In this document: in pieces, positions 1 to 18,288 of the stretch
Layout of the letters: each line of letters opens with the position of its first letter
How positions within the stretch are numbered: the first letter of the stretch is position 1
NCBI GenBank assembly: GCA_032128375.1
Contig: JAQBGU010000191.1
Location: forward strand, 1-18,288
Direction: 5' to 3'
DNA: 18,288 nucleotides
Source of the DNA: Deltaproteobacteria bacterium
Lineage (GTDB): Bacteria > Myxococcota_A > UBA9160 > SMWR01
The notes under the pieces: model-generated
Seen by the model: only the letters and a program-made list of their open reading frames with translations
Databases searched by the model: none
What the model was told of the DNA's origin: nothing
Made by a program: the position numbers and the translations under genes

Positions 1-324
1 GGTCGCGTTGCTCGGTGTCTCCTGCGTCGTCTGGCGAATGATCTCGCTTTCGACTTGCTCTCGCGGCTGCCGCGGACGTCCTCCGCGCGGGAGGTCCTTC
101 TCAATGCCCGCGATGCCCTCTGCAAACCGGTTACGCCAACGCCCCACGGTGTGGACCTTCACGCCGAGTTGGGCGGCGATCTCCTGATTCGACTTCCCCT
201 CCGCAGCCCGCAGAATCATCTTGGCGCGTTGTGCCTGCCGCACGGCAACCTTGCGCCCTCTGGACCATTGCTGAAGGGTTGCCCGTTGACGCTTGGTGAG
301 GCGGATCTCGGCTGCAACGCGCAT
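1..324 (-). CDS. IS630-family transposase, N-terminal HTH part (runs off the window edge; absent from the ORF track)
   Basis: Manual translation from ATG at 324-322: MRVAAEIRLTKRQRATLQQWSRGRKVAVRQAQRAKMILRAAEGKSNQEIAAQLGVKVHTVGRWRNRFAEGIAGIEKDLPRGGRPRQ...ETPSNAT. The RAxxIL..A.G.SN.EIA..LG....TV.RWR.RF...G..G..D.PR.GRP pattern is typical of IS630 N-termini. A GGAGGGGG RBS lies upstream. Confidence 0.9.
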   Translation of the reverse strand, partial: MRVAAEIRLTKRQRATLQQWSRGRKVAVRQAQRAKMILRAAEGKSNQEIAAQLGVKVHTVGRWRNRFAEGIAGIEKDLPRGGRPRQPREQVESEIIRQTTQETPSNAT

Positions 325-402
325 GGTTCCCCCTCCGACCGTTGGCAGGGAGGATAACATGGCCGATCCTATAATGTCCTATAATTATGAATCATATCAC
401 TA
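1..402 (-). mobile_element. Left end of an IS630-family insertion sequence
   Basis: On the minus strand, TA (402-401) is followed by GTGATATGATTCATAATTA, an AT-rich terminus about 76 bp upstream of the transposase start. IS630 elements insert at TA. The partner end is outside the window, so the exact boundary is inferred. Confidence 0.7.
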
Positions 403-429
403 GATAGACCAGGCAGAAAAGCCAGGAGT

Positions 430-1083
430 TCACCCGGTCTGCGAAGCGGGCCGTCGCCACAAGCTCGCGAGCCAGGGTTGCTGGTCGCGCGGTCGGCCCG
501 GGGGGCGATAGTAGTGGCGGACCGGTTCGAAGCCGGCCCCCACCGCGAAATCGCGCCAGTGATCGAAATCGTGATAGGCGCCGTAGCGTCCGCGGTTCCA
601 ACCTTCGTCATTATCGCCGCGCGGGTTCGACGTGAACAGGATGCCACCGACTCGCAAACAATCATGCAACTCTTTCAGCACGCGAGGTAGCTCCTGAGCA
701 GGCACATGGAACAGCGACGCGTTGGCGAACACACCATCGAAGCGAGCGTCGGGCAGACCCAGCGCGAGGAAGTTCTGGTGCCAGACCTCTACGCCCGCGT
801 GTGCGCGCGCCATTTCTGCAAACGCTTCGCTGCCGTCGAGACCGACAGGAAGATGGCCGCGGTCGCGAAAGTCGCGCAGGTCGCGTCCCGGCCCGCAACC
901 AAAATCGAGAATCCGCTGAGGACCGTCACCGCCGATGGCGTCGAGCAACGCTTCGACGTTCTGCGACACGTCGTGGTCGCGCGTCCCTTCCCAGAATTCC
1001 TGCGCGTCGGCGCGATAGTGCTCGAGCGTGCGCTCCGTGATGTCGGCGAGTTCGGGTGTCTCGAGGCTTCGTGTGTGCGGCAT
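430..1083 (-). CDS. Class I SAM-dependent methyltransferase
   Basis: Motif I ILDFGCGPGRD, then GLDGS and FDGVFANASLFHVP. Start taken at ATG 1083 (MPHTRS); the track ORF extends to 1128. Confidence 0.9.
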   Translation of the reverse strand: MPHTRSLETPELADITERTLEHYRADAQEFWEGTRDHDVSQNVEALLDAIGGDGPQRILDFGCGPGRDLRDFRDRGHLPVGLDGSEAFAEMARAHAGVEVWHQNFLALGLPDARFDGVFANASLFHVPAQELPRVLKELHDCLRVGGILFTSNPRGDNDEGWNRGRYGAYHDFDHWRDFAVGAGFEPVRHYYRPPGRPRDQQPWLASLWRRPASQTG

Positions 1084-1256
1084 GAACTCTCTTTTTCGAC
1101 TGGCGGCCGAGTGGTGCGGTCGTTCCACGCGTAGCGGGATTCTACGCGACCCGCGCCGGCCCGCACGCGAATCGCGATGGTTCGATCCATCGAAGACGGG
1201 TTATCGTCAACCATCCAATGGGTCGGTCATTGCCCGGGGTGGTGGATCAGACAGCG

Positions 1257-1801
1257 ATGTCGGAAGAAGCGGTAGACGTTCTGATCGTCGGGGCCGGGGC
1301 CGCCGGCGCGGCCTTTGCATGGAGCCTCGCCGAGACACGCATGAATATCGTATGCCTCGAGCAAGGCGGCTGGATGAAACAGGAGGACTACCCGACGGCG
1401 GGGGTCGACTGGGAAATGCGGCGGCTCGGCGATTTCGGCATGAGCCCGAACTCCCGTCGTCGCAAGGAGGACTACCCGATCAACGACTCGGAGTCGCCGA
1501 TCGCGATTTCGAACTTCAACGCGGTCGGCGCCAGCACGATCCTGTACGCTGCGCATTTTCCGCGCTTCCACCCGGGCGATTTCAAGATCAATACACTCGA
1601 TGGCGTAGGTGACGATTGGCCGGTCGATCATGCACAACTGGCGCCCTACTACGATTTGAACGCGCGCATGATGGGCGTCGCTGGCCTCGCGGGCGACCCC
1701 GCCACCCCGCCGCACGACTTCCCGCTACCGCCCGTCCCATTGGGGAAAGTCGGCGAGACGCTCGCGAAGGGCGACTGATCGAGCGGAACCGGGAGAGGTG
1801 A
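1257..1801 (+). pseudogene. GMC-family flavoprotein oxidoreductase with a large internal deletion
   Basis: FAD-binding VDVLIVGAGAAG, CLEQG, NAVGASTILYAAHFPRFHPGDF and DDWPV..LAPYYD are present. The frame stops at 1776-1778 after about 173 aa, whereas the family is ~500+ aa. A shifted frame gives RLIERNRER* (ending 1801), which resembles a GMC C-terminus. Confidence 0.75.
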
Positions 1802-1847
1802 TTGCTGATGTTGCAGATTGAAATCGCGACGCGATGAGGGGCAGACC

Positions 1848-2184
1848 ATGAGTGAAGCCGTAAACCATTCTCAATTCAGCGATGACCAAAAGCGCGCGTT
1901 GAGTTGTGTATGGGCTCGCACAAGGCCGTAGTGGACCGGGCTTCGCAGCCCTGCCCGAGGCGCAGCGCTCGCAAGTGCTCGACGAACTCTCGACCACGCA
2001 CCCCGCGTTCCTTCCCAGTCTGATTTTCCACACCTACGTGGGCTACTACCAGGAACCGCGAATCGTGGCAGCGCTTGGAATGGAAACGCACCCCCCCTAC
2101 CCGAAGGGCTTTCCGATGGAACCGGGCGACCTCTCGCTCCTCGACGTGGTGAAGAAGCGTCCGAAGATGTTCCGCGCAGTGTAA
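1848..2184 (+). pseudogene. Gluconate-2-dehydrogenase subunit-3-like partner protein, frameshifted or internally deleted
   Basis: A GAGGGG RBS and ATG 1848 give MSEAVNHSQFSDDQKRALSCV..., stopping at 1929-1931. Another frame from ~1910 gives GFAALPEAQRSQVL...GYYQEPRIVAALG...PPYPKGF...DLSLLDVVKKR, typical of the small subunit encoded beside GMC genes. Confidence 0.6.
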
Positions 2185-2313
2185 CCGCGCGTATCGCACT
2201 CTCTACGACATGCTGATCGCCGACTCGGGTGCGCGGTGTCCCGTGCCTCGTGCTGCGGGCGTGCGGTCGGGCGACTACGTGCGCCGGATCGCGCGGTTTG
2301 CGATACCCCACCA

Positions 2314-3714
2314 ATGGAAAAGCCGCTCGGCCCGGAAATCGCATCCGAACTGTTGGATCTGCGCGACAAGCCGCCGGAACCGCTGGCAGCTTCGCCGCAG
2401 GCGCTCGGAGTCTGGGAACTCGCCTGGCCCACGATCATCAGCTTCGCGACCCAAACCGCAGTGCGCTGGGCCGACTTCGCAATGGTGGGCTCGCTCGGTA
2501 CCGACGCGCTCGCCGCGGTGGGTCTCGGTGGCCAGATCTACTGGCTGGTGCAGAGTGTCGGAGCGCTGGTGCCGACGGGACTGGTCGCGGTGTTGGCGCG
2601 CGCGATCGGCGCCGGGGATAGCGATCTCGCCGACGCAACGCTGCGCCAGGGTCTGATCCTGTCGACGGTCATCGGGCTCGTCACTACGTTCGCGCTGCTT
2701 CCCTTTTGCGATGTTGCAATCGAGATCTACGGCGTCGAACCCGCCGTCGTGGCGCACGGCTCCGAGTACGTGTTCTGGCTGCTTTGGGGAACCGTTCCGA
2801 TGGCTACCTCGATGGTCTTCGGCACGGCACTTCGGGCCGCGGGAGATGCGCGCTCGCCGCTGTACATCGGTGTGTTGGTGAATCTGATCAATGTGGGCCT
2901 CAACTGGCTGTTGATCTACGGAAACCTCGGGTTCCCGGCGCTGGGCGTCGCGGGCGCGGCGATGGCGTCGAGTCTCGCGATGTTCTTGCAGATAGTTTTG
3001 TTCTGGTGGCTCTGGCGTCGGGGGCGGTTCATTTTGCGCCGGGGCACAGCGAGTTCTCGACTGGACTTTGCTCTGATGCGTCGGATCTCGATTGTCGGTT
3101 ACCCAGCGGCATTCGAGGGTGTCGCGTTTCAGGTTGGCCTGCTCGCGTTTCAGCGGATCATGAGCGTCTACGGCACGGCTGCGATCGCGGCGTACAACGT
3201 CGGCGCGCAAATCCTGTCCTTGTCGTTCCTGCCCGGTATTGGTTTTGCGACAGCCGCCGGGACGTTGGTTGGGCAGTACCTGGGCAGCGGTTCACCCGCT
3301 GCAGCTGAACGCTCTGGTTGGCGCGCGACGGTTGGGGCGATTGTCAGCATGTCGGCGATGGGCGGCGTGGTGCTGCTGTTTCGCGAACCGCTCGCTCGCT
3401 CGTTTACTGACGACCCCGAGGTGATTCGGCTGACGATTGCATTCGTCTGGATCGTCACGCTGGTGCAGCCGATGATGGCGGTGGAGTTTGCGATCGGCGG
3501 TGCACTGCGCGGCGCCGGCGACACGTTGTTCCCGCTGGTCGTGATTTTCGTGGGTCTGTTCGTGTGTCGGCTGATGCCGGCGACGGCGATGGTGACGTGG
3601 TGGGATGTAACAGTCGAAATGGTCTGGTGTGCGCTGATCGCGGATTGGACCGTCAAGGCGGGGATGTTGGCGGTGAGATATCGGAAAGGGCGGTGGAAGG
3701 AAATGGAGGTCTAG
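2314..3714 (+). CDS. MATE-family efflux transporter
   Basis: Motifs LAWP, D..MVGSLG..ALAAVGLG, LRAAGDARSPL, NWLLIYGNLGFPALGVAGAA.A and LRGAGDT, with about 12 hydrophobic segments. Start taken at ATG 2314; the track ORF starts at 2236. Confidence 0.93.
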   Translation: MEKPLGPEIASELLDLRDKPPEPLAASPQALGVWELAWPTIISFATQTAVRWADFAMVGSLGTDALAAVGLGGQIYWLVQSVGALVPTGLVAVLARAIGAGDSDLADATLRQGLILSTVIGLVTTFALLPFCDVAIEIYGVEPAVVAHGSEYVFWLLWGTVPMATSMVFGTALRAAGDARSPLYIGVLVNLINVGLNWLLIYGNLGFPALGVAGAAMASSLAMFLQIVLFWWLWRRGRFILRRGTASSRLDFALMRRISIVGYPAAFEGVAFQVGLLAFQRIMSVYGTAAIAAYNVGAQILSLSFLPGIGFATAAGTLVGQYLGSGSPAAAERSGWRATVGAIVSMSAMGGVVLLFREPLARSFTDDPEVIRLTIAFVWIVTLVQPMMAVEFAIGGALRGAGDTLFPLVVIFVGLFVCRLMPATAMVTWWDVTVEMVWCALIADWTVKAGMLAVRYRKGRWKEMEV

Positions 3715-3813
3715 ACCCCGATTGGACGAGTTGGTTGACCGCTAGGACTTCTGGGCGGATCCGGGGTCTTGACCTGGGTGGAGCGTGGCGGGGCGAGGGC
3801 GTGGCCTACTCCG
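3706..3813. repeat. REP-like repeat, left part: inverted 17-mer (3706-3722) plus one ~70 bp unit (3744-3813)
   Basis: GAGGTCTAGACCCCGAT (3706-3722) is the reverse complement of ATCGGGGTCT(T/C)GACCTC at 8334-8350 and 8402-8418 (16/17 matches). The 3744-3813 unit AGGACTTCTGGGCGGATCCGGGGTCTTGACCTGGGTGGAGCGTGGCGGGGCG...TACTCCG matches the units at 8331-8430. Confidence 0.85.
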
Positions 3814-3902
3814 TTGGCCCAGTCTCGCCCTCGAAACCCGGCAGATGAGGTCCACTATGTCCCGGGTTTACGGGAGCATGTTGCCGGCGCGAGTCGAAAC
3901 GA

Positions 3903-3934
3903 ACCTTGAAGTCAGATTGAAGGTCAGGTAGAAG
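3903..3934 (+). promoter_or_regulatory. MerR-family operator overlapping the putative merR promoter (probably leaderless mRNA)
   Basis: Dyad ACCTTGAA-GTCAGA-TTGAAGGT at 3903-3924 (7/8 symmetric). TTGAAG (3906-3911), a 17 bp spacer and TAGAAG (3929-3934) end 7 nt before ATG 3942. No clear SD sequence. Confidence 0.6.
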
Positions 3935-3941
3935 GTCGCGT

Positions 3942-4349
3942 ATGGCAACGGAACTCACCATAGGCGAGCTCGCCAACGCGGCGGGCGTGCCCACCTCGAC
4001 TGTTCGCTACTACGAGCGGGCCGGAATTCTCGCGCCGAGCGGGCGGAGTGCGGGGAACTACCGCGTCTATTCCGAGGCCGAACTCGAACGACTGCGGTTC
4101 ATCCGCGCAGCACAGGCCACTGGTTTCACGCTGGACGACATCAAGGCGCTTCTTCGGCCTGCAGCCTGCGGCAAGGTGCAGGGTCTTATCGAGGAACGCC
4201 TCGGCCAGGTTGCCGAGCGGATGTCCGAGCTGAGGCGCGTGCAGCGTGTTCTAAAGGGCGCTCTCGCCGAATGCCTCGAACACGAGGAGAGCGGGCGCTG
4301 CCGGGTCATCGAGACTCTAAGTGCCGCGGCCGGCCGTCGAACCTCCTAG
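3942..4349 (+). CDS. merR: Hg(II)-responsive MerR-family transcriptional regulator
   Basis: MerR HTH LTIGELANAAGV..STVRYYER.G...NYRVY and GFTLDDIK.LL. Its only three Cys (C76, C111, C120) have the same 35/9 spacing as C82/C117/C126 of Tn21/Tn501 MerR. It lies directly upstream of mer genes. Confidence 0.88.
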   Translation: MATELTIGELANAAGVPTSTVRYYERAGILAPSGRSAGNYRVYSEAELERLRFIRAAQATGFTLDDIKALLRPAACGKVQGLIEERLGQVAERMSELRRVQRVLKGALAECLEHEESGRCRVIETLSAAAGRRTS

Positions 4350-4539
4350 ACCCTATGGAGTGACCGGCTCCATTCGCAAAACTCGTGATCAAGAAGAAAC
4401 GAGTACGGGCCCGTAGGGCCCTTTGATCGCGGGTTGCCGCCGAGGCGGTAGAGCCCTGTCCTCGAGGCCTCTCCAGCCCAGCGACTGAGCCCGTAACTGC
4501 CGGCAACCGCTCGGCTTTGCGGATTCTTCCAGAAAGCCC

Positions 4540-4571
4540 TTTACCTTGCACCCAGGTTCAAGCCGTAAAGT
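4540..4571 (+). promoter_or_regulatory. MerR-type long-spacer promoter/operator of the mer structural operon
   Basis: -35 TTTACC (4540-4545), 20 bp spacer, -10 TAAAGT (4566-4571). The dyad CTTGCACC-CA-GGTTCAAG (4545-4562) fills the spacer. 4543-4564 is 15/22 identical to the dyad at 3903-3924. Confidence 0.7.
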
Positions 4572-4611
4572 CTAGCAGTGGTGGGGATTCGCGCGCGCCA
4601 CGAAGAGAGGA

Positions 4612-5256
4612 ATGGAGTTGATGAACAACGAACCCGAACCGAGCGGGCGATGGGCGACAGGTGGGGCGATTGCAGCCGCCGTGGTCGCGTCATCGTGCTG
4701 CATGCTTCCCCTCGTTTTTGGCGCCGCCGGAATTTCAACCGTTGCGCTAGCCGGCGCGTTTGAGTCCGCACGGCCCTACATGCTCGGCGTCACCATTGTC
4801 CTTCTCGGTCTGGGCTTCTACTACAACTACTTTCGAAAGGCTGCGTGCGAGCCTGGCGACGCGTGTAAGACCCCGCGCCCGGGCCTTCGACGCATGAATC
4901 GGACGATGCTCTGGCTCGCCACGGTGGCGGTCGTCGCGCTCGCGTTCTTTCCCTCCTACGCGTTCGTGTTCGCGGGTAGTGAAACCCCGGCGGTTTCCGG
5001 CGTTGAATCCATCGACTCCAAGCAGGTGGTTCTCGAAGTCAGCGGTATGACGTGCGAAGCCTGCACGGTGAGCGTGCAAAACGAGCTCGCCGCAGTCCCT
5101 GGGGTTCTTCGCTCCGAAGTCGACTTTCGAGCCGGGAAGGCGGTCGTCTTGTTTCAAGCTGACTCGGCTCCGAGCGCGAGCGATTTGCTGTCTGCGGTCA
5201 GCCGCGCTGGATACTCGGCAGTTGTCGCCTCTTCCGCTCGGGGAGCTGAGGGATGA
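4612..5256 (+). CDS. merT: Mercuric transporter MerT fused to a C-terminal HMA (MerP-like) domain
   Basis: ASSCCMLPLV in TM1, RPY, a cytoplasmic CEPGDAC pair, a third TM, then an HMA domain VSGMTCEAC...VPGV...AGY. The stop overlaps the merA start (ATGA). RBS GAGAGGA; ATG 4621 is an alternative start. Confidence 0.9.
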   Translation: MELMNNEPEPSGRWATGGAIAAAVVASSCCMLPLVFGAAGISTVALAGAFESARPYMLGVTIVLLGLGFYYNYFRKAACEPGDACKTPRPGLRRMNRTMLWLATVAVVALAFFPSYAFVFAGSETPAVSGVESIDSKQVVLEVSGMTCEACTVSVQNELAAVPGVLRSEVDFRAGKAVVLFQADSAPSASDLLSAVSRAGYSAVVASSARGAEG

Positions 5257-6686
5257 GCGATTGCTGTGCGAACGACCTGACGGACGAGCGGTCATTTGAC
5301 CTGGCCGTCATCGGTGGCGGCTCGGCAGCGTTCGCCGCGACGCTCCGCGCGACTGAACTCGGAGCCACCGTGCTTCTCGTAAACGAGGGCACGATTGGTG
5401 GCACCTGCGTGAACATCGGCTGTGTTCCCTCGAAGACGCTCATCCGAGCTGCCGAGAACTTCCACTGGAATCAGCTTTCTCGGTTTCGTGGGGTCAAACC
5501 GAGTCCTGGAAGCATCGACTTTCGGTTGCTGATGGAGGAGAAGAACGCACTCGTTGAGAGCCTTCGGACAGCCAAGTATGCAGACGTTCTCTCACGCCTC
5601 TCTGGTGTTCGCTTTCTAGAGGGCAAGGCGAAGCTCACCGGACGGAACGAATTGGAGGTGTCGGGGGAGCGCTTCGAGGCCGGGAAGATGGTCATTGCCA
5701 CCGGCACGCGACCCGTTTTTCCGGCCATCCCTGGACTCGCCGAGGCGGCTGTCTGGGACAGCACGCAGGCGCTCGATGCGCCGTTTCTTCCGGAGCGACT
5801 CATCGTGCTCGGGGGGAGTTATATCGCGCTCGAGCTCGGTCAGATGTTTTCTCGCCTGGGAAGCGAGGTCACGATTCTGCAGCGCAGTGCACATGTGCTC
5901 TCAGGAGAAGACCGCGACGTCGCAGAGGGTGTGACGCGGTTTCTCCGCGAAGAGGGAATCGAGATTCTTACCGGACAGAAGCTGCAGTCGGTCGAACGGC
6001 TGGGCGACGGTTTCGTAGTGGATGCAGCGGGAAACGCCGAGGTTGTCGCCCACAGCGCTGATGCCGTGGTATCAGCTCTTGGACGTCGTGCGAACACCGA
6101 AGCGCTCGAACTCGATGCCGGTGGCGTAGAACTCGACGCTCGCGGCTTCGTTCGCGTAGGCGACGACCTCGAGACGACTCAGGCGGGTATCTACGCCGCG
6201 GGCGACGTCCTGGGTGAGCCTGCCTTCGTCTACGCCGCAGCCTATGAGGGCTCACTTGCCGCCGAGAACGCACTCTTGGGAGAGGCTAAGAGGCGCGACT
6301 ACACAGCGATTCCGTGGGTGGTGTTCACGGACCCGCAGGTGTCCGGAGTGGGCCTCAGCGAGCGCCAGGCCGCCGAGTCCGGAATCGAGGTGGACGTCTC
6401 GGTGCTCCCCCTTGAACACGTTCCGCGGGCCGTCGCGGCGCGTGACACGCGAGGATTCGTAAAGCTGCTCCGTAAGAGCGGAACGGACCATCTGGTTGGT
6501 GCTCGGATTGTGGCTCCGGAAGGCTCAGAGCAGATAATGGAAGCGAGCTTGATGATTCGGTTCGGACTTCCTGTTTCCGAAGTCGCCAAGCACTTCCACC
6601 CCTATCTAACGCAAGGCGAAGCAATGAAGCTCGCCATGCTCTCCTTTGACACGGACGTGGAGTCTCTCTCGTGTTGCGCCGGCTAA
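5253..6686 (+). CDS. merA: Mercuric reductase without an N-terminal NmerA domain
   Basis: FDLAVIGGGSAAFAA, redox centre GGTCVNIGCVPSK, FVYAAA, VVFTDPQV, FHPYLT and the MerA-diagnostic C-terminal LSCCAG. Confidence 0.97.
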   Translation: MSDCCANDLTDERSFDLAVIGGGSAAFAATLRATELGATVLLVNEGTIGGTCVNIGCVPSKTLIRAAENFHWNQLSRFRGVKPSPGSIDFRLLMEEKNALVESLRTAKYADVLSRLSGVRFLEGKAKLTGRNELEVSGERFEAGKMVIATGTRPVFPAIPGLAEAAVWDSTQALDAPFLPERLIVLGGSYIALELGQMFSRLGSEVTILQRSAHVLSGEDRDVAEGVTRFLREEGIEILTGQKLQSVERLGDGFVVDAAGNAEVVAHSADAVVSALGRRANTEALELDAGGVELDARGFVRVGDDLETTQAGIYAAGDVLGEPAFVYAAAYEGSLAAENALLGEAKRRDYTAIPWVVFTDPQVSGVGLSERQAAESGIEVDVSVLPLEHVPRAVAARDTRGFVKLLRKSGTDHLVGARIVAPEGSEQIMEASLMIRFGLPVSEVAKHFHPYLTQGEAMKLAMLSFDTDVESLSCCAG

Positions 6687-6973
6687 TCCGCTCCGTCGCC
6701 GTCGTGCTGGTGCTGTCGCTCGGCGCGAACTCACACTCTGCGGATGCGTCCGATGCCCTTCAGACCTGGGTCTTTAGCGTCGAAGGCATGACGTGAGGCG
6801 GATGCGTCAAGTCGGTCCGTGAGGCCGCTCTGAGTGTTGAGGGCGTCACAGAAGCAGATGTGAGCTTGCGCGAGAAGACGGCGAGGGTCACGGCGCGAGA
6901 GGGAACGACGTGGGATGCGGTCAAGAGAGCTATCGAGTCGGCCGGATACCGCGCGGAGCTAGCGGATGAATGA
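6671..6973 (+). CDS. Exported MerP-like HMA-domain protein with in-frame TGA (predicted selenocysteine U42, UxxC motif); absent from the ORF track
   Basis: GGAG (6659-6662) precedes GTG 6671. Translation: MLRRLIRSVAVVLVLSLGANSHSADASDALQTWVFSVEGMT*GGCVKSVREAALSVEGVTEADVSLREKTARVTAREGTTWDAVKRAIESAGYRAELADE. TGA 6794-6796 occupies the first Cys of GMTCxxC. The N-terminus looks like a signal peptide. The start overlaps merA and the final stop overlaps merF. Confidence 0.88.
6801..6838 (+). promoter_or_regulatory. Candidate bacterial SECIS element for the MerP-like UGA
   Basis: Hand-folded. Upper stem CGGUC (6813-6817)/GGCCG (6823-6827), loop CGUGA (6818-6822), bulged U6812, AG/CU pairs, lower stem GAUGCGUCA (6801-6809)/UGAGUGUU (6831-6838). 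The loop begins 21 nt after the UGA. Confidence 0.7.
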
Positions 6974-7205
6974 ACGAAACCTGCTTGGAATCGGAATTAC
7001 TGGAACGATCGTTGCCGCGCTTTGCTGCTTCACGCCAGTTCTCGTGGTCTTGCTTGGCGCGGTCGGCCTGTCAGCGATTGTTGGGTGGCTCGACTACGTG
7101 CTGCTGCCTGCACTCGCGGCCTTCGTTGCACTGACGGTCCACGCCGTTACGCGGCGCCGGCGAGCGCTGGCGGCTTCTTCGTCAGCTGAGGTCGGGAGCG
7201 AATGA
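6966..7205 (+). CDS. merF: Mercury transport protein MerF
   Basis: GTIVAALCCFTPVLVVLLGAVGLSAIVGWLDYVLLPAL is a near-consensus MerF sequence. The stop overlaps the merB start (ATGA). Confidence 0.93.
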   Translation: MNERNLLGIGITGTIVAALCCFTPVLVVLLGAVGLSAIVGWLDYVLLPALAAFVALTVHAVTRRRRALAASSSAEVGSE

Positions 7206-7864
7206 CGCGGCTGCTAGACGCCGCGAAGAAGGCCTGGGCGAGCGAATACGCCGGGCTTTCGGAAGCGGAGATAGAGCAGCGCGTTCGAGGATTTGGCGCG
7301 ATGGTGATAGGCATTGCCGAAGACGGCGTGCTTTGTGTCGAGCGTTTCGCCGAACTCATGGGGCTCGAGACTGCGGTGGCAAGCAAGGTCTTTGCCGGGC
7401 TCTTCGCAGCTGGAATGCAGAAAGACGAGGCCGGAAACATTGTCGGCGCAGCCCTGACTGCGCGCGAAACGCCGCACAAGATTCGCGTGGCCGGTAAAGA
7501 ACTCTACGCCTGGTGCTCACTCGACGCGCTGTTCATCCCCGGGCTTCTCGGCGAAACGGCTGACATCGAATCGACGTGCCCGAGTAGCGGCGATGCGATT
7601 CGGCTAACCGTCTCGCCTGAGGCCGTGGGAAGAGCCGAGCCGTCCTCGACCTGGCTCTCTGTGTTTCTCCCGGGCGGCTCTTCGAGACAGCTAGGACCGG
7701 CGAGCCCGACGTGAAGCCAGATGCACTTTTTCCGCGCCCGGGAGGCGGCGGAGGAGTGGGTGGTGGGGCGAGCGGCAGTCGTAGCACTCAGCCTCGATGA
7801 GGCCTTCGAACTCGCCCAGGTGCATTGGGTGAATCGCGCCAAGCGGCTGCCTACACCACGATAG
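7202..7864 (+). CDS. merB: Organomercurial lyase MerB with in-frame TGA (predicted selenocysteine U171 at the catalytic Cys159-equivalent), 220 aa
   Basis: LYAWCSLDALFIP (C105/D108 = C96/D99 of R831 MerB) and ESTCPSSG (C117-equivalent). After TGA 7712-7714 the frame continues SQMHFFRAREAAEEWVVGRAAVVALSLDEAFELAQVHWVNRAKRLPTPR to TAG 7862-7864, matching the MerB C-terminus FC159CHVHFFAS...AEDW...VSVHEAFGLG. Confidence 0.92.
7724..7758 (+). promoter_or_regulatory. Candidate bacterial SECIS element for the merB UGA
   Basis: Hand-folded. CACUUUUUCCGCGCC (7724-7738) pairs with GGCGGCGGAGGAGUG (7744-7758) with one bulged U and one bulged G. Loop CGGGA (7739-7743) begins 24 nt after the UGA. Confidence 0.72.
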
Positions 7865-8010
7865 GTACTCCGCGCCGTTCCCGGAGCGGAGCCGGTCCGT
7901 TCCGGGCGCCTGAAGCCCTGAGGTCCACGGTGATCACACAAATGATCACCTGAAAACCGGCCATTGGGGCAGAAGTCGTCCGGGACATGGCGTGCAGTCG
8001 ATGCGGTTGG

Positions 8011-8330
8011 CCCAACTTCCGCAGTTGAGAGTTCGTTTTCCTGCTTTTCCAGTCACTTAGCTGGAAAAGTTGGCACTACATTATTTTGTCCAGATGTGTG
8101 GGGACTCGAAGGCGCTCGGGCAGTCGCAAACCCAGTCGATCGAGCAGCATTGCCTGAGCCTCATCGGGACGGACGACGCAGCGGATGCGAAGCGCGCGAT
8201 GCGGCTCACCGGCCAACGGGAGCACGACGTCGGTGCTCTGGATGCGGCCGATCTCCTTCAGGATCGTGCGTGGACTGTTGCCCGACCCCGCCCGCCGCTG
8301 CCATTGCTCGAGCGTCTTCCACAGCACGTA
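8011..8330 (-). mobile_element. IS1634-family remnant (3' end of transposase plus right terminus)
   Basis: Minus-strand 8330-8076 translates [38 protein letters not shown]...[28 protein letters not shown], recognised as an IS1634-type transposase C-terminus. It is followed by a terminus-like AACTGCGGAAGTTGGG ending at 8011. The coding remnant stops abruptly at the repeat at 8331. Confidence 0.8.
8044..8069. terminator. Perfect 9-bp hairpin just downstream of the remnant transposase stop; possible terminator
   Basis: CTTTTCCAG-TCACTTAG-CTGGAAAAG. There is no clear U-tract, so function is uncertain. Confidence 0.35.
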
Positions 8331-8430
8331 CGGATCGGGGTCTCGACCTCGGTGGAGCGTGGCGGGGCGTGGCGGGGCGTACTCCGAGGACTTCTGGCCG
8401 GATCGGGGTCTTGACCTCGGTGGAGCGTGG
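8331..8430. repeat. REP-like tandem repeat, right part: two partial ~68 bp units (8331-8386, 8387-8430)
   Basis: CGGATCGGGGTCT(C/T)GACCTCGGTGGAGCGTGG occurs at 8331 and 8399, 68 bp apart. Same unit as 3744-3813. Confidence 0.88.
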
Positions 8431-8455
8431 TGGATCGGGGCGGATCGCGCACGAT

Positions 8456-9334
8456 TCAGTATGGGACGTCTCCCTTGATCGTGATTCGGTTCATTTCGCG
8501 ACGGTGGCCCTGGTAGTCATTGAGCGCGTAGTGCTGGACGCAGCGGTTGTCCCAGATGGCTAGTGAACCGGCTCGCCAACGGAAGCGCGTCGTGAATTGC
8601 GGAGAAGTTGCGTGCGCTGATATGAAGTCCATCAGCGGTTGGCTTTCTTGGATTCGCATGTTCTCGAAGCGCTCGACGTGGGGGACATCCATGTAGAGCG
8701 CACGCCGACCCGTTTCGGGGTGGGTGCGAACGACGGGATGAATGAAGCGGGCCTGCTCCTTGGCTTCGTCCTGTTTCTTGCCCATCGGGTGGTCGACCTT
8801 TGCGTAGAGGCCATCAGAACTGTGTACCTTGGCGGCCGTGAACACCGCGTTCAGGTTTCCGAGCATCGCTTGCATTCCGGTCGATAGTGCGTCGTACGCG
8901 GCCGTCATGCTGGCAAACAGAGTATCTCCACCCGCCGTCGGAACCTCCAGCGCGTACAGAATCGTCGCCATCGAAGGCTTCTCCTGGTAGGACATGTCGG
9001 AATGCCAGCCGCCGCCGAAGTTGATCTTGGTATCCGGTTCTTTGATGATCGGAATCACGTAGGGGTGATCGGGTAGTGAGGGGATGAACGGATAGGTGTC
9101 GAGTTCACCGAAGTGTTCGGCGAATGCGGCCTGTTCGCTCGGGGTGATCTGTTGATCGCGAAAGAACAGGACCTGGTGTTCGAGCCAAGCGTGGTGGATT
9201 TCTTCGAATACCTTGTCATCGACATTCGAGAGGTCGACACCGCTGACCTCGGCGCCGATACAACCACTGGTTGGCTCGACCTGGATTCTCGCGTACTGAA
9301 ATGAGTCTTTGGCTGAGGAGTCAGATGCGTTCAT
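8456..9334 (-). CDS. TauD/TfdA-family Fe(II)/2-oxoglutarate dioxygenase
   Basis: [21 protein letters not shown] (HxD), [32 protein letters not shown] and [10 protein letters not shown]...R. Confidence 0.95.
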
Positions 9335-9384
9335 GTCGGCTCCGTTTATTCGGCCGATCGGGGGCGATGGCCGACGACGAGATT

Positions 9385-12300
9385 CTACAGGACCTGGGAC
9401 CGCTGCTCAGCAGCGCGTCCGGCCAGATTTCCATATCGGTGGTAGTTGACGCACAGGCTCTGCTCACGCAGATAGTGGAGCAATTCGATCCTTCCGTCAG
9501 CCAGAACAGGCTCGGTGGCCAGATACAGCCCTGTTGCCGCCGCAGAGCGTCTCACCAACTCCGGAACCCGCTGCGCGCTAGCGAACCGGAGCCGATCGGT
9601 CTGCCCGGCCTCGATGGCCTCGGCCACCTCGGCGTCGGTCTCCTCGACGAACTCCACGGCCACCTCCGCTCGGCGGGACCACTCCCGTAGCAACGCGACG
9701 CGTCCGTCCCAGCCCGAGCGCGATGAGACTGTTGGCGGGCACTGCGCGGTGTGGGCGGCTATCACCATCGCGAAGACCTCGAAGTCGGAATCGGCCCGGT
9801 CGATCCGAACTCGCAGCGCAGCGAGCGGTAGATAGCGCCTCAGGTTGTCTTGACCGACCAAACGGAACGAGTCGTGATCGCTTCCGAATTCTTCGGTCAT
9901 CGCGAGCTGGTAGCTTCCGGCCGCCGCGAGCAGTCGCTCGAACTCAGTAGAATCGAGCTCAGGCCGATCAGCGAGCGCGGCAAACAGCGGGCCCAGCTTC
10001 GCATCCTCCGCCGCGTCGACAGCCGGTGGCGCACTGCGATCGGACACACGCATCAACGGAACCACATAGTTCGGTCCGCCGGCCTTCAGGCCCGGCCCGA
10101 TCGCGCTGCGCGCCACCCCTCCGAAGGGCTGCCGGCCGACGATCGCTCCGGTGGTTCCCCGGTTGATATAGAGATTGCCCGCTCGAATCTTGTGAGACCA
10201 GGTCTGCCATTCGCGATCGTCGAGGCTATGCAAACCAGCCGTCAGTCCGTAACCGGTCGCGTTCGCCAACGCGATGGCCTCGTCGAGGTCGGCCGCCGCC
10301 ATCACGCTGAGGACTGGCCCGAAGAACTCCGTCGTATGGCCGGGGCTGTTTGGCGCGACTCCCCATTTCACACCAGGCGACCAAAGGTTCGGGTTTTGTG
10401 CATCGGGCCTCGGCGTGACCGCCCAAGATTCGCCCTCATCGAGCCGGCGTAGTGCCGTCGCAAGTGCTCCAGAAGGGGGCCGAATCAGTGGACCGACCCG
10501 CGTCGTCGGGTCCCACGCAGAGCCGACGGGCAGGCTCTCGACCGCATCACACAGCGAACGGCGGAAACCCGCATCGTCGAAAACTTCGCGCTCCAAAATC
10601 AATAACGACGTCGCAGAACACTTCTGTCCCGAGTGACCGAACGCGGATTGGACGCAGTCGCTGATCGCCAGGTCGCGGTCGGACATGGCGGTGACGATCA
10701 TTGCGTTCTTGCCTCCGGTCTCCGCGAGTAGCCGCATCGCGGGTCGCTGGCTCAGCATTGCGAAGGCCGTCTTGGTTCCCCCGGTGAAGACCACCGTGTC
10801 GACATCGCCGTGGGCGACGAGGTGGGCTGCCACGTCATCGTTGTCACCGGACACGAATTGAAGCGCGCTGCGGCCGATGCCGGACGACCAGAAGCACTCG
10901 CACAAGATGTACGCAGTCTGCACCGATTCTGGCGCCGGCTTCAGGATCACTGTGTTGCCGGCTGCAAGCGCTGCGGCCACGCCACCGCACGGAATTGCGA
11001 TCGGGAAATTCCACGGCGGCACGACCGCAACGACGCCCCGGCCCGACACATCGAGGTTCGCGCGATTCGCAAGAAATTCGGCCGCCCGCGCGTAGTATTC
11101 GCAGAAGTCGACCGCCTCCGAGACCTCCGGATCGGATTCGGCCAAGATCTTACCGGCCTCGGCCAAGGCGATGCCCAGCAGGTCCGCGCGCCGCTCTCGA
11201 ATCGCTTGAGCGGCGGCGCGAAGCCTCTCCCCGCGCTCTGCCGCAGACTTCTCGCGCCAGCGGTCCGGATCCTCGATCGCGCATGCGACTGCGGCATCGA
11301 CATCCGCCACGCTGGCAACCCGGTACCGGCCCACGACAACGCCTGGCCGCGATGGATCCGTCGATTCGCGGATTGCGTGTCCGTCCATGATCTCGCGGCC
11401 CCCGATTACCAGGGATGCCTCGACGGCCGCGTCGGTGTGCCGACCCATCCAACGTTGATAGATGGACTCCACCCAGCTTTCATGGTGGTACAACGCGAAA
11501 TCGGTATCGGGCTCATTGACGAACTGGTCGAGCGGCGCCTGCGCGGCGAGAGCGGGCTGCGGGGCTCGGCGACGGTCCTGGCGGCGGCGCGGCGTGTCGG
11601 GCAGATCGGCGATCCGATCGAAAGCTTCGACGAAGTCGCGTTCGAGTGCCCTCCAGGCTTCGGAATCGACCGTGACGCGGAATGCGTGACGCAGAAAGTT
11701 GCTCGGGCCCGAATTCTCGTCGAGCCGCCGAATCAGGTAACCGATGGCGTAAACGAAATCCTCCCGGCGGCATGCGGGCGCGTACAAGAGCAGCTCGGAG
11801 GTCTGTTCGAACAAAGCCCGCCGCTGGTGGTTCGCCATGCCTTCGAGCATTTCGAACTGGACGCAGTCCTCGATGCCGCGCTCGCGCGCCAATACCAATC
11901 CATACGCGAGTTCGAACAGGTTGTGTGAGGCAACGCCGATTCTGACAGCCCGTGCGTGGTCTGGCTCGAGCCCGTAGTGGAGCATCCGCTTGAAATTCGC
12001 GTCGGTGTCACGCTTGTGCTGGAAGGTCGCGCACTCCCATCCGCTGAGAGATGCCACGACTCGCTCCATTTCCATGTTTGCACCCTTGACGATTCGCAGT
12101 GTGACTGGGGCACCACCGCGTTGTCGGCGTCGCAACGCCCACTCAGTGAGCGTCCTCTGGGTGCGAAACGAGTCCGGTACATATGCCTGCAACACGAGGC
12201 CGGCTGGAATATTGGATAGGTCGGGCCGGTCGAGCGTTCGCATGAAGACCTCAGCCGTAATCGACATGTCCCTGTACTCTTCCATGTCCATGTAGACGAA

Positions 12301-12945
12301 CTTCGGTGCTTCCCGGCCGGCAGCAGCCTCGCGGTAGAGCGATTCCATCCGGTCGCACAGCGTCTCGATTGTTTGCTGGCGCGCGACGACCGAAATTTGC
12401 GAGAAGAGTGTCGAGATCTTGACCGACACCACCTCGATGTCGGGGTTGCGTAGCGCCTGTCGGTAATGTTCCAATCGGCGTGCGGCTTCCGCTTCTCCGA
12501 GCAACGCTTCGCCGAGAAAATTGACGTTCATGCGCACGCCCTCGGCGCGCCGCGCTTGCAGGTGAGGCCCCAATAATTCTGGCTCCGCGGGCAGTATCAC
12601 GTTGGCTGTTTCGTGCTGCATCTTTTCCTTGACGAGCGGAACCGCGACGCCGGGCAAGTAGCCTCCGAACGATTGAAAGCCGCGCAGCAGTGTGCGGTCG
12701 AGCGGCGAGAAGAAGCGGGGTACACCCTGCACGTCGAGTATATGAGTCAACTGATCGGCGGAACGCCAGGCTGTGTTGGACCGGAATGCCTGATCGGTCA
12801 ATTCCACGAGCGTGGCCCTGTCGGAGGGGTGTTGGATCATCCGATCGAGTTCGGCCTGTTGGCTCAGCTCTTGCGGAGTTTGCAGTGCTGCGGAGCGCTG
12901 TTGGAGCTGGTGCGCCAGTTCCACCGCGCGCTGAACGTCGTTCAT
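9385..12945 (-). CDS. putA: Bifunctional proline dehydrogenase / L-glutamate-gamma-semialdehyde (P5C) dehydrogenase
   Basis: PRODH motifs NFLGE, DMEE, LQAY, RIVKGA, ASHN, FEMLEGM, YLIRRLDEN. ALDH motifs PWNFP, FTGG, AETGGKN, GQKCSATS, EFFGPV, YGLTAG, QPFGG. Confidence 0.95.
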   Translation of the reverse strand: MNDVQRAVELAHQLQQRSAALQTPQELSQQAELDRMIQHPSDRATLVELTDQAFRSNTAWRSADQLTHILDVQGVPRFFSPLDRTLLRGFQSFGGYLPGVAVPLVKEKMQHETANVILPAEPELLGPHLQARRAEGVRMNVNFLGEALLGEAEAARRLEHYRQALRNPDIEVVSVKISTLFSQISVVARQQTIETLCDRMESLYREAAAGREAPKFVYMDMEEYRDMSITAEVFMRTLDRPDLSNIPAGLVLQAYVPDSFRTQRTLTEWALRRRQRGGAPVTLRIVKGANMEMERVVASLSGWECATFQHKRDTDANFKRMLHYGLEPDHARAVRIGVASHNLFELAYGLVLARERGIEDCVQFEMLEGMANHQRRALFEQTSELLLYAPACRREDFVYAIGYLIRRLDENSGPSNFLRHAFRVTVDSEAWRALERDFVEAFDRIADLPDTPRRRQDRRRAPQPALAAQAPLDQFVNEPDTDFALYHHESWVESIYQRWMGRHTDAAVEASLVIGGREIMDGHAIRESTDPSRPGVVVGRYRVASVADVDAAVACAIEDPDRWREKSAAERGERLRAAAQAIRERRADLLGIALAEAGKILAESDPEVSEAVDFCEYYARAAEFLANRANLDVSGRGVVAVVPPWNFPIAIPCGGVAAALAAGNTVILKPAPESVQTAYILCECFWSSGIGRSALQFVSGDNDDVAAHLVAHGDVDTVVFTGGTKTAFAMLSQRPAMRLLAETGGKNAMIVTAMSDRDLAISDCVQSAFGHSGQKCSATSLLILEREVFDDAGFRRSLCDAVESLPVGSAWDPTTRVGPLIRPPSGALATALRRLDEGESWAVTPRPDAQNPNLWSPGVKWGVAPNSPGHTTEFFGPVLSVMAAADLDEAIALANATGYGLTAGLHSLDDREWQTWSHKIRAGNLYINRGTTGAIVGRQPFGGVARSAIGPGLKAGGPNYVVPLMRVSDRSAPPAVDAAEDAKLGPLFAALADRPELDSTEFERLLAAAGSYQLAMTEEFGSDHDSFRLVGQDNLRRYLPLAALRVRIDRADSDFEVFAMVIAAHTAQCPPTVSSRSGWDGRVALLREWSRRAEVAVEFVEETDAEVAEAIEAGQTDRLRFASAQRVPELVRRSAAATGLYLATEPVLADGRIELLHYLREQSLCVNYHRYGNLAGRAAEQRSQVL

Positions 12946-12955
12946 TGCCGAGCGG

Positions 12956-13339
12956 TCAACCGATTCGAGACGGTCGCACGATTAAGACCGTTGCGATCAT
13001 CAACGCGGCTACCCAGACCAGGCCGCCGCGCGATGGCGCCGGAATGGGTGAGAGCAGCGGAGGCAACTTCAAGCAGAGGTCGAGTGCAATCTCGACGTCG
13101 CTTGGTCTGACCGCCACATCGCTCTGCCAGGGAGACAGACCGGCGATGGCAGTGCGTGAAACCAACGCGATCAGCACTGTTGCCAACCGTGTCGGGACGG
13201 CACCTGATTCAACCGACTTGAAACTGCAGCAGCCGATCGGCATTCTCTGACTCTCCACCGCCATTGTCAGCGCGCGGGCTGGCAAGAGCAAGCATGAACC
13301 AGAGATCTGTCCTGCGGGCCCGCTCGATCTCGGGTCCAT
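12956..13339 (-). CDS. Hypothetical or degraded ORF ending in a hydrophobic C-terminal tail
   Basis: Fills the putA-desulfhydrase gap and ends 10 bp before the putA start. C-terminus IPAPSRGGLVWVAALMIATVLIVRPSRIG. Start and coding status are uncertain. Confidence 0.25.
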   Translation of the reverse strand: MDPRSSGPAGQISGSCLLLPARALTMAVESQRMPIGCCSFKSVESGAVPTRLATVLIALVSRTAIAGLSPWQSDVAVRPSDVEIALDLCLKLPPLLSPIPAPSRGGLVWVAALMIATVLIVRPSRIG

Positions 13340-13497
13340 GGCCCATCAAGGAGTCGTTTCGAGTCGGTCGTGACGCGATCGCTCCCAAGACCCACGGCCC
13401 CAGCAACATTCCGCTTTGCGATTCCGTATCGCGAAGCCCTGACCAAGGGTAGGTTTCGGCACTGATTCCCGACCGGGAACGCATGAGGTGGTCAATC

Positions 13498-14499
13498 GTG
13501 AAGCCAATCAGCGAATTCCCGCGCGTGTCACTGGGTCACCTGCCCACGCCGCTCGAGCCACTCCCGCGACTTTCTGCCGAACTGGGTGGACCCGAAATCT
13601 GGATCAAGCGAGATGATTGCACCGGATTGGCGACGGGCGGCAACAAGACGCGCAAGCTCGAATTCCTGATGGGCCAGGCTGGCGCGGATGGGGCCGACAC
13701 CGTCGTCACGTTCGGTGCGTTGCAATCCAATCACGCGCGTCAAACCGCGGCCGCGGCGGCTCGGCTCGGTCTTCACTGTGTCGTGTTCCTGGTTCGAAAG
13801 GTGACGTACACGGAACCGGCGTACCAGACGTCGGGCAATCTGCTGTTGGATGATCTTCTCGGTGCACGCGTCGAAATCGCAGACGATGAGGTGGCGCTCG
13901 GCGAACGCCTCGAAAGCGTCAGGGACGAATTGCGAACGGAGGGCCGAACCGTATACGTGATCCCGCCGGGTGGCTCCAATACGGTCGGTGCGCTCGGATA
14001 TGTGAATTGCGCGTTGGAGATCGACACGCAGTGCCGCGAACTCGGAATCGAACCAAGCGCGGTCGTGCATGCGTCGTCCAGTGGTGGCACGCAGGCCGGG
14101 CTGGTTGCAGGCTTCGCAGGGCTGCAGAGCGCGTTGTCAGTGCAGGGGATCAACGTCACTGACAAGGATGCAACCCGAATCGTCGCGCTGGTTCACGGTC
14201 TGTGCCGCGAGACCTGCCAGACGATCGAGATCGGCGCTGTGGACGAGAAGCAGATCCGGATCGATCACGACTACCTTGGCCCAGCCTACGGAATCCCCAC
14301 CGATGCGATGCGAGAAGCGGTGAAACTGGCTGCTACTCGCGAGGGAATCCTTCTCGACCCGGTCTACACCGGCAAGGCGATGGCCGGATTGATCGGCCGG
14401 ATCCGGGCGGGTGTGTACCGACGAGGAGAAACGGTCGTGTTTCTGCACACCGGTGGGAGCGCCGGTCTGTTCGCGTACCGCGATGCGTTGACGGGTTGA
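13498..14499 (+). CDS. dcyD: D-cysteine desulfhydrase family PLP enzyme
   Basis: PTPLEPLPRLS, IWIKRDD, GGNKTRKLEFL, QSNHARQTAAAA and SSGGTQAG. It has DPVYTGKA and HTGG, not the DPVYEGKS/HLGG of true ACC deaminases. GAGGTGG RBS precedes GTG 13498; the track ORF starts at 13483. Confidence 0.88.
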   Translation: MKPISEFPRVSLGHLPTPLEPLPRLSAELGGPEIWIKRDDCTGLATGGNKTRKLEFLMGQAGADGADTVVTFGALQSNHARQTAAAAARLGLHCVVFLVRKVTYTEPAYQTSGNLLLDDLLGARVEIADDEVALGERLESVRDELRTEGRTVYVIPPGGSNTVGALGYVNCALEIDTQCRELGIEPSAVVHASSSGGTQAGLVAGFAGLQSALSVQGINVTDKDATRIVALVHGLCRETCQTIEIGAVDEKQIRIDHDYLGPAYGIPTDAMREAVKLAATREGILLDPVYTGKAMAGLIGRIRAGVYRRGETVVFLHTGGSAGLFAYRDALTG

Positions 14500-14648
14500 C
14501 GGGCTCCGGCAGGAGGTTGGAAAACCCTTTTCGTCGCCCGGCCCGGCGCAGACGGCGCCGAGCGTCCGATCGAAGGGGCTGCGAGTCTGCGCTGTGGAGT
14601 GCCAGCTCCAGCGTGCAGGCGACGACGGAAAAATTCGAAGAACGCGCC

Positions 14649-16337
14649 CTATCGGCCGCCGTTCGCGGCGCCAGCGCGGATCAGTCGCCCGGGCATCGCA
14701 CCCGTCGCCTCGCCGTTTTCGAATGTCACGGCGCCGTGACAGATCGTGGCCAAGTAACCCTTCGCGCCTTGCAGCAAGCGCTTTCCCCCGCCCGGAAGGT
14801 CGTAGACCATTCGAGGAGTCTCCAGTTCGAGTGCCGCGAAATCGATCAGGTTCAGATCTGCCCGATACCCCGGGGCGATGACACCGCGATCTTCCAAGCC
14901 ATACAGGCGCGCGGAATCCTGGGTCATTTTGTGGACGACGAACTCCAATGGCAGGGTGTCACCCCTTTGCCGATCTCGCGCGAAATAACTCAGCATGTAG
15001 GTCGGCACACTGGCATCGCATAACACGCCGCAATGTGCTCCTCCGTCCGAGAGGCCGAAGACACTGAGCGGATGTTTGATTGCCTCGACCTGCTCGTTGA
15101 GATCATCGTTGTAGCGACCGAACATGAACAGCAGCGGAATCCGATCGGCCATGGCGTCCATCAAGACCTCGAGGTGATGGCGCCCTTCGCGCTTCGCGAT
15201 ACCCGCGATGCTGTTTTCTGCAGAACTCGGTTCGTAGGAGAGATCGTCCATGCGGTACATATGTTCGAAGTCCGACATCAGACGCTCTGCGTCCTTTCCC
15301 CGCTTCGAGTAGTCGAGTGGTTCGTCTGCGATGACCCTTTGGCGAAACTCGGGGTCTCGCAGTATCCGGGTCTGTTCGTCGACCGGGAGCCCCATGATCG
15401 CTCGATAGCTGGGGTAGCGCTTCATCGGGTTGATGGTGCCCTCCAGCATCATCAAGATGGATGCGGGCCGCGCACCAACTTGCGGTCGCCAATTCAATCC
15501 CTGCCGCTGCAGACGTTCGGCTTCGCGCCAGACACGCGAAGGGCCGGCGGTCGTCAGGGACGTCACGGTCCGCCCCGTGTCGCGTAGGATGTCTTCGATC
15601 CACGCCACCTCGTCGTCGTTTTGCAGGTAGTCCGAGATGATTTCGATGGTGCCGTGGTCGACGGATTTGAAGGCTCCGGCTATGGTCTTCATCTCCTCGG
15701 CGGTCGCGTGGGTACCGGGAATCAAGTTACCATCCGGATCCACGTGTCCATAGAAGCGCGACGTCGAAAATCCGAGCGCGCCAGCCTTCAATGCCCCTTC
15801 GGTGAGCGCGGCCATCTGCTCCATATCGTCGCGCGTCGCGTCGCCGTAGCAACGATCCCGCATCACGTAGTGTCGCAATGCGACATGCGGTACCTGCGTA
15901 CCGATATCCATCACGTAGGGCGTGTCGATTGCATCGAGGTACTCGGCAAAGCTTTCCCAGTTCCACGTGATGCCATCGTTGAGTGCTGAGCCCGGGATGT
16001 CTTCGACGCTTTCCATGATCCGAACCAGCTTTTCGTGCGTGCCGGGTCTCACCGGTGCGAAGCCCACACCGCAGTTTCTCATCACGACTGTCGTAACGCC
16101 GTGCCAGCAACTTGGCGTGACCTGCTTGTCCCAGCAGACCTGTCCGTCGAAATGGGTGTGGATATCCACGAACCCCGGCGTCAGCAGATTCCCGTTGGCG
16201 TCGATCTCACGCTTCGCGCTCGCCTCGATCGTCCCGACTTCGCTGATCTTGCCATCTTGCACTCCGACATCGGCGCGATAGGCGGCAGCTCCGGTACCGT
16301 CGACGACACGTGCGTTCTTGATCAATAGGTCCAACAT
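14649..16337 (-). CDS. N-acyl-D-amino-acid deacylase family amidohydrolase
   Basis: PGFVDIHTHFDGQ, HGVTTVVM.NCGVGFAP, VEDIP, GALGFSTSR, SDGGAH and DRGVIAPGYRADLN. GGGAGG RBS. Confidence 0.92.
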   Translation of the reverse strand: MLDLLIKNARVVDGTGAAAYRADVGVQDGKISEVGTIEASAKREIDANGNLLTPGFVDIHTHFDGQVCWDKQVTPSCWHGVTTVVMRNCGVGFAPVRPGTHEKLVRIMESVEDIPGSALNDGITWNWESFAEYLDAIDTPYVMDIGTQVPHVALRHYVMRDRCYGDATRDDMEQMAALTEGALKAGALGFSTSRFYGHVDPDGNLIPGTHATAEEMKTIAGAFKSVDHGTIEIISDYLQNDDEVAWIEDILRDTGRTVTSLTTAGPSRVWREAERLQRQGLNWRPQVGARPASILMMLEGTINPMKRYPSYRAIMGLPVDEQTRILRDPEFRQRVIADEPLDYSKRGKDAERLMSDFEHMYRMDDLSYEPSSAENSIAGIAKREGRHHLEVLMDAMADRIPLLFMFGRYNDDLNEQVEAIKHPLSVFGLSDGGAHCGVLCDASVPTYMLSYFARDRQRGDTLPLEFVVHKMTQDSARLYGLEDRGVIAPGYRADLNLIDFAALELETPRMVYDLPGGGKRLLQGAKGYLATICHGAVTFENGEATGAMPGRLIRAGAANGGR

Positions 16338-16351
16338 GAGTGACCTCCCAC

Positions 16352-16484
16352 CGGTTGATGACTCTTTGCACGATCGGTTGATGACTCTCTACCTCAACCG
16401 GTTGATGACTCTCTACCTCGATCGGTTGATGACTCTCTACCTCAATCGGTTGATGACTCTCTACGTCAATCGGTTGATGACTCT
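16352..16484. repeat. 24-bp tandem repeat (VNTR), six core copies
   Basis: CGGTTGATGACTCT occurs at 16352, 16375, 16399, 16423, 16447 and 16471. Linkers are TTGCACGAT, CTACCTCAAC, CTACCTCGAT, CTACCTCAAT and CTACGTCAAT. Confidence 0.97.
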
Positions 16485-16485
16485 A

Positions 16486-17211
16486 CTACCAGGTTTCCGC
16501 GAAAGGGCGGATTTCGGTTTCGAACGTCCAGGTGCTCCTGGGCTGATGGGCCAGGTGCCAAACAGACTCCGCGATATCTGCTGGTTTCGCGAAGAAATCG
16601 TCCGGGGCTTCGGGCATGCTCTTTCGCGTCCACTCCAGATCGATCACCGCATCGATTACCAGATAGCTGACATGGATTCCCCTGGGACCGAGTGAACGCG
16701 CCATGCTCTCGCCCAGGATACGCTGCGCGGCTTTGGTCGGTGCGAAGCCCGCGAACCGCGCTTTGCCACGCCGGGCGCTCGTATTGCCGGTAATGACGAT
16801 CGACCCGGCTCCGCTGGCCAACATGTCAGCAGCAGCGAGTTGGCCACAGTGGAACAGCCCCATCGTATTGATCTGGAAGTTGCTTTCCAGAACCTCGGGC
16901 GCGAGATCCATGAATTCCGAAAAACTTCCCATCGCTGCGTTGTATACCAGTACGTCGACAGGCCCCAGTTCGTTTCGAATCGCGTCGAATGTCGCGTCGA
17001 GCGCCGCGCGGTCGGTTACGTCAGACGCGAACGCGTGTGTGTTGGGAATGGCCGCGGCCCACTCCTTCAGCCGATCTTCGCGTCGTGCCAGCATCGCGAC
17101 CTGGTAGCCGCCCTTAGCAAAGCGCTCCACGCTGGCGAGACCCGTGCCCGGGCCGACTCCCGCAACTACGCAGACACCGCCGCCCATGACATCGCTCACG
17201 TCACCGCTCAT
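16486..17211 (-). CDS. Short-chain dehydrogenase/reductase
   Basis: VVAGVGPGTG (GxGxxxG), LVYNA, TGNTSA, FAPTK.AQR (FxxxK variant), GIHVSYLVIDAVID and WTFETEIRPFAETW. The start overlaps the upstream gene's stop. Confidence 0.93.
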   Translation of the reverse strand: MSGDVSDVMGGGVCVVAGVGPGTGLASVERFAKGGYQVAMLARREDRLKEWAAAIPNTHAFASDVTDRAALDATFDAIRNELGPVDVLVYNAAMGSFSEFMDLAPEVLESNFQINTMGLFHCGQLAAADMLASGAGSIVITGNTSARRGKARFAGFAPTKAAQRILGESMARSLGPRGIHVSYLVIDAVIDLEWTRKSMPEAPDDFFAKPADIAESVWHLAHQPRSTWTFETEIRPFAETW

Positions 17212-18257
17212 GTCGTCTCCTGCTTCACGATCTCGACTACGCGACCCAGTGTATCCAACCGCGCGCTCGCGTCGTCGCCCGCGGGTTGAATTCGGAAAAC
17301 GCCGATCCCCGCGTCCCGATACCGGCGAACCCGTTCGCGTACGAAAGATTCATTGCCGAAGATCGTCGTCCGAGCGATCATCTCGTCAGGTACACGCTGC
17401 GCGGCCTCGGCGCGGCGGCCTTCGACCCATAGCTTCTGGACTTCGATGGCCGCGTCTTCGAAACCGCCCCGTTTGTAGGCATCGTTGTAGAAATTGGTCC
17501 TGGCCGACCCCATCGCGCCGAGTTGGAACGCCATGGCCGGCTTTGCCTGTTCGATCAGAGGTTGTGGGTCGTCGGTGAATGCGACCTGGGCGCCGACACA
17601 CAGCGTCAGGTCAGCGAGCGAGCGCCCCGCCTTCTCAGCGCCGCGGCGCAGATGTTCGAGGTGGGCGTCGGCCGCCTCGGGCGTGAATGAGGTTCCGAGC
17701 CAACCGTTGGCAAGTTCGCCAGTGAGTTCGAGCCCCTTGGGTGACAGCGTGGCGAGCCAGATGGGAAGATCGGGATTCGCGGGTTGCGACAACCGCAGCG
17801 CCTTGCCCTCACCGCCCGGCTTGGGAAGCACGTGGTGCTCGCCCTGATAGTTGAGTTTCTCGCCACGAAACGCCTGCCTCACGATCTCGATGGTCTCGCG
17901 CATGCGTCCCAAGGGCTTGCGGAAACTCTGTCCCTGCAGCCCCCCGACCACCTGCGGGCCCGAGGCACCGAGGCCGAGGATGAAGCGATCGCCAGTGATG
18001 TCCGCCATCGACAGCGCGGTCATCGCCGTCATGCTGGGAGTGCGCGCACTGATCTGCATGATGCCGGTGCCGAGAATCATGCTTTCGGTCCGAGCGCCCA
18101 GATAGGCGAGAGTCGAGATCGCGTCATAGCCCCAGGCCTCTGCGCTCCAAGCCTGATCGACACCGAGCTTCTCCGCCTCGACGGCAAAAGCCACGAGCTT
18201 GTCGAACTCTCGCTTCTTACCCGATGCCGCGCCTCCGACTCCGATTGCAGTTTTCAT
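17208..18257 (-). CDS. LLM-class (luciferase-like, probably F420-dependent) oxidoreductase
   Basis: AEKLGVDQAWSAEAWGYDA, LGTGIMQISARTP, RFILGLGASGPQVV.G..G, and GELANGW. Confidence 0.92.
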   Translation of the reverse strand: MKTAIGVGGAASGKKREFDKLVAFAVEAEKLGVDQAWSAEAWGYDAISTLAYLGARTESMILGTGIMQISARTPSMTAMTALSMADITGDRFILGLGASGPQVVGGLQGQSFRKPLGRMRETIEIVRQAFRGEKLNYQGEHHVLPKPGGEGKALRLSQPANPDLPIWLATLSPKGLELTGELANGWLGTSFTPEAADAHLEHLRRGAEKAGRSLADLTLCVGAQVAFTDDPQPLIEQAKPAMAFQLGAMGSARTNFYNDAYKRGGFEDAAIEVQKLWVEGRRAEAAQRVPDEMIARTTIFGNESFVRERVRRYRDAGIGVFRIQPAGDDASARLDTLGRVVEIVKQETT

Positions 18258-18288
18258 GATTTCGTGGCCTCCAGGGTGCGAACCAGGT

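Follow-up and report, generated by a model that had tools for sequence, protein, structure and literature searches.

A mer operon with predicted selenocysteine at two mercury-ligand positions in a marine-sediment bacterium

The window analysed here, a stretch of 18,288 nucleotides from a Deltaproteobacteria bacterium (GenBank assembly GCA_032128375.1, contig JAQBGU010000191.1) whose relatives carry Myxococcota labels, contains six genes of mer families, all on the forward strand. These are merR (3942..4349), encoding a MerR-family Hg-type regulator (Pfam MerR_1 75 bits, MerR-DNA-bind 53 bits); an all-cysteine merT-HMA gene (4612..5256; Pfam MerT 47.2 bits, HMA 44.7 bits); merA (5253..6686), encoding a mercuric reductase core; a gene for a MerP-like HMA protein of 100 residues, a predicted selenoprotein (6671..6973); merF (6966..7205), whose product is an inner-membrane Hg transporter containing a CC motif (Pfam Transport_MerF 84 bits); and merB (7202..7864), encoding a predicted organomercurial lyase selenoprotein of 220 residues. 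The five structural genes overlap, in this order, by 4, 16, 8 and 4 nt, and ORF, Pfam and NCBIfam analyses confirmed the gene content and overlaps reported in a first-pass annotation of this DNA. The merR, merT-HMA, merA and merF genes are intact by Pfam and NCBIfam. The MerP-like gene and merB each carry an in-frame TGA, at 6794..6796 and 7712..7714 respectively, as verified by translation.

The MerA protein scores 519 bits against TIGR02053, over the NCBIfam equivalog cut-off of 454, and is the sole MerA above cut-off in a genome-wide profile search. Its translation contains the redox pair CVNIGC, the C-terminal SCCAG motif and, near the N terminus, CC at residues 4-5, with no NmerA domain. 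MerF likewise exceeds its NCBIfam cut-off (NF033565, 101.5 bits; cut-off 50). MerT is fused to a C-terminal HMA domain with a GMTCEAC motif, and the fusion scores 114 bits against the MerTP model NF033556, under its cut-off of 180. MerR reaches 107.7 bits against TIGR02051, under the cut-off of 150.85, and its translation places Cys76, Cys111 and Cys120 at spacings of 35 and 9, which we take to match Tn21 MerR and Hg sensors. Downstream of merR, the intergenic block 4537..4574 is near-invariant in an alignment of four diverged operons whose flanks diverge, and it holds the dyad CTTTAC-N20-GTAAAG (inverted pair I12); this block is a candidate MerR operator/promoter. A sigma-70 promoter scan of 3700-8500 returned none, and terminator-like matches in the same interval were no stronger than those in shuffled sequence. 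Apparent in-frame stops in MerT of two relatives (L113 and L126) proved to be the merT stop codon followed by merP.

Under translation table 11 the ORFs at the two TGA-bearing genes are shortened to 41 aa (MerP-like) and 170 aa (MerB). TGA also serves as the ordinary stop of merT-HMA (5254-5256), the MerP-like gene (6971-6973) and merF (7203-7205) within the same operon, so the genetic code has not been globally reassigned. Both TGAs are covered by contigs from three runs of a single study, which may be of the source sample, and by contigs from one run of another study, and among the differences listed for these four runs' contigs none falls at either TGA. No RNA run was among those listed as holding the mer locus.

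The merB TGA lies in the context SPT-U-SQMHFF. MerB passes the Pfam model PF03243 (105.7 bits; cut-off 27), scores 140 bits against the NCBIfam equivalog NF009710, under its cut-off of 193, and is the only MerB match in its genome. On read-through, U171 aligns with the catalytic Cys159 of solved MerB (PDB 3f2g; E 1.6e-24). In the Cys96/Asp99/Cys159 numbering given in the available text of Haft & Gwadz (bioRxiv 10.1101/2022.07.06.499078, 2022), the three catalytic positions are filled by Cys105 and Asp108, both invariant in the MerB alignment, and by the putative Sec. In a 401-genome sample of the phylum, the four best MerB matches (from the genome itself and three others in its order; 50-59% identical) each contain one TGA, at the same column. 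Among 80 species-representative loci this column was TGA in 14 and TGC or TGT in 51, out of register in 11 and unaligned in four, and in the tree 13 Sec-MerB forms make up one clade (support 100/98). Some 107 of the 120 best public MerB homolog clusters stop one residue before the Sec column, and five read through it with Cys. The window MerB is a member of a large natural family that is cut at the Sec codon in public databases, in line with the suggestion in the first-pass annotation that such genes are hidden from standard callers. Purifying selection acts on the sequence 3' of this codon (dN/dS 0.13-0.47 in 12 comparisons; two more were saturated). Taken together, these comparisons make the merB TGA very probably a Sec codon at an Hg ligand.

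The second TGA, in the context VEGMT-U-GGC, places U42 at the first Cys of the GMTCxxC motif. The MerP-like protein passes the Pfam HMA model PF00403 (55 bits; cut-off 24.8) and falls under the cut-off of the NCBIfam MerP model TIGR02052 (46.8 bits; cut-off 92.55), and it scores as high against NCBIfam CopZ models as against MerP. A hydrophobic N-terminal leader, judged by eye, makes its export putative. The same TGA, as GMT-U-G[GS]C, occupies this column in four other genomes of the order (G492, G353, G477 and G490). Moreover, the pattern EGMT-TGA-GGC was found in 91 metagenome stretches, and 77 of the 80 that were fetched encode intact HMA proteins with TGA at this column. Purifying selection is again evident 3' of the TGA (dN/dS 0.18-0.31 in three comparisons; one was saturated). 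This codon, too, very probably specifies Sec, in replacement of the first Cys of GMTCxxC. For both genes, then, the TGAs sit where the first-pass annotation had placed them, at Hg-liganding Cys positions followed by intact family sequence, and independent genomes and metagenomes again have TGA at the corresponding columns, so that neither is unique to this assembly.

Each UGA is followed by a hairpin, and the two are alike, as had been noted earlier; both have a C-CGUGA/CGGGA-G apical loop. The merB hairpin (7724..7758; upper stem 7732-7751, loop CGGGA) starts 12 nt after the UGA. In the alignment 87% of its cells are paired, versus 42-60% with slid partners, and pair 25-35 shows compensatory changes (UA in seven, GC in five, UG in two and GU in one). 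Thirteen of 15 Sec forms have at least six of the seven upper-stem pairs, as against none of 11 Cys forms. The comparative evidence for a SECIS element in merB is thus strong. The candidate SECIS hairpin of the MerP-like gene (6813..6827; CGGUC[CGUGA]GGCCG), 19 nt after the UGA, is found exactly in four of seven close relatives and is extended in two of these by differing flanking pairs; the close clade conserves a hairpin of 5-7 bp with almost no covariation. When this hairpin was imposed on the whole HMA-U family, 52% of positions paired, no better than controls; the wider family instead has a covarying hairpin 4 nt earlier (86% paired versus 21-45% with slid partners). The presence of a hairpin failed to discriminate Sec from Cys forms of MerP, and the evidence for this element is moderate because Cys-type HMA genes of the GC-rich genomes examined also form hairpins of 3-8 bp. 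As single sequences the two hairpins have fold z-scores of -1.67 and -0.64, which are not significant alone, and an Rfam scan of 6600-7900 (E up to 10) gave zero matches, with no curated SECIS family fitting.

The host genome encodes the machinery for Sec insertion: a tRNA-Sec (68.7 bits; called tRNA-SeC, anticodon tca, by ARAGORN), SelA (445 bits), a SelB wing domain in a 690-aa frame, and SelD (334 bits), which itself contains one TGA and is Sec-containing. Other selenoprotein genes are also present. The possibility that the host lacks this machinery, raised earlier as a reason to doubt recoding, is therefore dispelled. Co-occurrence of SelA with the operon was uninformative as a discriminator, since 178 of the 193 genomes of the order have SelA.

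The same operon, with both TGAs, was also found in L028/L192 (73-91% protein identity), L173 and L149, so that on sequence comparison the dual-Sec arrangement and its gene order recur in three or more additional, diverged lineages. The cassette is bracketed by direct repeats (families D2/D7), with a left copy at 3744..3801 and two right-hand copies within 8331..8443 (8331-8375 and 8387-8443), identified by repeat search and whole-genome match. The flanking repeat matches only this locus in the whole genome, in three copies, and the dual-Sec operon looks like a mobile cassette. An empty insertion site was not found in the comparison with the same-genus genome G450, where synteny ends at a TauD gene (8452) and the G450 contig ends soon after.

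Could the TGAs be nonsense mutations or assembly errors, and the MerP-like gene and merB the pseudogenes of a decaying operon? The short table 11 ORFs, and public gene calls that end at the same points, would fit such a reading. However, many diverged genomes and metagenomes have this codon at the matching column, the reading frames continue past it, open and under purifying selection, none of the differences listed for the contigs of the four runs falls there, and the remaining mer genes are intact. This explanation is already contradicted by the conservation of the TGAs, and we regard it as exceedingly improbable. Hardly more credible is the proposal that the UGAs are true stops within split genes, giving a MerB of 170 aa plus a 47-aa product from ATG 7721, and only a fragment of MerP. 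An ATG does lie three codons past the merB TGA and an ORF (7721-7864) does exist, but the Met is also kept in Cys forms (CSQMHFF), which points to a structural role for it rather than to initiation. In addition, splitting would lose the Cys159-equivalent ligand, no start codon follows the MerP TGA, and the merB hairpin is specific to TGA-bearing genes.

Two further alternatives accept translation through the UGAs or accept Sec itself. Insertion of Cys at Sec codons under selenium limitation is known in other systems, and here the codons might be read as Cys on tRNA-Sec when selenium is scarce, by near-cognate Trp or Cys tRNAs, or through lineage-wide reassignment. Against this stand the ordinary TGA stops of merT-HMA, merF and the MerP-like gene, which speak against reassignment, the full Sec machinery and further selenoprotein genes of the host, and hairpins at SECIS distance from each UGA; such read-through is very unlikely. 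Somewhat less so, though still unlikely, is that both proteins are real selenoproteins of a cluster that acts on a soft metal or organometal other than mercury (Cu, Cd, As or organotin). The equally good CopZ matches of the HMA protein, and the scores of MerB and MerR below their equivalog cut-offs, would allow this, but MerA, with its C-terminal CC pair, and MerF exceed their cut-offs, MerR has what we take to be the three-Cys spacing of Tn21-type Hg sensors, and all six genes belong to mer families in one overlapping unit. Since MerB, MerP, MerR and MerTP all score under NCBIfam equivalog cut-offs, substrate specificity is read from this context. The accessible part of the SaoL preprint raises the possibility that Sec in that MerB-like protein changes its substrate range (Haft & Gwadz, bioRxiv 10.1101/2022.07.06.499078).

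Conservation, purifying selection and the sel machinery all agree in favouring Sec recoding over two independent nonsense mutations, as was originally argued. We consider it highly probable that this broad-spectrum mer operon of a Sec-using marine-sediment bacterium is functional and moves horizontally, and that two of its Hg-ligand Cys residues have been replaced by Sec. The initial description of the operon as "rebuilt around selenocysteine" holds for these two ligand positions but was overstated, as Cys is retained in MerT, MerF, MerA and MerR and at the second ligand of both MerP and MerB. The sequence analyses show the gene families, where the two UGAs lie, that they are conserved, that selection acts 3' of them, the merB hairpin and the host machinery; selenium incorporation, Hg as the metal, the order of hand-over and any kinetic or affinity gain from selenium are inferred, as follows. 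SelB and Sec-tRNA(Sec) would read UGA 6794 and UGA 7712, aided by the hairpins that closely follow them. The exported MerP-like protein would hold Hg(II) between the selenium of U42 and the sulphur of C45 and pass it to MerT/MerF, and MerA would reduce Hg(II) to Hg(0). MerB would break the C-Hg bond through a Cys105/Asp108/Sec171 triad, with Sec in place of Cys159, and hand Hg(II) to MerA. The Se-Hg bond is stronger than S-Hg and, as a counterpoint, could slow the release of product from MerB.

To our knowledge, and in agreement with reviews, characterised mer systems are all-cysteine. For comparison we used what we take to be the layouts of Tn21/Tn501-type merRTPA and canonical merB operons. 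The window shares its gene families and triad positions with canonical mer operons that include MerB (plasmid R831b; PDB 1s6l, 3f0p, 3f2g), and it keeps the redox and C-terminal Cys pairs of MerA and the CC pairs of MerT and MerF found in Tn21/Tn501-type operons. It differs in having Sec as one MerB ligand and one MerP ligand, in a merR that is co-directional with the structural genes, in the MerT-HMA fusion and in a MerA without NmerA. Unlike canonical mer operons, it would need selenium and selABCD.

The first-pass annotation was right that Sec-containing HMA and MerB-like proteins had been predicted before. A Sec-containing 'Mercuric transport protein MerP' appears in the available text of Zhang & Gladyshev 2008 (PMC2398784), and the portions of PMC9312934 and PMC13188914 available list a UxxU metal-binding protein (NF041115), a MerT/CopZ fusion selenoprotein (NF045683) and a UxxC P-type ATPase. 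The window MerP-like protein shares with these the HMA fold and Sec in a CxxC motif. Its motif, however, is UxxC (UGGC) and not UxxU, it scores 48.3 bits against NF041115 (cut-off 95), and, unlike the earlier predicted Sec-MerP, its gene overlaps merA and merF in a full mer operon with Sec-MerB. The closest precedent for the latter is SaoL, a MerB-like selenocysteine-assisted organometallic lyase (NF040728; Haft & Gwadz preprint). On the available description, SaoL and the window MerB share the MerB fold (PF03243) and a Sec aligned with MerB Cys159, and both are cut by gene callers approximately 50 residues short of the true end. In contrast, SaoL has a CU dipeptide and belongs to a nine-gene SAO locus of anaerobes, whereas the window MerB has T-U and only mer genes, merA included, as neighbours; moreover, it scores 27.1 bits against NF040728 (cut-off 140) versus 140 bits against canonical MerB. 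By these comparisons the window MerB is not SaoL. In our literature searches we found neither a Sec-MerB described within an operon that carries merA nor the dual-Sec full operon, which the first-pass annotation had thought might be undescribed.

In the available text of their preprint, Haft & Gwadz (bioRxiv 10.1101/2022.07.06.499078) argue against a resistance role for the SAO system and consider that selenoprotein dependence would be a liability for mercury resistance. The window contrasts with that argument in holding what appears, from its sequence, to be a bona fide merA operon with Sec at two ligand positions, recurrent in nature. That the substitutions are an adaptive specialisation, making this a selenium-dependent mobile mer cassette, and not a neutral Cys/Sec swap, is a tentative proposal that we think doubtful at present. 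If true, bacteria of sediments would be able to capture Hg(II) and cleave methylmercury when these are present in traces, or when sulfide and thiols compete strongly for them; selenium and mercury cycling would be coupled at the enzyme level; and Sec-MerB would be kinetically distinct, possibly superior, with an Se-Hg product in need of dedicated hand-over to MerA. With the Sec-MerB clade, nature provides a Cys/Sec pair at the MerB active site on which the effect of selenium on C-Hg cleavage and Hg hand-over could be tested, and merB surveys of methylmercury-demethylation potential would score its members as truncated or broken genes.

The six genes of the mer operon, all on the forward strand, could each be assigned to Pfam and NCBIfam families: merR (3942-4349), merT fused to an HMA domain (4612-5256), merA (5253-6686), a MerP-like HMA gene (6671-6973), merF (6966-7205) and merB (7202-7864). 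The five structural genes, merT-HMA to merB, overlap successively by 4, 16, 8 and 4 nt. MerA (519 bits, cut-off 454) and MerF (101.5 bits, cut-off 50) exceed their NCBIfam equivalog cut-offs, and MerB, MerP, MerR and MerTP score above the Pfam thresholds and under the NCBIfam equivalog cut-offs. Nowhere else in the genome does a MerA exceed the cut-off, nor is there a second MerB match. The MerA protein is without an NmerA HMA domain and has instead a CC pair at residues 4-5 (window 5253-5330), which is kept in three of five relatives (loci L028, L173 and L034) and is a single Cys in L167 and L109; the MerT-fused HMA domain may be a stand-in for NmerA.

Genes and in-frame TGA codons alike lie where the first-pass annotation had placed them. 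The TGA at 6794-6796, when read as selenocysteine (Sec, U), gives VEGMT-U-GGC in the MerP-like protein, where U takes the place of the first Cys in the GMTCxxC motif of HMA domains, and that at 7712-7714 gives SPT-U-SQMHFF in MerB. The code is not reassigned, given that merT-HMA, merF and even the MerP-like gene all end in TGA. Contigs from four runs span the two TGAs, three from one study (possibly the source sample) and one from another, and no difference at either codon was seen among the rows listed for these contigs. Taken together, both TGAs are very probably real Sec codons. The first-pass annotation had described the operon as ‘rebuilt around selenocysteine’; the two Sec substitutions stand, and the phrase overstates what are just two substitutions. 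It had also looked to TGA-bearing homologs, a conserved gene order, purifying selection 3' of each TGA and host Sec machinery as checks on recoding, and all of these were found.

The best PDB match of MerB is 3f2g (E 1.6e-24), with U171 aligned on its Cys159 and MerB residues Cys105 and Asp108 aligned with the AWC-LD motif. A MerB match was found in 8 of 401 genomes sampled from the phylum, and one TGA at the same column is carried by each of the four best, which come from the window's genome and, at 50-59% identity, from three further genomes in its order. Across 80 loci from species-representative genomes, the ligand codon is TGA in 14 and TGC or TGT in 51, the column being out of register in a further 11 and outside the alignment in 4. 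In a tree of 63 rows, from which matches shorter than 125 residues or with E >1e-10 were left out, 13 Sec forms make up one clade (support 100/98) and two Chloroflexota Sec forms a second. Both clades sit among Cys forms, so the switch from Cys to Sec took place once or twice. The frame stays open for at least 40 codons past the TGA in all 15 Sec merB genes, and dN/dS 3' of the TGA is 0.13-0.47 (12 comparisons; two further saturated), indicative of purifying selection.

A public protein collection returned 221 MerB matches at E ≤1e-20, named at source as alkylmercury lyase, organomercurial lyase or hypothetical protein. Among the best 120 of these, 107 stop one residue before the ligand column, mostly at ...ASPT, five read through the column with Cys, and five of the other eight have similar tails that likewise end there. 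One full-length homolog of 230 aa (P0049) reads ASPT-C-SQMHFF, placing Cys in the exact Sec-clade context; it may be a natural Sec-to-Cys reversion, and is useful as a comparison for Sec-MerB.

The merB gene also carries a hairpin that starts 12 nt 3' of the UGA. Over the 15 Sec sequences, 87% of cells are paired, compared with 42-60% when partners are slid as a control. One pair varies between U-A (7), G-C (5), U-G (2) and G-U (1), with both encoded residues changing. Of the seven pairs in the upper stem, at least six are made by 13 of the 15 Sec merB genes and by none of the 11 nearest Cys genes.

For MerP, a match with one TGA, always in the context GMT-U-G[GS]C, is present in 5 of 193 genomes of the order, the window's included, at 42-77% identity. 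The exact pattern E-G-M-T-TGA-G-G-C occurs in 91 metagenome stretches; 80 were fetched, and 77 of these encode intact HMA proteins with hydrophobic N-termini, the exceptions being L131, L137 and L189. Values of dN/dS 3' of the TGA are 0.18-0.31 (three comparisons; one further saturated), again in keeping with purifying selection. Pairing in the main clade of the HMA-U family reaches 86% for a hairpin at columns 15-20/26-31, compared with 21-45% for slid partners, and 23 cells there are doubly changed. The window's own clade has a hairpin, CGGUC[CGUGA]GGCCG (6813-6827), 4 nt later than that of the family, and the two have a CGUG(A/C) loop in common. This window-clade hairpin is extended in two relatives by differing flanking pairs. 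Since it otherwise shows no covariation, and since Cys-type HMA genes also form hairpins, a SECIS in MerP is moderately supported, and it is chiefly conservation and selection that argue for the predicted Sec in this protein.

The metagenomic loci (L127-L206) represent a large family of HMA proteins with a UGGC motif, exported or resembling lipoproteins. Most of the genes lie outside full mer operons and often adjoin merR-like genes, and several members are MerT-HMA fusions with Sec in the HMA part (L133, L148, L193, L194 and L205). In two genomic loci, L109 (G353) and L110 (G477), the MerP-U frame continues beyond the usual C-terminus to give open frames of 237 and 324 aa, which suggests fusion to a further domain. 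At L023 (8040-8440, genome G348) a Cys-type MerP (GMTCGMC) has its C-terminal part in another frame, for which a frameshift and an assembly error are both possible causes; the MerB TGA is still there.

The window's genome (6.2 Mb, 91% complete) encodes the full machinery for Sec insertion: a tRNA-Sec (68.7 bits; anticodon tca called by ARAGORN), SelA (445 bits), a SelB wing domain inside a 690-aa frame, and SelD. SelD is itself a selenoprotein with one TGA (...PAGG-U-ARK...; L011, G000:C140:3308-4234) and a hairpin, GGGCCUG[GUU]CAGGCCC, ∼20 nt 3' of its UGA. SelA was found in 178 out of 193 genomes from the order, which makes Sec use the rule for the lineage; the co-occurrence of SelA with Sec-mer genes is consistent and non-discriminating.

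The operon with both TGAs, in the same gene order, was also found in L028, L173 and L149, lineages that share 70-78% DNA identity with the window. L028 has a 98.8% identical counterpart in the metagenome contig L192, and L162, which ends before the MerB column, is 99.5% identical to L173. L028 is an 802-kb contig (also G492:C1) whose record is labelled uncultured Spirochaetaceae bacterium; it was placed in the window's order, among relatives labelled Myxococcota. The stretch shared by the window and L028 is 3895-7832 only, and the flanks differ, the window's cassette having a MatE gene on one side and a TauD gene on the other. A direct repeat of 45-60 nt, found nowhere else in the genome, flanks the cassette (3744-3801, 8331-8375 and 8387-8443); no integrase or transposase was found in the window, and the repeat looks like the footprint of a cassette insertion. 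Between genes, a 38-nt block (4537-4574) that contains the dyad CTTTAC-N20-GTAAAG hardly varies across four diverged operons; it may serve as MerR operator together with a promoter of long spacer, although a sigma-70 scan did not call this block as a promoter.

Sec at metal ligands is a known principle. A table in Zhang & Gladyshev 2008 (PMC2398784) lists Sec-MerP with two sequences. In the tables of PMC9312934 and PMC13188914, as far as drawn on, the entries include Sec-MerT, a metal-binding protein with UxxU, an ATPase with UxxC, and SaoL, the last being their only MerB-like selenoprotein. According to the parts of the Haft & Gwadz preprint used here, SaoL has a CU motif, belongs to the SAO locus of anaerobes, and is argued not to be a resistance function. 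The window's MerB is not SaoL: it reaches 27 bits with the SaoL model, whose cut-off is 140, and 140 bits with that of canonical MerB, has TU in place of CU, and lies inside a merA operon rather than a SAO locus. Neither a Sec-MerB within a mer operon nor an operon with two Sec codons was found described in the literature searched, which for the most part lay outside subscription journals and supplements. What appears new here is a canonical, seemingly mobile mer operon carrying such substitutions.

What is shown here comprises the families of the genes, Sec codons in place of metal ligands, a recoding signal in merB and the machinery of the host; the working cycle described next is a proposal. 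MerR would turn the operon on, and the exported MerP-like protein would hold Hg(II) between Se and S and deliver it to MerT/MerF. MerB would cleave C-Hg bonds via Cys105, Asp108 and Sec171 and then give Hg(II) to MerA, which would reduce it to Hg(0). A selenolate has a higher Hg affinity and a lower pKa, properties that could help capture and might slow product release.

Two further features of the window lie outside the operon. At 16371-16490, between an amidohydrolase and a short-chain dehydrogenase gene, a 24-nt unit (CGATCGGTTGATGACTCTCTACCT-like) is present in four to five copies arranged in tandem. In the region 9385-12945, a 3.5-kb PutA gene, absent at this place in a locus of the same genus (L224, genome G450), lies between the TauD and PALP genes, the orthologs of which are adjacent in L224.

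Follow-up and report, generated by a model that had tools for sequence, protein, structure and literature searches.

Mercury and selenium chemistry are closely linked, and the classical mer system has been described as thiol-based; as a matter of general chemistry, a selenol has a lower pKa, a higher affinity for Hg and faster exchange. In UxxC heavy-metal transport ATPases, the motif presumably sits in the N-terminal HMA domain of the pump. Small selenoproteins of related type have also entered the literature: the UxxU family is listed as a 'putative mercuric reductase' (PMC9312934, PMC13188914), the name of the corresponding model, NF041115, being 'metal-binding (seleno)protein', and the GOS selenoproteome (PMC2398784, table and Dataset S1) counts 'Mercuric transport protein MerP' as a selenoprotein family described earlier. 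The word MerP is absent from the 2022 and 2026 reviews. HMA selenoproteins have already been predicted in the literature, and the putatively exported UxxC form described here is a variant.

We analyzed a stretch of 18,288 nucleotides (the window) from a Deltaproteobacteria bacterium (contig JAQBGU010000191.1, assembly GCA_032128375.1), in which a mer operon has the order merR, merT-HMA, merA, selenoprotein gene, merF and merB—a context of the kind known for MerP-type proteins. All features given below lie on the forward strand. The regulator gene merR (3942–4349) is recognized by Pfam MerR_1, MerR and MerR-DNA-bind, and is followed by a merT whose product carries a fused HMA domain of Cys type at its C-terminus (4612–5256; Pfam MerT and HMA); this MerTP-like product scored 114 bits against NF033556 (MerTP), under the cut-off of 180. 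The merA gene (5253–6686) encodes a mercuric reductase that lacks the N-terminal HMA domain: TIGR02053 gave 519 bits (cut-off 454) with positions 1–465 of 465 aligned, and the PRK13748 alignment begins only at position 93. Downstream, merF (6966–7205; PF11431, E = 4.8e-24) codes for a small membrane Hg transporter with 101.5 bits against NF033565, above the cut-off of 50.

An earlier note on this DNA held that the apparent gap between merA and merF is a single, unannotated 100-codon frame with a Shine-Dalgarno sequence, a GTG start and a true stop overlapping merF; sequence reading and translation bore this out. The gene spans 6671–6973 (100 codons plus stop, with Sec as codon 42), its GTG at 6671 overlapping the end of merA by 16 nt, and a Shine-Dalgarno-like GGAG (6659–6662) lies 8 nt 5' of the start, within the 3' end of merA. 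The same GGAG-N8-start arrangement occurs in three relatives (G176, G178 and G153), where these letters also encode the conserved MerA C-terminus. At the other end, the stop TGA (6971–6973) overlaps the merF ATG at 6966 as ATGAATGA, and we show the gene to be translationally coupled on both sides. The 'gap' is hereby confirmed as a real gene, predicted to encode a small MerP-like selenoprotein that is putatively exported and mercury-binding. We regard it as very likely that the product is an exported, Hg-binding HMA protein of MerP type in which an internal UGA is decoded as selenocysteine.

The read-through product matched Pfam HMA (PF00403) with E = 1.1e-14 and 54.9 bits (cut-off 24.8), over profile positions 1–61 of 62—a match that runs across the TGA and covers the whole domain, as the earlier note had proposed. 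Pfam, AlphaFold2 and Foldseek place the HMA domain, with its β-α-β-β-α-β order, at 6770–6949 (residues 34–93). The AlphaFold2 model had a pLDDT of 94–98 over residues 31–100, with strands at 30–38, 59–65, 70–76 and 94–97 and helices at 43–54 and 81–90; residue U42 falls in the β1-α1 loop, where the HMA fold has its metal site, ahead of helix 1. Among 81 PDB matches at E ≤ 0.001, Foldseek ranked MerP (1osd_A) first (TM 0.93, rmsd 1.0, 36% identity); the listed ones are HMA-type metal-binding domains or contain such a domain. The modeled structure thus shows a MerP-like fold.

The Cys paralog encoded in the same operon, namely the HMA domain of the MerT-HMA fusion, aligns by BLASTP with 34% identity over 68 residues (E = 6e-07) and puts the TGA (6794–6796), read as selenocysteine U42, on the first metal-binding Cys of the GMT-C-xx-C loop. 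Four runs from two studies (X1, X2, X3 and X5) have TGA at these positions in their contigs, with no variant letter; the codon is therefore not an assembly error, and neither TGC nor TGT replaces it in the independent runs. All near relatives share it: TGA stands in the same column in five further merA-linked members and two more distant ones (G176, G178, G153, G173, G031, L093 and L106), and also in 26 Acidobacteria-type lipoprotein loci that form a sister subfamily. Among 225 genomes, the bacterium's own included, the best four non-self matches (77, 62, 57 and 42% identity) had one TGA each and a fifth TGA-bearing match reached 38%; among the matches listed, those without TGA did not exceed 47%. 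A degenerate DNA motif across the TGA (E-G-M-T-TGA-G-G-C) was used to scan genomes and metagenomes. It retrieved 31 loci in species-representative genomes, all of them signal- or lipobox-bearing HMA frames by inspection, and 91 metagenomic stretches, with 78 of the 80 that were fetched being HMA-like with TGA. A scan of genome contigs with the selenoprotein sequence as single query confirmed no relative. As expected of bacterial selenoproteins, the TGA aligns with Cys in homologs and is kept as TGA in orthologs, and the homolog check left the earlier reading standing. The MerP-like selenoprotein is one of a larger set of such HMA proteins, most of which lack annotation.

Could the TGA be a genuine stop, leaving either a decayed merP pseudogene or a 41-residue peptide followed by a second ORF of about 56 residues with a start of its own? 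The ORF listing does close the frame at 6796, and gene callers record the relatives only as post-TGA products of 56–57 residues; in a collection of 5.8 billion proteins these fragments are the sole form in which relatives occur, which indirectly upholds the description of the gene as unannotated. However, about 100 further loci keep the TGA column besides at least eight sequences at 38–77% identity. In all six pairs compared, the part downstream of the TGA had a dN/dS of 0.15–0.40. Strand 1, needed by the HMA fold, precedes the TGA, and a stop there would cut the metal-binding loop in half. Purifying selection acts on the frame 3' of the TGA, and we consider termination at this codon extremely unlikely.

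Decoding of the TGA as selenocysteine finds its machinery in the same genome, which encodes SelA, SelB, SelD and tRNA-Sec. SelA was found in five of five other genomes with the TGA form and equally in five of five with Cys forms only; presence of the machinery does not, therefore, discriminate between the two. As a separate observation, the SelD of this genome itself contains a TGA. Past the UGA, at 20–34 nt, lies a SECIS-like hairpin (6813–6827) with the stem CGGUC/GGCCG (6813–6817 with 6823–6827) and the loop CGUGA (6818–6822). Across eight sequences its positions paired in 92.5% of cells, against 27.5–55% when the partner was slid, and third codon positions were invariant in two of three hairpin codons but in none of 17 elsewhere, a sign of constraint on synonymous sites; among these eight sequences, the hairpin displayed no covariation or compensatory change. 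The equivalent hairpin of the sister subfamily was 100% paired in 24 distinct sequences, with two compensatory pairs, and none of 500 shuffles came up to the observed value. The hairpins are subfamily-specific but lie equally far from the TGA. An Rfam search of 6500–7200 at E ≤ 10 gave no SECIS family and one chance lncRNA match.

The missing covariation in the window's subfamily and the lack of an Rfam SECIS match would also fit read-through without selenocysteine, e.g., by near-cognate Trp or Cys suppression, which would yield a selenium-free protein. Against this stand the complete Sec machinery, the position of the TGA exactly on a metal-ligand Cys (the classic site of Sec/Cys exchange), the equal distance of the subfamily-specific hairpins from the TGA and a code that is not reassigned. 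Selenium-free suppression is, on this evidence, scarcely credible. A reassigned genetic code was also considered and rejected, since TGA ends the selenoprotein gene, merT-HMA and merF alike.

With selenocysteine as the favored decoding, the next question concerns the location of the protein. Inspection and a crude hydrophobicity script agree with the earlier suggestion of a signal-peptide-like N-terminus (6671–6748, about codons 1–23 to 1–26, the cleavage site being approximate): three Arg residues precede the stretch VAVVLVLSLGA (11 residues, mean Kyte-Doolittle 2.78), after which come candidate cleavage sites whose −3 and −1 residues are small. The same layout was seen in all six proteins checked (four merA-linked members, G173 and G031), and AlphaFold2 assigned low pLDDT to residues 1–29. 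Twin-arginine export was rejected as a route, the RR of the window's protein not being kept in G176 or G178. From these N-terminal features we infer that the selenoprotein is exported and probably periplasmic. An uncleaved anchor is a different reading of the same N-terminus, under which a cytoplasmic domain would replace NmerA and deliver Hg(II) to MerA; it draws on a MerA that has no N-terminal HMA domain here, on translational coupling to merA in six of six members and on the appearance of NmerA (2kt2) among the sequence and fold matches. The hydrophobic core, however, measures only about 11–12 residues before the small-residue cleavage motifs, the sister subfamily carries lipoprotein boxes, and the three Arg residues ahead of the hydrophobic stretch place the domain outside by the positive-inside rule. 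A cytoplasmic anchor is thus very unlikely.

The metal bound by the putatively exported protein is suggested by its surroundings. The window's protein misses the MerP cut-off; of the curated models, one for CopZ matches best (57.5 bits), likewise below its cut-off, and metal specificity therefore rests on the operon context. Within the subfamily, merA lies immediately upstream with an overlapping start in six of six members, and either merB or merF is found downstream in four of six. The merF gene itself follows in two of six, so that the proposal of the earlier note—a periplasmic Hg or organomercury scavenger that may feed MerF—keeps its mercury context but loses the hand-off to MerF as a general feature. 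A real selenoprotein acting as a periplasmic chaperone for copper or another soft metal, and merely traveling with the operon, is an unlikely alternative view of these data. The CopZ-family score exceeds that for MerP (46.7 bits), both being under their cut-offs; the G173 and G031 members do not adjoin merA; and the sister subfamily occurs mostly outside mer operons, with MerR-like neighbors in 10 loci. (For 10 sister or distant loci, heuristic ORF calling with Pfam annotation told little, since the long ORFs picked in GC-rich DNA were often spurious.) The directly upstream, overlapping merA throughout the window's subfamily, the downstream merB or merF in the majority noted above and MerP as the best structural match all speak against a copper role and for mercury.

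In the mechanism that we propose for the mercury-binding selenoprotein, SelB and tRNA-Sec would decode the UGA at 6794–6796 as Sec under the guidance of the hairpin just downstream, resulting in a U-G-G-C metal site in the loop preceding helix 1. The 100-residue precursor would then be exported through the Sec pathway, giving a mature protein of roughly 75 residues in which Hg(II), and possibly organomercurials, may be bound between the U42 selenolate and the C45 thiolate. Ligand exchange could pass the metal on to the membrane importers, at cysteine pairs in the MerT-HMA fusion and in any MerF that the operon encodes, and in the cytoplasm a Sec-containing MerB together with MerA would complete the detoxification. 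The properties of the selenol would favor mercury capture in sulfide- and thiol-rich marine sediment. As to MerB, the gene read through its TGA (7202–7861) encodes an organomercurial lyase of 220 residues, the TGA (7712–7714, codon 171) aligning with the catalytic Cys159 position of MerB chain 3f2g_A; one TGA is present in 13 of 13 near-full-length matches within the class. MerB, too, is a predicted selenoprotein of this operon, its Sec occupying the position of the catalytic Cys159.

These results raise the idea of selenium-dependent mercury detoxification in sediments: a complete mer operon would use Sec in both the putatively exported metal-capture protein and the organomercurial lyase. Tentatively, the lineage could run a selenium-dependent detoxification of Hg and organomercury in which the MerP-like UxxC protein and MerB both switched to Sec as a coordinated adaptation—a possibility that we rate as less likely than not. 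If true, Hg and methylmercury, at the trace levels found in marine sediment, would go to the selenolates in preference to sulfide and thiols, and mercury resistance and demethylation there would depend on selenium supply. Bacteria of sediment and ocean have the same Sec-for-Cys change in about 100 HMA genes that lack annotation. Our findings suggest that surveys of mer genes would under-count merP and truncate merB in such lineages, since gene callers end a frame at the TGA. Moreover, the natural Sec/Cys pair offers a test case for the effect of a selenolate on Hg(II) affinity and hand-off kinetics.

Finally, the window's protein can be set against the systems known so far. With MerP (TIGR02052; PDB 1osd, 1afi) it shares a single HMA domain, the metal site in the β1-α1 loop and the mer-operon context; its N-terminus is signal-peptide-like, where MerP has a signal peptide. 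It differs from MerP in that Sec takes the place of the first Cys (U42 and Cys45 instead of the two Cys of GMTCxxC), that its 46.7 bits fall short of the TIGR02052 equivalog cut-off of 92.55, that its gene follows and overlaps merA whereas the MerP gene follows merT, and that an HMA domain is already present in the operon as part of the MerT fusion. The GOS MerP entry (PMC2398784) shares the name, but consists of two identical 33-residue read fragments with zero Cys homologs counted and, unlike the window's protein, without the G-M-T-U-x-x-C motif. NF041115 (UxxU_metal_bind) likewise describes small HMA-type proteins whose first metal ligand is Sec; its motif, however, is UxxU as opposed to U-G-G-C (UxxC) here, and the window's protein scored 48.7 bits against its cut-off of 95, to which the Acidobacteria-type sister subfamily comes closer (79–90 bits) while remaining under it. 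According to the Haft 2022 preprint, the MerT/CopZ fusion-like heavy metal transport selenoprotein (NF045683) and MerT-family selenoproteins are also Sec-bearing components of mercury-type transport, but the window's protein reached only 33.3 against the NF045683 cut-off of 375; the MerT-HMA fusion of the window, which has no TGA, scored 96. The UxxC motif, for its part, is common to the window's protein and the UxxC heavy-metal transport ATPase—the latter a large membrane pump, the former a free-standing and putatively exported domain.

The stretch at 6671-6973 (+) is a real selenoprotein gene, unannotated until now, which encodes a MerP-like HMA protein of 100 sense codons, provided that translation continues through an in-frame TGA at 6794-6796 (codon 42). 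Translation bore out the single frame put forward in the earlier note: a GTG start that lies 8 nt past a GGAG (6659-6662, +), in a region of 16 nt shared with the 3' end of merA, and a terminal TGA at 6971-6973 (+), where the frame runs past the start codon of merF at 6966 (overlap ATGAATGA). The full HMA fold claimed there was likewise recovered, with the Pfam HMA model matching residues 34-93 over profile positions 1-61 of 62 (E=1.1e-14; 54.9 bits, cut-off 24.8)—so that the domain spans the TGA. When the product was aligned by BLASTP with the HMA domain that the same operon carries fused to MerT (68 residues, 34% identity, E=6e-07), the TGA fell opposite the first Cys of G-M-T-C-x-x-C, in agreement with the proposed position of Sec42 on the first metal-binding Cys of this paralog.

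The earlier note had allowed that reads might carry TGC or TGT, or that homologs might lack the TGA. Contigs of four public runs—three from one study, one of them possibly the source, and one from a second study—cover 6794-6796, and only the letters TGA occur there. A six-frame homolog search over 225 genomes from the window's class, its own genome among them, gave best four non-self matches at 77, 62, 57 and 42% identity and a fifth at 38%, each with one TGA. On translation, the TGA of these five always fell in one shared column (three read E-G-M-T-U-G-G-C, one E-G-M-T-U-G-S-C and one G-V-T-U-G-G-S); every TGA-free match among those listed had an identity of 47% or less. In a collection of 5.8 billion proteins, the only relatives at E<=1e-6 were three post-TGA fragments of 56-57 residues, and the search, within its sensitivity, gave neither a full-length ortholog nor one of Cys form. 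The substitution pattern indicates that translation carries on beyond the TGA: over 49 ungapped codons downstream, all six pairs drawn from four members of the merA-linked subfamily had a Nei-Gojobori dN/dS of 0.15-0.40 (dS 0.6-2.8). AlphaFold2, run on a 27-sequence alignment, modeled residues 31-100 with a pLDDT of 94-98 in the order beta-alpha-beta-beta-alpha-beta, with U42 in the loop ahead of helix 1; because strand 1 precedes the TGA, the two halves would be unable to fold separately. The top PDB match in Foldseek was MerP of Ralstonia metallidurans (1osd_A; TM 0.93, rmsd 1.0, 36% identity), the remaining matches listed were HMA domains, and a PDB sequence search was concordant.

A reassigned genetic code is ruled out as the source of the sense TGA, because three genes of the operon—the Sec-HMA gene, merT-HMA and merF—terminate in TGA. 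The window's genome, 91% complete, encodes SelA (E=2.2e-133), SelD, a SelB detected via its wing domain (E=5.2e-14, in a 690-residue frame) and a single tRNA-Sec with anticodon TCA. SelA was found in 5/5 other genomes with the TGA form and also in 5/5 genomes with Cys forms only, and is thus necessary without being discriminating. The selD gene (L003, G000:C140) has an in-frame TGA of its own, SelD being a selenoprotein with U in a G-G-U-A-R-K motif, and that UGA is followed after about 23 nt by a GC-rich hairpin (loop GGUUC).

A SECIS-like hairpin is present at 6813-6827 (+), 20-34 nt from the U of the UGA, with stem CGGUC/GGCCG and loop CGUGA. Across eight sequences (six of the subfamily and two distant ones), 92.5% of cells were paired vs 27.5-55% with the partner slid; no pair showed a compensatory change and shuffles gave no separation, as in an earlier six-sequence count. 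When conserved residues with codons of four-fold or higher degeneracy were compared, the third base was invariant in two of three hairpin codons vs 0/17 elsewhere, a synonymous-site constraint that lends the hairpin modest support. The hairpin of the sister subfamily of Acidobacteria type, which has loop CGUGC and sits 4 nt closer to the UGA in another codon register, was 100% paired across 24 distinct sequences, with compensatory changes in two pairs (8 cells); in 500 shuffles, neither the pairing nor the covariation score was ever as high as observed. In each of the other Sec-HMA subfamilies, a distinct hairpin with a G-rich loop occupies this position after the TGA. Given the pairing, the synonymous sites and the sister hairpin, with no Rfam match for the region and no covariation, a SECIS in the window's subfamily is likely, but not proven.

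The gene belongs to a mer operon comprising merR (3942-4349), merT fused to HMA (4612-5256), merA (5253-6686, +), merF (6966-7205) and merB. MerA is devoid of the N-terminal HMA (NmerA) domain, with TIGR02053 aligned end to end and PRK13748 only from position 93. The flanks carry ordinary metabolic genes, and no transposase was seen in them. All six subfamily members have merA immediately upstream, the Sec-HMA start lying within its last codons, and merT-HMA precedes merA in the four whose DNA covers that region; merB follows, directly or past merF, in 4/6. The earlier suggestion that the protein may feed MerF does not hold generally: merF adjoins the gene in the window's genome and one relative (G176), and is absent after it in the other four members. 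What stays constant beside the gene is therefore the mer core rather than merF. In G178, the place of merF is taken by a second exported Cys-type HMA-like protein with G-L-S-C-P-F-C (L057:3200-3530). A 199-residue ORF right after merB (7964-8563, +) overlaps the end of an opposite-strand TauD gene (8456-9334), had no match in Pfam and NCBIfam searches, and may not be a gene.

Judged from its sequence, merB (7202-7861, +) is the operon's second selenoprotein gene, with a TGA at 7712-7714 (codon 171) followed by 49 more codons. This Sec aligns with the catalytic position of a solved MerB (chain 3f2g_A), which we take to be Cys159 after the numbering in the Haft preprint. The TGA motif recurs in two relatives (G176 and G001), and all 13 near-full-length MerB matches in the 225 genomes, own included, have one TGA. 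An identity as SaoL was rejected, the product scoring 27 bits (cut-off 140) on that model vs 140 bits (cut-off 193) on MerB.

The N-terminus of the Sec-HMA protein is signal-peptide-like, which suggests export, and the Sec route is favored. Four merA-linked members and two distant ones (G173 and G031) all have a positive stretch, a hydrophobic core of 11 residues (mean Kyte-Doolittle 2.7-3.6) and then small-residue -3/-1 motifs; Tat export was rejected, because relatives (G176, G178) do not share the RR found in the window's protein. The mature protein would hold Hg(II), and possibly organomercurials as well, between Sec42 and Cys45, and could pass the metal to cysteine pairs of importers. The HMA domain of the MerT fusion is probably periplasmic too, to judge from MerT topology.

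A search for E-G-M-T-TGA-G-G-C as a degenerate DNA motif, in one genome for each prokaryotic species, matched 31 loci, against roughly 4 expected by our own arithmetic for random sequence of that size and uniform base composition. By inspection, all 31 have an HMA-like frame after a hydrophobic signal or lipoprotein box, and the five that were profile-scanned all matched HMA-family models. Of these, 26 are titled Acidobacteria or Vicinamibacterales, two come from Planctomycetota and Phycisphaerae, and three duplicate members of the window's subfamily. For the closest relatives (L047, L057, L065), titled Spirochaetaceae and Deltaproteobacteria, genome kinship points to one genus of the window's order, so that the taxonomy given in the titles of these MAGs seems unreliable. 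In metagenomes, the motif matched 91 stretches; the 80 fetched held 78 HMA-like frames, which translate downstream into 64 distinct sequences, among them two new members of the window's subfamily (L093, L106), and L075 and L081 were set aside as chance matches. The lipoprotein-type proteins of Acidobacteria and Vicinamibacterales form a large unannotated subfamily, the sister subfamily with the covarying hairpin (L040-L070, L071-L150; e.g., L049:2818-3174:- and L046:2866-3207:+) with motif V-E-G-M-T-U-G-G-C-x-L-A-V-R-Q-A-L and L-x-G/A-C lipoprotein boxes, and MerR-like regulators lie near the gene in 10 loci. Further metagenome subfamilies (L077, L137, L138, L149; L085, L100, L123, L130, L142; L133; L146) include one, apparently exported, in which A-I/L-T-V-Q-G-A-L follows the motif, another with no evident signal peptide and another with tandem HMA domains.

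On two curated Sec-HMA models of NCBIfam, the window's protein scored below cut-off, with 48.7 bits on NF041115 (UxxU; cut-off 95) and 33.3 on NF045683 (MerT/CopZ fusion; cut-off 375), and on the MerP model it likewise fell short, with 46.7 (cut-off 92.55). The sister subfamily came just under the cut-off of NF041115, at 79-90 bits. The selenoprotein tables of two reviews (2026, PMC13188914; 2022, PMC9312934) include a selenoprotein of MerT type, a cation ATPase with UxxC and a metal-binding protein with UxxU; the word MerP occurs in neither review. The GOS paper of 2008 (PMC2398784, with Dataset S1) names 'MerP' among known selenoprotein families, an entry based on two identical 33-residue read fragments; the Haft 2022 preprint describes MerT-family and MerB-like (SaoL) selenoproteins. 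Full-text searching of one paper collection turned up no account of a mer-operon MerP that contains Sec. HMA selenoproteins as a kind had already been predicted, and the protein studied here is new in being apparently exported, merA-coupled and of the UxxC type.

Follow-up and report, generated by a model that had tools for sequence, protein, structure and literature searches.

The window, the entire 18,288-nt stretch of DNA that was analysed, contains a mercury-resistance operon with the order merR-merTP-merA-merP-merF-merB, in which both the merP-like gene and merB are interrupted by an in-frame UGA. The genes and RNA features considered here are the following.

6671..6972, + strand: gene for an HMA/MerP-like protein, a selenoprotein when TGA is translated as U, with a signal-peptide-like N-terminus and the motif GMT-U-GGC
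6794-6796, + strand: putative Sec-UGA of the merP-like gene, within V-E-G-M-T-U-G-G-C, at the first Cys of the CxxC metal site
6811..6829, + strand: candidate merP SECIS hairpin, core stem 6813-6817/6823-6827, loop CGUGA at 6818-6822
6816..6852, + strand: rival merP hairpin with the 8-nt loop UGAGUGUU, the minimum-free-energy (MFE) structure, overlapping the small hairpin
6966..7205, + strand: merF, membrane mercury transporter, between the two putative selenoprotein genes (Pfam Transport_MerF; NCBIfam trans_MerF, 101.5 bits, cut-off 50)
7202..7864, + strand: merB, organomercurial lyase, whose translation places Sec at the Cys159 equivalent in PT-U-SQMHFF
7712-7714, + strand: putative Sec-UGA of merB, within P-T-U-S-Q-M-H-F-F
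7724..7758, + strand: extended lower stem of the merB hairpin, 7724-7730/7752-7758, present in the MFE structure and poorly conserved
7732..7751, + strand: candidate merB SECIS upper stem-loop, stem 7732-7738/7744-7751, bulged G at 7747, loop CGGGA at 7739-7743, MFE structure by RNAfold

A Pfam HMA match at residues 34-93 of the merP-like product encloses U42, which occupies the first-Cys position of GMTCxxC, and a Pfam MerB match at residues 85-206 of the MerB product encloses U171, whose alignment column holds Cys in the Cys-MerB homologs. Every match of the merP-like product to the NCBIfam MerP and CopZ models stayed under the cut-off. Both TGAs could be true stops or assembly errors that leave the genes truncated or split, since ORF callers would cut both genes and the DNA comes from a draft metagenome-assembled genome in 249 contigs (62% G+C). 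We regard this as extremely improbable, because the Pfam domains continue across both TGAs, each TGA falls exactly on the catalytic or metal-binding Cys column, and the TGA is retained in three merP orthologs with 57-77% identity (G493, G353 and G478) as well as in another 18 distinct merB sequences, all taken from other assemblies. No Sec-MerP adjoining a Sec-MerB was found in 86 related loci, where all HMA neighbours carry Cys; the Cys-type HMA neighbours of Sec-MerB genes, whose sequences were read directly, are devoid of a merP-type hairpin. A pattern search of three HMA matches with a TGA (G134, G156 and G136) gave no GMxU-type site, and a scan of contigs with MerB alone returned two loci.

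The genome encodes selA, selB, selC (tRNA-Sec) and selD, of which selD itself contains a TGA, and the selB product has both SECIS-binding wing domains. A codon-usage model trained on long ORFs missed both mer UGAs, and iterative retraining left about 1000 candidates. We compared 61 read-through candidates, picked by Cys context, paralogy or hairpin energy, with Pfam; a BLAST search for Cys paralogs of the candidates among the ORFs of the genome gave only three useful matches. The resulting 21 predicted selenoprotein genes, a lower bound drawn from the roughly 1000 candidates, comprise 14 genes with a domain across the TGA, three PrdB-like genes assigned by paralogy, selD (TIGR00476), GPx, MerP and MerB.

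The original prediction from the window proposed that the two UGAs are followed by SECIS-like hairpins sharing the apical motif C-CGNGA-GGC (hyphens separate loop from stem). We confirmed two such hairpins, with the loop 21 nt past the UGA in merP and 24 nt past it in merB; both are C-G-closed pentaloops with G at loop position 2. The translations bear out that both apices read CGN GAG GCN GCN in the same frame and encode the same peptide, R-E-A-A. According to the excerpted text of PMC13188914, the bSECIS model describes a coding-region hairpin 3' of the UGA with a loop of 3-9 nt, an upper stem of 4-16 bp, a G in the first two loop positions that is usually followed by G/U, a spacing of 16-37 nt and an energy limit of -7.5 kcal/mol. 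An extract of PMC4605307 puts the stem at 6-8 bp and a conserved G some 20 nt past the UGA. The proposed fit to the general bacterial model holds, as both mer hairpins have 5-nt loops with G2 followed by U/G, upper stems of 5-7 bp and a spacing inside the range of that model, as far as the excerpts of PMC13188914 describe it.

The merB upper stem has 7 bp and one bulge, and the upper hairpin, at -11.2 kcal/mol, passes the published limit. RNAalifold on the merB homologs recovered the same hairpin as the MFE prediction. At pair 25-35, the 21 Sec-MerB sequences have GC in 10, UA in 8, GU in 1, UG in 1 and another combination in 1, which supports the covariation that had been suggested as a check, and the compensatory change from G-C to U-A turns the peptide RAREAA into RSREDA. 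All 21 sequences have U or G as the third loop letter, and in the lower stem 13 of them lack pair 15-45 and 14 lack pair 18-42. An alternative merB hairpin, UUUUCCG-CGCC-CGGGAGG, was rejected, as it is broken by U at alignment column 30 in 14 of the 21 homologs. A hairpin with a stem of at least 3 bp is found in 17 of 19 distinct Sec-MerB sequences and in none of 29 distinct Cys-MerB sequences, in agreement with the expectation that the motif should set selenoprotein genes apart from Cys homologs. Two Cys-MerB sequences (L104 and L105) retain the peptide RSREAAE. The Arg codon at the loop is CGT in 12, CGG in 6 and GGT in 1 of the Sec forms, and CGC in 5, CGT in 3, CGA in 3 and CGG in 3 of the Cys forms. 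Because Arg, and often Glu, stands at this place in Cys homologs too, R-E at the merB loop is partly protein heritage. Fold z-scores for the 60-nt regions of merP and merB are unremarkable (-1.64 and -1.54), and no match to an Rfam SECIS covariance model was found in 6600-7900 at E up to 10, short bacterial SECIS hairpins carrying little information.

The RNAfold check that succeeded for merB failed for merP, where the MFE structure does not contain the CGUGA hairpin. The arms of the merP core stem, CGGUC (6813-6817) and GGCCG (6823-6827), form 5 bp in the window; the two pairs outside it, 6811/6829 and 6812/6828, are complete in relatives only, and the stem reaches 7 bp in G493, G478 and the paralog HMA2. 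Alone, this small hairpin has -5.5 kcal/mol, weaker than the -7.5 kcal/mol limit and in this respect different from the bSECIS model, and a pair probability of about 0. The working merP SECIS could instead be the longer and more stable hairpin at 6816-6852, which has -17.6 kcal/mol and a pair probability of about 1, carries G at position 2 of its loop and lies 34-35 nt past the UGA, within the allowed 16-37 nt. However, this fold has only 41 of 60 cells paired in four relatives, whereas the small hairpin has 33 of 35 over five sequences; 10 of the 12 pairs of the long fold depart by breaking only. The G of its loop precedes A rather than G/U, and CGUGN hairpins occur at matching offsets in HMA2 and in nine other Sec genes. 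The small hairpin is kept in the three orthologs and in this one paralog, with the same offset and loop type in HMA2, and the rival fold decays there. We thus judged the long fold not to be the merP SECIS; that it would nevertheless be the functional element appears quite unlikely from these predicted structures. For the small hairpin, changes on both sides occur at two pairs, but the comparative score, drawn from five related sequences, was equalled by 53 of 500 shuffles.

To place the shared apex in the context of the whole genome, we counted C-CGNGN-G hairpins of at least 4 bp located 15-30 nt downstream. They follow 10 of the 21 Sec UGAs, at actual offsets of 17-24 nt. Applied to controls, the same test gave 2671 hits among 1,225,105 in-frame codons, 30 among 13,036 Cys codons and, for the TGAs that end gene-like ORFs, 3 among 1730. 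The control rate is thus about 0.2%, and the enrichment over the coding controls about 200-fold. From the 1634 such hairpins on 12.4 million positions, 0.044 are expected at 21 UGAs, compared with the 10 observed. A coincidence, in which a helix rich in Ala, Arg and Glu, encoded at a genomic G+C content of 62%, yields CGNGAGGC and the hairpins have no role, would agree with the abundance of the bare pattern, with the conservation of the loop-codon Arg in Cys-MerB and Cys-rhodanese homologs, and with the 8-bp hairpin of one Cys-rhodanese (L205) at that site. This explanation is strongly disfavoured and very improbable in view of the enrichment, the lack of a hairpin in all 29 Cys-MerB sequences, the selection of rare codons, the compensatory changes that alter the protein, and the use of two reading frames.

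The motif had also been offered as a means of finding other selenoproteins of this organism, which is valid only in a restricted form. A bare scan with TGA-N15-30-CCGNGAGG produced 250 matches genome-wide, 99 of them with open frames, and was discarded as too common to inform. When base-pairing and coding frame were added as filters, the rule for this clade, namely a C-CG(U/G)GN-G hairpin 17-24 nt past an in-frame UGA that is flanked by coding sequence on either side, retrieved 10 true genes and 4 unsupported ones and missed 11 of the 21. For the four extra candidates (C240, C97, C14 and C126), no Pfam domain spanning the TGA was found.

The loop is used in two frames, with an offset of 17/20 nt in four genes (NCC-GUG-N) and of 21/24 nt in six genes, where it covers an Arg codon. 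Five of these six Arg codons are CGU and one is CGG, in a genome where CGU accounts for 11% and CGC for 41% of the Arg codons. The two reading frames and the choice of a rare codon indicate that the motif is a constraint at the RNA level, and R-E-A-A is a by-product of the RNA signal. The same apex was found at all 20 located Sec sites of CMD/AhpD-like genes (19 of 30 fetched loci), each with U/G at loop position 3, and at 19 of 23 located sites of PrdB-like genes (30 fetched loci), with changing stems in both families; 11 of the 30 CMD loci and 7 of the 30 PrdB loci, whose Sec site was missed by the regular expressions used, are outside these counts. Rhodanese genes have the apex in 3 of 3 cases at the family level, with a swap from C-G to U-A. 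Sequences within a family are related, so these counts are non-independent. The change from Ala..Ala to Ser..Asp in merB, which tracks the exchange of the G-C pair for U-A, illustrates how an RNA signal in a coding region shapes the protein.

We consider it probable, at roughly 0.8 and judged from sequence comparison, that both hairpins are bacterial SECIS elements, that their shared apex is one flavour of the general apex, and that R-E-A-A arises as its by-product. By analogy with the protein families involved, the stem-loop 17-24 nt past the UGA would be bound by the C-terminal winged-helix domains of SelB, which would deliver Sec-tRNA(Sec) and so let selenocysteine be inserted at the UGA, in the mercury-binding site of either protein. 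The apex C-CG(U/G)GN-G would be a version of the general one, a conserved G followed by U/G, in which the complementary positions 1 and 4 are C..G here and G..C in the GGUC type. At least six unrelated protein families may have gained or retained it independently, and R-E-A-A would result where CGN-GAG and the GGC-rich 3' arm fall in frame 0 over a conserved Arg codon. On this explanation, two UGAs in metal-binding sites of a mercury-resistance operon would be secured as selenocysteine readings, and the accepted model of bacterial Sec insertion is unchanged. No published account of these Sec genes was found in the selenocysteine literature naming MerB and MerP, as far as its accessible text extends, and a search for literature on SECIS in Myxococc- found none.

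The CGNG type is the apex met most often in this organism and in related ones. The other 11 Sec genes of the genome have GGUC, GGUCU, AGUU(A), UGGAU or GUU loops, including GPx with a GGUC loop on a UGCA/UGCA stem and TrxL1 with C-GGUCU-G. By our own reading, loop positions 1 and 4 are complementary in 18 of the 21 loops, and CGUG and GGUC replace each other between the paralogs TrxL1 and TrxL2 and in the PrdB ortholog L272. CGUGC, CGUGU and CGUGG loops also occur, on stems such as GUCU and GAGC. Of the consensus C-CGNGA-GGC originally put forward, the C-closed CGNG core therefore stands, whereas A at position 5 and the GGC arm do not: the consensus is C-CG(U/G)GN-G, in which position 3 is only U or G and position 5 varies.

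The original prediction went further and suggested a lineage-specific SelB recognition motif, which would give SelB of this lineage a code of its own, C-CGNGA-GGC, in place of the canonical bacterial code. The CG(U/G)G apex indeed dominates the genome (10 of 21) and is also dominant in the CMD, PrdB-like, rhodanese, MerB and MerP genes of relatives. Nevertheless, the motif falls inside the published general model as excerpted (PMC13188914), neither loop position 5 nor the GGC arm is conserved, and all the genomes surveyed come from within one phylum. Because 11 of the 21 Sec genes have other loops, such as GGUC in GPx and GGUCU in TrxL1, SelB of this genome does not require CGNGA. A separate code is thus unlikely and was not upheld; the apex is a clade-preferred flavour of the ordinary bacterial signal rather than a new kind. 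Somewhat less doubtful, but still tentative, is the idea that, in this marine Myxococcota-type clade, SelB may have come by drift to favour a C:G pair across the loop, on either side of an extruded G-U (CGUG), over the classical G:C (GGUC). If so, the same short peptides, Ala-Arg-Glu/Ala-Ala or Thr/Ala/Ser-Val-Ser, would recur in unrelated selenoproteins as a result of SECIS constraints, a structural model tuned to the clade would find selenoproteins with high precision, and nature would offer a test of which loop letters SelB reads. This strong preference of the clade for C1 and G4 is a difference from the bSECIS model, and no statement of it was found in the excerpts of PMC13188914. The literature searched, which did not include the original bSECISearch paper and was in part available as excerpts, held no printed statement of a CGUG-type clade preference.

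Comparison with known elements places the mer hairpins close to the classical signal. We take the apical loop of the E. coli fdhF SECIS to be of the GGUC type, and that of the Moorella thermoacetica fdhA SECIS presumably reads GGUCU. Like the fdhF element, the mer hairpins carry, about 20 nt past the UGA, a small apical loop with a conserved G and a U or G after it, the place where SelB binds in fdhF, and GPx of this genome shares the GGUC loop. They differ in the flanking loop letters (C..G instead of G..C), in G-G instead of G-U in merB, and in the lack of a bulged U in the 5' arm, merB having a bulged G in the 3' arm. In fdhF, G23, U24 and the bulged U17 are essential, according to an extract of PMC8659212. 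The fdhA element, which was co-crystallised with SelB winged-helix domains 3-4 (PDB 1WSU; PMC4605307, in extract), resembles the mer hairpins in its C-G-closed pentaloop with G-U at positions 2-3, and TrxL1 here has the matching C-GGUCU-G; the difference lies in loop positions 1 and 4. At the protein level, the nearest described relative that we compared is SaoL, a MerB-like selenoprotein with a CU motif (NCBIfam NF040728; Haft and Gwadz, 10.1101/2022.07.06.499078, in the part available). Both have the MerB fold, and in databases such sequences are cut short at a UGA about 50 residues before the C-terminus. Unlike SaoL, the MerB of the window scores 27 bits on the SaoL model (cut-off 140), against 140 bits on the canonical MerB model NF009710 (cut-off 193, not reached), and it has the motif T-U-S, with U on the first Cys column, in a mer operon.

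The mer operon lies on the plus strand of the window, and its MerP-like gene (merP) and merB each contain one in-frame TGA.

Genes and hairpins of the mer operon in the window
3942-4349, plus strand: merR
4612-5256, plus strand: merT-HMA fusion
5253-6686, plus strand: merA (TIGR02053, 519 bits, above the cut-off)
6671-6972, plus strand: HMA/MerP-like gene (merP), one in-frame TGA
6794-6796, plus strand: UGA of merP; hairpin loop CGUGA at 6818-6822, stem CGGUC/GGCCG, 21 nt from UGA to loop
6966-7205, plus strand: merF
7202-7864, plus strand: merB, one in-frame TGA
7712-7714, plus strand: UGA of merB; hairpin loop CGGGA at 7739-7743, 24 nt from UGA to loop

With TGA translated as selenocysteine (U), the MerP-like frame reads ...VEGMT-U-GGCVKSVREAALSVEGV... 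and the MerB frame ...GPASPT-U-SQMHFFRAREAAEEW... The two TGAs are spanned by the Pfam domains HMA (residues 34-93) and MerB (residues 85-206), respectively, and alignments place the merB U in the Cys column of Cys-type homologs. The codon-model scores of these mer genes are below those of typical genes of the genome, and downstream of merB the 10-mer TGGCGGGGCG occurs as a direct tandem duplication (8360-8379). The same merA-merP(U)-merF-merB(U) block is present in G493, which belongs to the same order but to another family (locus L213, G493:C1:415134-418445), with protein identities of 88% for MerA, 74% for MerP, 71% for MerF and 73% for MerB, and with a UGA and a CGUGA loop in both merP and merB. 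The block may have moved horizontally.

The original prediction held that the two hairpins share a C-CGNGA-GGC apex that may be a lineage-specific SelB motif. Such an idea can be judged only against the other selenoproteins of the organism, and we therefore built a reference set of Sec genes without using the motif. The genome (6.2 Mb in 249 contigs, 62% G+C) encodes SelB with both SECIS-binding wing domains, SelA, a single tRNA-Sec and a SelD whose gene itself contains a TGA; the organism is a selenocysteine user. Candidate UGAs were those with coding sequence on both sides according to a self-trained codon model. Sixty were picked by Cys context, paralogy or hairpin energy, selD was added, and the 61 read-through translations were compared with Pfam. 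A domain extended across the UGA in 14 of them: two AhpC/Prx-like, two thioredoxin-like, three DsbA-like, four CMD/AhpD-like, one rhodanese, one UGSC and a second HMA protein (HMA2). Three PrdB-like genes were taken in for their mutual paralogy across the UGA and SelD for the match to its family model, while 43 of the 61 found no support from the Pfam scan, paralogy or a family model. The genome has at least 21 Sec genes, including GPx, MerP and MerB, a lower bound since about 940 further UGA candidates lie outside the scanned set. An integrase plus IS91-type transposase is present in two copies of 80% identity (L026 on contig C98 and L059 on C80), both of which keep an in-frame TGA between the domains; this may be a recoding site, or the domains may be neighbouring genes that share a frame.

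A pentaloop closed by a C-G pair, written C|CG(U/G)GN|G, follows the UGA at 17-24 nt in 10 of the 21 Sec genes.

Sec genes with a CG(U/G)GN loop
CGUGA: PrdB1, PrdB2, CMD3, MerP
CGUGC: CMD2, rhodanese, HMA2
CGUGU: CMD1, TrxL2
CGGGA: MerB

Such hairpins number 1634 on 12.4 million strand positions, a density that predicts 0.044 for 21 windows. One is found after 0.22% of in-frame codons (2671/1,225,105), 0.23% of Cys codons (30/13,036) and 0.17% of terminal TGAs of gene-like ORFs (3/1730, which may include two known Sec genes). The motif is thus strongly enriched after Sec UGAs, as had been anticipated, and because the ten genes span six or seven unrelated families, paralogy alone does not explain its recurrence. 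The sharing of this motif is real and far beyond chance.

For merB, homologs were pooled from a scan of one genome per species (2 loci), 401 sampled genomes from the phylum (TGA in three others) and the best 80 of 534 relatives from a metagenome scan. Over the 45 nt after the codon, the hairpin (stem of at least 3 bp) was found in 17 of 19 distinct Sec-type sequences and in none of 29 distinct Cys-type sequences. The exceptions are L101, with a GGUGA loop and a stem mismatch, and L106 with its identical copies, a divergent group in which a CGUGAA loop sits on a 5-bp stem. RNAalifold on 21 distinct Sec-MerB sequences returned the same upper hairpin, in which 85% of cells pair, against 39-58% with the partner column slid; its covariation score was reached by none of 500 shuffles, and the lower stem is poorly kept. 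The third base pair is G-C in ten sequences, U-A in eight, G-U and U-G in one each and unpaired in one, and the exchange between G-C and U-A turns the peptide RAREAA into RSREDA. In Sec-MerB the loop Arg codon ends in U (12) or G (6), with no instance of C or A at this synonymous site; all four bases are used in Cys-MerB with Arg at that position. Cys-type MerB also has Arg, and often Glu, at the loop position, which tempers the proposed convergence, and two Cys-type metagenome sequences (L104 and L105) keep RSREAAE and have lost the closing pair (UCG vs UCC). From these observations it seems either that the merB SECIS took shape on an Arg codon that was already there, or that Cys forms of the L104/L105 type descend from Sec forms.

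All details claimed for the two hairpins were found in the sequence, including the C-G closure and the G at loop position 2, but folding bore out only one of them. The merB hairpin is part of the minimum free energy structure, a 7-bp upper stem with one bulged G above a 7-bp lower stem; the upper hairpin alone has -11.2 kcal/mol and pair probabilities of about 0.7. The merP hairpin was not predicted. The fold z-scores of the two 60-nt stretches are ordinary (-1.64 and -1.54). In merP, a longer hairpin at 6816-6852 with the 8-nt loop UGAGUGUU takes nearly all of the pair probability (-17.6 kcal/mol, against -5.5 kcal/mol for the small hairpin alone) and could itself be taken for the SECIS. Among relatives, however, only 41 of its 60 cells pair, and 10 of its 12 pairs vary by breaking only, which makes it an improbable SECIS. 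Of 401 genomes searched in the phylum and 193 in the order, three were found to have a Sec-MerP ortholog, namely G493 (77% identity), G353 (62%) and G478 (57%); the HMA genes adjoining Sec-MerB in related loci all have Cys and no Sec. Across the window merP, these orthologs and HMA2, 33 of 35 cells of the small hairpin pair, and its two outer pairs are changed on both sides (G-C vs A-U, A-U vs G-C). The shuffle control, at 53/500, is weak with five related sequences. Within the overall reading, we put the probability that the small CGUGA hairpin is the merP SECIS at roughly three in four. HMA2 itself (contig C237, locus L054:1-432, minus strand) is an exported HMA/MerP-like selenoprotein with the motif GVV-U-GGTS, a single Sec and no second Cys; its SECIS has a perfect 7-bp stem and a CGUGC loop at an offset identical to that of merP.

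As originally described, merP and merB read CGN-GAG-GCN-GCN in the same frame, giving R-E-A-A in both translations. At offsets of 21 and 24 nt the loop is read CGN-GNN, with Arg in the loop, and at 17 and 20 nt the reading is NCC-GUG-N, which puts Val there. The third frame, in which CGUGA would be the in-frame xCG-UGA, is unused among the ten genes, whose offsets are only 0 or 2 modulo 3. Five of the six Arg cases use CGU as the loop codon and the sixth uses CGG; across the genome, 11% of Arg codons are CGU and 41% are CGC. A frame-0 CGN-GAG followed by a GGC-rich 3' arm spells R-E-A-A, and like constructions give A-R-A-A in HMA2, the rhodanese and one MerB homolog, and L-R-V-S in CMD1. The shared apex is an RNA constraint rather than a peptide constraint, and R-E-A-A is its by-product.

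The accepted bacterial SECIS model (PMC13188914) places a loop of 3-9 nt on a stem of 4-16 bp, with a G within the first two loop nucleotides and usually G or U next to it, a spacing of 16-37 nt and an energy of at most -7.5 kcal/mol. For E. coli, PMC8659212 lists G23, U24 and a bulged U17 as conserved, and PMC4605307 describes a 6-8-bp stem and, some 20 nt past the UGA, a conserved G. Both hairpins agree with the general model in sequence and spacing; merP alone falls short of the energy limit. In the remaining 11 Sec genes of the genome the loops are GGUC (GPx), GGUCU (TrxL1), GGUCC, GGUCCG, AGUU, AGUUA, UGGAU, GUU, GUG and GUC, and SelB of this organism therefore accepts classical apices too. 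By eye, 18 of the 21 loops have complementary bases at positions 1 and 4, and CGUG and GGUC are exchanged between the paralogs TrxL1 and TrxL2 and also in a PrdB ortholog (L272). This suggests that the two loops share an architecture in which a pair across the loop surrounds an extruded G-U, which would agree with SelB-SECIS crystal structures. Judged from sequence, the most likely reading is that merP and merB each carry a bacterial SECIS hairpin of the ordinary kind, their shared apex being the variant that this clade prefers; a recognition code of the lineage's own is not supported, since 11 of the 21 Sec genes use other loops and the motif falls within the published model.

As a selenoprotein finder, the bare pattern was useless (250 matches). 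Genome-wide there are 555 hairpins with a CG(U/G)GN loop, and in 120 of them a TGA lies 14-31 nt upstream; demanding a positive coding score on either side reduces these to 14, namely ten known Sec genes and four others without Pfam support. The search misses 11 of the 21 known Sec genes.

The CG(U/G)GN flavour is at least class-wide and, in our survey within the phylum, reaches other families, as seen from three kinds of Sec sites in relatives. In two rhodanese orthologs of the same family the loop is retained as CGGGC and CGUGC, and a stem pair shows a compensatory change from C-G to U-A; GUG, CGGGU or GGU loops occur in more distant orthologs. At the SECIS position, a Cys-type rhodanese ortholog (L205, G248:C19) still carries a GC-rich hairpin of 8 bp with the loop CGU. 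For CMD/AhpD-like genes, with Sec sites located in 19 of 30 fetched loci, C|CG(U/G)GN|G stands at offset 24 on varying stems in 20 of 20 located sites. For PrdB-like genes (30 fetched loci), C|CGUG(A/G/U)|G stands at offset 17 in 19 of 23 located sites, which include two genomes from other families of the phylum.

Follow-up and report, generated by a model that had tools for sequence, protein, structure and literature searches.

Our analysis indicates that the last gene of a mer operon in the window (the whole stretch of DNA analysed, 18,288 nt) is very probably an intact gene for an organomercurial lyase, MerB, in which codon 171, a UGA, specifies selenocysteine (Sec), with Cys105, Asp108 and Sec171 replacing Cys96, Asp99 and Cys159 of the known enzyme. 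Judged by the homologues compared here, the gene represents a large marine-sediment clade whose members are cut at the UGA in the gene calls and public entries examined. Moreover, the operon appears from its reading frames to encode two selenoproteins, this MerB and a periplasmic MerP.

The operon has the order merR-merTP-merA-merP-merF-merB, with the regulator, the Hg(II) importers and merA all directly upstream on the strand of merB (Table 1). The ATG of merB overlaps the stop of merF (ATGA), and merB, the last gene, closes a merTP-merA-merP-merF-merB block whose translation is predicted to be coupled. The genes beyond the mer block are of the TauD and PutA types, and NCBIfam searches with the four mer neighbours gave no match to a Sao model. 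The merP-like gene, which fills an apparent 280-nt gap between merA and merF, had been overlooked when the DNA was read from its sequence alone. The same sequence-only reading held that the partner MerA has no NmerA domain, and in this it was right: MerA, which begins M-S-D-C-C and ends S-C-C-A-G, covers positions 93-560 of the 560-position model PRK13748 and has no HMA domain.

Table 1. Features of the mer operon, with positions counted from the first nucleotide of the window
Feature	Position (strand)	Remarks
MerR-family regulator	3942..4349 (+)	same strand as operon
merT-merP fusion, MerTP, 214 aa	4612..5256 (+)	ordinary Cys motif G-M-T-C-E-A-C
merA catalytic core, 477 aa	5253..6686 (+)	TIGR02053 519 bits, cut-off 454
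merP-like gene	6671..6973 (+)	GTG start; in-frame TGA 6794-6796; stop TGA 6971-6973
Candidate SECIS hairpin of merP	6813..6827 (+)	stem CGGUC/GGCCG, loop CGUGA 6818-6822
merF, 79 aa	6966..7205 (+)	101.5 bits, cut-off 50; overlaps merP at its start side and merB at its end side
merB, read through one UGA	7202..7864 (+)	220 aa; TAG stop 7862-7864
Cys105 codon TGC	7514..7516 (+)	MerB Cys96 equivalent
Asp108 codon GAC	7523..7525 (+)	MerB Asp99 equivalent
In-frame TGA, residue 171, putative selenocysteine	7712..7714 (+)	on Cys159 of R831b MerB
SECIS-like hairpin of merB	7724..7758 (+)	upper stem 7732-7738/7744-7751, one bulged G; loop CGGGA 7739-7743

Under translation table 11, the merB reading frame runs from 7202 to 7714 and gives a product of 170 aa that ends at the TGA at 7712-7714, as the earlier ORF call had it. 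This TGA is the sole interruption of the frame between 7202 and 7864, which stays open onward to the TAG. Reading through it yields the motif P-T-U-S, where U171 is followed by S-Q-M-H-F-F-R and by 49 residues in all. A phmmer alignment to the MerB proteins of the PDB (1s6l/3f0p family) placed residue 171 on Cys159 and S172 on Cys160, bearing out the register with Cys159-Cys160 of R831b MerB that had been proposed for U-S-Q-M-H-F-F, and it placed C105 on Cys96 and D108 on Asp99, the two residues proposed as catalytic partners. Two of the residues in the catalytic definition of MerB, Cys96 and Asp99, are thereby present as C105 and D108; the third, a Cys at 159, is absent, and its codon is a TGA that we infer to specify Sec, the chalcogen analogue. 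In an alignment of eight sequences from the Sec clade, C105, D108 and C126 (the Cys117 equivalent) are all invariant, as is the stretch Q-M-H-F-F-R after the TGA. The TGA codon is unchanged in the contigs of two further runs belonging to the same study, which differ from the window's merB at 7417 and 7501, both of them third codon positions (frame counted by hand). Among the sequencing runs listed as containing this DNA, none was an RNA run.

The read-through protein matched the PF03243 profile with 105.7 bits (cut-off 27) over positions 1-122 of 126, the truncated protein matched positions 1-73 only (72 bits), and the 49-aa tail on its own matched positions 87-122, in keeping with its earlier description as a normal MerB C-terminus. 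With the eight-sequence alignment as input, AlphaFold2 gave a model with a mean pLDDT of 90.3. A Foldseek search against the PDB returned 11 matches at E <= 0.001, all of them MerB or MerB2 chains (best E 3.8e-16), with TM-scores of 0.57-0.85 for the ten MerB chains and 0.71-0.85 for the crystal chains. The profile match and the structure prediction, both run as checks on the earlier reading, thus point to a MerB domain and a MerB fold. At the same time, the protein scores below both NCBIfam cut-offs for MerB (140 against 193 bits for NF009710 and 130.6 against 200 for NF033555).

These scores lend some weight to a different reading, in which Sec is inserted and the protein is no organomercurial lyase in vivo, acting instead on another organometal, as has been proposed for SaoL, or serving mainly to bind Hg(II) tightly for hand-off or sequestration. 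The company that Sec-merB keeps bears on this point. Nine Sec-clade loci have 3.5 kb or more of sequence before merB. Only two of these cassettes, those of the window and of a metagenome contig (L032), contain merA, which is also found in one locus with a shorter flank (L020); the usual Sec-merB cassette is merR-merTP-(merF)-merB. A MerA above the curated cut-off occurs in two of the five related genomes with Sec-merB, and the three without one are 77%, 89% and 98% complete. Among the 27 of 48 listed ORFs that were scanned in five merA-less Sec-merB cassettes, no other Hg acceptor gene was found; the neighbours there are efflux pumps, regulators and unrelated enzymes, including hydroxylases and TauD. 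For SaoL, a MerB-related selenoprotein discussed below, the available text of Haft and Gwadz (bioRxiv 10.1101/2022.07.06.499078) likewise considers that a Sec ligand may shift the preference for metal or substrate. We nevertheless regard a non-lyase function as unlikely: the catalytic Cys and Asp and the structural Cys are all retained, the predicted fold is that of MerB, the cassettes carry a MerR-type regulator and MerT, MerP or MerF importers (and, here, MerA directly), and the sister clades are ordinary Cys-MerBs. The absence of NmerA, from which a problem of product release had been foreseen, does not seem special to this operon; because most of the Sec-merB cassettes with long upstream flanks have no merA, the release of Hg(II) is a fair question for the whole Sec clade.

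Reading the merB UGA as Sec is supported by what relatives have in the same column. MerB homologues were found in 4 of the 60 related genomes searched, and all five homologues that cover the column (50-75% identity) have an in-frame TGA at the same place, preceded by G-P-A-S-P-T and followed by S-Q-M-H-F-F-R. A 401-genome sample of the phylum, the window's own genome included, gave two further TGA-containing merBs and one distant Cys form. A scan of genome contigs with the single protein found two loci only, whereas 80 came from a scan of metagenomes for which the aligned sequences of these relatives served as the seed. The usable set was drawn from the related-genome search and the metagenome scan. 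Altogether 91 loci were examined; two do not have the column and the remaining 89 have TGA (49), TGC (25) or TGT (15) there, a TGA share that is inflated by the Sec-clade motifs that seeded the metagenome scan and is not a natural frequency. No other codon occurs at this column, the homologues having either TGA or Cys when this was checked. The 49 TGA-bearing merB loci reach down to about 36-45% identity; their residues downstream of the TGA are strongly conserved, and no other stops or frameshifts were found in them. Six full-length protein-database clusters, at 41-47% identity, have Cys at the Sec column. The gene and its homologues hence form the Sec/Cys pair that is looked for in a bacterial selenoprotein gene, with TGA where the homologues have Cys.

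Such a pattern is difficult to reconcile with a TGA that acts as a true stop, either in a decaying or truncated merB or in a split gene made of the 170-aa piece and a separate one of 47 aa translated from the ATG of Met174. It is true that the protein stops at the TGA in gene calls and public records and that this ATG lies two codons past it, but Met174 is shared by the Cys forms, which makes it a family residue and not a start codon. The 170-aa product, moreover, would miss a catalytic residue that is essential according to the account in PMC10114901, and the nucleotide differences in the contigs from other runs fall at third codon positions. Together with the conservation described above, these observations make a true stop highly improbable.

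In a maximum-likelihood tree of 71 non-identical rows, which left out exact duplicates and rows not spanning query residues 62-205 and in which the Sec column was written as C throughout, the window's clade comprises 30 rows, all with TGA (SH-aLRT 100), and is nested among Cys-MerBs, its nearest outgroups or sister rows being Cys forms. Two more TGA groups lie elsewhere in the tree, which requires three label changes, and a single origin of the TGA may be compatible with the well-supported branches.

The genome from which the window comes (6.2 Mb in 249 contigs, 91% complete) has the equipment for decoding UGA as Sec. Its tRNA-Sec scored 68.7 bits, above the Rfam cut-off, and is called tRNA-SeC(tca) by ARAGORN; SelA and SelB were both found; and its selD has an in-frame TGA of its own, at the G-G-U-A-R-K site, followed by a hairpin with a G-U-U loop some 31 nt past the UGA. 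All of selA, selB, selC and selD, the set that marks a selenoprotein-bearing genome, are thus present. SelA was also found in six of six relatives with a TGA-containing merB, and the only relative with a Cys form gave none, but we dropped this co-occurrence as an argument, given that 53 of 61 relatives have SelA anyway. Since TGA terminates merTP, merP and merF in the same operon as an ordinary stop, the genetic code has not been reassigned.

A SECIS-like hairpin lies shortly 3' of the merB UGA. Its upper part (7732-7751) reads CCGCGCC-CGGGA-GGCGGCGG, and its apical loop begins 27 nt past the U of the UGA, a spacing close to that of the selD element of the same genome. The lower stem (7724-7730/7752-7758) is poorly kept and mostly unpaired in relatives. 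In a gap-free alignment of 32 unique Sec regions, paired cells made up 83% for the proposed structure and 38-56% for controls with slid partners, and the covariation score was 0.167, against at most 0.095 in those controls. Each of the seven pairs of the upper stem is formed in 25-32 of the 32 sequences. Pair 28-38 is GC in 13 of them and UA in another 13, a swap that tracks one subclade, and so reflects few events, and that also alters amino acids (Ala to Ser, Ala to Asp). The loops are CGUGA (18), CGGGA (10), CGUGC (2) and others (2). When minimum-energy folds were compared, the apical hairpin appeared at that register in 26 of the 32 unique Sec sequences and in 6 of 36 Cys sequences. Likewise, in comparison with 300 synonymous recodings per sequence, drawn from the codon usage of its own gene, the Sec sequences were more stable (mean z -1.47, 10 of 32 in the lowest 5%; the sequences are related, so that significance is overstated), whereas the Cys sequences had a mean z of -0.22 with 2 of 36 in the lowest 5%. 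The separate marine Sec clade also has a hairpin at this position, built on another stem (GCUCC/GGAGC) but with an identical loop.

Some searches did not single out this structure. RNAalifold, run on the 32 Sec sequences, returned a weak unrelated structure (-2.23 kcal/mol) in place of the proposed hairpin; the single-sequence fold of 7700-7790, which is GC-rich coding DNA, was no more stable than shuffles (z 0.15); and an Rfam scan of the window at gathering thresholds gave no match, hence no curated SECIS family. We retained the hairpin because of the pair counts, the slide controls, the recoding test and the contrast between Sec and Cys sequences. The evidence thus supports a candidate SECIS element in the form of a CGKGA-loop stem-loop, in which the covariation reflects few events. 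In the pathway we envisage, SelB carrying Sec-tRNA(Sec) would bind the hairpin at 7732-7751 and Sec would be inserted at the UGA. That the UGA should be read as Cys, Trp or Gly through suppression or an altered code, or that the TGA should be an assembly error, is a generic alternative for any in-frame TGA with nothing specific in its favour here, and it is made very improbable by the TGA stops of merTP, merP and merF, the full Sec machinery and Sec-type selD of the genome, the hairpin kept only in TGA forms (in the recoding and fold comparisons) and the unchanged codon in contigs of the two other runs.

The merP-like gene contains the second UGA of the operon. Its product, with the TGA read through, has 100 residues, begins with a stretch that resembles a signal peptide and contains an HMA domain (55 bits), and the metal-binding motif would be G-M-T-U-G-G-C, with Sec as U42. 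The loop of its candidate hairpin lies 24 nt past the U of the UGA. The same TGA occurs in both of the closest merA-merP arrangements found, one on the L032 contig, which is 392 kb long (MerP 74% and MerA 88% identical), and the other, L112, in a genome of the same order (MerP 61-64%, MerA 78%). After the TGA, both have the CGGUC/GGCCG stem, capped by a loop that reads CGUGA or CGUGC. The hairpin of L032 sits in a 35-nt block identical to that of the window, and the codons flanking this block differ at synonymous sites. The merP TGA is likewise unchanged where one run of a second study covers it, and in more distant MerPs the position is Cys. Among the 60 relatives, no Sec-merP was found besides that of the window's own genome, and one was found in the wider 401-genome sample.

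At neutral pH most of a selenol is in the ionised form, and its affinity for Hg exceeds that of a thiol. In an enzyme with a selenolate at residue 171, for which the sequence-only reading had suggested a possible change in the rate of Hg-C protonolysis or in the substrate range, these two properties would be expected to make capture and Hg-C activation faster, both being favoured by the softer Se ligand, and release may become the slow step because Hg is bound more tightly to Se. We propose that R-Hg+ would go first onto the Cys105 thiolate, that the residue-171 selenolate would coordinate next, and that Asp108 would then protonate the carbon, with release of R-H. The proton of Asp108 would come from water and not from residue 171, because the selenol would be largely ionised at neutral pH. 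Hg(II) would stay on the S/Se/O site until cellular thiols or the Cys pair at the C-terminus of MerA (S-C-C-A-G) took it over. The model for this sequence of steps is the scheme given for MerB in the review PMC10114901, where Cys96 binds R-Hg+, Cys159 then coordinates while Asp99 gains a proton, Asp99 protonates the carbon, and the two cysteines and Asp99 hold Hg(II) until its transfer; Cys160, which corresponds to a Ser here, is described there as dispensable. Selone mimics of MerB are reported in PMC11639659 to cleave Hg-C bonds faster than thiones.

In the full-text literature searched, in which the SaoL work was represented by its preprint, SaoL was the only MerB-related selenoprotein found. 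It is also the only entry under MerB in the available text of two reviews of prokaryotic selenoproteins (PMC9312934 and PMC13188914), whose Hg-related entries there are MerT-type and UxxU carriers, HgcA and HgcB. SaoL (NF040728) and the window protein share the MerB fold and Pfam family, Sec at the Cys159 column and the equivalents of Cys96 and Asp99. They differ in that SaoL has a C-U dipeptide and belongs to a nine-gene SAO locus of anaerobes, whereas the window MerB has T-U-S and lies in a mer operon with MerA. Moreover, the window protein scored 27.1 bits with the SaoL model, against a cut-off of 140, and is far closer to canonical MerB (140 bits, NF009710). By these scores, it is a relative of MerB proper that fits neither curated model, that of SaoL or that of the MerB equivalog.

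With canonical MerB of the R831b/Tn21 type (1S6L, 3F0O, 3F0P), the window protein shares the domain, the fold, the Cys96, Asp99 and Cys117 equivalents and the operon partners, and its model has TM-scores of 0.77-0.85 to the structures 3f0o, 3f2g and 3fn8. It differs from canonical MerB in the Sec codon for Cys159, in the Ser for Cys160, in a structural-alignment identity of 26-30%, in scores below the NCBIfam equivalog cut-offs and in a partner MerA without NmerA. Among known Sec carriers, the MerT-family selenoproteins (PF02411, C/SxxU), a MerT/CopZ fusion (NF045683) and a UxxU protein (NF041115) have Sec for a metal-binding Cys, according to the text available of PMC13188914. The window's MerP is of the same kind, although it scored 48.7 bits with NF041115 (cut-off 95) and would have UxxC rather than UxxU; such carriers, unlike MerB, are not lyases. 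What is new is, on the strength of these comparisons, the predicted Sec form of a MerB of the canonical type, encoded in one mer operon together with a putative Sec-MerP.

The catalogue of Haft and Gwadz, in the text available (bioRxiv 10.1101/2022.07.06.499078), holds no mercury-resistance selenoprotein; reliance on Sec is considered there an odd design for resistance, and SaoL is argued to serve the metabolism of anaerobes and not resistance. A Sec-MerB beside MerA in a textbook mer operon would run against this published expectation. The natural Sec/Cys pairs within one MerB subfamily would also offer a clean system for studying the effect of Se on Hg-C protonolysis and on the hand-off of Hg(II). 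A broader picture, of selenium-dependent Hg detoxification with Sec at U42 of MerP and U171 of MerB, a hidden pool of MeHg demethylation in marine sediments and a kinetic edge at very low MeHg, is a tentative extension that we consider possible rather than probable. If it were true, the Sec-MerBs, invisible to merB surveys that use standard gene calls and demand Cys159, would constitute a major hidden pool, and they would be the first case in which an enzyme of a resistance pathway ties the selenium cycle to the mercury cycle.

Surveys of MeHg degradation typically start from Prodigal proteins and retain MerBs only if they have Cys96, Asp99 and Cys159, as described in the available text of PMC12484752. 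Surveys of this kind would drop the Sec-MerB clade, whose members are otherwise named 'hypothetical protein' or appear as an 'organomercurial lyase' of 169-173 aa, because the records end before the Sec column. The annotation could be fixed simply by permitting UGA read-through at that column. Among the best 120 protein-database clusters, 112 (137-195 aa) end right before it, mostly with G-P-A-S-P-T.

Between merA and merF, the window holds a further, uncalled merP-like gene with an in-frame TGA in its metal motif (coordinates in the table). This TGA and a CGUGA/CGUGC-loop hairpin are also present in the metagenome contig L032 and the genome L112, and in both of these loci the TGA-bearing merP-like gene lies immediately 3' of the merA core. 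The window's MerA has no NmerA domain and begins with a short stretch containing two adjacent cysteines; this Cys pair is retained in L032, while a single Cys is found in L112, and the pair could serve as a minimal N-terminal Hg-receiving tail.

Features of the window, its genome and related genomes
Feature	Location	Strand	Remarks
merP-like gene, not called	window 6671-6973	+	HMA domain, signal-peptide-like N-terminus
In-frame TGA of merP-like gene	window 6794-6796	+	inside metal motif G-M-T-U-G-G-C
MerR-type regulator gene	window 3942-4349	+	same strand as structural genes
Spacer after merR	window 4350-4611		262 nt
Start of NmerA-less MerA, M-S-D-C-C	window 5253-5270		sequence
selD (L023)	G000:C140:3308-4234		also encodes a selenoprotein, with TGA at the G-G-U-A-R-K site
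Sec-type merB fragment (L017)	G051:C9:29239-29406		residues 154-209 only; TGA still present
Sec-type merB fragment (L016)	G001:C501:9327-9527		residues 45-111 only

In Tn21 and Tn501, merR is divergent from the structural genes, whereas merR of the window is co-directional with them. A consensus scan found no sigma-70-like promoter. The selD gene of the window's own genome carries a GGGCCUG-GUU-CAGGCCC hairpin 3' of its TGA.

Most cassettes around Sec-merB, that is, merB with TGA at the column of the catalytic Cys (column 171), are of the form merR-merTP-(merF)-merB with merA absent nearby (loci L030, L031, L043, L045, L050, L052 and L054), and no MerA scoring above the curated cut-off was found in three of the five related Sec-merB genomes (G025, G051 and G200), one of which is 98% complete. 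Two relatives carry Sec-type merB fragments, one of them (L017) about 7 kb from an intact merB copy on the same contig, and both are likely decayed spare copies.

TGA at column 171 also occurs in a second, distinct MerB clade from marine metagenomes (L062-L069 and L072), which has a CxxU arrangement in its motif G-P-Q-C-A-T-U-T-G-M-H-F-F and a hairpin stem of its own (GCUCC/GGAGC); in flanks of up to 5 kb, no mer genes were detected near these merB genes. A third TGA at the same column, in the merB-related locus L091:564, is isolated and sits on a long tree branch.
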